A stretch of 63,700 nt of DNA, filler included, from Pelomyxa schiedti (taxonomy: Eukaryota; Protista; Evosea): NCBI GenBank assembly GCA_020536535.1. It is 10 parts of 10 records of this genome, joined end to end, with 100 filler letters (N's around TTAATTAATTAA, not from the genome) between each part and the next. Parts side by side here need not be neighbours in the genome. Positions count along the whole stretch, not along the records: positions 11,626 to 12,847 come from JAHLWZ010002679.1; 9 more parts are not named here. One strand, written 5' to 3'. Position 1 is the stretch's first letter. Each line of letters starts with the position of its first letter. The translations under genes and the position numbers were made by a program. Shown here in pieces: positions 1 through 63,700 of this stretch. Below the pieces are notes generated by a model that was not told the DNA's origin, made no database searches, and saw only the letters and a program-made list of their open reading frames with translations.

Positions 1-1488
1 TTGTGTTTATTCATCAATTTCTGACTTGCTTCAATTTCTCTCTCTTTGCTTCACTCTGTGGCATGTTTAGTTTGTGTGTAACTGCTCCCCAACCCTTTTT
101 TATTGCGTTTAATCATCAATTTCTGACTTGCTTCAATTTTTCTCTCTTTGCTTCACTCTGTGATAAACTCAGGGAGTGTGTAACTGCTCCCCAACCCTTT
201 TCTTGCGTTTATTCATCAATTTCTGACTTGTTTCAATTTCTCTCTCTTTGCTTCGCTCTGTGATAAACTCAGGAAGTGTGTAACTGCTCCCCAACCCTGT
301 TTAATCATCAATTTCTGACTTGCTTCAATTTCTCTCTCTTTGCTTCACTCTGTGATAAACTCAGGGAGTGTGTAACTGCTCCCCAACCCTTTTTAATGCG
401 TTTAATCATCAATTTCTGACTTGCTTCAATTTCTCTCTCTTTCCTTCACTCTGTGGAATGTTTAGCTTGTGTGTAACTGCTCCCAATCCCGTTTAATCAT
501 CAATTTCTTACTTGCTTCATTTTTTTCTCTCTTTGCTTCACTCTGTGGCATGTTTAGCTTGTGTGTAACTGCTCCCACCCCTTTTTTATTGCGTTTAATC
601 ATCAATTTATGACTTGCTTCAATTTTTCTCTCTGCTTGCTTCACTCTGTGGAATGTTTAGCTTGTGTGTAACTGCTCCCCAACCCTTTTTTATTGCGTTT
701 AATCATCAATTTATGACTTGCTTCAATTTCTCTCTCCTTGCTTCACTCTGTGGCATGTTTAGTTTGTGTGTAACTGCTCCCCACCCCTTTTTTATTGCGT
801 TTAATCATAAATTCCCGACTTGGTTCTTTTTCTCTCTCTTTTCCTCTGTGATAAACTCAGGGAGTGTGTAACTGCTCCCCAACCCTTTTTTATTGCGTTT
901 ATTCATCAATTTCTGTTGTTTCAATTTCTCTCTCTGTGCTTCACTCTGTGATAAACTCAGCGAGTGTGTAACTGCTCCCCAACCCTTTTCTATTGCGTTT
1001 AATCATTAATTTATGACTGGCTTCAATTTTTCTCTCTTTCCTTCACTCTGTGGAATGTCTAGTATGTATGTAACTGCTCCCCAACCCTTTTTATTGTATT
1101 TATTCATTAATTTCTGACTTGCTTCAATTTCTCTCTGTGATAAACTCAGGATGTGTGTAACTGCTCCCCAACCCTTTTTTATTGCGTTTAATCATCAATT
1201 TCTGACTTGCTTCAATGTCTCTCTCTTTGCTTCACTCTGTGGAATGTTTAGTATGTGTGTAACTGCTCCCCAACCCTGTTTAATCATCAATTTCTGACTT
1301 GTTCAATTTCTCTCTCTTTGCTTCACTCTGTGGCATGCTTAGCTTGTGTGTAACTGCTCCCCAACCCTTTTTTATTGCGTTTAATCATCAATTTATGACT
1401 TGCTTCAATTTCTCTCTGCTTGCTTCACTCTGTGGCATGTTTAGTTTGTGTGTAACTGCTCCCACCCCTTTTTTATTACATTTAATCA
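1..1488. repeat. Tandem satellite, ~102-bp unit, about 15 copies, running into the first gap
   Basis: The anchor TAACTGCTCC recurs at 79,181,281,373,474,566,669,771,869,969,1071,1158,1260,1351,1453 (spacing 87-103). Each unit carries one of two 18-nt cassettes (G[C/A]ATGTTTAGNNNGTGTG or ATAAACTCAGNNNGTGTG); some units have a ~10-nt deletion after CCAACCCT. Confidence 0.97.
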
Positions 1489-1588
1489 NNNNNNNNNNNN
1501 NNNNNNNNNNNNNNNNNNNNNNNNNNNNNNNNTTAATTAATTAANNNNNNNNNNNNNNNNNNNNNNNNNNNNNNNNNNNNNNNNNNNN
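1489..1588. other. Artificial assembly linker 1 (N44-TTAATTAATTAA-N44)
   Basis: Six-frame stop cassette flanked by N runs; 100 nt. Confidence 0.99.
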
Positions 1589-2386
1589 ATGCTGGGCTCA
1601 TGACAGACACGCACGTCCAAGTTTGGCTTCTTCTCTTTCGTTCCTTTCTTTTTTCCTGAACAAACCCAACAAAAAAAAAAAACAACAACAAAGCATTCCA
1701 GGTGTGTGCCACACGGCTCGAATCCCTTTTGAAGAAATCTGCTGCCTCTGACTGAGAATGAGAGCCACTTCTGGAATGGAGACAAACATGGTGCAAAAAA
1801 ACAACCTCAATGCACAGACACAGCCAGTATCTGAACTGTAAATTGTTTACCCGAACCATCAACAATTTGACTGGTGGTTCGTCCCACTCAGCCACCGGCA
1901 CCTTCGCGGGTTGGTGTCGTGACCTGGTACTCTTGAGTGGGTGGCATGTTGCCCATGGCGTGAGCTGATCATTCTCCTCTTTGATTCGTTTGGCACCCTC
2001 CATTTCAAAAAGACTGTGAAAGTTCTTTTTGCAAACAGTGACAACAAAGTAGACACTGTCTCGGGGAGCAAAGGAGAATACATACACATCACCGTGACAG
2101 AAAGGAATCTGGTCAATCCCATGTCATTGACCATATTCATCATTGGTAGTAGTTGAAGGTCTTCTAAGGAATAGAGGTGGGATAACTTTGGGTATCTGTT
2201 ATTCTCCATTTTCTCGGTACCCAATCGAGCGACGATTATAACGAAGGCGTTTTTCCTACTAGTTGCAAGTTCGCAACTATCGTGAAAACAAATACTATAT
2301 CCGGCAGGAGGAATTGTGTGGCGAACAAGCTTGACATTCCGGACGGGGAATAGAACTTTCCCTTTATCACCAGAATTGCTTTGGCA

Positions 2387-3285
2387 ATGAACAAAGGGCG
2401 CTCTCTCGCGGCCTTTGTTGGGCTTGCTTTCATTTTTCTTTCACGTGTGGTCGGTCATTGCCGAGGAGATCTTTCGACTTGCTCTCGTGTTCCTGGTGCC
2501 ATTGTTTACGATAATGACGGTTACCCCAGCAGCATAACAAAATCGGCCCCGTGGCCGTGTGGTAGTTCCTCACTTCACTCCGCCCATTGTTCACGGTGGT
2601 GGTTGCTCATTTTGCACCAACAAACAAACAGAGTCAGATCCCGAGAACAAAAGGTGTGGAACTTTCTTGCAGGAAGTTCGGGTGCCCACAGTCCCGTTCC
2701 ACATTACAACTGTGCGTGTCCCACACTTTCATGAGTTGTTTCCTCACGGAATAATTGCAGGTGTGTGGCACCTTCGCTGGAACACCTGAGTCTGTTTCGA
2801 ATGTGCAGTTAACAGCAGTCATGTACTATGACGCAGCATTCTCTGTCGTGCCTCACACGAAAATTGTGGGTCCTACCACAGTGGTCGATCTGGCTTATGT
2901 GGGGGATGCTACCGTGTGGGTGTCTATGGACGTTTCTGCATATAACTTTAGTATGTTTACAACAGTGCCGAATGACAACTGAAAAATTGCCACTGTTTTC
3001 GCAGCTGCATTCTCGGAGGTTGTTTATGTGGGATTTAGCGTTGAATCGGATGCTTCATTACCAGGTACTGTCGCACTTATTGTGGACTATGGGGAGGGAA
3101 CCTTCCACTCTTGTTGGTTCAGTGCCAACGGTAACAGCTTCTCCCTACTGCAAGCTGCCAATGCTTATTACTCTGCACTGCTCCGTGTTGTTGGAAATGC
3201 AACAGGTTGTTGCTGTTGTTGCAAATGATCTTCTTTGCTTTTCTGTTCACACAAGAAACAACAGACCTTGCCGCTGTTGGTGGTG
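2387..3285 (+). CDS. Secreted/surface hypothetical protein, spliced, 3' truncated by gap
   Basis: Signal-peptide-like start MNKGRSLAAFVGLAFIFLSRVVG. Exon pieces ESDPENKRCGTFLQE, VCGTFAGTPESV...SAYNF and FSEVVYVGFSVESDASLPG... can be joined across GT-AG introns; no family recognised. Confidence 0.55.
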
Positions 3286-3385
3286 NNNNNNNNNNNNNNN
3301 NNNNNNNNNNNNNNNNNNNNNNNNNNNNNTTAATTAATTAANNNNNNNNNNNNNNNNNNNNNNNNNNNNNNNNNNNNNNNNNNNN
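3286..3385. other. Artificial assembly linker 2
   Basis: N44-TTAATTAATTAA-N44. Confidence 0.99.
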
Positions 3386-3386
3386 A

Positions 3387-3557
3387 CCCGGCAAAGCACC
3401 GCCGACAGGGGAGCGGAAGCTGTACCTGTTCATTGAGGGCCCGACTGCGGACTGCGTGAACAAGGCCAAGAAGGAGATCAAGAGGATACTGGAGGAGGCC
3501 ACGCTGCTGTATCACCCTCCCGACAAAGCCGGCGGCAGATACAACGTCATGTCTTGA
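3387..3557 (+). CDS. DDX46: C-terminal fragment of DEAD-box helicase DDX46/Prp5 (5' part lost in gap)
   Basis: Translates PGKAPPTGERKLYLFIEGPTADCVNKAKKEIKRILEEATLLYHPPDKAGGRYNVMS*, matching the DDX46 C-terminal signature GERK(I/L)YL.IE...V.KAK.EI.R...GRY.V. Confidence 0.85.
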   Translation, partial: PGKAPPTGERKLYLFIEGPTADCVNKAKKEIKRILEEATLLYHPPDKAGGRYNVMS

Positions 3558-3682
3558 TGCAATTCGTTGTTGTTGATAAAGTGGCAAAAAGAAAAAAAAT
3601 GTTTCTTTTTTTTTTTTTATGTTGGCACCTAAATCAAGTTGGCCCAAAGAAATTCATCAAGTAGGGAAAAGGTCATTCCAAA

Positions 3683-5005
3683 TCAATGTGTGGTGGGAAA
3701 GGGGGGCGACATGGGGCGTGTGTTGTGGAGCATTAAATTTTCCTCAATGTCACTGGCACCAGGAGGGGTCCACGTCGCGGTAATTATCGCCAAAGCTGAT
3801 CCTGTGATGAGGTCCTTGATCTGAAATGAGACTGCATCGCTAGTCAAGAACCACCACCGCTTGGAGTCACTGCAGGGTGCAGTATAGACTCCTGTGCCTA
3901 CAGGTGATTGCATGTGCACTGTTGTGTGTTTTATGCAGTTGCAGGGAGTATCAAAGTCAGAGGCACGAAACACCTCTTGTTTGATGCCCAGTTTCTTTGC
4001 CGTTTCTTTGTCAATGGTGGCAATCAGGTGTGAGGAGCTGTACGTGTCTAGTTCGGAGTATCTTGAAGAAAAGATCTTCACTCTTTGAGATACAGTGTTG
4101 TACACCTTGAAGCCCTCCTCAAAGAAATGTAGTGTGAGCAGTTCATTAGTGGAAACCCACAGCATGTTAAATGCGGAGGAGAATGGCAGGGGAACCCTTT
4201 TTGCAATCACAATTGTGCTGTGTTCCAGGCTGTGAGGCAAGTCCACAAACAATATGTAGCTTGACTGGTCCTCTCCAATCACAGCTAACTCTTCTCCATC
4301 ACCAGGGGGAAACCCACTTCTAATGCAATTCAAATCGCCCAGTGCCACATGCACCCCAGGGTTCTTGGGTTGACCGTTCTGAATTCTCCACAGCGTCAAA
4401 TACATACAGCTGGTATTCACCAGCCATTTGGAGTTGCAACACCATGTGCCTGAAATATCCAGTGGTTGTAGGCCCCTCACAAATCGACCTTTGTTGTTTA
4501 TGACATATTCTTGGCCCTTCAGGCTGACAATAAAGTGGCTGCTTCCTGGAATGCCATGTATTCCCTTCAACTTTGGAGGGAGCCAGCACGCGCAGCTCAC
4601 AACTCCAAGCGTGGGTGACAGCTCCAAGAACACGCAACACCTCACCGACCACACCGCTTCTTTGTGATGAACGCACTTGTCAACGAGGCTCACAACGTGC
4701 CTTGTGGGACATACCACCCACCCCCTTCCGAGTATCGCCAGAACGTCGAAAGATCCCCTCAGCAGTTGCACGGCACAGCCTGGGCCACATCGGCGGTCAA
4801 AGAAGATCCCACATGCCAAAGCAACGAACTGAGCGCGAGCGTCGGTGACGGGTTGGACGCTCAGCGTCGGGAGCCACTCGTCTGACATGTTCTCGTCATT
4901 TCTGTTGAATTGCCTCCGTGTTGCCCCAAACCACTCTGCGTCCATGTCGTCATAGGACAGCCCTCGGTTGGGCTTCGTTGTCACCCTCCACTGGTCGGTG
5001 CTCAT
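3683..5005 (-). CDS. Lineage-expanded hypothetical protein (ARAQFVALACG...RCG family), intronless
   Basis: Uninterrupted 440-codon ORF from MSTDQW. The N-terminal motif DARAQFVALACGIFFDRRCG followed by a W/G-rich beta-repeat-like body resembles the ORF at 42212-43349. Confidence 0.8.
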   Translation of the reverse strand: MSTDQWRVTTKPNRGLSYDDMDAEWFGATRRQFNRNDENMSDEWLPTLSVQPVTDARAQFVALACGIFFDRRCGPGCAVQLLRGSFDVLAILGRGWVVCPTRHVVSLVDKCVHHKEAVWSVRCCVFLELSPTLGVVSCACWLPPKLKGIHGIPGSSHFIVSLKGQEYVINNKGRFVRGLQPLDISGTWCCNSKWLVNTSCMYLTLWRIQNGQPKNPGVHVALGDLNCIRSGFPPGDGEELAVIGEDQSSYILFVDLPHSLEHSTIVIAKRVPLPFSSAFNMLWVSTNELLTLHFFEEGFKVYNTVSQRVKIFSSRYSELDTYSSSHLIATIDKETAKKLGIKQEVFRASDFDTPCNCIKHTTVHMQSPVGTGVYTAPCSDSKRWWFLTSDAVSFQIKDLITGSALAIITATWTPPGASDIEENLMLHNTRPMSPPFPTTH

Positions 5006-5257
5006 TTGGCTGAATAGAAAAAACACCAGACCGCCGATCCTGAGCGATGATAACGAACAGTACGTCTGTTGATTATTTTATTCAGCCATTTGGGTAATCC
5101 ACGATTTTGTTTTTAGAGAGAAAAGAATGGTGTTCCTGCACTGTGATTTCGAATCACACCCAGAGTGGGTTCCAAGCTGTTCCCAAAGGGTGGTCTCAAA
5201 ATGTGAAAAAACACTACCCAAGTGGAGAAGGTGGAGGTAAAATCACAATGGGCTCGA

Positions 5258-5357
5258 NNNNNNNNNNNNNNNNNNNNNNNNNNNNNNNNNNNNNNNNNNN
5301 NTTAATTAATTAANNNNNNNNNNNNNNNNNNNNNNNNNNNNNNNNNNNNNNNNNNNN
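5258..5357. other. Artificial assembly linker 3
   Basis: N44-TTAATTAATTAA-N44. Confidence 0.99.
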
Positions 5358-5556
5358 CTGGGCCATGGCCTGTGTGTGTCCTGTCACAGAGTCGAACGCA
5401 ACGATCACCGATACGCCGCTTGAAGAGCTCATCACTCGTTCAGAACAAGTTGATTGATTTGGTTTTGGTTTTTTTTTTTCTTTTTCCCTTTTTTTTTTAA
5501 TTGCCGTTGTTGTTGTTGTTGTTGTTGTTTTGTTTCACTGATGTATAATTTAAAAG

Positions 5557-5984
5557 GTTCTCCTGTTTATTATGGTCTGCCCTCCGCTGCTGTGAAGAAG
5601 TTCATTGACTTTACCAATGTTCATCATGGAAAGGTTAGGCCCTGTGTGTTCGTCATTTATCTCTAAGCATTGTATTTCTGTAGCTGGTAGGGAAAGTTGG
5701 AGGAGCTTTTGCCAACAGTGCAGGCGTACATGGGGGCTGTGAGACCACAATCCTCGCGCTTAATAATGCCCTCTTGATTCACGGAATGGTCATTCAAGGT
5801 TGTCTTAGCCCAACCCCATTTCTAGTTCCCGTGTGGCTGATGAATGTATGCATAATTAGGTTGCAGTGAGGGCCTCCATTACGGCGCCGCGGCCGTAGAA
5901 ACCCCAACGGAAAAGGACATTGAGTGCTGCAAGCAACTTGGTGCCAGAGTTGCCAAACTAGCACTCAAGCTCCATTCTTCTTGA
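5557..5984 (+). CDS. wrbA: WrbA-type flavodoxin-like NAD(P)H:quinone oxidoreductase (5' exons unresolved)
   Basis: Three exons splice to GSPVYYGLPSAAVKKFIDFTNVHHGK/LVGKVGGAFANSAGVHGGCETTILALNNALLIHGMVIQ/GCSEGLHYGAAAVETPTEKDIECCKQLGARVAKLA...*. Motifs GSP.YYG, GKVGGAF, GG.ETT and L.HGM.IQG are those of the WrbA family. Confidence 0.85.
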
Positions 5985-6316
5985 CCTTAATAACATGTTC
6001 TAGTCAATTTGCCATATGAATGATGAAATTTTATTTTTTTTAATTTCGTTTTCGTTCTGGTAGGTGTTACACGAGTGTATTGGGTTGTTTTCAGGACAAC
6101 CCAAGCACCGGGTGTGTGATTGGGAATGGAGCCAGGCACAGGACCCGACTCGAACTCCCAGAGAAATAGCTTTGGGTAAACATCCTCGACTTCTGGCAGT
6201 GAAAGCCCCAGCCCGCTTGGCGTTTGGTTGGTCAATTGGTTGGAACATAGAAGCAGGGTTGGGGTTGTCTTGGATTCCCTAGATACCTTTTTGATCGGTT
6301 CTAGGAGTTGTTGTGT

Positions 6317-9121
6317 TCAGGGGAAATGGACAGACTTTGGTACTGACGAAGAAGATGACGAGGATGATGCTGTTGAAGTGGGTGAAGAGGAGTTTGTTGT
6401 TGTTGTTCTTGATGAAGGAGAGACTGAGGAAGAAGTGGTTGCTGGCTTTTTGCCGGGTTTCACAGGGAACACCAACTCATCAGGATCCAGAAGTAGGGGT
6501 AGTGGCGAATGCAAGTACTCCCTCATTGTGGTAATTACTGCCGAATTTATCGGCTTCGGGGATGCGGAATCGGGGACAAAGGACAGTGCTAGGCGTGCCA
6601 GCTGGCCCATGCTAAGTGTAGGGAATGCCTTGGAGCAGTAGGTCGGGTTAAGTAGTACGTTTTTGTCTCCCAGGAGAAAGTTGGCTGCTTCGCGGAGATG
6701 TTCCAGGAAGAATCTTGTCATAGTGTGAGATACACCGAAAGTCTAGTTAATTAATTGCTTTTTTTTTTTATTTAGAAATTTAGAACAGGTTTTACTTTGC
6801 TTTGACTAATCCTGGAATTTGCTCAAAGTAGTCATCCAAGAGTGCGAGACCATATTTGATTTGCACACCATTTGTACCAGTGCCTATAGTTCTTAGGGAA
6901 GAAATATCATGAAACACAAGCATACAGAAGTGCGGATTTTCCATTAGAGCATTGAAGAGGATGCAGTTAATAATGTGAGATATGTGACAGAAGAATTGCA
7001 GTGTCAGGCTTGTAACAACTTTAGAAGAGGCAAATCGGTAGAGAATTCGGTCTAACACAAACACTAAATTTGTGCATACACGCTGGGACCTGGTGGATAG
7101 ACACATAAGAGCTAAGAGCTGGAACTAAAATATTTACCTTTCTTGTAAAACAATGTGGTGCTTTGTCTTGGCACCATCTGAGTCCTCTTTTTTTGATAGG
7201 AACTGCAGAACCAATGGTTCAATTTTCTACGGAAAATGAGAATCAACAAACAGTGGTCCAAAACTTACTGTGTGAGTTCTACGCATAAGCAAGCGGAACC
7301 CATCAAATAAGACTTGCCTCAGCTGATAAATGAAATAGGCTGTCGGTTCCCCAGCATTACAAGAACCTGGGGCCACAACATAGTTGAGTTCCTCAGTTGT
7401 GAGTCTGCAACAAGTAAGAAAGGGGAAAAAGAAGTGCGACATACGGGACAAGATTGTCAGAGTGCCTGGAAACAGCATCAGCATACAGAGTTCTGATTAG
7501 GTGATAAACACAAGAGAGCCAATAGCAAGAAGAAACGCATCGAGACTTTCACAAAAGAGTGAGACATACAGTTAGTAAGGAAAAATTACAACCTTGGACA
7601 CATAAGATAATGATTGAATAACTCGAGAGAGTCTCGTTGTTGTGAGAGGGGTAGCAGCCTCCCATTTTTGAATTTGTCCCAAAATCAGGGAGGCTGGCTC
7701 TGGAATACTGTTAACACCAAAGACGGGCTCCTCGACATGAAAGACAGTCTCCATAAGGAAGTGTTGCATGTAGCTATCTTCATAAAGCATGTCAATTTCA
7801 TCCTGAGATTGAAAAAGTTATTTCTAGAAATGTAATGTTGGTTACAAACAGCATGTTTTCCTCCAAGTTGCTCCAATCGTTTAGCATATAAAGCAGCAGC
7901 AGCTTGAGCTTCTTGATGGTGATCTTCAAGGGCTTGCTTTGCTTTGCTCAGTTCTGCCAGAAGGTCCTGTAACCGCTTGTCAGCTTCTTCCAGCTTCTTT
8001 TGAAATTCAGAGGAGAGTTTCCTTTTTTCCGTCTTCAAGAAAAAAAAATGTGAGCTTGAAAGGAAGATTTTTTGAATTTACCTCATTTTCCTGCTCCAGT
8101 ATAGCTAAACGTTGTTTACATTCAGTTGAAATTTTTTCAGCTCTTGCAGACTCCAACTTGATCATTGCAGAAGCGTGTTTCCGTTGAACGGCATTGGCCT
8201 CTCGTGCTTGCTCCAATTCTTGTTTTACCAAATCCATTTCTTTTACCAGTTCTCGTACTTTCCTCTGCAACACGTCTTTTTCCTCTTCAACTTGCTTAAA
8301 TTTGGAGGAGAGTTGAAGCAAGGAAGTGCGTTCCTTTGAAAGAGTTGCCTCAGAAAGTCTTAACTTTTCTTGCAGCACCGCCACATCAGTTGTCTGTTTC
8401 ACAGAAGAAGATGGTTTGGAGAAGAGCCCAGAAAGAGAGGGGAATTGAGATTCGCGCTGCGCTTTTTGTTTAAGAGCATCTTCAAGGTGAGACTGAAGAG
8501 AGGAAATCTCTGAGGCCAGTAATTGATTTTGAGTCATCAGAGTGGTTTCAGATGAACGCACAGACTCTAGCTGAGAAGAAAGAGTGCCTATCTGAGATGC
8601 AAGACGTTCCTGTGTGCCACTGAACTGCAACTTCATTTTGGCCTCCATCTCATCAATATTTCGAGCATGTTCCTCATGTGAAACCTGAAGACAGAAGTCT
8701 TTCTCCCTTAAAAGAGCAGAGACACGTTCAGTGAGAAGACCTTCCATGGCCTGTTTCAGTTCAGAGAGTGTTGCAGAAGAAGCGAGTTTTTCAGCGTTTA
8801 CGGCGTTTTGCTTTTCGGCATCCAGTGAACTTGCTTGTTGCTCGAGTGCCTTCTGCTTCTCTGCGTCGAGTGCAGATTGCAGCTGCTCGAGTGCATCCTT
8901 CCTTTCTGCGTTGAGCGCCGCTTCCTGTTGCTTGAGTGCGTTCTGCTTCTCGGCATCCAGTGAACTTGCCTGTTGTTGCAAGGCGTTTTGCTTTTCGGCG
9001 TCCAGTGAACTTGCTTGTTGCTCAAGTGCCTTCTGCTTCTCTGCGTCGAGTGAAGATTGCAGCTGCTCGAGCGCATCCTTCCTTTCTGCGTTTAGTGTGG
9101 TTGCCTGCTGCTCGAGTGCCG
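6317..9121 (-). CDS. Long coiled-coil protein with C-terminal DIL (dilute) domain, spliced, 5' truncated; possibly a myosin V/XI-like tail
   Basis: Coiled-coil exons (8007-9121, 7685-8038) are followed by FFCHISHIINCILFNALMENPHFC...TGTNGVQIKYGLALLDDYF and LEHLREAANFLL...FPTLSMGQLARLALSFVPD, the two conserved blocks of the DIL domain. The 3' end is uncertain (may extend to ~6000). Confidence 0.75.
8805..9119 (-). repeat. Seven coding 45-bp (15-aa) tandem repeats, ALEQQASSLDAEKQN-like
   Basis: Units read ALEQQATTLNAERKD, ALEQLQSSLDAEKQK, ALEQQASSLDAEKQN, ALQQQASSLDAEKQN, ALKQQEAALNAERKD, ALEQLQSALDAEKQK, ALEQQASSLDAEKQN; units 1-3 recur as 5-7 (180-bp higher order). Confidence 0.93.
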
Positions 9122-9221
9122 NNNNNNNNNNNNNNNNNNNNNNNNNNNNNNNNNNNNNNNNNNNNTTAATTAATTAANNNNNNNNNNNNNNNNNNNNNNN
9201 NNNNNNNNNNNNNNNNNNNNN
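9122..9221. other. Artificial assembly linker 4
   Basis: N44-TTAATTAATTAA-N44. Confidence 0.99.
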
Positions 9222-10037
9222 GGGCAAAAACCAACCCCAGTAGGAAAAGAAGTGGTTGCAAAGCGTTTCTGGTGATGCCTTGTATTCACACCATGAGGTC
9301 CATCACTCATAAAAATTCGTGTGTACGCTGCAGTCCACCTTGTGTTGTTTTTTGTTTTTTTTTTTTTTACAAGAAAGTAACAACATATCACAACATGAAA
9401 CTCCTGGCGACTGGGTGGTAACAACACAAAGAAACAAACACACCAACAAGCAAACACACACACATACGAGCTGTCTCCCACCAACAGCCTCCTTCGTTCC
9501 ACTGGGCTCATGTGTTCCACTGGTCCAGTAATCTGTGACACATTATCAGGCGTGGTCGACGCACATGTTGACGTTGACGTCGAGGTAGATGTAGCATTAG
9601 TGGCATGTTCGGTAGCGTGGTTGGCCACCTCGCCACCACGTGTGCTGTTGGTCGTGAATATGGTACCAACACGGCCCCGCCCCCCGTTTCCACGTCTGCC
9701 CCGCGATCCACAACAACAGCCCCTTCCCCGATCCATGCCCAGACTACGTTTCAAATTTGGGGGTCAAACCAACTCTACCCAAAAAACACAAGAAAATTCT
9801 GGATCTGGTCCAGATGGTGTCAAAATCGTGTCGAACCAGGGGGAGAAGGTAGTACAGAGCTGTGAGCAGTGTTTCCCTTGGTTCCCAGTGAAAAAGGAGG
9901 CATAAGAAGTTGTGGCATGATAGTTTCAAGGTCTAACACACATCCACAGTCACCATTGTCCCAAAATATGACATTGGCTTCACATTTCGACACCTTTGAC
10001 ACCCCAAATCCTCCTCCACCAAGGCTTTCTTCTGAAA

Positions 10038-10277
10038 ATTGGAATTCCACAAGGGGTAATCTCTTCCCTGGTGAAGCAAGACCATACATTTTATGCATCA
10101 ACTCAGAAAGAGAAGATAGAAGATTGTGCACAAATTGACTGAAAGGCTGCTCAAGGCAAAAAAAGCTGTTGTTTCATTCTTGTGTCACTGAAGAGCAGAG
10201 TTTATTTTCTGAGTTGATACATAAAATGTATGGTCTTGCTTCACCAGAGAAGAGATTACCCCTTGTGGAATTCCAAT
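10038..10277. repeat. Inverted repeat: 72-bp arms (10038-10109, 10206-10277), 96-nt spacer
   Basis: Reverse complement of the left arm matches the right arm at 70/72 positions. Confidence 0.95.
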
Positions 10278-11525
10278 ACAACTCCTACCAACATGTGGTG
10301 TTCAAGAAGGACCTCAAACTCCACCTTCTGAATTGCTGCTGACATTACAAGCTGCACTGCATCTCACTGACACAGACCTACAGCTTGCAGGAAAGTCATC
10401 TGCAAATGCACAAAGGAAAGCCATCTCTGACTGGGCTGCAAAAACTGGAAACATGGAAACAACAAAAACAGCTGTGGCTTCTATCAAAGAAAAGCAAGCA
10501 CAAGTTGTTCCTCAGCAACAGCCACGCAAACGCAGACCTTCAGCTTCACAAGTGGCACCCATTCCCAAGGAGACTGCTACAGCACCTCAGCCAAAACGAC
10601 CCCGAAAGCGTTAAAACCTTGGCGGACCACATGTTAGTAACAGATTTCGCAGAATGGTACAATCTACAGCGTTGTGTCAAAAAATCGAAATTGTCGCATC
10701 GTTGTGTCAAAAACCAAGAAATTGGAGTTATTTGACCCCCAAAATTGTAAATTGTTTCAAATTTTCCTCGTCGTCCTATTATTCAGTTCACCGGGCCGCC
10801 GATGGGTTTATTAGGGGCAATCTGAGACTGATTCCGGGAGTTGTAAGGTGCTCGAAAGTCCCCAACAAAACAACAAATTAAATTGAATGAAACTCCCCCC
10901 CTCAGCACCTTCAAAGAAGATGAAACAAAAAAGGAAAACACAGAGGAAAAGAAGCAAGGTGACCGAAAGGGAAACCAAGCCGCGACTGCAGCGGGGTTCG
11001 GATGAATCGGTTGCAGAAAACCCCCACACAAACTTCTGGAGTGGAACCCGGGTTGCGCCCCTCGCGGTGGTTGGGCTGTGGGCAGATCCATTCACGAAGG
11101 GGCTCAGCCCCTCATGGACAGAGAATAGCCAGTCCTCTCAGGCCTCTGACGGTGACGTGAACCCCCCCCCGCCCTGTGTCTTCCTCACTGGGGACTATTT
11201 TTTGCTCTTTTTTTATTTTGGGTCCTGTAACGCCAGCGTTGCACTTTGTACACTCGAGAAGTGGCGTGCACCAACGTCCCAGCACTTTTTCGTGGACAGA
11301 CAGTTCGGAGTGAACCACTCTGGTATATCGCGAGACTGCTATTTCACTGTTTGGTTGGTTTTTTACCAACTTCGTGGCGTTACAAAAGTGACCCATCATG
11401 CTCTGTTGCAAGATTTGGCTGATAACAGCTGCACGGAATTAAATACAGTGGGGAGGTCTGGGGACTGATTTGCCTTACAAAGTTTCTCCCTTTTTTGTGG
11501 TTCTTGTTGTTGACTATTTTCACTT

Positions 11526-11625
11526 NNNNNNNNNNNNNNNNNNNNNNNNNNNNNNNNNNNNNNNNNNNNTTAATTAATTAANNNNNNNNNNNNNNNNNNN
11601 NNNNNNNNNNNNNNNNNNNNNNNNN
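11526..11625. other. Artificial assembly linker 5
   Basis: N44-TTAATTAATTAA-N44. Confidence 0.99.
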
Positions 11626-12313
11626 GGTACAACGGCGGGTGATTCAAGGAAAGGCCATTAGAATGAACGCTCCGGCCGTTCCTGTGAATGGCCGGCTCTG
11701 TCCCTAACTAAGTTTCCCGATGATTCTTGGAACTTGCTCTCTGACACCGATGCTTTGGGGTGTTGCAGAACGGGGAGGACTGGTTGGTTGAGGAAGTCCT
11801 GTCATACACCCAAATGAGTGGGACCTTTTCTTTCGTTGTGAGCACTGATCCCTCTGTCACCAGACGTTTTTGACGCCGTTGTCCGACCCGTTCGACTTGG
11901 GTGCTTGTGTGCACCTGTTTGGGGTTGCTTGTGGCTCAAGGGTGTACAATTCAAAGAGCAAGAGGAGTGCTACGGTCATTGGGGTTCACAGCGCCAGGTT
12001 GTGGATAGAGACAAGGGTGCAAGTATGATGCCATACAAAAATAAAAAACAGGGTGGCTGTTTTTTTCCCTATCACTTTCCTGTAAAAAAAGCCAGGGGAA
12101 CGAAACGAAACGAAACTCGAAAGGATTTATTGATACGATTACCCCTCCACTTCCATCCTCGCTAATAAGGTGAAAAACCAAACATAAACTGAAGAGTTTT
12201 TATAAAAAGAAGACGATGACAACCTGCTGTCTATGTGGGTGTTGTTTGTTGGTCACGGCTCTGGGCACTGACGTCGGTGTTGATTGTTTTCACGGAAAGT
12301 GCAGTTGTGTCTC

Positions 12314-12847
12314 ATGGTGAGCCGGGTGATCAACGTCGTTGTACTCAGACATAATTTGACCTTGGTGTTACGTCGGGGAAGTTGTTACTTTCTTGCTCAG
12401 CTTTTGTAGTATTTAGTCGTAAATAGGCTCGCTTGAAAAAAGCAATTGAAGTTTTCAAGCTAGAGCGCCCTGATGTGGGCATTAACGTGGAATGGGCCAC
12501 TTTTTTATTGCAACCCTCAATTCCTTCCCCTTCTATTGATTGGAAATTGGCCTATGGGTACTTTTTTTCCCTGAAGTTCCCACTATTCAATAATTATTTT
12601 GGAGGCTCTATGCTGGTTGGACAAGATATGAGCAACACCCTGCCTATAAACAAGATGGACTTCCATTTGCAAATTGGCCCCACGTTCCAAATACAGTATC
12701 CACCTCGGAGTTTTCTTTCACCTAACCTACATTTATATATTAACAGGTAAATGCTCACCGTTTGATCTGTCACCTCCCAAAAGAAAAGAAGAATAAAGCC
12801 GTTTCACTATTGTTCTTCAAAAACTATGAAGTGGGTCCCTGTTTTGC
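12314..12847 (+). CDS. FrnE-like DsbA-family thiol:disulfide oxidoreductase with UxxC motif (candidate selenoprotein); 3' truncated
   Basis: Spliced product YSDII*PWCYVGE/ARLKKAIEVFKLERPDVGINVEWATFLLQPSIPSPSIDWKLAYG/LYAGWTRYEQHPAYKQDGLPFANWPHVPNT/VNAHRLICHLPKEKKNKAVSLLFFKNYE, using introns 12381-12426, 12558-12604 and 12696-12746. It aligns with the FrnE pattern SD..CPWCY.G..RL.KA...V.W.PF.L.P...NT..AHRLI. TGA at 12357-12359 occupies the first Cys. There is a frame break between MVSRVINVVV and YSD. Confidence 0.85.
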
Positions 12848-12947
12848 NNNNNNNNNNNNNNNNNNNNNNNNNNNNNNNNNNNNNNNNNNNNTTAATTAAT
12901 TAANNNNNNNNNNNNNNNNNNNNNNNNNNNNNNNNNNNNNNNNNNNN
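12848..12947. other. Artificial assembly linker 6
   Basis: N44-TTAATTAATTAA-N44. Confidence 0.99.
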
Positions 12948-13415
12948 CTGAAGCCAATCTCCAATCCTTGATTTTAACAACTTGGACTGTACTGTAGCAC
13001 GAAAGGGCGGCTCTGACACCGTCAAACGCAGTGTACAAAAGACCAGACGCAGTGGACCCCATTGCAACTTATGGGCGTACGGGGTTGGTATGATTGAGCT
13101 CTGTCAGGATCTCTGAGGCAAGCACGCGTGCCTGGGCGAATTGTTCGTTGGTCGAGAAATTTTATGTGATACACAAACGATGATTTGATTTTCGTGGTTC
13201 CTGGAAAAACAGATGGGGAAGGTCAAGTCCCCTTTCGGCAACTCCCAGAAGCTTGGCATTCTCAACTGTGACAGGAACCCCCCAAATGTTTTGGGACTCC
13301 TGTACTCCAACAATGTATGATTGGGAAGGTCATGATTGGCGCCTCACTAAAACACTGGGTCACTTCAAACCTGTGAATGCCATCAAGTTTTTCTGTTGAA
13401 TTCGGTGGGTGGCAG

Positions 13416-16104
13416 ATGTCACAGTGTCACGACGAGGACAGCTATTCGTCTTCATCAGGGAGTGACAACGATGACCCTTCGCCGGTGAGGGGGCACTTTT
13501 TTACGGTTCCTTTGTTGGAGACGGCGTGACACTAACTTGCTTGCGTTTCCCGATTTAGGCACCTTCGAGGAAACTAAGGTCGCATACGCAATACCCAAAG
13601 GTACTTAAATGTCTGTTGTCGTTTACTGAAACCCAAAAAAAACTACGTAATATTTTGGACAGGAATCACTGGCAAAAAAGGAACATAAACAAACCCTAAT
13701 TTCCCCTTAGGATATTGTGCAACCATCACCCAAAGTAAAGAGACTCAATCCTGGAGAGCCCTTTCAAATCATTACTCCACCTCCTTCAGACAAGTTAACG
13801 ACTGCAAGTCCCAATGGAGAAAACAGCTCTGGTGTATCCCAACATCTTGACGAGAAATCAGTACCTACACTCGCTGCGGTTACAACTTCTGTTAATAGAA
13901 GGAGACCACCTGAGTTGGACATTGCCTTCACTCTGTGGAGTTTAGTACTTCCCACGTGTTACCCACAAATATTTCCCAAACACATGAAGCCTTACAAACC
14001 GCTGCCGTTGACACCGTTTTACACAGAGGAAACTGAAGTTATTGCCATCAGTCTTGCAGAAGCGTTATTCCCTCTCATTCCTCTTGTTGCTAGGCATGCA
14101 TCACATAGGTGGATATCCCCACTCCGTGCGTTTACGGCATGCGCGGCATGTGGGGCATTAAAGATTGCCCAGTGGATAAGTACCAGACCACTGTTCAAGG
14201 AGTACTGCAAGAGTCATGAAGGCTGGCAATATACAAAACCAGGTCCTCTGACACTTAGTTGTAGTGCAGGGAGCTTGCCTTTTGTGACTTGGTTTGCAGA
14301 ACAGTTCACCACACCCAAGACAACAAAACGCAGTACTATACACAGAGCCCTTTGCGGAGCCTGCACCGGTGGACACAATAACATTGCAGAGTTCATCATC
14401 AGGCGGTTTCATTCAGTTTTGTTGACATGTGATTCCGACAAACAATTCGAAATTCTGGCAAGTGCTTGTGAATCTGGAAATCTTACCTTGGCAGAGTACA
14501 TTGTGGAAAGCTTTCATCTCACTAAAAGAAAACTGCAGTACAGTGTAGAGCTGGAGCAGACTGTTTGCAGCATGTTTGCAAGCGGGAATCTGGAGATGGT
14601 CATGTGGATGCAACGGTACTTCGAAATCAACCTCAAGGTATGGAAGCTTTTTGCCCCACGGTGCATGCACAATGCCTGTAAACATGGTAAATTGGAGATG
14701 GCGAAGTGGCTGTGGACGAAGAAATATCTTGTTGACGGAAAATGTCCCTCAGACTTACTCACTACGGCATTTACCGGAAAGCTCCCTTCAATGGGATTTT
14801 GGATTGCCTCCACTTTCCCCGAGCATTCACGAACATGCCTGTGGCAGTCAATTTGCCGAGTACTGGAGATTGGTAAAGGAGATCTTGCATCCGAAATTGT
14901 TGAAACACTTGGTATGCCTTCGCTTACCTCAGATGAGATAATGCACATGTTTCTACACTTCTGCAAGAGTGGCAATTTAAGTGGCGTTCAGTGGTTGGAT
15001 GACCATAGTGAAATTACGGCAGCTGATGTGGCTAGTATTTCATGGATACAAACCGGATGTCTTACAGATATAGAGGACTCTCTATTAGCACAAACCAAGA
15101 CCGTTGCTTTGCTGAAATGGCTTATCAGTCGCTATGGGTTATCTCAACCTTGCCGTGAATTTTTCCGGCTCTGCTGCAAAAACAGTGTATGTGAAGCAAA
15201 CGAAGATATTTTATCACTATTCCCGCCCTCGGCTTTGGTACCAGTACCCACCATCACTTCTTCTACAAGCTCCAAGACAGTGGAGTGGTTGTGTAAGAAG
15301 CACCTGGCTTCCAAGGTTGACCTCTCCCTCGTTCTTCAGCTGGAGGACTACGAGTCTTTCTACTCCATCGTAGCAATGAGACACATTGCCGAGGACATGG
15401 CACTTACCCGAGAAGATGTCAACGTAACCAACTGGATCGTTGTAGCAGCCACATGCATGTGCTTCAAGCCGGAGGAAGCTCACCTGCAAGCCATCATGAA
15501 GCAGTTTTCCGTAACTCCCACCGAGGCCGTATCTCCGTTCCGCGTGTTCTGCGCCCACGGAGACCAGCATCACGCCAAGTGGATAGCAGAAGAAATGAAC
15601 ATATCTCGAGAGCACGTGGGCCAAGCCAACTTCGCGGACTTTGTATCCCTGCTGTGGAGGTGCCCCGCGGACGAATGCAACTTTGGAGTGTGGTTTGTGA
15701 ACCACTTCCGGCTCGCGCGGGAAGACGTGATCAAGTCCGGCAACAGCGCCGCGTTTGTGACACTGTGCAACCATCTCACCAATTCCATAGAACCCGTGAG
15801 GCTGATAGCTTCCCGGTTCTCACTAACAAAGCAGGACATTCCGCTCCCGGTTACGGACCACTTCTCGTTGGCTTCTGACTTGTACCCAACCAACTACGTG
15901 GGCTGCGGCGTTCGTGGAACCGTTGACTTTTGCCCGCACACGGCCCTGATGACAGTGCTGGCTGATCACTTTGGGCTCAGTGTGGACGAGATTGGCGTCA
16001 GGCCTGATTCTCCTGAATGGTTGCAGGCCTGGGCCAGAAGCTACTATGGGAAAAAGACCGAAGGAGAAGAACCCAATCCCTACCACAAAGAAAATTCCAC
16101 CTGA
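13416..16104 (+). CDS. Degenerate ankyrin-repeat protein (lineage-expanded family); short spliced 5' exons then a 2.4-kb exon
   Basis: ATG 13416 (MSQCHDEDSY...) with GT-AG introns leading into ORF 13717-16104. Repeats ALCGACTGGHNNIAEFII, LASACESGNLTLAEYIV, MHNACKHGKLEMAKWL, FLHFCKSGNLSGVQWL and FRVFCAHGDQHHAKWI are ankyrin-like. Confidence 0.75.
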
Positions 16105-16163
16105 ACACCAAAAAGAGCCACCCATCAAAGAAAGGCCAACAATTTAATCTTTTGTTTTAGAGA

Positions 16164-17029
16164 ATGGCCGTTGCCCACGCAGCAATAGCTTTTGCAGCAC
16201 TTTTTCAGACGAGCGCCGACAGGTGGACAAAACACAAGCTACACGTAGAACTGTCTGTGGTTCCGTAGATCCATGCACTAACTTTCCTCTTGTTCTCTGT
16301 GGAACGATTCCCGAAACTGCTCAAATTGATAGAGTGCTTTGCCCTTTCTTTGCCAAGACGGGTGCTTGTCGATATGGTGACAGATGTGGCAGAGTGCACG
16401 AGCGTCCCGTCTTCTCCAAGACTTTATTACTGAGTCACATGTAAGTCTTGATGCGCGATGCTTTCCATAGACGGGTGGGAAGATATAATCAACTTTTTCC
16501 CTAGGTACATCCCTGTAAACTCGTCTGAAGCTACGTCGTCTGAAGCTACGCCCTCTCTCTCGAAGGAACAGCGGACTGCCTTTGAAACATTTTGTGAAGT
16601 ATTCCTTCCTTTCCCCAATACAATGAAGCAATGTTGATTCTGTTGTGTCAGGATGTACTCACAGAGCTCTCCAAATACGGCAAAATTGACTCTTTCAACG
16701 TGTGTGCAAATCTCTCAGAGCACCTGTTTGGAAATGTCATTATAATATACTCTAATGAGCTTGAAGCAGCACGTGCTTTGAAGGCCGTTCATGGGCGATA
16801 CTATGACGGTAATTCCCGCTCCTGACGTTATGTATTTCCCAAGAATGCATACAGGGCGCAAAGTAATTGCCGAGCTATCACCCCTGACTGATCTCCGTGT
16901 GGTTAGATCTCCTATTCTCTAACAGCTGAAACTAACCCTTAATGGCAGGGAAAGTGCCAGCAGTTTGACAGTGGGTTGTGCTCCCGTGGACCCTACTGCA
17001 ACTTTCTCCACATTATTCCGTTTGGATAG
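16164..17029 (+). CDS. ZRSR2: U2AF35-family CCCH-UHM-CCCH splicing factor, ZRSR2/URP-like
   Basis: Spliced [39 protein letters not shown]...[35 protein letters not shown]...[53 protein letters not shown] and the lack of the ASIFGTE N-terminus favour ZRSR2 over U2AF1. Start codon uncertain. Confidence 0.75.
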
Positions 17030-17174
17030 CGCCAGTCTTTTCCTGGGTGACAGTACAATCCCAACCTTTTCAACAGGAAACAAAATTCTACAACAACAAC
17101 GGTTTTTTTTCCTCATTTTATACACAGCAGACATGGAAGTCTAATTGTTGTTCCCAGCAGTAGTTGGACCCACA

Positions 17175-17436
17175 CACCACAACCCCCCAAAACGACCTGT
17201 GTTGGCACAATAACTTGGCTCGGAGGGTGTCTTGGGGGGTTGCGGTGCTGGGTTGGTTTCCCGCGGGTGGTTCTTCCTTCTCCTGCAAAAGTACAAGTTA
17301 GTGCAAGATTCAAAGTCGGAAAGCACACACTTTAAAATGTTCCAGGGTCCAATAATATCCAAGAGAGAACCACAACCCCAATAACCCTGTGTCGGCACAA
17401 TAACTCGGCTCGGGGGGTGTCTGGGGTTGTGGTTCT
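17175..17436. repeat. Two related ~72-nt hairpin elements (17175-17247, 17366-17436)
   Basis: Terminal stems are 16 bp (1 mismatch) and 15 bp (perfect); both enclose a 41-nt core that is 34/41 identical between copies. Confidence 0.85.
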
Positions 17437-18615
17437 TCCTTCTCCGTAGTAGGTGGTATATATGCAGGTTATATTAACATGGTGTGCGAAGTATGGTGAA
17501 AAACAGCAAGCAATAATTTTGACTTGGTTGCGATTTGAGGGTAGGGAGAAGAAGAAGAAGAAAAAGAGAGCAAACAGGGGGACAAGCATACACTGTGAAA
17601 GTGTGGAATCTGGTCTGTTTTCGGCCAGCACCACTTGCTGGTCGTTGTGTGCGGCGGCCGAAGGAAGCATGACTTTGATGTGATGGAGTGGGGTCTCGTG
17701 ATCACGTACGTGACTCAGGACACGCGAACTCGTAAGTGAAGGTACAAGGTAGTATCTCGCCCAGCCATTATATTTTATGGCCACTTGGTTGTGCAGTTGT
17801 TGTCGAGTGCCGAGGGGTCACCCCCTGGCAGAAACCGTTGGTTCGTAGTTAGTCAGTTTCCTTTTTTCCTTTTGACCAAACAATAATATCCTTTTAGGCG
17901 GAGGGTAAAGTATTAGTTTCCCGTAAAAAGCGTCCAAAATGAACGTTCTAATCGGTTTCTAATTGTTTCTGATGATTTCTAATCCATGCCAACCCCCCAG
18001 ACTCGCCTTGTTCTTGCCAAAACAACCAGGCAGTGTTGTCCTCACCTCTATGGTTCTGGACGGTAGGTCGGGAAAGTTCACCTTGGTGGGGAGCCTGATC
18101 TGTTAGCTGAACCACGGGTATTTTTTTTCCTCTTTGAGGAGTGGGCTCGGGATGAGCACCGAACTGTGCAACCTGACGTGGCCTGCTATGACCGCGGACA
18201 CATGTAGAGTCGTTTGCCCTCAAAACCGGTGGCACCGGATTTGCGACAGTCAAAGAGGGGAAAAAAAAACCCTGCTTTCCGCCCCCACCCATCAGCCCGG
18301 GGCAAGCTGTTCTCAGGAAGACCCTGCAGATTTGCAGGATGACTTGAGGCTTGTGGCCCGAGCCAAACTACACTGAGAGTTACCCAGCCTCTCAGATTCC
18401 AAGCGCCACCTGATGACCACCATCGGCGAAAAAACGCCCCTTTTTTTTCCTTCTTTGCCCGAGACCAGCGGAACGCCAAACTGTGAGTCGTGACGTGGAG
18501 GGATGTGTCCACCAATGTACGTAGTGCCGTTTGTGGCCAACGCTGCCAATGCCGGAATTGCGACAACCCTCGTTCCGGCAAAGGAGGAAAAATAAAGGCA
18601 TGCCTTTCGCCAATC

Positions 18616-18664
18616 CTGTGAATCTAATAGGACTGAGGAGGCCTGAGTCCTATTAGATTCACAG
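18616..18664. repeat. Perfect 19-bp inverted repeat with 11-nt loop
   Basis: CTGTGAATCTAATAGGACT-gaggaggcctg-AGTCCTATTAGATTCACAG. Confidence 0.95.
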
Positions 18665-18832
18665 AACGTTCAGCGTGGACGTTGTTTTTGGCGAGTTTAC
18701 CACGGACTTAAGTTTACATTGTAAACAAAGTTACATTCCAGCTAAAAGGATATGATACTCCTGGAGATTGATTCAATCTTTGCACTTAATACTTTCAAAG
18801 TTTGTTCAATTCTAGTGTCTGGCTGTTGAACA

Positions 18833-20095
18833 TTGTGCGATAATCAAACCACTCGTGCATTGGATAGCAATGCGGGAACACAGCGCGTTGGGGATTCATT
18901 TCAACACTATGACACCGTTGTTCACGCATTCGCGTACTCACTTCAAGCTTCAATAAACCAACAAGTCTCCTCATCTCTCCCTGTTACATTTGGCGAAAAA
19001 AGAGCCTCTTTGGGCCAACGCATCTCCTCCTCATGAGTGTCAGCCAATGCATTGTTGATATTTCGTTCAAATTCATGAAAAGTATGTTGGAATATATACG
19101 CTTGCCTTGTTTGCTTACCGCTCTCGTAATCGCGAGTTGCTTTCGGATTTGTCATATAATGAGCTTGATGTTAAAAAGAAGTCACCACTCTCGGACCCCA
19201 GGGGGGACTGTGTGGCTCCGTCAGGTAATGACAAATGACATTGCCAACCAATCCCTCTTGGTAGGGAGGACCCACAACGAGCTGGCTCATCCTCATCACA
19301 CAATTCCCTCTCTCAGACCCCTACCAAAGCTTATATTGTGTCTGTGCCGGAAGTATTATGTGCAAGGTTAAACTCTTATCTTTTGTCATTTCTCTAGTTA
19401 CTTATCGTAGCCATGAATGCAATCCTTGCTCCATTGTATTATGTTTGCACATCTGAGGCCGGAAAAGATGTTTTTCTCTGCAATCCCAATTGACCTTGTA
19501 ATATAAGAAGCTCTTTTACAAATGCAGAGGCTGATACATTTTTTTGTTTCAGTGGTCTTATGGATCATTTCATCAAATCTTATGTTTGAGTGTATTTTCA
19601 TTATCACCAATTCAGAATTCCAAATCAGAATGGACTCCTCATCAGTTGGTGTACACAAGACACTTGGAAAGCTTGATTATGAGGTCCAACAACTCAAATT
19701 ATATCAACCAACAATGATACCGAATCGCAGTTGTGGACCTTAGAAAGCAAAGGGCTTACCATTGAAGTTTACATATGTATCCTTTTTTTGTTTCTTATTT
19801 TTATTCAGTTGTATACCCTGCAGTGGATATTGTTACTAGTTTCCCAGGTGATATCTTCACTTGGTATTTACATTGCAGACTAATTTATAATAGGAATTTG
19901 ATTTCCCTGATGTATGCACCCTCCTTTTTAGCCGACGCAAATAGGTTTGATTTCATGCTGTATTTCTGTTGTGCTATGATAATGTACGCTCCATTCTTTT
20001 CACAATTAATGGCTCATTTACCAAACAGAAATGTGAGAGACGAACTATTGGTAGGGGACTTCCCTTCCAATATCTTCAGGTCTACTATGCAATAG
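18833..20095 (+). CDS. Hypothetical multi-exon membrane protein
   Basis: Several hydrophobic same-strand ORF pieces (19033-19371, 19522-19743, 19775-20095) with plausible GT-AG junctions; no family recognised. Confidence 0.35.
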
Positions 20096-20521
20096 GAAAA
20101 AGCTCATAAATCTTAATCTGCTCAAAACAAAAAAGAGTTACCCTCGATGACTTAATACTCTTCTACAACAAGCTGCCGAACTTCGTGATGACACCGATCC
20201 TCTACTTAAAAATGCCATACCCCTGAATCAAAAGAGAGGAGGATTTCTCCCCTACCCGGCATGACACTGGCAGTGATTGCAAAGAAAGCTCAGATAATGG
20301 CACGCAGACAATAACTCGCACTCTAATGAAGGCACTGATACTACATCAACCCCTTTGGGTGTGAGAACGCTTGGCAGGGTTGCCTAATATTAAGTCAATA
20401 AACAACACCTTTCAGTCACCACTTTGATGGCACAATCTAGTATTTAAAAGAGACGCTGATATGGTTTCCAAGTTGAATGAAAACACGAATTTCGAACTCC
20501 CGACTTTTCGTTCCAGTAAAA

Positions 20522-21376
20522 ATGCACTCGGCCACTTCGCAGACAGTCCCTGTGGTGACAACGAAAAGCAGCAAGACAATAACGTCATGCTTTCGCTCCT
20601 ACAACGCCATCGCGGCCATCAGGCAGTCCCTGTCTCAGTCCCCTTCCACCCCCGACGCCACCACCACCACAACAACAACCACTAGGAGCAGGCCAACTCT
20701 TCTGCAACTCGGCGTCGGCCTAGCAACTTCCACCCCCTCCTCGCCCTCAGCCCCAGCGGTGAAGTTCGTGCCCGAGTTTGTGGAGCTGGTGTGCGCGGCC
20801 TGGGACACCCCCTGCGACCTCGACGTGGTCGACCACAGCCCCGAGGCCATCGCCCTGTGCGCCGCCCCCAGGCTCGCCTACTGCCCCCCGTCGGACGACG
20901 AGATGGCCAAGCAGGTCGAGCCGACCAAGAAGCGCACGCTTCTGGACCAAGTCAGGCTGAGGAGTGTGCCTGTCAAGCCGGCAGATTGTGGCTCTGGCTC
21001 TTGTTCTTCTTCCGAGGGATCTGGGTCTGGGTCTGGGTCAGGGGAGGTTTTGTTGGAGGTGGACATGGGGGCGTGTGGGCATTGCATCAGGACTTTCATG
21101 TGTGACTTTAGTGCGTTCGAGATGGCGCCCGAAAGGTATGATGTCGTTGTGGCTCTGAATTCCGTGTGGTATTTGCTGAGGAACCCCGAGTTTAGACCTC
21201 ACCACCCTGCCTTTGTGAAGAGATTGCTGTTGTGCCTAAAGATAGAGGGGTGTTTGTATCTGGACCAGCCTACATTTGGAATGATTGAGGCTCTGATTGA
21301 GGCAATACATGGGTTCTCTGTGAACAGGCTTGGGGGATACCCTATTTCCATTTTCATGATTCAAAGAACACAATGA
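20522..21376 (+). CDS. Hypothetical protein, possibly class I SAM-methyltransferase-like C-terminal half
   Basis: Single long GC-rich ORF. IRTFMCDFSAF...YDVVVALNSVWYLL...LLLCLKIEGCLYLD resembles the post-motif-II strands of class I methyltransferases, but no clear GxGxG motif I is seen. Confidence 0.5.
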   Translation: MHSATSQTVPVVTTKSSKTITSCFRSYNAIAAIRQSLSQSPSTPDATTTTTTTTRSRPTLLQLGVGLATSTPSSPSAPAVKFVPEFVELVCAAWDTPCDLDVVDHSPEAIALCAAPRLAYCPPSDDEMAKQVEPTKKRTLLDQVRLRSVPVKPADCGSGSCSSSEGSGSGSGSGEVLLEVDMGACGHCIRTFMCDFSAFEMAPERYDVVVALNSVWYLLRNPEFRPHHPAFVKRLLLCLKIEGCLYLDQPTFGMIEALIEAIHGFSVNRLGGYPISIFMIQRTQ

Positions 21377-21439
21377 ATGTTTTAACAAAATATTTCGCTA
21401 TTTCTTTTTTTTTTTCAAACATTTATGGAGTTGAGGTGT

Positions 21440-22487
21440 TTAGTGGGGTGCACGGACAAAGAATTGCGTGTAGGGGCAAATAAGGGTGGAGTCAAAGGTG
21501 GGTCTTGTTCTGCCATCGTCGTAGGTTCCCATAAATACACCATTTTGTAGGTTGGGGGAAAATGAGTAGACATTGTTTCCATGTGAAAACACTGTGAACA
21601 AGCTTTCTGGACCGTGAGGAGTGCCCTGATGGCAAATTAATACAATTCAAACAAATGCAAGTAGGAAACACACTGATGCATCAAGGTTCTGAGTCGATGG
21701 ATTGAACCGCAGCCACATATGAGGCAAGTGTGCCGACTGAAGCCTTACAAAGGGTCCCTTAGGAAAGAAAGTGTTAGCATTAGGGAAAAGGGAAAGCGGT
21801 ACTATTAACAATAAAAAGCGTAAAAAGAAAACCTCAAAGTACACGTTGAAGTGAGTGTATGGTCCACCACAGCCGTTAAAGTCGATGTATCCAGAGTCAA
21901 TGACTCTGAGCTCACGCATGTGTGCCACAGACTGTAAACACACCTGACTACCAGGTGAAAGTGAACCCTGAAAAAAACCAAGCCGTGAGTGCAACTCCAA
22001 CAATAATATACGATGAACGAATTACCGGAAGGGCAGGTGGCATATAAGGCAACATCGAGGGCATCGGCATTGGCATTGGCATCAAAGGCATCGGAGGGGG
22101 GAGCATCGGCATCATCGGTGGAGGAGGAGGAGGAGGCATCATCATCATCATAGGAGGCGGCGGGGGCAGCATCGGCATCATTGGCATCGGCATGATGGGG
22201 ATCATAGGGGGAGGAGGCGGGGGCGGCGGGTACACCGGCACGGTGACCACGCTCGGGGGCATGTAGACCACCCTGGGCGGGGGCGGCGGCGGGATGTAGT
22301 GGACCTTGGGGGGCCCGAACAGCGCCGAGGCAGCCACCGACGCGGCGGCGCCGAACGCGAGCCCGGCGACCAGCGACCCCCCGCTGGGGTGGTGATGGTG
22401 GTGCACGACAGAGTGGTGCATCGGGTGGTGCGGGACCATCATGTGGCTCATGTGGTTGTGGTGGTGCTTCATGGTGAGTGTCCCCAA
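21440..22487 (-). CDS. His/Pro/Met-rich protein with a C-terminal beta-trefoil-like region, spliced
   Basis: Exon 1 has poly-His and poly-Pro/Met; after a GT-AG intron come GSLSPGSQVCLQSVAHMRELRVIDSGYIDFNGCGGPYTHFN and GPFVRLQSAHLPHMWLRF, a repeated V.LQS motif suggestive of fascin/hisactophilin-like trefoils. Confidence 0.5.
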
Positions 22488-22631
22488 AGCTCGAGCTTGC
22501 TGTGTTGCCTTGTTGTATCGGGTTTTTGTTTTTTTTTTTTTTTACTGCTGTTTCGAAATACAAAAAAAATTATGATGAACTAACGGCGCCAACCGCAGCT
22601 AATTTAGATTGATCAATCATTTTTGTTGGGC

Positions 22632-23558
22632 TTATGGGAAACAGATCCTGAGGGAGGGTTGCTCGGGGAGGTGCCATTGTGTTGACCGGATTATGGTGTG
22701 CCCCTTATCTCTTCTCTTGAGAAGTCAGCTTCGTAAACCAGCAGAGCGGTGTAGGTCTGCCACTTGACTTGTGGGTCATTCAACACATCAGGAGAGGAAA
22801 TTCCTGCTTTGTTATAGGCACAGTGAGTCACAAATGTGCGAACATCCCATCCTTGCTCAGTTGCAACCTGATGTGTGTTGTTTATGGAATTAGGAGGGAA
22901 AATAAAAACAAGGTAAATTAACCTGAGGCAGATAGGTACCGCTGTTGTACCCTTTTTTCACAATAATGCCGTGAACTCCAACCTTGACTTCATTGAGAGG
23001 GTCAGTTATTGACACAGGACTAGTCAGAACGGAAATGCATATATCAATGTTGTTCCTGTGAGAGGATGTTTTCCTTAGAACTCATTGAGCCGCGTAACTT
23101 ACCTGAATTCATCCAAACTTATACCGTGGAACCGGCTGTCATAAAGTGATGCCTTCGCTCTGGATATAACAACCTACGTAGTATATTAATCAGATAACAA
23201 AATGCGCCTAATGACCGAAAAATACTTTATAAAGAGGGTCATCGGGTGAGAAGCAACCAATGCAACCTCTCAACTTGCCATGATTCTTATATGTTACAAA
23301 ACACCCTCCACATTGGCAATCCAAATGCAGGGCCTATTATAAGTTACGGTACTGAATCCAAAATACATAAACACATATCACATATCAGCAAATTATTTCT
23401 AAGTATTATTATTGCAAAAACACCCAACGATGTGATGTGCATACTCGAGCTTCGGCGTCGAAAGACCCATAATCCCGGTTTTCCAAGGTGCACTCGGCCA
23501 CCTGCCTCGCCATCTTCATGAGGAACCTCCTCTGCTCCGTATTTAACTCCTCGACCAT
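22632..23558 (-). CDS. AMMECR1-domain protein of the prokaryotic AmmeMemoRadiSam protein A type, spliced
   Basis: MVEELNTEQRRFLMKMARQVAE.../...GCFVTYKNHGKLRGCIGCFSPDDPLYK/VVISRAKASLYDSRFHGISLDEFR/NNIDICISVLTSP...GVHGIIVKKGYNSGTYLPQ/VATEQGWD...KAG. LRGCIG, D.RF, ISVL and GTYLPQVA.EQGW are family hallmarks. Confidence 0.88.
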
Positions 23559-23705
23559 TTTGTAAACAATATCGCCCGGTGCGGTTATGGCTTTGTGCAC
23601 CCCCGCGTTGGGTCCAGCCGAAGAAATTTAGAAAAGAAATTCTAGCCTACATCACATATTTTTTTCAATAGAGATTCCGTGTCACACACCCAAGTACTAC
23701 TACAT

Positions 23706-24118
23706 ACAATAGCTTTGTGTGCAGGTGCATGTGGTACAGAGAGGTGGAGTGGTGATGATGTGAGGCTGTGCTCAAGCATGTGCCCTTGTGTTGCTTCCAC
23801 ACCACTTTATGCGAACCCACGAAAAAATAGAGATTTTTATTTTTATTTATCCCAATCATCCCCTCCTGTGCCTCCTCCTTACCTATCGCTCTGGTCGGTG
23901 CCTTGGTGGCTCTGTTGTCTCGAGCGTCTTCTCGACGTTTGAGGCCAACTCGGGGTCGGCGGCTCAATACCCGGCGAACTCAATTTTTTTTTTTTCATTT
24001 CGAATTTTTAAGAGAGAAAAAAAAATATAAAACTCCTTGACCATGGGTGTGACGATGGATGGCAGGGAGACAATAGCTTTGTGTGCAGGTGCATGTGGTA
24101 CAGAGAAGTGGAGTGGTG
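23706..24118 (+). repeat. 49-bp direct repeat (23706-23754, 24070-24118), 1 mismatch
   Basis: ACAATAGCTTTGTGTGCAGGTGCATGTGGTACAGAGA[G/A]GTGGAGTGGTG occurs twice. Confidence 0.92.
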
Positions 24119-24142
24119 GGGAAAAAAAAATTTTTATTGGTG

Positions 24143-25734
24143 CTAGACGCCCGAGTTTGTTTTTGTTTGTGGGTCTGTTGTTGCTGTTGTAGGTGGTGTT
24201 GTAGAACAGGGGGCAGGAACTGTGGAATTGGTGCCTGTGATTGTGTGTTTCCAGGCTTCTAAACGGGGAAGGGCATCGGGTGTGAGGTCTAGCAAGGCTT
24301 CGGAGACTGCTTTTATTGCTTCGAATTCGTAATTGGCGGGCACGTCATGGTGGAGATACTAAGTGACCAGTTGGAATGCCTTAGCATCCCAGCAATCCAG
24401 GAGCCTCAAGTTGCCCAATGGTTTGTTAAAAGTGGTATTCAAAGCAATAAGATACTCCAGAGTTTCCTTTTGGTTCAATTAGGGGTATTAAAGAGGTGGG
24501 ACGAGGAGATTACAATGTGTAATGCAGAGCAGTACAGTTCAATAGGGCAACAACCCCTTTCCGTAGCCACGGGAGTAAGGCAATCAGGAAACTCTGAAAT
24601 AAGGCACTGCGCAATAAGTGCCACACGGCAACAACGATCAATTTCGGGGCTATACAGCTGGGCAGCTGTAATGCATGCACCAAGGGCACCTATTCCCTGG
24701 ACAATGTTCAAGCAAGGGCGGCACTTAAGCTTTGTCATAACTGCATCCCAATCTGGTGGCGAATCTTGTGTAGTGTATTCCATTGGGATCGCTCCTGCTT
24801 CCTTGCCATCCTCTTTGATGTCGGTGAGAATCTCTTTGATAGAAAGAAGTCTTACCATCAGAAACAGCGAAAGAGCATGACCATTCCTTGAGTGAATGAC
24901 CTGGAAGGAAAACGCAATCTGCAAGAATGTGGCGAATGTCACTAGTGTGGTAGAAAATGGGAGTTTTTCCTGGAATGTCCCAGGAGACTCCCCTACAGAA
25001 GCAGGGGGCTAATAGATTGCGCAGCACCCTCGGTGCTTCGTTGCTGAGCACCCAAGTCACTAAATGAGACCTGATTCTGCTGTTGATAGTTATCTGGCGG
25101 GCCTCATGTGGGTTAATAATGTTGCAAGACTTGAGACCGGCAAGGAATAATCGACGAGATTCTGCCTCAAGTGTGGTTGCGTATTCACGAAGGACAGAAG
25201 AAGGTCTCTGTGAAGTTGAAAAACCAAATGCTGTGCCTACCACTGGTAATCATTTATTTGCTATCAAATTATTATTTACAGTATCTCTAGATCATAAAAA
25301 GGGAGTTGCGCCCTCCGTTCCAACCAAGATTTCACAAATTAAAAGATGGCGGAATAACCGGAACGGGAAGGTGTCAACTGGGCTAACACCCATACCACAG
25401 TAGCTCCTCCAAATAGTACTGGTATTTCGTTGTATAAGGTAAATCTCATTACTAATATTTTATCTAGATAATCCTAAACGACACTCTTAAATGTAGTAAT
25501 TGTGGAGTATAACAAAATACCAGTTTTTCTCGAAACCTTGGGTGGAATTTCAGCGACCTCATCACTGACACTACCACTACCAACAGCTCTCTTCGATCCT
25601 GCCAATTCTTCATTGTCTTTTGATTCAAATTTGACGGTTGAGGCTGAGGCTGAGGCTGAGTCTGAGTCAGACGCAATTGGTGCCAAATGCACAGCAGGTA
25701 CAGGTGCATCAGATGTCGCTCGTAGGTTTGCCAT
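24143..25734 (-). CDS. Hypothetical multi-exon protein
   Basis: Stacked minus-strand ORFs 25474-25734, 24725-25243, 24475-24942 and 24143-24343 with short interruptions; no recognised domain. Confidence 0.45.
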
Positions 25735-25993
25735 TATTTGCCTGTGAGAATGGACCGTTGATTAGTTCGCGGAAGGTCTTCTGATTTGGATCTCTGGGAA
25801 ACATACTCAGAGTGTGACTCAGCCTATTACTACACCAACCACCAACATCACAAAGGAGTAAAGTAAAACCCTTAACCTTGTTCCCCTTTCTATTCTTGTG
25901 TTTACATTGATGGGCGACAAGGGTAGTATTCCCACACGGCTGACGCCCCAGGACGTAATTTCCGTCACCCAGGCTTGCGATTCTCGGAGATCA

Positions 25994-26234
25994 TTGGGGT
26001 GCCCTGGGTTCTTTAGAAAACTGTCCATCAGACCACACATGTCACAGATCAAAGTGATAGTAATGCCTGTTCGGCAGACCAGCCAGGGGAATGTTCTGAC
26101 AGAAAAAGAAGTGTCTCACTTGTCAATCCTCTTACATTCCCCTGGCTGGTCTGCCGAACAGGCATTACTATCACTTTGATCTGTGACATGTGCGGTCTGA
26201 TCGAGAGTTTTCTCAGGAACACTGGGCACCCCAA
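25994..26234. repeat. Fold-back inverted repeat: 101-bp arms (25994-26094, 26134-26234), 39-nt loop
   Basis: Arms match at 94/101 positions; the inner 59 bp are perfect and all 7 mismatches lie in the outer 42 bp. Confidence 0.96.
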
Positions 26235-27712
26235 AAGATAGGAGATGGAAAAAAAAAGAAAGAAAAAAGAAGTGAAGTAAACAGATAAAAATTGTTTTTT
26301 TGGTTGCCCTGCAAGTATTTATTAATACACTTTATTCCCATCGAGAAAGGTTTATCCTCCGCCTGCTTCCTCTTTTGCGTTCGAAAAAAAGATATTAATA
26401 AAACGACCTTCGTTGAAATCAAACCCATTATCTTGAGACTCCAGCCATTTCTTGACACAGGCAAATCGTGTCTTGTGCTCCTTTCCTGATTTGTTACCTT
26501 GCCCAGAGTTCATGTTGCTCAGACTGGAGTGATGGTGGCACAGAATTCAACATTAGGAAAAAAAAACGAAAAGAGTATGGGCATTGTCCTTGGCTTCATC
26601 GATGAGAATACTCAAGATAAACTGGAATGCCTGTTGCTAAGCGCGGTAATCATCCTGCCGATAATACTGAAGAGGAATAGAAACTGCGCGGAATTAGCAC
26701 CCCATTGGTGCTCCAGTTGTTGCAAAGGCATTGACTAAATTGACGGCATCAGCCTGTAATCGCTCAGGGCAAAAATAATCGGTTCTGGAGTCTCACGTGC
26801 TGCACTAAATTCAGCCATCTGGCCTTTACAGCTGAACTATTGAGCTGAATACCAACAATTTACATAATTTCATAAGAAGCACGAGTAGCTAATCTGAGTG
26901 AGCAGAGAATAGATTGGGTTTATTGATTGAGAAAACAAGAAACAAACCAAAATCGATTCTAGAATCTGCCGGTGATTTCTTCACACTAAAGTGCTTCCTC
27001 TTACTCTCAGCTCTTGATGTTTTAGAAACTTCGTAAGAATAACGGGACCATACAAGCCAGTCATAAAACACATCAGGAATTAGATAGATGAAGTCGTCCC
27101 CTTGTTTATCTGGTGCGCGTGATTCCAATATTGGATTACAGTGCAGTGAAAACCTTCGTTTAGGATATAGATGCTCTTTCTTCTAAATTCCCTGACTTCA
27201 AGATAAAATCGGTATTATTATATTGGATGAAGTAAATTGCTAAGGTCGGTGCAGGAGATGAACTTTTCACCATGCCAATTCTTGTTCTCACCGGAGATAC
27301 TATCTTCAGTTTTAGAAAACAGCCAAGACATAAAGAAAACGAGATACAGTAGGACAAGGAGATAAAGAGTGAAGCAAACCTCTGTGTGATGTCAGTATCG
27401 TTCGACAAAGGTGGCAGAGGCCGAGCCGGCGACGCATACCACAGGTTTCTCACCTCGTTCCCGCTCCTTTTCGCCGGAGTCGCCGCTGTTTCGATCCCTT
27501 CGCCGTCTCTGCCCCTCTCACAACGTGACACAGACCCTCCACCACTCTCGCCGTGCTTCTTCCTGTTCCTGTCCTTATTCTTATTCTTGTTCCTGCGTGT
27601 GTTACCGCCCTCAGCCCTTGATGCCAGCCTTCTTTGAACCTGCTGTTTCCAGACCTTGGTGGAAAAGCGAAATGAGACTGTCCAATTTAGTTATTCGTAA
27701 AAACCATGCACA

Positions 27713-29186
27713 TCACGACAACTTTTTTGGGTGGGCAGTTGGGTGGACGGTGGCATACACCTCAATTCCAGAGAGGCAAAGTACCATCAGCCCTCGTGCA
27801 TTGGGGCCAATGTTTACAACTCGGAGGTACTGGAACATCAGAGGTTTCTCCTTTGTTTTAGCAGGATCAGTGCCTGCCATTGGCGCAATTGGCCAAGTGT
27901 GCGTTTCCCCAAAGTGAGATAGTGCAGTGCAATCAACTTGCTGGTCAAGAATCATCCAAGCCCTCCCTAAGAATTTGTTTAAAAAATTGGGTTGTGAAAA
28001 GGGATAGTCATGCCATCTGTGCTTGCTTGTAATTGCCAGTTCCGTGGGTGGGATCCATCCCCATTTGGGCCATATGCCCGGATAGTGTAGTGAGTTGGGT
28101 AACAGAAACAATGTTCTTTAAAATCCACCTGCCAGTATGTTAGGCATAAACTTGAACTCTAGTGTCGTACCATAAACCACTCTCCAGGAGTGCGACTGTT
28201 ATTTTGAGTATGGAGGTGAGCAGGAGTACGGCCCACGAAATTTGGAACCAATCCACAGCAATCTGCCCCATCACCAGAGGAACGAGTTACTTCAACCTCA
28301 CCCAGTCCATGAGGATTGTGCCAGGTCCCGGTCTTGCCCTTGGTCCCAATCCAGTACAGTAGTCCTAAGAACTCAGAAATGCAAAATAATAACCTGCAAG
28401 CGCACACCATTTTCATCAAAGTCTGAAGTGTACCGTAGCTCTGTCCCTGTGGAGCCTATCATAGATAGGCGCCCCAAGTCAGGCAAGCAATAGAAATCAG
28501 CTTCCTCTAAAATTTTTGCCCTGATAGCAGGGTCCTCAGGCAGTGCGATTTTCTTGTTTCTCAAATACTCCAAAATGAAGCAGAACAAGTCCCCATCTCT
28601 GTCAATAAAGTAAGAGCCATCATCCCTCCTACATGGTGCAAATCGTCCTATAGACCAATAAGTAAACAAACGTAAGTGATTTAGAATTTAGAACAACACT
28701 AATCATTACAAAAACCCATGCACAACTCACAAGTACCTCATCCCACAATCCGATACCAGAGGGAAACCGCCGCCACATCAACACACACAACGACGCCACA
28801 ACAACCAACCAACCAACCAAGAACACACCCGAGAACATCGTGGCCAGCATCGTATTAGGCACGCTAAGCAAAGTCGACTTGCACGTCACGTGCCTCCTGC
28901 CCCCCACGTCCAGAGTGACCACCTCCTCGCCGTCCACCGCGGCCCTCCCTGCGCACCGCTCCGCCGCCGCCCGCTTCTCGTCCAGCCTGCGGTGCTCCCT
29001 CTCCAGCGCCGCCTGCAGCCGCGCGAACAGCGCCCCGCAGTCCTCGCCGCCCTCCCCGGTGCCTCCCTCGTGGCTGATGTCCGCCGCGGACGTGGAGGTG
29101 GACGTGGAGGCGGTTGCCGGGTGGGATTTCCATAATGCGGCGATGCCGCTTGTTGTCGATGATGAGGCGTTGGTGCTTGACGACAT
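27713..29186 (-). CDS. KCTD-type BTB/POZ protein with C-terminal galactose-binding-like (HECTD1/BTBD-type) domain, spliced
   Basis: EVVTLDVGGRRHVTCKSTLLSVPNTMLATMFSG and YFIDRDGDLFCFILEYLRNKK...ILEEADFY (KCTD BTB). These are followed by LRYTSDFDENG/YWIGTKG...WHNPHGLGEVEVTRSS...WF and FQYLRVVNIGPNARGLMVLCLSGIEVY. Confidence 0.82.
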
Positions 29187-29353
29187 GCTGTGTCGGTTGG
29201 CCTTTTGGTGTTTTTTTTTAAAAGCGTCGGTTTGGGACTTTTTATAAAATGGTTCTGGTAACGGAATCGTCAAATGACGTTAGGAGAGATCTCTTGCAAG
29301 AGCAACAACAGATCGTCTCATTGACCAGGAGGTCCCGGTGATGAGGGCCTTCA

Positions 29354-31748
29354 TCATTCCTGTGAGTGCATGACGTACAGGGGCAGGACTTGCTCTGCTT
29401 TGAAGAATACCCACTCCTCCCCGTCGGGACTTTCGTGTGTGTCGTATCCGGGCTTGCAGGGTTCCCCAACACAAAGATCTTTGAGCTTGCACACGCGGCC
29501 TCGTAATACTGCGCATACAAAAACGCAACTGCAATATGTGATGTCATTGTGTAAGTATTAATTGTGCATTGGCAGTTGTTTTTTTTGTTTTTCGTGTGGT
29601 GAGAACGACGTATTTTTTTTTTTTGGTTTCTGAGAGGTTTTTGGGAGTGCAATGCTGTTAGGTTTTAATAGTACCTGCCATAGCCTGCTGCAAGCCCCGC
29701 ATCTGGAGAGAGGTATATTCCTTTTCCATACCACCCGGTATCCGTAGCGTGCTTAACTCCCGATGATTTTCCAGGTACAAGCAACCCCTTTTGTATGATT
29801 CCGGTCTGCCGGCTGCCTGATGTCCCGTGGTATGCCATTTCCAGGCCCTGGGAGCCGCTTCCGTACATACGTTCCAAGCGGGCGTACTCGTCCGAAAAGC
29901 GCGACTTTAGACTGTCGTTGGGGAGGGGCCACACCAAGAGATTCGGCACGATATCGGAAAGCTTGGAGAGAGCTTTGTGAACCATGGAGAACGTTACAGG
30001 GGTTCCACTTTGCGGAAAGTTCGGTATCTGATACCTAGGTTCAAGTTAGGTTCGCTAATGACTACAAAAAGGTGTACCCAAGGAGTAAACCTGATTTAAT
30101 TGAAAGTGGGTCTGTTCCAATAGGTGGTGGAGGGGCAGAACCACCACCTGGAACTAGTGTATATCCCAAGTTATTATCCTTGTCATCCTCATCTTGCTCA
30201 TCTTGATAGTGAATCTTCCTATACGCTTTGGGCATAGTATTGGAGCACTTCCCGGTAACACTATTCCTGTAGTATATTAAGCCATTTCTAGTCTTTACTT
30301 CGGTCCATGAAGAATCAATTTCATCTTTGGAACCTTCTTCATGAATATTTCGGCTGCCAAGCCCATCACCACTCCCCCAGGCATTTACAATAAAACCCAG
30401 AGAGACTTTTGGGGTTGTAGAAGGGCGTCTCATCATGTTGCTATCGTAGGGGCTAGTGGATGATGTATCCCCACCATATTTCTTCTGCAGTTCCCGTGCT
30501 ATTTGCTCGTCTTTGCTTGTATCATTTGATACTGGTTTTGGTTTTCTGTACCCAGGTTTATTAATTTCTTCCTGCAGGATTCTTGCCATAGCTTCGTCAT
30601 CCAATACTTGATTGCCTTGGATCCTTGGTTGCACAGGGGCTTTCTTTCTATATTTGGGATGCTTGGCACTGTCATCTTCTTGAAGCACTCTGGCAAGTAC
30701 TTCGTCGTTCTGAATTTGCTCTCTTATTTCCGAGCTCTTTGTTCTCACAGTCAATAGTGGTGGTGGGGCTGGACTACTACTAGAAGATGTTGTACAAGAA
30801 GTGGTGCTAGAAACTGCTGTTGATACTACAGTGGATGTGGTGGGTGCAACGGGTGAAGTACTTTTGGCAGACGAAGTTTTACCTCCAGTTCTTCTACTAT
30901 TGTCTTCTTCTTCCTGGAGTAACCTTGCCAGAGCTTCATCATCAGTTAAACTGGGGATAGCTTTTGTGGCACTTGGCACAGACGCAGGTTTTGGAACCGA
31001 TGTAGGCTTTGGGACAGAAGTAGGTTTGGGAGCTGCCGAATCATGTGTCAGTCTTCTTGCCAATTCTTCATCCTGCTTCTCCTGGGCTTCCATCACCGCC
31101 AACCTGTTTGAGCTTCAGAAAACTTTGGCCTACAGTACCAACACAAAGCAACCTAGCCAGTTCCTCCTCGTAGAGGGCCTTTGCCAGAGCAGCATCAGAG
31201 GCCACGATGCGAACCATCTCATCCTGCAGTGAGCTTCCAGGTTTTCCACTCTCGACGGTCTCGCGGAGATTGAACCCAAACAGCTCATCATACACCCCGT
31301 CGACATCCCAGAACGCGCTGCTCTGCCTGCTGCTCGTCAGGTCGAAAGCGGCCAGGGCCCCCAAGCCCACAGGACCCAACGCCGACGCTGCCGCCGCCGC
31401 CGATGACGAAGCGGTGGTAGTGCTAGTAGTAGGGGACGTCGCAGGCTTACTTGTGCCGTCCCCGCTGGGTTTTGTCCCCTTCCCCTCCTGGTCCCGCTCA
31501 CCACCCTGTGGTTCGGTCCTCGCGCCCGAGGCTCCGGTCGCGGGGCCGGTTGGGGCGGCTGGGACTGCTGCCGCCGTGGAAGGGGGCGCCTGGGGCTTTG
31601 TGACTCCCACCCTGCTCCTCTTGGGGCAGGGTGGCCTGGCTTCATCCTCGACGTGGTGCTTCTGCTGCGACGACGCTGCTGCAGTTGCACCCACGTCATC
31701 GATTCTCTTTAGCCTGGCAGGTGGCTCCTCTCCTTCGTCAGTTGACAT
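29354..31748 (-). CDS. Ubiquitin-binding (UIM/MIU-like) repeats + WW domain + PARP-like ADP-ribosyltransferase, one spliced gene
   Basis: Introns 31104-31152, 30035-30077 and 29529-29674 join ORFs 31068-31916, 30062-31102, 29665-29985 and a last exon in frame. The product has repeated D(E/D)..AR.LQ(E) motifs, WW (WTEVKTRNGLIYYRNSVTG) and a catalytic domain AYHGT...GLLVPG...GWYGKGIYLSP...GY...VCAVLRG...GYDTHESPDGEEWVFF...QVLPLY. Confidence 0.78.
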
Positions 31749-32079
31749 TCCCCTGCTTTCAGTCAAACCAACGACTCGTCGAATCACTAGATGTTTTTTT
31801 TTCCTTGTCTTTTTCCCCCCAATCTCTGGCCCCATCACAGAAAAAATGCAAAAGAATTCATCAAACGGCCCCTCAATCGAAAAGAAACCACAGAACAAAC
31901 AAAAAAAAAAAAACAAACGCCGTACCGGTGTTGCGTACGTGAGGGCGGTGAGATCTTGTCAGTGTGCCCTTGTTGTTATCATTTCCAAGCAAACCTTGGT
32001 AACAACGACAGTGGGTGTGAGATCTCTGGAGTGTGGCCGCGACTTGCGTATTTGAGTTGCAGTAGTTGGGGAGAGGGAA

Positions 32080-32804
32080 ATGTTCGCGGGTGAACGAGAG
32101 AGCCGCGCGCGAACGATATGGTTCGTTGTTGCGTCGCTGAGTTGCGCCGTAGTGAACGTTGCGGCGCTGGTGCTGGTGTGGTTTGGAATCGCGGTGTACC
32201 TGCACGACCCCTTCATAGTTTTCTTGTTTGTGATAGCGCAGGTGGCTCTGGTGTGCTTCTTGTACGCGCCTGTGGCACTAAACGTTGTTGCGCTACTGTT
32301 GGTCACCAGGGCTAAAAAGACTGTAATCACTCTGGTCTCCGTAGTACTTTCTTGCGGCAATGCAGGTGAATATCTCTTTCTTGGATTCCCCAAGATGACT
32401 TTTTTTTTCTTTTCAGGTGCCTGTGTTATGCACAGTTACTCTGCCATCAAAGGTTTGTTCAAAAAATGTTCATTACCATTTTCACCCATCCCTAAGATGC
32501 CGTACAATGCCAGGAAGGCGATGAAACAAACAACATCTGTGCATATGAAGACTTATTTTGTGCTGGGGTGGTGCTCGCTTTATTTTCTAGTGCCGTCACA
32601 GCTCTTGTGTCAGTCACCATTTTGCTGCAGCACATGATGCAGCTTCAGGTTAATGCAGCCGGCACAGGATACCATAGTCTTGCACCTTCACCCATAAACT
32701 CCAAGGTGGACTCTACCACAATGCTCCCAGGGGATTCAGTTGCCATCCCCGAAGATGAGTATGTGGAGAGTTCTGACAACCAAGCTTTCAGTGGCAAGTT
32801 GTAA
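32080..32804 (+). CDS. Hypothetical multi-pass membrane protein, spliced
   Basis: Several long hydrophobic segments in 32080-32637 and 32568-32804; end uncertain. Confidence 0.5.
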
Positions 32805-32894
32805 TTTTTGTTATCGTTAAATTTTGTGTTCAAATCAACCCTTTTTGTATTTCTTCTCTTCAGGGGAAGTTCAGTATTTTTTTGAGCTTGTTCT

Positions 32895-34259
32895 TTAGAA
32901 AAGGTTATGTAGCATTAGAACCAAGCCCAAAACCAGGGTAAATGGCACTAAAGATGATGAGGCACATGGGTATGTTGTGTCAGGGAAAGTGAAGGAAGGG
33001 TAATCAGTTTCACAATAATATGTGTTGGGAGAGCCGGACGTGTAGGTGCGGCAGAATTCAACCCATGGATCCAAATCCCTATGCTGAAGAAGATGGGAAG
33101 CGAGTTTGAATTGAAGGTCAGCAGCTCAGTTAAACTCAGGCCATATACCTTGTATAGGAAATCAAAGTTCAAAGAATTCGGAACAGAACAATCACCTGGG
33201 TAGTCAGACTGGTCATCATAAATCTTGAATGCATTAGATATGTCATTTGCCTTCATTTTTAAAGGTAAATACAGCTCCAGTTACTGCCTTATCGGCATCA
33301 ATGAAAGGGTTATAGTTAGGACATTCATCCCACTCTGGGCACTGAAAAAATGTGAATACCTAATTGGGAATAAGGGAAATCACCTCTTCATTGAGTGCAT
33401 AGTCAAAGTAATCCACTAAGTCCTCTACCTGATCAGGATCGTTCTTTAAAGCGATTGATAGTGCTCGTTTGTGTGCCTCAGTAGCCAGAAACCTCAAAAC
33501 TTAATCTAAGAATAGGAAGAATAAGATAAATGAAACCTGTTGTAATTAAGCTGATCTTCATCGCTAATGTCAAATCCAGTGTCTTCAGCATAGTTATTCA
33601 CATTATCTGGCTCAATTCTAAGGGAAATTCATTTTTCAATATATGTCGTTTGGCTTACCCATCACAGTTTTTTGATACTGCAAAATCCATTCTGCTTGCC
33701 ATGATATCTCTCACCGATTGTTGTCTGATGTCAAGCCACTATAGAATTGTCAAAGAAAATGGTAGAAGCAAGAACAATACCTTTTCCCCCGCCCATCCAT
33801 CCAGCTCCTTTCCAATTGTACAATCAGGGAAGTCATCAGCATCATCTCGCCAATCTTCCCAGGATCCTGCACTGAGCAAAACAGAGAGAAAGCAGTTTAA
33901 GAGTAATTCTTGAACATAACCAAACCCTGCATACCTGAAGTAGCAAATCACTGCTATCCCAGCATCCTGCAGGTCATTAATTGTTGACTGTGGAGTCTCC
34001 CACATGTCCACGTCATACATTGCCACATCAAAGGATGTATCTACAGTGATTTTTTTTTTTTGAACAAAGGTAAGGGGAAAGAGGTACCCAACATATTTTC
34101 AGTATGTTACGTACCAATTGATTCACCGTCTATCTGCCACTGCCAACTGGTGTATGGGTGTGGCACCCACCACCCACTAGAACACATTTTGCAGTTACAC
34201 ATTCGAGCAACTGCAAATAACAATGCACAACAACAAACCACAGTGGTTCTACACTCCAT
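32895..34259 (-). CDS. Glycoside hydrolase family 114 (endo-alpha-1,4-polygalactosaminidase-like), signal peptide and hydrophobic GPI-like tail
   Basis: MECRTTVVCCCALLFAV...WWVPHPYTSWQWQIDG/DTSFDVAMYDVDMW...IAVICYF/SAGSWEDWRDDA...LDGWAGEK/WLDIR...KNCDG/...LKND.DQV.DLVDYFDYALNEE.../...KHRDLDPWVEFC...VPFTLVLGLVLMLHNLF*, the GH114 motif set. Confidence 0.88.
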
Positions 34260-34371
34260 TGCCGTTACGGACTCGGCGAATTTATGGTGAAAAAAACTGT
34301 GCGTTTACGGTTTTGTTTGTGCACCTTTCGCTGTTGATGAGTCTCATCATCACGGAGATGAGATTCACCTC

Positions 34372-35055
34372 ATGGGCCGAAGATTCTACAGAATGGTGTG
34401 GGCCAACGGGCTCTCAGATGCAAAGTGGGAGGAACATTTTCCATTTGATTTCCTCGCACGATCAGAAATCTGTTCAGCAGAATCATCGATAATTTTTTTG
34501 CAGCTGACGGATGTCGTGCGTTACTTGCAACCACACACATTCAGGAGAGTAACTGCTAACACTTTATGTCTCTCTTTTTTCTTCCATCAATCAAGGCGAG
34601 CAACACGATCCGCGGCTACGTCGACGAGTGGCACTGAAAAAACCCAAAAGATTCTGAACGATGTCGAGGAGGTGAAAGGTGTCATGACAAAGAACATTGA
34701 TGTTCTTCTCCAGAACCACGAAAAATTGGAAAACGTGGAAGCAAAATCAAGTACCTGCCACCTTTCCTATCCAACCACAAAAAAAAAAACCTCAATCCTA
34801 ACAAAACAAAATGACCTTTGCTCTTAATACAGGTGAGATGCAACACCACGCCAACGTTTTCAAAAAGCAAGCAACTGCTGTAAAAAAAGAGATGTGGTGG
34901 AAGAACTGCAAGGTTTAATTTTCCCACCCCTTTTTGAATCTTGCTGGTTTGACAACTACCCACAGCTCTGCGTAATTATTATTCTCATTGTAGTTGCAGC
35001 TCTGGCCGCACTCGGCATTTGTGTCATTCTACCAATAGTTCTGAAATTAACCTGA
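34372..35055 (+). CDS. R-SNARE (synaptobrevin/VAMP family)
   Basis: KILNDVEEVKGVMTKNIDVLLQNHEKLENVEAKS/GEMQHHANVFKKQATAVKKEMWWKNCK/LCVIIILIVVAALAALGICVILPIVLKLT*: SNARE helix, WWKN.K and C-terminal TM. The zero-layer residue appears to be non-Arg (QNHEKL). Start uncertain. Confidence 0.85.
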
Positions 35056-35492
35056 ACATACACACACAACCACAACACACACTAGTGTTGAGTAAATAAC
35101 AAAAATACACACTCAATCCCGCAGACACAAGGATGTAACACAGTCACTTTTTTTCCCCTGTTCGCATCTCGTCCTCACACAACAAATCTAAACAGCAACC
35201 AGCATAAACCATTTACCGTAAGGAACACAGATAGACGCTTCCACTTACAAATGTAGATGCGTTCAACAATCTGGTTCGTGAAACCTCACGAAAAAGGTGC
35301 TCTTTTCTCCGGCAATTCCACTATCAACGCACTACTCTTTGACTACTCGTCGAGTCCAGTCCCAGCCCAAAAAACAAACAAAAACGTAATCACTCAAGCA
35401 CCGAACTTCACAAACAGACACACAAGTCGACAAAAGTCACACTTGACTTACTTGGGAGTACAAGCTGAGATTGGTTGGCGTCACATCCCATA

Positions 35493-38400
35493 ATGGCGAG
35501 GCAGAACGTGCTCTGTTACCTCACGTTGTTGTTGTTCTCTCTGGGCTTTTTTATCACGTCGAGGGGTGTGTCTTGTGAGAATTCGTTCACGGGATGCAGT
35601 GTTGTAAGTGGAACAGAAAATTCAGATGTTACTATTTCATTGGAGTGGTCTATGTTGGTGTGTATGCTAACCTCTGTTTTTTTTTTTGGAATTTTTCAGA
35701 CTTACTCTGATTGTTTGTGTAGGAAGGAGCTATGATTGGATTCAGGGTGACTGCCTTATCTGTGGAACGATTGGAAGGTTATGTTGCTGTTGGGGCATTT
35801 GCGTCATCGAGAAACTTGGGATTATTATTTGGAGGTGGACCTGTGGATGTGTGGGTAATATATCCACCTGGCTCTGCGAAGGTTTATTTCCCTTGTCTTC
35901 TGCTATACCTATAACCTTAGTTCTTTTTTCTAGTGCCAGTCTGGTTGTGTGGAAGACAGCTACTTTTCTATGATGAAAATTCACAGAGATGAGAGTAATG
36001 ACCTGTTTAACAGTCGTGTCACTGTATCAGAAGGTATTTCCGCCGAATTATTTCATTCTTTCTAAACCTTTTGAAGACGGTAGGGTTCTGTATGCTGAAT
36101 TTGAGAGGTTCTTCCCTTTACACTTACCCAGGTTTTCTGAGCAAACAATCTAGGAAACTGATTACTGGAGATTCAAAGAATGACTCTCCCATAACTGAAA
36201 ATGGCTCCCGGCTCGTTTGGGCTTACAGAAAGACATCTCTCCCATCCAACGGGAAGATGACACCAACTGACATGGGATTTGCGGATTCCTCTTCGGTTAC
36301 AAACTTCTTCCATTTGCAGAATACTTGCCACACGATGAATCTCGAGAAAACTAGGTTACAAGGAAACCAAAGAATTCCAAGGGCAACAGAAGCGATTACA
36401 TGTAATCAAAATGTTGCGTCATATACATCAACTGATGGGATTGTCTCTCTCTCTTGGTGGCCTACTATCGATGGAGACGCGATGACCTTTGTATTGACAG
36501 GGGCTACTTTAGGTTGGGTTAGTTTGGGTATCAACAACTTATGCAGCATGACCAATGCGGACAAAGTAACTGGGTAAGGAGCTTGCTATTTCTCCTTTCA
36601 ACTAAATCTTTTAAAGATGGGTGGATGACTCAGATAGCACACTCACCATTCTTGATACGTGGTCAACTGGATACTCAGTTCCAGCTCTGGACACTTCACG
36701 CGGAGGAACTGACGATCTCACTCTCACAAGTGGATGGCAGAATGTTACTCATACGCAATTGACATGGACCAGAAAGTTTGACACTGGTGATGATAACGAC
36801 TTTCCACTCATTGACACACCCTATACACTTATGTGGGCTATTGGCCTTGCTGATGGCATTAGTGATACATACTATCGCATTCACCCCTCAGAATCTGCTG
36901 GCGGATATGGCTGTGATACAGTCAACTTCTTTCAATGCGTCAATGTGCAATCAGAGCCTCTCAGTACAAGCGGATCTCTCTCATCCTCTTCATCTCAAGT
37001 ATCATCACTTCCTTCCTCCTTCAGCATCCCCCCGATGGATTGCGATGTTGCCTACGGCTCTTGGACATCACCAAATGGAGTATTTCGGTTAGACTGGTCT
37101 CCAAATGCAGATGATCCAACAAGCAGCATCGACTTCGTCATGACGGGAGAGACTCTAGGCTGGATTAGCTTTGGTCTCAACTCTAGGCTTGCTATGGATA
37201 AGTCTGATAAATACGTTGGCTGGGTGAAGAATGGGGACCTTACACTTATTGACGCCTTTGGAGACGGCTGGAACACCCCAGCAGAGGATACCACAGCAGG
37301 GGGATATGATAACATTCTAAATCGTACTTCCCAATACCCGCTATTTAAATAACTACATTAGAGTTGTTTCACACAGTTAGGAGTTTCTAACTCTTTCTAT
37401 AGCAGTTGGATTTGAAAATGCTACCCACACAGTCATCAAATTTACTCGCTACCTTGATACTGGGGATGAGAAAGATTACGAAATCACTCCTGCTCCCTTT
37501 TGGTTGCTTTGGGCTTGGGACGATAAGGACGGGCTGAGCCCATCAAGTTATCCAGTTCATGGATGGGTTGAAGATGTGGACTACGGAGGAGTAGAACTTG
37601 TATTCTATAATTGCACGCCTCTACCACCACAAGATGACGGTTGGACTTTAATTACTGAGGACCCTGGCCAAGCATTGGCACTGTCTTTTGCAATTGCATT
37701 GATAGTGTTTTGTGCAGTGCGTTACATTTTCATTTCTCTCTCAAAGCCGAAGAAACAAGAAATCGCCCCCATCTACGAGCCAAAACTCAGTGATCAGGAG
37801 GGTGCGGAACAGCCATTGATAACAGGAGTCAGACAGTCCTCTCTTTCCAGATTCCTACTTGTTCTGTACACTCTGACATCAAGGAGAGCTTTTGGATTGT
37901 GGTCTTTTTGGGCTCTTTTCCTCCTCCTTTTGTATATTTTGGCGAACTTTGCATGGGCAGTTTGTTGGATTCTTATTCCCTGGAAAGACTCTTCTCCACC
38001 ACCTGCACTGTCAGAGCGAGCTGCAAGAACTTTTGGAGATCTTGCAGCCGCCAATATGATGCTCACCATTTTGCCAGCTACTCGTAACTCCCTCCTTATG
38101 CTCTTTTTGCACACTCCATTTGACCGTACACTGCAATTCCATCGCTTTATGGGATGGTGGACTTTCTTTCTGGTTGCCCTTCACGCAGTTTGTTTCGCAG
38201 TGGCAAGGGCAGGGAGCATTTCATTCCAGACCCGGCAAGTATATGGCTTTGTATCTGCAGTCTGCTTGTTGATTGTGGTAATTACTGCCCTCCCACCTTT
38301 CAGAAGACGAGCATTCAGCTTCTTCTACTTTATGCACTTCTTCTTTGTGCCAACATTTCTGCTTGCCGCTGCACACAATCGTTCCGTACAGCCCTTCTTC

Positions 38401-39423
38401 TGGACAGCATTAGGTATTTACTTGCTGGACCGAGTATTGAGATTTGTGTGGTGCATACCAACAAAAGCAAGCAAGGTCGCAGTTCTAGACGAATGTAATC
38501 TACATTTCTTCTTCCTCACTTACTTATAAATAAATAGCCACGGCAGTAGTTCAATGGCCAAAACGCAAATTGGGATACTATACACTTGGCCAATACGTAT
38601 TCGTTAACTTCCCACAACTCAGTCCCTTGGAGTGGCACCCCTTTTCAGTCACATCCAGTCCGAAATGCCCACACTGCGAGGTTCATATCAAGGCCCTAGG
38701 TCATCACACGCAAAGTATTGTCAAGTTCATTTCGAATCACACCACCGGAGAAGGCCTCAATTCTGATGAGCGCACTAGTGCCGCAAAAAAGCTGTGGATT
38801 CGCGTGGATGGGCCTTACGGCCACTTAATGATTCCAATCAGGTCGTACCCTGTGGTATCAATTCTTGCCATGGGCGGCATTGCAATCACCCCAGCCTTGT
38901 GCATCCTTAGGTAATACTCCTTCACTTTTCTTGCATACTGCAAGCAGTTTTAATATTCATGCAGAGACCTCTACGGCGTTGACTCTGCAAAGAAGCCGCA
39001 GAACGGCTCTGTAGAAGTCATTTACTTATCCTGGGGCGTTAGAGAATTCCGGCAGTATCAAATACTCGAACCCGTTCTTGGGGAATTTCTCAAACAAGAA
39101 CACCCCAGGCTCTTCCTAACAGTCTATATCGAAGTAGCAGCCCCTGAACAAGAACTCAGAGCCGCAAGTAGTGGCACAGGTTTCCCAATACATGCAATAA
39201 TATTCTTACACTTACATAACCCCCAACAGGATTGAGTTTCAAATCAGGGTGGATGAAACCACAGCAAGTTTTGACCACAGTTGCACAAAATCACATGACG
39301 TCACCAATTGGTGTGTGCGCATGTGGCCCGGCTGCTGCAATTCAACAAGCATGGGACTGCTGCACAAGTGTTTCTTGTAAAGGCCACAGGATGGACTTCC
39401 ACTTTGAGTCATTCATGATGTAG
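35493..39423 (+). CDS. Multi-DOMON + ferric-reductase-like transmembrane + FAD/NAD(P)H-binding protein (FRE/NOX superfamily)
   Basis: Signal peptide; two clear DOMON domains (GWVSLG..SMTNAD..W...FDTGD.ND...LMWAIG...YRIHP; GWISFG..AMDKSD..YLDTGDEKD...LLWAW...YPVHG) and a divergent first one. Then FHRFMGW...LH and FYFMH...AAH heme histidines, GQYVFV...EWHPFSVTS (FAD), VDGPYG, GGIAITP, CGP and a terminal FHFESF. Confidence 0.88.
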
Positions 39424-39593
39424 AGTAGCTAACACCCACATCACTCTGTAATTTTTTATTTTTGTTATTTCATTCTTGGAACAGGAAATTTGTTTTGTGA
39501 TCCCACTCTGTTAGAACAAAAAAAAAAAAACTTGCCGTTGCGTTGACAGGGTGTTGTGTTGTGACACCCGAAACACGAAGAGGGGACTTTTGT

Positions 39594-40144
39594 CTAGGTG
39601 GGGAGCTCAGCTATGGTCATGCCAGTGCAGGAAATCAAGTCCTCTTCACAAAACGTCTGTGACGAAGTGAGGGAACTAAGGAGGCAAGATCAAATAAACC
39701 TTGTGACAAGTAAGACACTTGGAGGAGCGACTGTTGAAGAGGCACTCAAGTTTGCAGTGAAGCATTGAACATTCTTGGGAACGATTTAAACTGAGAGAGG
39801 GTAATTCCATACAAGTACGCACTGATGTCGTCGGCGAAGCAGACAGAACACTCGGGAGATATTCCAACACTTTCCGTAACGCACTGCAGTTCACAGCCCT
39901 CGTCTTTCATCAGGCATTTTCTGAATGGAAAGTCGGGTCACATGGAAACGATACAGCGTTCAGTATAACCTGGCACACTTCTCCAATTCTGCAAACAGTT
40001 AGATGGGAGAAAAGGATGAAAATTCTTACGTTTATGTAAGTCCGCGTCGCTGTGAATGGTGGCTCTATCTTGTTTGTTGCAATCAGTGCAAATGGCGCAC
40101 ACAAACCAGAGGCCAAGACAGAAGAAAACGCTCTGAGCCCTCAT
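39594..40144 (-). CDS. Small secreted cysteine-rich protein, spliced
   Basis: MRAQSVFFCLGLWFVCAICTDC.../FAELEKCAR/KCLMKDEGCELQCVTESVGISPECSVCFADDIS.../CLFNSRSSKCLTCHK/TFCEEDLISCTG...*, about 12 Cys. Confidence 0.65.
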
Positions 40145-40354
40145 TCGAGATCTTGTTGAGTCACCAAGATCGCACTGCACACCCAGCGAAAAAAAATGAG
40201 ATTTTGTTCTTTGGCCACTCTGTTCAGCTTAAAAAAAACCGTGCCGGGGAGTGATGCCAACTTGTGACATCTTCCCGGCAGACAAATTCTCGCCAACAAA
40301 ACGAAACCGCTTAGCAGATCTCCCTTATCATCATTTTTTTTATTTAATCAAGCC

Positions 40355-41725
40355 ATGTCACTACAGGCCACCAGTGCGCAGACCGCGGCTTATGTCGCAC
40401 CGCAACCACCGCCGTCCATAACCGATATACACGCGTTGGTATGATTTGTTGTTACTCGGTTTTTTTTTTCCCCCTTCACACGTTGCATGGTTTCTAACTT
40501 CGTAAGTAGGTGTTGGACCTCACTAATCCGGAGAAGAGGGAGTTGGCTTTGCTGGAGCTGAGTAAAAAAAGAGAAGCCGTTCCGGAATTGGTAGACATAA
40601 GTCGGGTGACGTGTATTGACGCATGTTAGGCGCCCATCTTGTGGAATTCATTTGGGACGATTGCGTCCTTACTCCAGGAGATTGTATTTATCTATCCACT
40701 TTTATCACCACCAAAATTAAAAGCGCAAGCCTCAAACAGGTACTTCCTTTAGTTTTGGAAATTCTGTTCGACTTTTTTTTAACGGACTACACCAGAGTAT
40801 GCAATGCCCTTGCTCTCTTGCAATGTGTGGCCCAACACCCTGAAACAAGACCTGCTTTCTTAGATGGTGAGAGTATTCCTTCTTTATCCTAAACTCATCT
40901 CCTTTTCTGTTCTTCCCAAAAAAGCACATATTCCCCTGTTTTTATATCCATTTTTGAACACTGTAAGCAAAGCAAGGCCTTTTGAGTATCTGCGATTGAC
41001 CAGCCTGGGTGTTATAGGGGCTCTTGTAAAGGTACTCTTATGTAGCCCCGCTCCTCTGACTTCTTGCAAAGGTGGACGACGCGGAAGTTATATCATTTCT
41101 GCTTACCACAGAAATCATACCACTATGTCTGAGAATAATGGAAACCGGAAGCGAGTTATCAAAGACAGTGGCCACATTTATTGTACAGAAAATACTTCAA
41201 GATGAAAACGGATTGAACAACTACATTTGTGCGACATATGAGAGGTAGGTAGTAACCCCTAGCATCATAAACTTATTCGGTACAGATTTAGTGCTGTAGC
41301 TACCGTTCTGGGAAATATGGTCAATGCTCTTGCAGATCAACCTTCTAGCCGGCTGTTGAAGCATATTATTCGGTGCTATGTTCTTCTCAGTGAAAACGCC
41401 AAGTATGGTTGCCCTTCTTGGATTTAATTCGTTTAAGTGACTTCAATGGTTCAGTGCAAGGGATAACCTAAGCAGCATGCTCCCCGTATCTTTCCTTGAC
41501 GGAACAGTAGTGAAATACCTCAGCAAAGATGATAAGGATCCACTCACAAGAAAGTGGTTGAACACCCTTCTTGTAAACGTGAATGCACCAGCACAGGTCG
41601 CCAATGCCTACTCACTCAACACAGCCCCACAGCCGCAACCAAACGCACAACCACAACTGCAACCCCAACCACAGGCACAGATTCCCCTACAGACAATTCA
41701 GCAACCACAGCTCCTACGGAGATGA
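40355..41725 (+). CDS. CNOT9: CCR4-NOT subunit 9 (RCD1/CAF40)
   Basis: [105 protein letters not shown]. Confidence 0.97.
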
Positions 41726-42111
41726 AGCAGCACACCCACAACAATTTTTGTTTGTAGCCTTGTAAAAAACACCGAGTTTTTTAAATGAAAAACAAACCTT
41801 TTCGTCTAAAGAAGTAATTACTTCCACAAGTAGTTAGAAGCCATCTAATTCTTAAAAAAATGATAGTGTCTGTGGAAGGGTGGTATTTCTTTATGTTGGT
41901 GTTTTGGGGATGAGAGCAGGAGAGTGCACACATGACAGTGTGTGGAGCTGTTCCTCGATGTGTAGCGACTGCATTGCTGCTGTGTTCTCTGTCTGTGGGA
42001 GTTGATCCCACGACCCCTGGTCGCCAGTGATACCGTCTGTAGCCAATAGTAATACCACTGCACCACATCCTCGACAGCCACAACAAATGGGTCAGCATCC
42101 CACACAACATG

Positions 42112-42211
42112 NNNNNNNNNNNNNNNNNNNNNNNNNNNNNNNNNNNNNNNNNNNNTTAATTAATTAANNNNNNNNNNNNNNNNNNNNNNNNNNNNNNNNN
42201 NNNNNNNNNNN
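42112..42211. other. Artificial assembly linker 7
   Basis: N44-TTAATTAATTAA-N44. Confidence 0.99.
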
Positions 42212-43349
42212 CATCCCACAATACAATGGTATCTGTGGTGCCAGTCACTTCCGGTTCCTCGAAGGTTGGCACTGTTCCCGTGTCCCATGTTCCACGCTGG
42301 CAAGGTGGTTCGCAGCAGGTATTCTGGAACGTGGTGATTGCCACTGATGGCTGTGTGGCCGCAAACACCTCGCACTTCTGGGAGTAGTCCCAGAAGTTGC
42401 GCGAGAACGCACAAAAGTGGCTGCCCCCGACAGTGTATACAGCGTGGCCTTGTGGGAACCTGTACAGCGCCCCCGACTCCACGCAAAAGAGCATGCGCCC
42501 CTGCACAGAAAGCGGCTGCAGGACCACATAAAGCACCCCACCCACTTCCAAGAAGTCGGATGCATAGTGGTACTCGGTGCTGCAATTCACGCTTCTCTCA
42601 CTGAGCACGGCCAGCGATCTAGACGCCAGCGTTGCTCTCAAATCGACACACAAGATGAAAGGCGAGCCTTTCTCATCGTCGTTCTTGTGCTTGTAACAGA
42701 ACAGCATCAATACATCGGTCCCCCTTTGGTAGCTGAACCTCGCCAGCGTTACCTCGATTCCATTATCTTCATCAATCACGAGTGTCGGATTGCGAGTAAC
42801 TAATGCCCCCAAGCCACTTTCATTGACTTTCCAAATTACCAACTTCGAGCCATACACCACCATCCACCTGTCATTGCAACACACACTCATTTCTGGGTCT
42901 TCACCCACATACTCCACACAGCGCTCTCCACCAAGGCCACTCACCTGCATCGACTCCCCTGATTGTGTCACGATGTGACTCGATCCAATGCTACCGCAAC
43001 AACGGTGACTCAGGATCCCCAATGACGCATCGGTATCAAACCACCCACTGTCGACAACCCCCAGGGTGTGAGACACCCTCACCCATAATTGCCTCTGCTT
43101 GGACGGCCACACCCAGTCGCCCTCATCCTCCCCGTCGCCATTGCAGTCGCCTTCGCTGGTGTTTGCTGTTGTGAATGTGAGGGCACAGAGCCTGGCTGGG
43201 GACGTGACCCACCGGTGTGACAGCAGTCTCATCAGCGTTGGTATGCTGGTGATTGACCTTGTGGGGCTTTGCGACCCACACCTCGTGTGTCCTCCCATCA
43301 AAATCGCGACGAGTTGCCCTCGTGCTTCGATGCGCGGTTCTACTTCCAT
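42212..43349 (-). CDS. Lineage-expanded hypothetical protein (ARGQLVAILMGGHTRCG family), intronless, 3' runs into gap
   Basis: Open for ~379 codons from MEVEPRIEARGQLVAILMGGHTRCGSQSP; same motif class as 3683-5005. Confidence 0.8.
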
Positions 43350-43387
43350 GAAGATACTGATATTAAAACTGCGCTTGTGTGTTGTTT

Positions 43388-43487
43388 NNNNNNNNNNNNN
43401 NNNNNNNNNNNNNNNNNNNNNNNNNNNNNNNTTAATTAATTAANNNNNNNNNNNNNNNNNNNNNNNNNNNNNNNNNNNNNNNNNNNN
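43388..43487. other. Artificial assembly linker 8
   Basis: N44-TTAATTAATTAA-N44. Confidence 0.99.
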
Positions 43488-44125
43488 GTGAGACGGTGAT
43501 TGCCACTGTGCCGAGACATGATGATTGCATGAAATCAAGGAAGGTGAGAAAGTTGTGAGAAAGTGTGAGAATGAATCAGCACTGAAGATACTATTAGGAC
43601 CGGGTGCACTCTTGGTTTTAGAGACGACTCCATTTTTATCGATTTCCGGGCACCCTGAAGAGTACGAAAACTCCGCGGTTTGTTTCCTTACGTTTTTTCC
43701 CTCTCGCTGACCCCCCGAAAGGACCCCACGGTTTCGATGTTATTATTGATTGACTCCGGCAAGCAACACCCACTAGTCACATCACATCCTTACAGTCAGC
43801 AGATCCAAAGCATACTAGCATTATTACATCAACACCCCACCCGTTAAAACCAGCCACACGGTACAGATACACCACCACACTCCAAAAAGAGAAACAAACC
43901 CAATAATTTCGTTTCGTTTCCCGTTTGCCGCTGTTCCTTTTTGTCAGCTAAAACGCCAGTGGGAGTGAAAACCAAAGTCAGAAGAAAAGAAGGCTTTTTG
44001 TTACAACAGATAAACTATTATAGCTGGCGGTATGAAGGATGTTTACACTAATAGTGTCCAGAGGCACTCGCTCTCGTTGTTATTATCTTATGTGGGGACC
44101 CCCGAGAAAAGCAAGTCAAGCACTT

Positions 44126-47100
44126 TCAGAGTCCACTGCCAAGTGGTGTTGTGTGGCCCAAATTCAAAGACCTTCTCCTGAAGTGGGATGATGACGCTTT
44201 TTCATGTGTGGACCCGGAAGTTGTTGCTGCTGGCGTAGGGTGCACCTTTGACACAGTTAGTTTTAACACTGAAAGTTAGGCATACCCCACTGGCAGCCAC
44301 ATTTGCGAAAAGAGTGTTGAGATAGGAGTATATTTTCGGCACCTGCTTGAACAAGTACTGATGTGTCTGCAGGGATATGACTCGCTGCAGAACTTTGGCA
44401 ATTGAGGTCAACTTCACAAAGTTTATTCTATCAGTTTTGTTGTGATTGTCATCTTCGATAAAAAGTGGAATCTCTTCAGCCTGTGTTATCTGACTTGACC
44501 ACATGGCTGGGGGATGTTAGTTGGCACAGTCAAGGGCTTGTTAGTACGGCATTACTTAAGTCGGGTACACAAGGTCCATTCATGTTCTCAAATATTGGAG
44601 CCACTTCCTTAAAGTAGTGGAAAGGGTCTATGAAGGATACAAGGTCTTTGTAAGTTTCGGCATCGTGGTGTGAAAGGCCCTAGAGCCGGTCATAAATCAG
44701 AGGTAATGGAAAGTTTGGGAACAACCTCCCACATCCTGTCATGTTGAAAGTCGGAGTTTGTATTAAGTGTGCTGATAATACAGTAACAAATCGCGTAATT
44801 ATCCCAGGCTTTGCAGCACGCTTTGTGGATAACAAAAAACCCAATCTAGTGTTAGATTGAACCCAAAGAAACATGAAATACCTGCAATATGAATAAAGTG
44901 GGTAAGGACCGAGGCCCTCTTGGCAGTGTGTGCGTGCTTGAGAATTTCAATGACAACCCACTTGGATACCTGGGTACAAAGCCAATTGGGATTTGTTGTA
45001 GTGCAGAATAACATACACTTTCATAGAATTGTCGGAATTTGGCCATGCTTGATGAGTGGTTCTTCACTCCGGCCTTATTTCGTTTGAATAATTTTGGTTT
45101 TTAAGAAATAATTACCTGCTTAAACCAGTCGTATAACGCAATGGAATTATACAAGGATGAAGCGATAAGCGTAAGCTGAGAGAACAAGGATTACAAAAAG
45201 AAACGAACGGGTATTGGGTGGTGGAAAAGAGATACTTGTCGCGCTACTTCAACCGGATCCAAGTCATGAAATTCTATTTCCTGTATGATATATCAGCACT
45301 TCTTAGAAGAGAGTAAACAAACTGTGGAGTCTTTTTGGTCATGTAATGGCTTGGGAAAAGGAAATTTATCGAGTTCTTTTTTTTTTGGTTTCTTATGTGG
45401 CATCAGCGGCAAGTATAAGAAATGAAAAAACACCAGAAACAAACCTTTTGAAAGCCTGCAAAAAAGTAACTAAACCAGTGTAAGTAACAATCATAGGGAA
45501 AAAGGCAGATACTGTGAGCCCAATGCCCATATGGAATGTTTCTCGTTCTTGCATTGCTTAAGAACATTTTTCGCTATAAGAGATGTTGCAAGTTCAGAAA
45601 CCTGGGTAGATTTAGACAGCGTGCAATAGAACAAAGGGACTACATGCACGGAATTGATGGAAAATTTTTCCATTGCCGCCTGCTGAGCTTCCATTGCTAT
45701 CTAATCTGTTAGAACACCCAAGGCTATAAAATAATAATACCAGGGAAACAGTGAAGGTATTTAGTTCTTTCAACAGACCGCTTGGTTGTCATTTCATGTG
45801 ACATCCAGAAGTGTGCAAGTTCCCATTCAGAACATCGTGGTTCAATGAGTTTCTTTATTGTCACTTGAAGCAGCAAGGGTTTCCATTTATGCATGGAGGG
45901 TGGTGCAGTGGTATTGACCTGTAAAGGCATTTACAAACCTCGTACAGGTTAAATTATAGACCTGCCTAAAAGTGAGGGGAAGGCTAAACTTACTTGCTCC
46001 GTTGAACTTGGCTGGTTGCAGAGAACTTCGCTTGTGCTCTGTAAGATGTTATTGGAGCAGGTAAGATCAGGTATTTGCGCACCAAGTGATGAAACAGTTC
46101 CATTTTAAGATTGTATTTCATGCATTCTCCCCAATCTTCATATTCAGAGGGAAGGTGAAGCAAAAAATCTGCCAACAAGGATAGGGCTTGGGGATCTTTG
46201 GTGATTATTTCTTTGGGCATGCAGGACCATGTCATGCAGGTATTTAGAATACTACATGTACAGTAAAACAATCGCAAAAAAATAAGAAATTAATACCAAG
46301 TACGCATTATGGTTGTATACTCCGTTTGGGAAACAGTTCCAGTGGGTACAGGGGGTGGGTTCTCGAATCTGTAAAAGCCTAAGACATACTGTATAAAAAA
46401 TTGTGCACACTTCTGGAAGAGGTGCTTGAACAGGGCACTGGAGGTGGTTGCGTAATGCATAGACAGGATAAATGTTGCTTGAAATTGCTCCAAATTAAAT
46501 GTTGATGGTAGACACAAGGCATCTGTTCTACATTAGTAAATAATAGTAACAGCAATAACTAGCAAATCAAAACAATTGAGAAAAAAAAGTGAAGATAACC
46601 AAAAAGGGCTGTTAGAGAGCCTTGCTCTACTCTTTGCAAGCCAGTTTTGGGCTCTGTGCCCCTAATTTTAAATGAGAGTAAGAAACTAAATACGGACACA
46701 AACAGGACAATGTTTTCTGCAGGAAATGTGACATTGGAAGCAAGACTAATAAAATGGAATTGTACTCGGCGGGGTATTAGCGAAAGATTGTATTTCATTT
46801 CATCTGCTTCTTCTTTTGAAAGGGCTGAATAGAGTGAGTTGCTTTTGGATTGGAAAGTGATGGAACCTGAAACATGGGGCGAAGCTGCGGAAGGTGAAGA
46901 AGTTGAAAGATCCACAGGCTGTACCCAAGGGCATGAACCCGACCTTGATCTACCAGTGGGTAGTGGTCCTGACGGTGTTGATGATACTGAGAGCTGGGAT
47001 GGTGGTGGAAGTGGTGCCAAAGATGGAGATGCTGACTGAATAGGTGGTGTTGCTGATACCGCCGGAGTTCCTTCAGGAATTCCAGGAGAAGAGCACGCCT

Positions 47101-47944
47101 GCAATCCCATTCCTCCCACTGCCAATGCAGCAACTCCCAAAAGGGCAGTTGCACCCCCTCCATGAGAAGAAGCAGAGTTTGGCAATAAGTGTTGTGGTGA
47201 TGCAGGGGCTTTTTTCGCGCTAGACAAAGAACTAGCCTCCGCAGCAGCACTCACAGCATCAACCTCATGCATCATAGCAGCCATTTTAGTGGAATTAGTG
47301 TGCCTGAGAGAAAGAAATCGCGGAAGTGAGCTGAACTGCGCGGGAGTCGACAGCCGTCGCCGCTGCTTGATCAAAGCAGGGTCCAAATCGTCAATGCAAA
47401 CCGTAGCCGTCGGGAACAAGCCCCCCGAAGCAGACGAAGAAATAGCGGCGCTCGAAGTCGAAGTGGACCCCGGCGGCGGCGGCGGTGTGACAACCACAAC
47501 ACCGGGAGGCGGAGGGGGGCCAACCGGCGGCGGGATAAACGAGGGCGGGGGCGGGATCTCGCCGCAGTCCTGGGGCGGGGGCGCCGGCGGGCCGATGTCC
47601 AGCGCGTCCGGGGGAGGGGGCGCCAGGCCCCCGCCCAGGGGCAGCGGCGTAGGCGCCACCGCGGCGAAGGAGGACGACGGGGCGGCGGTCCCCGTGTTGA
47701 TGTGCAGGCGGACGCTGGGCACGCTCATGCTCCGTATGGACACCATCGGCGGCTTGGACCCCGTGCTCAGCGACCTGCCGTCGCGCACGACGGGGGGGCC
47801 CGAGGGCGGCGGTATGTACTCGCACGACGATACGGGCGGCGGCGGGGGCGGCGCCTCCGACGGGACCGAAATCAGCGGAGGAGGCGGCGGCGGCGGGGGC
47901 GACGTGGAAGGAGGCGGCGGCGCCCGGGTCGTCGGGGGCGGGGG
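44126..47944 (-). CDS. RasGEF (REM + CDC25 domain) with Pro-rich N-terminal region, spliced, 5' truncated
   Basis: Poly-Pro region, REM-like FILSMHYATTSSALFKHL, then CDC25 blocks SKWVVIEILKHAHTAKRASVLTHFIHIA, YKDLVSFIDP...GPCVP and DRINFVKLTSIAKVLQRVISLQTHQY. Confidence 0.8.
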
Positions 47945-48044
47945 NNNNNNNNNNNNNNNNNNNNNNNNNNNNNNNNNNNNNNNNNNNNTTAATTAATTAA
48001 NNNNNNNNNNNNNNNNNNNNNNNNNNNNNNNNNNNNNNNNNNNN
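47945..48044. other. Artificial assembly linker 9
   Basis: N44-TTAATTAATTAA-N44. Confidence 0.99.
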
Positions 48045-48045
48045 C

Positions 48046-48361
48046 CTCATCAACAGCCTCCGATTCGCCAAAGGACAGACTTCTCTCGGCTGGGTGAATC
48101 CTCTTTTATATGAAGCCTACAACTATGGAGCCTTCTCTGGTATGATCCTTTTCCACCCCCCTCCAGCACACACATCCCCAGCACAACCCTCCCCAGTAAC
48201 ACTGAACCACAACAGACATCACGCAGTGCCAGCAGCAATCACACGGCTGCTGCCCATACAGCTTTGCCACTACCTCCAAATGGGACCCAATGACAGGAAT
48301 GGGAGTGCCCAACTGGGACGTCTTGGCCGCCTTCGCCACAAACCCCTCCGCTTTCTTCTAG
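48046..48361 (+). CDS. C-terminal fragment of a sedolisin (S53) tripeptidyl-peptidase-I-like protease
   Basis: LINSLRFAKGQTSLGWVNPLLY and GCCPYSFATTSKWDPMTGMGVPNWDVL match the S53 motifs LG..NP.LY and WDP.TG.G.PN. Confidence 0.85.
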
Positions 48362-48475
48362 AGTTCTAAGTTTCTAATTAATTTCTTTTTCCGTTTCTTT
48401 TTCTTCGAAACAAAAGCAAAACAAACAAAAAATACCAACCCCAGAGGTGACCCGGAGGTAGTGGGGAGTCCTAGA

Positions 48476-50534
48476 ATGACGAAGACAACAGGCAAAAAGA
48501 AGGTCAACCCGCGGACGTACTTCGACATTGCTATTGCGGACAAGCCTGGTATAACAGTGGCGCTTGGATTTTTTTTCTTTTTTTTTTTTGTTCTTTTCGA
48601 ATCGCTGTGTTTGTTGCACTCAACGTTGCTCAGTTGGTCGTATTGTGTTCGAACTGTTTGCTGATATTGTCCCAATTACTGCTGAGAACTTCCGAGCCTT
48701 ATGTGCAGGTACTTTTTTCCCCCCTTCTGCTTTCAACTTACAGTTGTAGGTGACAAGGGCGTGGGTAAGACTACCCACTGCAAGTTGCATTACAAGGGTT
48801 CTCCATTCCACCGTATTATCAAGGGGTTTATGATTCAGGGAGGAGATTTTTCCAAATTTAACGGAACTGGGGGTGAATCAATTTATGGTGGTCGCTTTAA
48901 TGGTAAATAATCGTTCCCTTTCTTACTGTCCTGTTCATGTTCGTTACTTCTAGATGAGAACTTCCACTTGAAGCACTCCACAGCAGGCCTCCTATCAATG
49001 GCAAATTGCGGAAAGAACACAAATGGGTCTCAGGTACATTTTTCTTATCCTTTTGTGTACTACAATTAAAGGCAACCAGTTTTTTATCACCACTGCCCCT
49101 GCACACCATCTTGACGGGTAAATTTTCCGTTCTCCCAGCAAATTTCTAATCACAAACAAGAAAGCACACTGTATTTGGCAACGTCATCGAAGGAATGGAG
49201 GTTGTCAGAATCATAGAAAATCAACTTGTGGACAATAATAAGGCACCCTATGCGAGTGTGACAATTTCAAATTGTGGAGAATTTGAATTTGTAGTTGCAG
49301 GTGAAAACCAAGAAAAAAGTAAGTGCACATGCCATTTTTCCACTTTTGTCTAAGAATGTAAGGTCGAAGGCACTCGGAGGCTTCTGAATCAAGCTCATCC
49401 AGCTCGAAATCGCGCTCCCGCTCCTCGTCTTCTTCTTCGTCCTCATCGTCATCCTCTTCGTCGGATTCCTCTTCAGCGGAAAAACGGAGGTCTTTTCTCT
49501 CCATTGTGGCAACTATAATAACGCAATGCAGAAAGTCGAAAAGACGCAGAAAAACTGCCGAGAAAGCTGTGGACACAAAACCAGTCCCCGACCCAAGTGC
49601 TTTGGAGTCAAGTGCCCCACCTGCAATACCTCCTGCAGTTGCCTCAGATAAATTGAAGGAGAAACAACCAGAACAAGACGCACAAGAAGCAGCCCGCTCC
49701 ATAAGGTTTTTCCATTCTTGTGATCTATCTGGGTAAGGGCAATTCAAGATACTTAATACGTGCAGTGAGGCTCTGCGCCGTCGACCTTTCTTGGACCGTG
49801 GTGGAGTTGACATGAAGGAGACTATTCCAAGGTACCAGCCAAACCACCGCGGTTTCAAGGGGCGTGGTGTAGCGCACTACAGAGATGGTGCAATCCTGCC
49901 TAGATCGGCAGTCGAACCCCCTCTGCATTCCCACCCTAGTTCCCGATCGGGCCAGCGTGGTTCCTCCGCCAAGTACAGCACTCACACTCACACGAGTACT
50001 GCGCCGTCTACTTCAGGAGCCTCCTCGGCGCTTAACAGCAAATTAGTCTCAACTCCTCATCCTCCCCAATCACAGACCCAGTTTCAGTCTCAGTCTCAGA
50101 CCACTTCCCAATCCCAAACAGGTACCCAACAGCACTCCCATTCCCGCTCCCGCTCTCGTTCTCGATCCCGCTCGCGCTCCCATTCCCGGCCTCGCCGTCC
50201 CCACGGCCGGACCCATTCACGATCACGCTCACCACCCAGCCGGAGGCCGCAATCACGCTCACACTCCCCACCATCCCACAGAGGCCGCACAGCGACATCA
50301 GCAGCGACGCAATTAACAACAACAACAGCAGCAGCCGCACCATCAAGCACACACTCGCGTTCACGTTCCCGTTCCCGTTCCAGGTCCAGGAGTGCATCCA
50401 GGTCCAGCAGCTCCCGCTCCGGCAGGCATGACTCACCTTCACCACCCCACAAGAAGTTCGAAGAGGCCCCTCCCAGCTCTACTACTACAACCACAACTTC
50501 CACCTCTGCACCCAAACCAGATACCAAAGAATAA
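48476..50534 (+). CDS. Cyclophilin with acidic and RS/HS-rich tail (PPIG/CYP63-like spliceosomal PPIase)
   Basis: [97 protein letters not shown]; followed by SRSRSRSRS tracts. Confidence 0.93.
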
Positions 50535-50615
50535 AAGAGAACTGAGTCTCTATTCCGTTTCAGTCTTTTTGCTTGGAATTTTGTATCAGCAGGCAACAAA
50601 CACAACTTGGCGGGA

Positions 50616-51558
50616 ATGAGCTCAGAGTCGGATGATGAGGATTACGTTCCCGTTGGCGCGTCGGTTAACCTTCTTGGGGTTTGGTCTGGCGACGAAGAGG
50701 AAGATGTCATCGTCTCGTCTGACGACGAGGTAGGCGACGACGAGGGGTCCCACTCGAGCTCACACACCCCTGCAACATCGTCAGCAGCAAAGTCAAAGGG
50801 AAGAACAACAAAAGCAAAGAAGAGCAGCAGCAACGAGGACGACGACGACGACAAGAAGAAGAAAAAGAACAAGAGCAAGGGGAAAAGGAAGGCCAAACCC
50901 CCCGCTAAGGAAAAGCCCAAGCAAAAGGAGGAGAAGAAGAAGAAGAAGAAGAAGAAGAAGATCAATAAGAGCGAGGAGGGCGATGATGGAAAGGCAAAGG
51001 GAAAGGAGGAGGTGGTGGTGGAGGAGGAAAAAGGAGGAGGGGGGACAGGTGACGAGGGGGCACTGCTGGCCATTCTGGGGATGGAAAGCAGCGGCGACGG
51101 CGCCTCCACGACGTCTGCTGCTGCTGCTGCTGCGGCGTCGGCGTCGGCGGCTGCGGCCAGCGATGCATTCTCCGCACTGGAGTTTGATGATAACAATGCA
51201 GGCGTGGGCTGGGAGGAGGCGTGGAATCAGGGGCAGGAGGACGACGGCGAGGGCGGGGCGGCTGCGGGGCACTGCAACTGCAGCTGTGGGAGGGGACGGA
51301 TGAGCGGGAGGAAGGCCTCAAAGTCGCTGCAGAAGGTGCTGATGGGAGGGTGCAATCTGGACCCTATCACGGGGGAGAAGCTGAAGCCGCGGGCGCACGG
51401 GGAACACCCCAGCATCACTCTTTTCCCACTGGGATATAAGCAGGACTCGGGGGGTGAGAGGTTTGGACTTGACTGGGCTCCTGTGGAAAGACCAACTACT
51501 CTTTGTTACAATGCTTCATCACTACGGAAAGTAGCAAGTCAGTTTTAAGCTCTCACAT

Positions 51559-51591
<33 letters not shown>

Positions 51592-53713
51592 GAAAGCTAA
51601 GTGTAAGTGCGCATTGTATCATATGAAAATTTGTTTATCGAATCTTATTCTTTACAGAAGCCAGTGGTGGGTGGAAGCAGCCACCCTTCTTTCGGGACCC
51701 CATGACACCTGAACTTGAAGCTTTGTGTGAGAAGTTGGCACCTCTCACACTTGAGTCTCACTCCACCATAATGGTTGTCTTTTCCGTTTTTGTCTTGTGT
51801 TCCTTCTGACACCTTCAATGTAGCCATTTGAAGAATATTTCAATCAGTGTCCCTTACAAATTGAGAACGTATCGCAAACAAATGTGTACGTTTGCCCTGT
51901 GTGCTACGCAAAGTTAGCAAAAGAAGCGACACCAACTACTGACCCACTGAGAATTGTCACTGTATATTCCTGTGTACTTATTTTTCGTACTTACGCCTCT
52001 CTAGCAACGAGGTTTAGAGCGCTGTTCTGCGTTTTGTTTTTTGAGAAAATTAGACTGGTCACATCACTTGAAAGAGAGGTATTTCAGAAATTTGTGTTTT
52101 CACTCAAATGAAGTTAATCAAGTTGAGAAGGCATGGACTGAGCCCAACAAAAGAATCCATTCTCGCTGAAGATTTTATGTTGAAACATCGTGTAAAATTC
52201 TGCCATTTGTTTTTCATCCCTTTTACCAACCTGCAGTACATTTACACCTGGTTATCCAAAGATCCCCAAGCTGAATGTTATAGGAACCCTACACTAACAT
52301 TCAAAAGCTGGTCATCTGAGAAAAGGAAAAAAGTTGACAAGGTTGAAACATTTTACTGCTAGGTTTGCCGTTAATTATGCCCAGGTATGTCAATCTGCCC
52401 AAGTTGCTCTTCAGGTCTATTGGCACGGTGAGAACTACCTCAATACAGCTCTGTATAATGCCGTTGTCACGTTGTTGGAGTACGGAAAAGAATCCAGCCA
52501 GCTATCCACTGATTCCGAAGAAGCCCCTGTTGCTCAAGAGAAATCTGATTCTGAGTCTTCAGTGAACTCTGATACCTTTGTTGTGGCAGATGACGAGATT
52601 GAATATGAGGAAGAAACTTCTAAGGAGAAGTCTCATAAAACGAAGAAGTCTCACAAAAAGAAGAAGGTCAAGCCAAAAAAAGAGGAGTCCTCTGACGAAA
52701 GCACATTGGCGGTGAGTGAAAGTAGTACCCCAGTATCTGACGACGAAAGCGTCCCTCCGGTCACTCCCAAGCGCAAACTCGTAAGAAAAAGCACACTGCG
52801 TGGGCTGGAGGACCCACCTGACGAAAAATCCAGTGACCCACAGGATAAAGGAAAAAGTGCGACATCCGAGGACGATGCAGTAAAACTACCAATTCTAGAT
52901 TCGGCACAAAGTAAGGATGACAACGAAGTGGCACAAACGCCCGAAACTCCTAAACGTAGGAGGATTGCTGACTTCATAGAAAGAACATTGCAGGAACAAA
53001 ATATTGTGTGCACTCAGCAACAATCGCCTCTGTCCTCCCATCACACCACCACACCCACATCGCAAACTATTGATGACCACCTCTCGTTGTCAGAGGAAAA
53101 CTCCTCCACGACAACAACAGCAAAAGCGAGTCCTCACAAAACTTCATCTCTTTGCACAGAGATATCCCAAGTAAGCCCATCTGCGCCATCCACTTGCACT
53201 CAAAAGACACCCACCAAAAAATCTCCCACGCACTCCTCCACACTAAAATCCGAGGAGAATTCAACCACAACCACAACAACCACAACCCCCAATACTACAG
53301 CACCACCATCCACAACCACCCCGCGAAAAACTACCGCATCCTTTACACAGCACCCGGAAACACCGGAATCCACCAAAACCCAGCCCGGCTCCCTAGAAGA
53401 TATCGACGACGAAACTCCAGTATCTGACTTTCTGGCGAAAGCATTCCCGCACAAGCCGGACCGGGTTCTGCAAGATTGGGCACAAAAGATACAAGACCAG
53501 GCCATCGACACCGTCGGCGACCTAAGAATAGCCTCCGACTTCACGTGGGTGCACCTCGGGATCCCGCTCGGTGCCGTGGATCGTCTGCGGCTGTCATTGC
53601 GCATCCCATCACTGCCTTCGTCCCAGCTCACATCCCAACCTCACTCTCAATCTCCGGCTCGATCCCCATCGCCGTCCCAGTCGTCGTCATCGTCCCTCAT
53701 TGTGATTGACTGA
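50616..53713 (+). CDS. Hypothetical spliced protein: acidic/Lys-rich N-terminus, Cys-containing middle, S/T-rich linker, SAM-like C-terminal helical domain
   Basis: ORF 50607-51548, short exons around 51660-52360 (including YVCPVCY), and ORF 52334-53713 ending in DWAQKIQDQAIDTVGDLR...LGIPLGAVDRLR. The single-gene join is inferred. Confidence 0.55.
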
Positions 53714-53944
53714 GCGAGCATATCGTTTATTGTTTGTCTGAACCCACAGGCCAAGTCAAGTTTTATTGAAACAAAACATTCACTCAAAAGTGCGGCGGGT
53801 AACTTTTTTTTGGTTCATTCGGCGAAATGCTGTAATCACATTTCGTTGACAGGGGGAGAAGCGCGGATGCTGGGTGAGGCTAACGAAAAGGACATCGTTC
53901 CGCTCTGTTGATTATTTTATAGACCCACATAAACCCGCTGGACG

Positions 53945-56900
53945 ATGGAAACCAAGATCGCTGTAGATCCGGACCCTAACAAAGAGCAAACAGGATCGCA
54001 TTGTTGGGTCAGGTTCCCATTGGTCGTGATTCTCGTAGCATGGGTGGCGTATGTTTTTTTTTTTTCCCCCCCATGTTTTTCTGTTCTCCTTTAATTGCAG
54101 TTTTTTTATAGTGTGCTTGTAACGTGCATGACTGCTTGTGTTGGGACACTGGGACAAATGGACTCGCGACATTCAGCTTATAAGTTGGGTGACATGTCCA
54201 GAACGTGCATTCGGGACAGAGTCTATTCTGAAGTTGTTGGGTAGTTCGCGACAGCCTTACATTGACGATGCTTTATAAGCCGCGCATTGCATTCAATACT
54301 AAATAATTCCGTTGTCACACTTCTTCAAAGAACTTTCTCGAAAGGTCTGTCTGCTGCCCTTTTTGCACGAGATTACATGTGGGGAACGGCTGACGAGCGA
54401 GACTCTTTGATTTGGCGGGATTGTCTTAACTCTTCTGGCGGCCTGTTGGTATTCCCTCCACAATTTTTTGCTCATATGGCCCAGATTTGAGGAGGCTCGT
54501 GTTCTTGAAGTGTATTTAAATGATCACCCTCAAATAAGACTCCTTGGATTTACAAGGTAGCGGGATAATACAAATTAGTCCTTAAAATTTGACACTAAAG
54601 ATACTCTTCTATTTGGAATCAGAGCACAATTCAAGTAGAGTGTGTCACTCATGGTTAGAACTCCACCTTTACTTCGAGGTAACTAATTGTACCAGGTAAA
54701 CCCCTCATGGGAATTTCGGACAATAGCACCGGATTCATGTACCAGCAATACTCTGTCAATGAAACAACAAATACTTTTTATCATGACCAAATGGTTTATG
54801 AGTTCCCTTGGAAGGCCTCTATGATCCCTGTAGGTCATTAGATCAAGTATAAGACTGACCTTTCTCCTAGTCCTTTGACACTTGGGTGGACCATGAAGGA
54901 GAACTCGTGGGAGATCCCTACCAAACTCAACTCCAGGGGGTGCAGAAAGTCCTTACTTTGCTAAATTTCGCCTTTATTACTCGTATTTCCTCTACCTCTT
55001 TAATGATGTGGAGGGCTTCAATGGATTTGGAATCCATTTCCAAATTTGTACAGGTATGGTGTCCTTGAGTTAAGTAAAAACAAACATGGCCTAGAACCTC
55101 CAACTCCCTGACTTAACAAGACTTGCTCTTGTCGAAGCGAATTTTCAAATTGTGGCTGCTTCAGAAGACGGTATAACTTTTAACCAAACAACAAACGAAA
55201 GGGTACATGTGCACACTGTCGCAAAGCAAAAGTGATGCTTCACAGGTAGTTCTGCCAAGGGCTACCGACAAATTACTATCCGATGCAGGAAAGTTTTTGC
55301 AGGCAACATTCCACAGTAAGTGTAGGAGATGGCTTCCTGGTATAACTAACCCCTAACTAGATATGTCTGGTGTACCTGACAATTACTCGGAAAAGATCGA
55401 TACCAGTAAAGGAGAGGCAAATCTCGACATTGCAAAATGGCAACTGAATGAAAACAGTACAACTTTTTGGGTAATCATGGTATGTAGGATCAAGTCCAGC
55501 TGTCTTTTCTGATAAACCTAGCAGATAACACCAACATCAGAATTTCTTTATAGTGCTAAGAAATTTTTGAATGTCATGCTTATCGTTGTGATAGTTGTTA
55601 GCCTGGCTGGAATTTTTTTTGCTGTCCTGACAAGCCGGTTTTTCTGGTGTAATCTCTCAATTGTATTGAGAAGAATATAGGTGGATTACAAAACCTCTAG
55701 TTGAAACTGCACGTCGACTACACATGATATCCCATCTGGAGTTTGAAGAAACAAGTGTAAAAACTGCCAATTCTCCCTTCAGTGAGATCCATGCTATTCA
55801 AGCAAGTTATTATGCTATGGAGGCGGGACTGAAATCCCTTTCTTTGTATTTACCTGTATCTCTAGTTAAATCACTTCTGCATAGGTATTCCAGGAGCATT
55901 GTTTCTTTATTTTTACGCTATAAATGAATTGTGTTGTTCCTAACGATGTTGTAATTCCTTTGTCCAGTAATACCGAATCAAAACTTGGGGTGAAGAATGC
56001 CAACTGCACAGTTTTATTTATGGATGTTAAAGGCTTCTCTTCTTTATGCCAAGATCTTTCTAGTAGCCAACGAGGTATTCCAGCAAGTTGACCCCCTCTT
56101 CTAAAAACTGGTCAAGCATTAGAAGCAGTAGGAGAATGTTTTGATTGTTTCACTCAGATTATCGCCTCTCACCACGGCACAGTGGACAAGGTATACAAAA
56201 TTCTTTCTTTTTGAAACTTTAACGCGATTCTAGTTCATTGGTGCAGGTACCTGAGATATTCCCTCTTTTCCTTTAACGGTCTTTTAGAAATCATGGCTTT
56301 TTGGAATGAGGTACACATCTCCTTGCCAAAAACTCAGGAGGGTGGGGAGGGAAACACAAACACAAATACTGAAATACAAATAAAAAAAGCCAGAACCTGT
56401 TCCCAACCATCCAGTGGTTGCTTTAGAAACTGTCTTTCAATGTAGGAAAAAATTGCAAGAGCTGCAAACCAGTTGGGAGACGCGAAACCTTCCCAGGCTG
56501 AATATCAAATTTGGAATCAACACTGGCCCAGGTACAGAACATTTAAACATGCAGTTTTCTTATTTTCCAGTACTTGTTGGGAATGTTGGTGGCAGCAAAC
56601 GCTTCGACTATACAGTAGTTGGGCACACAGGTAAATAAATATCCCCATTACAACCTTAACCTCTGCAGTCAATATTGCTGCCCGTCTCGAACCTCTTACT
56701 GGTTCACTAGGAGTTGATGTACTTATCTCAGAAGAGATGTACAACAACGTTTGTAGTACCTTCTTGTGTAGAAAAGTTCGTTCTGTTACAGTAAAGGGCA
56801 TCTCACAGAAAATAGCCGTCTACGAAGTTTGCATGGGAGCCCATCTTTAACCTTCTAAATCTTTACAGCCAATGTGCCACAAAATGGATTGCACAAAGGA

Positions 56901-57096
56901 ATATCTAGCAATGCTGGAATCGTTTGACTCAATCGTCAATAACCTTGACAACGGTCTTACTGATGTTGTAGCTTCACAAGTAATTTCTCTTTTCCACACC
57001 ACTGTTCATAAACACCAAAGGTACAAAAACACTGTAAAAAATTTCCTGACGACATGGCGGCACAAGCTCTTCTTGCAACATTGGGCTGAGAAATAA
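53945..57096 (+). CDS. Membrane-anchored class III nucleotide (adenylate) cyclase: TM-extracellular sensor-TM-HAMP-cyclase, spliced
   Basis: TM then ITKPLVETARRL...SEIHAIQASYYAMEAGLKSLSLYLP (HAMP). Catalytic motifs: TVFIMDVKGFS, GTVDK/FIGA/EIMAFW, RLNIKFGINTG/PVLVGNVGGSKRFDYTVVGHT/VNIAARLE, VKG.SQKIAVYE. 3' end approximate. Confidence 0.88.
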
Positions 57097-57221
57097 CAAC
57101 TGGCTGACCAGTGTAATTTATACCGTGATGTACAGACGAATGGATTGTTCCAGCTCACTTTTTTTTTTGCAAGCAAGAAACTTTCATAACAAGAGAACAC
57201 TAAGTTTCTAGCTTTTCAACT

Positions 57222-58089
57222 TTACTTTGTGCTGGGATAGCACACTGGGGGTGGGACAATAAACGAGTTATCTGTGAATTTGGTCTCAGTGAAATCCAAA
57301 AAGTCCACAGTTGCGTTTTCGTATGCCCCAGTGTCATATACTCTCATGAGTATGTTTGTGCCTTGCACGACATAGAAGTTGTACTCCTTGTGGATGTTTG
57401 GAGAACGAACATTTGAAGAAGGAATGGAATGGAACTACCATGTCAGGATCCACTATTTGCCAGTGGTCGCAGGGTTTGTCTAGAATATACACAGTTTCTC
57501 CCGTGCAGGTGGCATCTTCAAGGAACCAAGGTGATATTGGTCGGAGTAGATAATCACTTCCGGAGCAGTACTTCTCTTTTACCTTTCACAATGTCAGTTA
57601 GTGTGGTTCATTACTTAGCATTCAGTGGATGTTTTTGTAGTAGGTTTTTTCCCCCCCTCTGCACCAGGATGTATTCCCTCGCTTCACCGTAAGCAATGTA
57701 TACTATCATGTTTGCTTCCACACCACCAAAGGTGTTGCTAATATCCTATGAAATGAATAACTATAAACACCATACCCATTGGGCCAATAATTACCTGACG
57801 TACACACTCTACCGTCCAATCTTTTTGCTTGATCAGAATCAACATTCAATGGAAGTAGGAGAGAAGCGGTATTTATTTCCAGGACACAAAACGTACCGTA
57901 CCACATGGCACCCTGTGATGTCCCACAAGTGAAATTGCTTTGCCATGACCACGGCAGAACTGGCGTTGGCCCAGAGCACGCGCCCTCGCGTCGATGGGGT
58001 GCCCCGCCGCCCGAAACCACGCAGCAGATCAAACAGACTGTCACCACAAGTCCTGCCACGAAGAAGAAGTTGTTCCCTCTCGACTCCAT
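57222..58089 (-). CDS. Secreted ependymin-related (EPDR-like) protein, spliced
   Basis: Signal peptide MESRGNNFFFVAGLVVTVCLICCVVSG; PTPVLPWSWQSNFT...GAMWY; KPCDHW; YNFYVVQGTNILMRV...TVDFLDFTE...NSFIVPPPVCY*. The pattern (early P..P..F, C..W, terminal DF..F...S.F..P..C) is ependymin-like. Confidence 0.5.
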
Positions 58090-58999
58090 CCTTCCTGTTC
58101 TTACGCCACGACGCCTTCAATCAAAACAAAAGCCTGTTGGAAAAACGAAACGAGAAGTGCAGGTGTTTGTTCATTGATGATCGTTGCTGGCGGGAATCAA
58201 GTCACGGGCACTACGACGCAACGAGTGCTCACGCCAGGGGCCGCGAGGCTGGTTTGCAACCGCGCGAACGTGAAGTTCTTTGGCCACAGACACAGCCGCG
58301 GCGGGGAATGGCCCAGCCTCGGCGTCACCTGCTACGTGAGGCAATCCCACAATGGCGATGAGGGGAGTGCGGCCGGCGGTGTTGAGCGCGGCGATGACGA
58401 CAACGATGCACAGGCGCCGGCGCTTGCTGTGGGGGTTGTGTCGGTTCACCAAAGGGTTTGCGTTGGGCCTCTGGCCGCGATAGGCGAAAGTGAAACGACT
58501 ACGAGTGACGAAAGTGAGTGTGAGGGCGGCCTCATGTTCCCACCGGCCGAGGGAGAAACTGAATTGTGGGATGTGGGCATGAGGGTTTCCTGCGCCTTGA
58601 TTGCGTCGAGAGGAGGACGGAGGGCACTGAGCGGCGGCGAATTTGGGCTGGTGTTTGTGGACGCAGTCCTTGTTACAGAGGGTAATTATGGGTCGGAGTT
58701 GACTGATTGAGTTCACATTGGTCTTATATCCCCATTTTTTGAGGTGAGGTAACGGAAAAGTAGGTGTGAGGAAAGAACTCTATGTGATTGGAATAGGATT
58801 GAGCTGTGGGTTGACTGGTGATTTTTGCAGGCACCCTTTATCCAGAGTGCTTTGTGGCAGGGTTTGTGGATGTGAATACGTGTATACTTCACTTGGCCAG
58901 ATCAACTGCGTTGTTGGGGGCACATGTGATGCGCGGTGGTGCCTGCTGGCCACTGTAAAGATTCCTCAGCGGTTTCCTATTGGTGATTTCATTTTCGCA

Positions 59000-60986
59000 A
59001 TGAAGGCACAAAATCTGTCACTTTCCTCGGAAACGAATGGAACTGGAGTGGTTCTGTTATGCCCACAGCTGGAGCACTTGAGTATCCAAGTATGTTGCAT
59101 TGGGGAAACCTCTGAAAGTGCGTTATCAAAGTATCGTCACACAGCACAAATTGCATCAGCTTTATGTAATGTTACCGTCTCCCTTGATGCAAGTTTTGGT
59201 TCGCACCCATTCTTCAGTACTTCTGTACTGACAGCATCTTCCTGGTCGGTGACTCATGGCCTGTTTATGATGGGCAAATCAAGGGACATCAAAGTAGGGA
59301 TTCACAGTGCACCTTACTCTTTGTCACCCTTCCCATGGCCAAGGAAAATGTTCGAAAAAGCCCAAAGTCTTGCAATGATATTCAACAGACTGTTTCACTC
59401 TATTTGTGCAGTTCCTTCATTTATTACAGGAGTGCTTCAGAAGTGAGTGTTGAAGAATTGAGCCTGGCTTTTAAAACAATTACAGATGTCACGATGATTC
59501 CTTGATTCAACGACTTTTATCTATTCATAGTTACATCAATGGGCACCCGAGCTCTCAGGTGCTTCACTGTTTATTACAGAGTACTCCCTTACTTCAAAAA
59601 AACCACAGGAAATCGAACTATGCATATCCCGCGTTGACTATATGCTGGACTGTAGTAGCAAAGGCAAGTGTGAACTAAAACACGTGGAATCCAATACTAC
59701 ATCTGCTGCATTTTCTCATTTTGGAAGTCTGGTATCCGACTTGCACAGGTTTGCTTTGTTCATCAAAGTGAAGACTTATAAGTCTCCCTTAGATATCTGT
59801 GCGAAACCCATCTTGTTCAATTGCCATACAGAAACTGTGTCTTGCCTCCAAATATAAGTCACATTAAGATTCCCAATAGCCTGGCTCATGCTTTTCGTCT
59901 TTATCAAATCGAGAGGCCTGCCAATAGTGCTGTTAACACTACACAAACTATCTGCATCATCGTTTCCACCTCTGAGCAGAATTGCTATGAGCAAAGGGCA
60001 ATTGAATTCCTTCTCTGGGAAATCCACCACATTTCGGTAAAGAGATATACTCTGGAAGAAGTAGCACTCAGGGGACAACTGATAGGGGAAAAGCGGCTTC
60101 TCATCATGTGAGTGGTAAAAACTCGTTTTGCTAGGTTTCACGGCATGCCAGAGATGGATGCGTGGAGGTTGCTGTGTCATATTATAGGATAGGCATGTAA
60201 GCACTCTCTCCCCTTGATTAACCTTGCTTTGTAGGATACAGTTTGTCCTCAGATTTAGAGTTCAAGGCGGTAGAAATGATAGAGCAATCCTATGCTATTA
60301 AATGTCCAACGCTGGTGATGTTACTTTTGGGTACGAAAAAAGTGCAAGAAAGGTTGGCTGATCCTGGTGTTCTTGAAAGGTAACTACACATCTTGTTCTG
60401 TTGCAAACCAAAAAACTTTTCTCCGAACTCCAACTTAAGGTTTCTGACGAGCCCTTCGGATCAAAAAACTTGCAAAGAGTGCTTCACTGCTTTTCTTGAC
60501 GTGGAAAATCCCCAGTCTGTGCAGCAAGCTATTAAAGATCCCAATGATTGGGTGATGAAACGTCAACGCGGAGGAGGGGGCAATAATCTCTTCGGGAAAC
60601 AAATGGTTGAAGCACTCGAGTCTTCCGCGATAAGTAGGTTGTTCTTTAAATACTACCTTGGCACTTAAATAACATACATCAATTAGTTACACTATTCAGA
60701 AGTTGATCAAGCCAAAGGCCAGGTCCACTTGGGTTATGACACCCACAAATGACTTGCCTACTCTCTTCAACGCCGTGAGTGAGCTTGGCATTTTTGGAGT
60801 TCTTATAAGGTTGCATGTTTAATAAGTAGTACCAATTCGGTTCACTCCCGCACTAGGAACAAGAGAACTCAACAGGAAATTGTTAACGAAGCAGCCGGAC
60901 ACCTTCTCCGCACCAAGGACATATCATCCTCCGATGGTGGCGTATGCAATGGCTTAGCTGTTCTAGACTCACCTGTTCTTATCTAA
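59000..60986 (+). CDS. GSS: Eukaryotic-type glutathione synthetase (divergent), spliced; start uncertain
   Basis: THGLFM...HSAPYSLSPFPWPRKMFEKAQ...FNRL, SRVDYM, KHVESNTTSAAF, EQNCYEQRAIE, YYRIG, AIKCPT...LLGTKKVQ, WVMKRQRGGGGNN, SELGIFG, GHLLRTK, DGGVCNGLAVLDSP. Confidence 0.9.
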
Positions 60987-61191
60987 TTCCTTACACTGCT
61001 CTCTTTGCCTTAAGTTGCATTCATCAAAACACGGTAACATCCACAGTACCAGATACCCAAACTACCATAAATTGAACGATGTAATTCTCAAAAAGAAAAA
61101 AAGTTCAGCACATAGAGTGCTAACAAGTGGTTATAACACAGTCTTGCCAAAACCAAAACAACGGTTCGAGGGTGAGAAACGGCAACGCGCA

Positions 61192-61648
61192 CAAGTGTCA
61201 AACACACCAGAGAGTCTAGGATTTGGTTAGATGAGGAGTCATAATTCGTGAATGGGTTGAAACCTTTCAAAAGATCCATCCACTTCCCGATTTTCGTAAG
61301 GGCAATAATAGGTATACAGGAGTATGAGGTCCAAAAAGGTATAAAAGTAAAGCAGCTAGAAAGGGAATGCAAGGGACGATAGTGGTGGTGTTGTGTTATA
61401 AATATTATGGGTGCCCGGGACGATATTAGTAAGTGTGGTGTGTTTATCGCTGTCAAGGAAACAACGAGAAGAAGGAACTACTTGGCAAAAGGGTAGACCA
61501 TGTGTTTCTTTGCTCAAAGTAAACATAAACATCCACCAATCTTCGCGGGAATGTGAGATTGAAACAAAGCAAGTGTCAAACACACCAGAGAGTCTAGGAT
61601 TTGGTTAGATGAGGAGTCATAATTCGTGAATGGGTTGAAACCTTTCAA
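61192..61648 (+). repeat. Exact 79-bp direct repeat (61192-61270, 61570-61648)
   Basis: CAAGTGTCAAACACACCAGAGAGTCTAGG...GGGTTGAAACCTTTCAA occurs twice with no mismatch seen. Confidence 0.93.
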
Positions 61649-63700
61649 GGAGCCACCACGTGCTAATGCAGAGTTATCAAATTGACACTGCCGTTCCTCC
61701 CTCTATTCGCACTACGTGCACCCACGCTCCAAACAGTTATCACCACTATCGTACATTGCATTCCCTTCAGCTGTTTTACTTGTACTGGTGCAAGTAGGCA
61801 GAAAAATATGTTTCTTTGTCTACGGAATTGCTGTTAGTGCAATGCAGAGCATAGTGAGAAAACACGACAACGACTTTGGTGTCACCAGAAAAAAGAAAGA
61901 GGGGGGTGGGGAAAAAAACCACAACATAAAACAATTTATACCAAAGAGAACGTGCCTATACGTAGGTCTTGCCTACACGTCGGTCATATGCCCTTGACTG
62001 TGCGTGCGTTTCAGTTTTTTAATAAAAAAATGCCGAAATGCCTCTCGAGGGGAATATAAAGAGCCGAAAATTGCAACTGAGCTAGTTGCAGATCAGTTGC
62101 AGATCTTCATCTATTTTAGTTTTGAGCGTCGTTACATATTTAATGTGTCAACATCGCTGACACACCTCAGAAATAAACAACATGCGGTGCCACGCACGTA
62201 CGGAGTGGGTGCCGGTCATAGTGTCGGCGAGGCTGAGATCTTGAGGCAGATGAATCTTGATCTTGGTACAATACTTACGTAAGCTGCGTGATGAGTTGGG
62301 GAGTGAGGGACCTTGGATGAAGTGGCGTGAAGGCTGGAGGACTGCGGATCTTCTTGTTTGGGTCGTGGTCGTACTCGTATGTATCGTCTGTGTGGACCAT
62401 GTGCAACCTCTTCTCGGTGCGGTTTTTGTGGCATATAGTTTCTATTGGTACTCCACAGAAATCACTTGTTTGGACTGGGTGTATGACCACATTTTTTACT
62501 GGCGTCAAATTTGGACAAACAAATTTGTGGTATGCTGGCGTGTGCACAGAAATGGCACTGAACATCATGTCATTCACGTTTTGTGTGTTTTTTATGCCAG
62601 GGTCGGTGACCACACATCATCCAAGTTGGGTTTGTTTGAAACAAATCCGGCTGGCCGTTGGGCCATCAAAACCTTACGGAACCCAACAAGAATGAGCGAG
62701 CTGAGTCCTAATGCTGCCACCATACCACCATTCCTTTCTGAGCATTGATACTGGGTTGTGGTGCACTTCAACTCATTGCGTGCAACATGAATTTTCTGCA
62801 TCCCTCGGGATGCCTCAACGGGTGCATAATTTGAATTGGTACATGCGTACAACTGTTGGCAACTAACAAGTTTGGGCACATATTATGAAAAAAGCTCTTA
62901 GACAGGTGAGTTCCGTAAATTGAAGGCAAGTGCAAAATAGACTTTGATAAAGACCTTGTATTAAATCAACTCCACTAACAAACACCAATTCCTGTTTCCA
63001 TGGATAACAGCGGGACTAGTATTTATCACAGAATTGAGTCCTACTTCAGTGCCGGTCACTCGCACTTCTTTTGTAGAGCTTCATGCAGTTCCTTCAGGCA
63101 ATTCATGTTGAAATTCGCCCCTTAGTAACAATAGTTAAGGTGAGGTCCTGAGAGTTTTTACTTGTCTCTATGTCATTGGGTAAGTCTAGTACATTCCTCA
63201 CTGTAATTCCACAGCCACTGCCATCTCAGGCTTCTCCTGAAGTTAAGGGCCCAAAGGAAACGGAGCGGTGATCATTCTCACGTCGTTGCTACGAGGGCTG
63301 AAGCGGAGTGCCAGCAGCCACCTATAACTATTCTCCAGAATCCTGTGTATTCTTCTGCTACTTAGTGTGCTGCACAAGCGTGGACTCTGAGGTATCTATC
63401 TCGCTTAGGTGAACCCACCGCAAATAGGCCCGACCACGTGTGTGAACGGCAATCGCCTTTTTTCAGAGGTGACCCACGCACCACTCTCCAGATTCTCTTG
63501 TTGTGCAGCTTTTCGTGAATGCTAAGAAAATTAAATTTCAGATTTTTTTCCCCGTTTGATGTCCACGAGGACGTACCGAACCGGCGGCCGCCGAGCGCCG
63601 TCGACGGCGTCGGCAGAAAAGGCCCTGGCGATAACCGATCCACTGGACTTATGGGAGCCCACCAACAAACGCAAGACCGAGCACCACCTCCCAGACCACG

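Follow-up and report, generated by a model that had tools for sequence, protein, structure and literature searches.

A FrnE/DsbA-type gene of Pelomyxa schiedti with TGA at the first active-site cysteine codon is a probable selenoprotein gene

A FrnE/DsbA-type oxidoreductase gene of Pelomyxa schiedti, in which TGA takes the place of the first cysteine codon of the active site, is probably a true selenoprotein gene, as judged from its sequence. Decoding of this TGA as selenocysteine (Sec) seems to be the best reading of the gene, because one copy is intact, with the TGA in frame, and is followed by a SECIS-like hairpin. One copy of the gene lies in the window, that is, the whole stretch of 63,700 nucleotides, within a piece at 11626-12847 (45% G+C). 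The other, L130, is a locus on the public 31-kb contig JAHLWZ010000999.1 of assembly GCA_020536535.1, of which 16.3 kb was examined. Taken as a whole, a Sec FrnE gene in P. schiedti, with an intact copy in L130 and a disabled or misassembled copy in the window, is the likely state of affairs. Sec insertion, and a Sec machinery in Pelomyxa, are what we infer from features seen directly in the DNA: the gene structure, the TGA common to both copies, the frameshift, the constraint on the exons and the SECIS-like hairpin.

The string Y-S-D-I-I-stop-P-W-C-Y-V-G-E is encoded at exactly 12342-12380. It corresponds to the redox motif S-D-x-x-C-P-W-C-Y-x-G, with the first Cys replaced by the TGA at 12357-12359. 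Both the position of this string and the alignment to a FrnE HMM confirmed the proposal of an earlier, sequence-only reading that the TGA falls on the first catalytic Cys. A HMMER/phmmer search with exon 2 (43 residues) gave one true match, KAH3743338.1 (P0001), at 100% identity; this is the GenBank entry "DsbA family protein [Pelomyxa schiedti]", and the earlier guess of an archamoebal source was borne out by it. The other phmmer matches (P0002-P0004) were repeat proteins and were discarded as spurious. The window segment 12314-12847 is 94.8% identical to L130 5411-5952. The features of the piece are as follows.

11626-12313, no strand: upstream flank, no feature detected, unrelated to the 5' sequence of the intact Pelomyxa copy
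12314-12380, plus strand: exon 1 of the FrnE-type gene, with ATG at 12314-12316; 67 nt (69 nt in L130); aligned with L130 5411-5479, it shows 1 substitution and a 2-nt gap
12340-12343, plus strand: site of the 2-nt deletion, which shifts the ATG against the TGA/CPWC frame
12357-12359, plus strand: TGA, candidate Sec codon, position 1 of the active site U/C-P-W-C; counterpart at L130 5456-5458
12366-12368, plus strand: TGT, second (resolving) Cys of the UxxC motif
12381-12426, plus strand: intron 1, 46 nt, GTTGTT...AAATAG, GT-AG, phase 0; 7 substitutions and 1 indel relative to L130
12427-12557, plus strand: exon 2, 100% protein identity to KAH3743338.1 residues 114-156; 1 silent change relative to L130
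12558-12604, plus strand: intron 2, 47 nt, GT..AG, phase 2; junction matches the GenBank model
12605-12695, plus strand: exon 3, from the alignment to L130
12696-12746, plus strand: intron 3, 51 nt, GT..AG, phase 0, from the alignment to L130
12747-12830, plus strand: exon 4, from the alignment to L130
12831-12847, plus strand: first 17 nt of intron 4 (GTGGGT...), aligned with L130 intron 4 (5936-5952) and cut at the edge of the piece

The three clean introns described earlier (46, 47 and 51 nt) were upheld: they have GT-AG borders, the HMM alignment runs smoothly across them, and the GenBank protein model of the 95%-identical copy is spliced at the same sites. The terminal "VGPCF" is non-coding, as exon 4 ends at 12830 and the last 17 bases belong to intron 4. 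As the piece ends inside this intron, neither exons 5-6 nor the stop codon and 3' UTR of the window copy are included. An intron 2 of 29 nt, with donor 12576, was dropped as an alternative; the GenBank model has an intron of 47/48 nt at this place. Rfam and tRNA scans of the piece gave 0 matches. A Cys-rich ATG ORF of 34 codons (M-T-T-C-C-L-C-G-C-C...) is present at 12216-12320 on the plus strand, in the same frame as the TGA. This ORF is a by-product of T/G-rich non-coding DNA.

Assignment of the gene to the FrnE/DsbA family, as already suggested by the sequence-only reading, agrees with the profile searches. The FrnE HMM was built from the 67 Cys-type ORFs among 120 bacterial loci, which had been chosen by the degenerate motif S/T-D-x-x-[C/U]-P-W-C-Y-x-G. 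The spliced window product matched this HMM with 56 bits (E ~1e-18), and the alignment was smooth across the three exon junctions. The CPWC motif accounts for 18.7 of the 56 bits; the rest comes from exons 2-4, which were not used in selecting the training set. This match beyond the selection motif, together with the smooth junctions, means that the gene really belongs to this family and that its intron model is real. The product of L130 gave 124.9 bits (E 2e-40) over HMM positions 4-206 of 217. Furthermore, Pfam DSBA (PF01323) matched residues 114-298 of KAH3743338.1 with 55.6 bits, against a cutoff of 25.6.

Single exons of the window copy gave no matches in Pfam and PDB, as they are too short, and exon 2 was equally without matches when used in a word-based protein search. 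Exon-2 peptides, searched against metagenomes, hit 600 pattern stretches, 0 of which were confirmed. When residues 114-298 were used in a word-based search, the relatives found were only ~32-33% identical, and no close orthologue was available for comparison. The Pelomyxa protein is 30-37% identical to the sampled relatives, whether these are bacterial or eukaryote-like. It should be mentioned that both Pelomyxa copies have Glu immediately after the conserved Gly of C-P-W-C-Y-x-G (12378-12380 in the window; 5477-5479 in L130). The same position is occupied by Lys in 105 of the 119 sampled bacterial homologues, and the substitution, adjacent to the active site, is unusual.

In L130, the 5' end of the gene is read in one frame as M-A-S-R-V-I-N-V-V-V-Y-S-D-I-I-TGA-P-W-C-Y. 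The gene model combines the junctions of the GenBank model with the true exon 1 and consists of six exons.

L130 5411-5479: exon 1
L130 5527-5657: exon 2
L130 5706-5796: exon 3
L130 5852-5935: exon 4
L130 5981-6125: exon 5
L130 6219-6325: exon 6

This gene has 208 codons and five GT-AG introns, and its single internal TGA is codon 16. Its own terminator is also TGA, three residues beyond the end of the family profile match. Residues 114-298 of KAH3743338.1 correspond to the true exons 2-6, whereas residues 1-113 are derived from unrelated upstream exons (within L130 3815-5410) that contain 0 Pfam families. The deposited model skips exon 1, in which the ATG, the TGA and P-W-C are located (L130 5411-5479), and this leaves the deposited protein without an active site. 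The omission is probably due to the in-frame TGA, as gene finders usually produce an artefact of this sort at a Sec codon. The genes around the FrnE-type gene are of eukaryotic type (TBCD, MIT-domain and RabGAP-TBC). A tRNA scan of the 16.3 kb of Pelomyxa genome in L130 found none.

The window copy differs from L130 in its reading frame. The coordinate frame is 2 for ATG 12314 and 0 for the TGA and CPWC. The span given in the sequence-only reading begins with this ATG, and the difference in frame had escaped that reading. When the sequence is read directly from ATG 12314, a stop is reached shortly past the splice junction. Frame 0 of the window also has TGAs at 12318 and 12327, and no ATG follows them. 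Compared with L130, 2 nt are missing: the window has GTTGTAC (12338-12344) where L130 has GTTGTGTAC, within a TG repeat. This 2-nt loss accounts for the shifted ATG as well as for the two "extra" TGAs. An open frame running from ATG through UGA to a stop is found in L130 (208 codons, one internal TGA) and is absent from the window copy. With a 2-nt deletion between its ATG and its TGA, the window copy, as assembled, is therefore unable to make the protein. Either this copy is a duplicate or an allele that was disabled recently, or its contig, which is short, was misassembled at the deletion.

The similarity of the two copies starts within a few bases of the ATG (12314 in the window; 5411 in L130). 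When the 688 nt on the 5' side of the window ATG were compared with L130 (16.3 kb) by blastn, there was no match, not even with a word size of 7. This break in similarity at the ATG might mark the breakpoint of a duplication, a structural variant, or a chimeric join in an assembly from a single cell (MDA).

The window copy might nevertheless be functional, if the 2-nt gap were an error in a short, low-coverage contig or if an upstream exon restored the frame. The deletion lies within a TG dinucleotide repeat, which is prone to slippage, and the low exon divergence described below speaks against a long neutral history. In addition, 11 ATG-initiated GT/AG models with a single TGA could be enumerated, the best of which scored 53 bits. 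In the rescue-exon version, translation would begin at ATG 12233, and a 97-nt intron (donor 12252, acceptor 12348) would lead to M-W-V-L-F-V-D-I-I-U-P-W-C. The rescue models, however, score below the unspliced reading, and T/G-rich DNA should yield such GT/AG pairs by chance. Moreover, the ATG and the next 27 nt are conserved between the window and L130 with one substitution, which shows that the ancestral exon 1 was contiguous, and L130 has an unrelated 5' flank. The upstream-exon models were set aside in view of the contiguous, conserved exon 1 of L130, and a functional window copy is considered unlikely.

The frame also bears on the meaning of TGA in this organism. If TGA were a sense codon, for example for Cys as in Euplotes, frame 0 of the window would be open from ATG 12216 through the TGAs at 12318, 12327 and 12357, and Cys would restore the CPWC motif. 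However, the two upstream TGAs disappear once the 2-nt deletion is recognised. TGA terminates two of the five gene models in L130, namely the FrnE-type gene itself and the neighbouring TBCD gene, and long neighbouring proteins are predicted under the standard code. Because TGA is an ordinary stop in L130, a genome-wide reassignment is excluded, and a sense TGA in this gene is a very improbable explanation.

Comparison of the two copies indicates that the exons have been constrained. The copies differ at 6 of 373 aligned exon positions and at 14 of 161 aligned intron positions (Fisher p 2e-4), in addition to several intron indels. This means that exon divergence after the split was five-fold below intron divergence, and the TGA-bearing gene was therefore under selection. 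The TGA-bearing frame has evidently been translated, to judge from these substitutions. The exon changes comprise four non-silent and two silent ones, which are too few for dN/dS to be informative. A window lineage that had been neutral since the split should have accumulated ~16 exon differences (P = 0.003). From the low exon divergence it follows that the frameshift in the window is either recent or an assembly error.

The same comparison bears on the origin of the TGA. A sequencing error, or a gene from a bacterial symbiont or contaminant, might be suspected from the shortness of the window contig and from the prokaryotic symbionts that Pelomyxa carries (PMC10579272). The TGA is present, however, in two independently assembled sequences that are 5% different, and it is therefore no sequencing error. 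The gene has spliceosomal introns and lies among eukaryotic neighbours on the 31-kb contig. An erroneous or foreign TGA is thus hardly credible.

An indication of how the TGA might be read is located on the 3' side of the gene in L130. A SECIS-like stem-loop is formed by L130 6368-6454, in the 282-nt spacer before the next gene, and begins 43 nt past the stop. Its parts are as follows.

Lower stem, L130: 15 bp, followed by an internal loop
Core, L130: G-U-G-A at 6385-6388 opposite U-G-A at 6430-6432
Upper stem, L130: perfect 9 bp and two further A-U pairs
Further parts, L130: unpaired C-C-A-A (AA at 6404-6405) and a 3-bp mini-stem

The hairpin has an MFE of -41.8 kcal/mol (z = -4.56), which was matched by 0 of 200 shuffles. 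With a SECIS pattern-plus-pairing scanner, which was written once the candidate had already been seen, the hairpin was the sole match on both strands of L130 (32.6 kb), with 0.25 matches expected from Markov simulations. The same scanner found 5 matches in 1.85 Mb of unrelated loci, 0 of them at the candidate's own quality. Even in a relaxed form it found an element in only one (L129) of the nine metagenome contigs described below, which means that it is not a sensitive general detector.

The core of the hairpin is GUGA instead of AUGA, and the unpaired AA is 14 nt past the core. In the classic SECIS pattern, the AA follows 10-13 nt after the core. The Rfam SECIS covariance models gave no match to the hairpin, even at E values up to 10 on the 282 nt, and Rfam searches of the window piece, the metagenome loci and L130 detected no SECIS and no other RNA family. 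Eukaryotic SECIS elements are described as having two stems, an internal loop, an A/G-UGA_GA quartet and an unpaired AA, and GUGA_GA cores are a known eukaryotic variant, noted in Ostreococcus (PMC11227280). All of the listed features are shown by L130 6368-6454, on which the Rfam models were silent.

The position of the hairpin is also of interest with respect to the second TGA of the gene. From the terminal UGA it is 43 nt to the lower stem and 61 nt to the core. A UGA-SECIS spacing as short as this is at or below what Sec insertion needs. The short spacing fits a terminal UGA that serves as a stop.

A different explanation of these features is that both copies are pseudogenes, the TGA being a nonsense mutation that predates their split and the 3' hairpin being fortuitous. 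The silence of the Rfam models would agree with this, as would the frameshift in the window copy and the GenBank model that bypasses the TGA exon; a Sec machinery in Pelomyxa, moreover, has to be supposed. Apart from the TGA, however, the frame of L130 is intact over 208 codons and five GT-AG introns, and the five-fold lower divergence of the exons (p 2e-4) is not expected of a dead gene. The stop sits at precisely the codon used for Sec in homologues, and no hairpin of such quality with a GA/GA core was found in 1.85 Mb of other DNA. We regard two pseudogenes as unlikely. Sec recoding, the central claim of the sequence-only reading, is thus well supported for the gene through L130, where the ATG and the TGA are in frame and a SECIS-like hairpin occupies the 3' UTR; for the window copy, with its broken frame, it is not.

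The preferred reading, Sec decoding in the intact copy, can be put as the following scheme. The source of the piece is Pelomyxa schiedti (Archamoebae) or an organism very closely related to it, and the gene is a nuclear, intron-bearing one for a FrnE/DsbA-type thiol-disulfide oxidoreductase, residue 1 of whose CxxC motif is encoded by TGA. The L130 mRNA would be read from its ATG, with selenocysteine inserted at the UGA of codon 16. This decoding would be directed by the 3' UTR stem-loop acting as a type-II-like SECIS, with a GUGA_GA core and an unpaired AA. The predicted enzyme has 208 residues and U-P-W-C as its active site. Its synthesis would stop at the second UGA, which seems to be too near the SECIS for recoding. 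The window copy carries the same TGA, has lost 2 nt between ATG and TGA and has an unrelated 5' flank.

Replacement of the first Cys of this motif by TGA is not confined to Pelomyxa. TGA at this codon, with an intact downstream frame, was found in 5 of the 120 bacterial FrnE loci (L003, L036, L038, L044 and L071). These are consistent with bacterial Sec forms, as far as the codon and frame go. The TGA-bearing hosts are Dehalococcoidia, a betaproteobacterium and Acidimicrobiales. In bacterial selenoprotein genes, the SECIS hairpin is located just 3' of the UGA, within the coding region. The Pelomyxa gene shares the fold family and the Sec position with the bacterial DsbA-like/FrnE-like selenoproteins; however, it has an intron 21 nt past the TGA and an element of the eukaryotic type in the 3' UTR. 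The FrnE of Deinococcus radiodurans is an example of the Cys-type FrnE/DsbA proteins (PF01323). With these the Pelomyxa gene has in common an end-to-end profile match and the SD-x-x-C-P-W-C-Y-x-G signature, and it differs from them by TGA in place of the first Cys.

Nine metagenome contigs (L121-L129; JGI and others) encode S/T/A-D-I-I-TGA-P-W-C-Y in full-length FrnE-like frames of ~215-290 codons, and their G+C contents range from 30% to 69%. One of them, L124 (69% G+C), has a bacterial look. The rest probably represent Sec-FrnE genes of marine eukaryotes. Two contigs, L125 and L126, are almost the same in sequence, and L129 has an apparent intron and a downstream SECIS-like hairpin of the ATGA type. 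The column in question is thus occupied by TGA in the five bacterial loci, the nine metagenome contigs and the second Pelomyxa copy, which answers the earlier expectation of Cys or Sec in homologues.

Sec DsbA/FrnE proteins have been reported from three Ciona-group tunicates and Micromonas pusilla (PMC2874816) and from Mamiellophyceae and Mesostigma viride (PMC6627142). Together with our own scans, these reports substantiate the earlier statement that UxxC versions occur in bacteria and some eukaryotes. DsbA-like and FrnE-like selenoproteins of marine bacteria are on record from the Sargasso Sea selenoproteome (PMC1088965). The eukaryotic Sec-DsbA/FrnE genes of Ciona and the algae belong to the same family as the Pelomyxa gene and have Sec at position 1 of U-x-x-C near the N-terminus. 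They are nuclear genes with a 3' UTR SECIS, as seems likewise to be the case in Pelomyxa, where L130 has the SECIS-like hairpin. The differences are in the host, which is an anaerobic archamoeba and neither an alga nor a tunicate, in the low identity to sampled relatives (~30-37%), and in the SECIS-like core, which is GUGA rather than AUGA. Sec FrnE/DsbA and GUGA-core SECIS elements are both already on record, and no new mechanism is involved.

According to the sequence-only reading, Entamoeba, the best-studied member of the archamoebal lineage, is without the Sec trait. No literature was found that links Pelomyxa, Mastigamoeba or Archamoebae to selenoproteins or Sec use, and seleno-terms are absent from the supplements of the P. 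schiedti genome paper. Within the searchable literature, the Pelomyxa FrnE is apparently the first selenoprotein candidate in Archamoebae. Dictyostelium, an amoebozoan, has tRNA-Sec and five selenoproteins (PMC13063481), which makes retention of Sec in an archamoeba plausible rather than startling, and metamonads with Sec biosynthesis are known (PMC10703272).

On balance, it seems that P. schiedti, a strict anaerobe, keeps a working Sec decoding system for a U-P-W-C FrnE, with a type-II SECIS of the GUGA-core kind, and that the window holds a very recently disabled second copy. If this is true, the public annotation would have to be corrected, the active-site exon of KAH3743338.1 having been left out by a gene finder that steered clear of the TGA. 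It would also mean that even a fragmentary assembly from a single cell can yield individual selenoprotein genes. For the organism itself, the Sec trait would be placed in Archamoebae, and the gene would provide a data point on the retention and loss of Sec in anaerobic protists.
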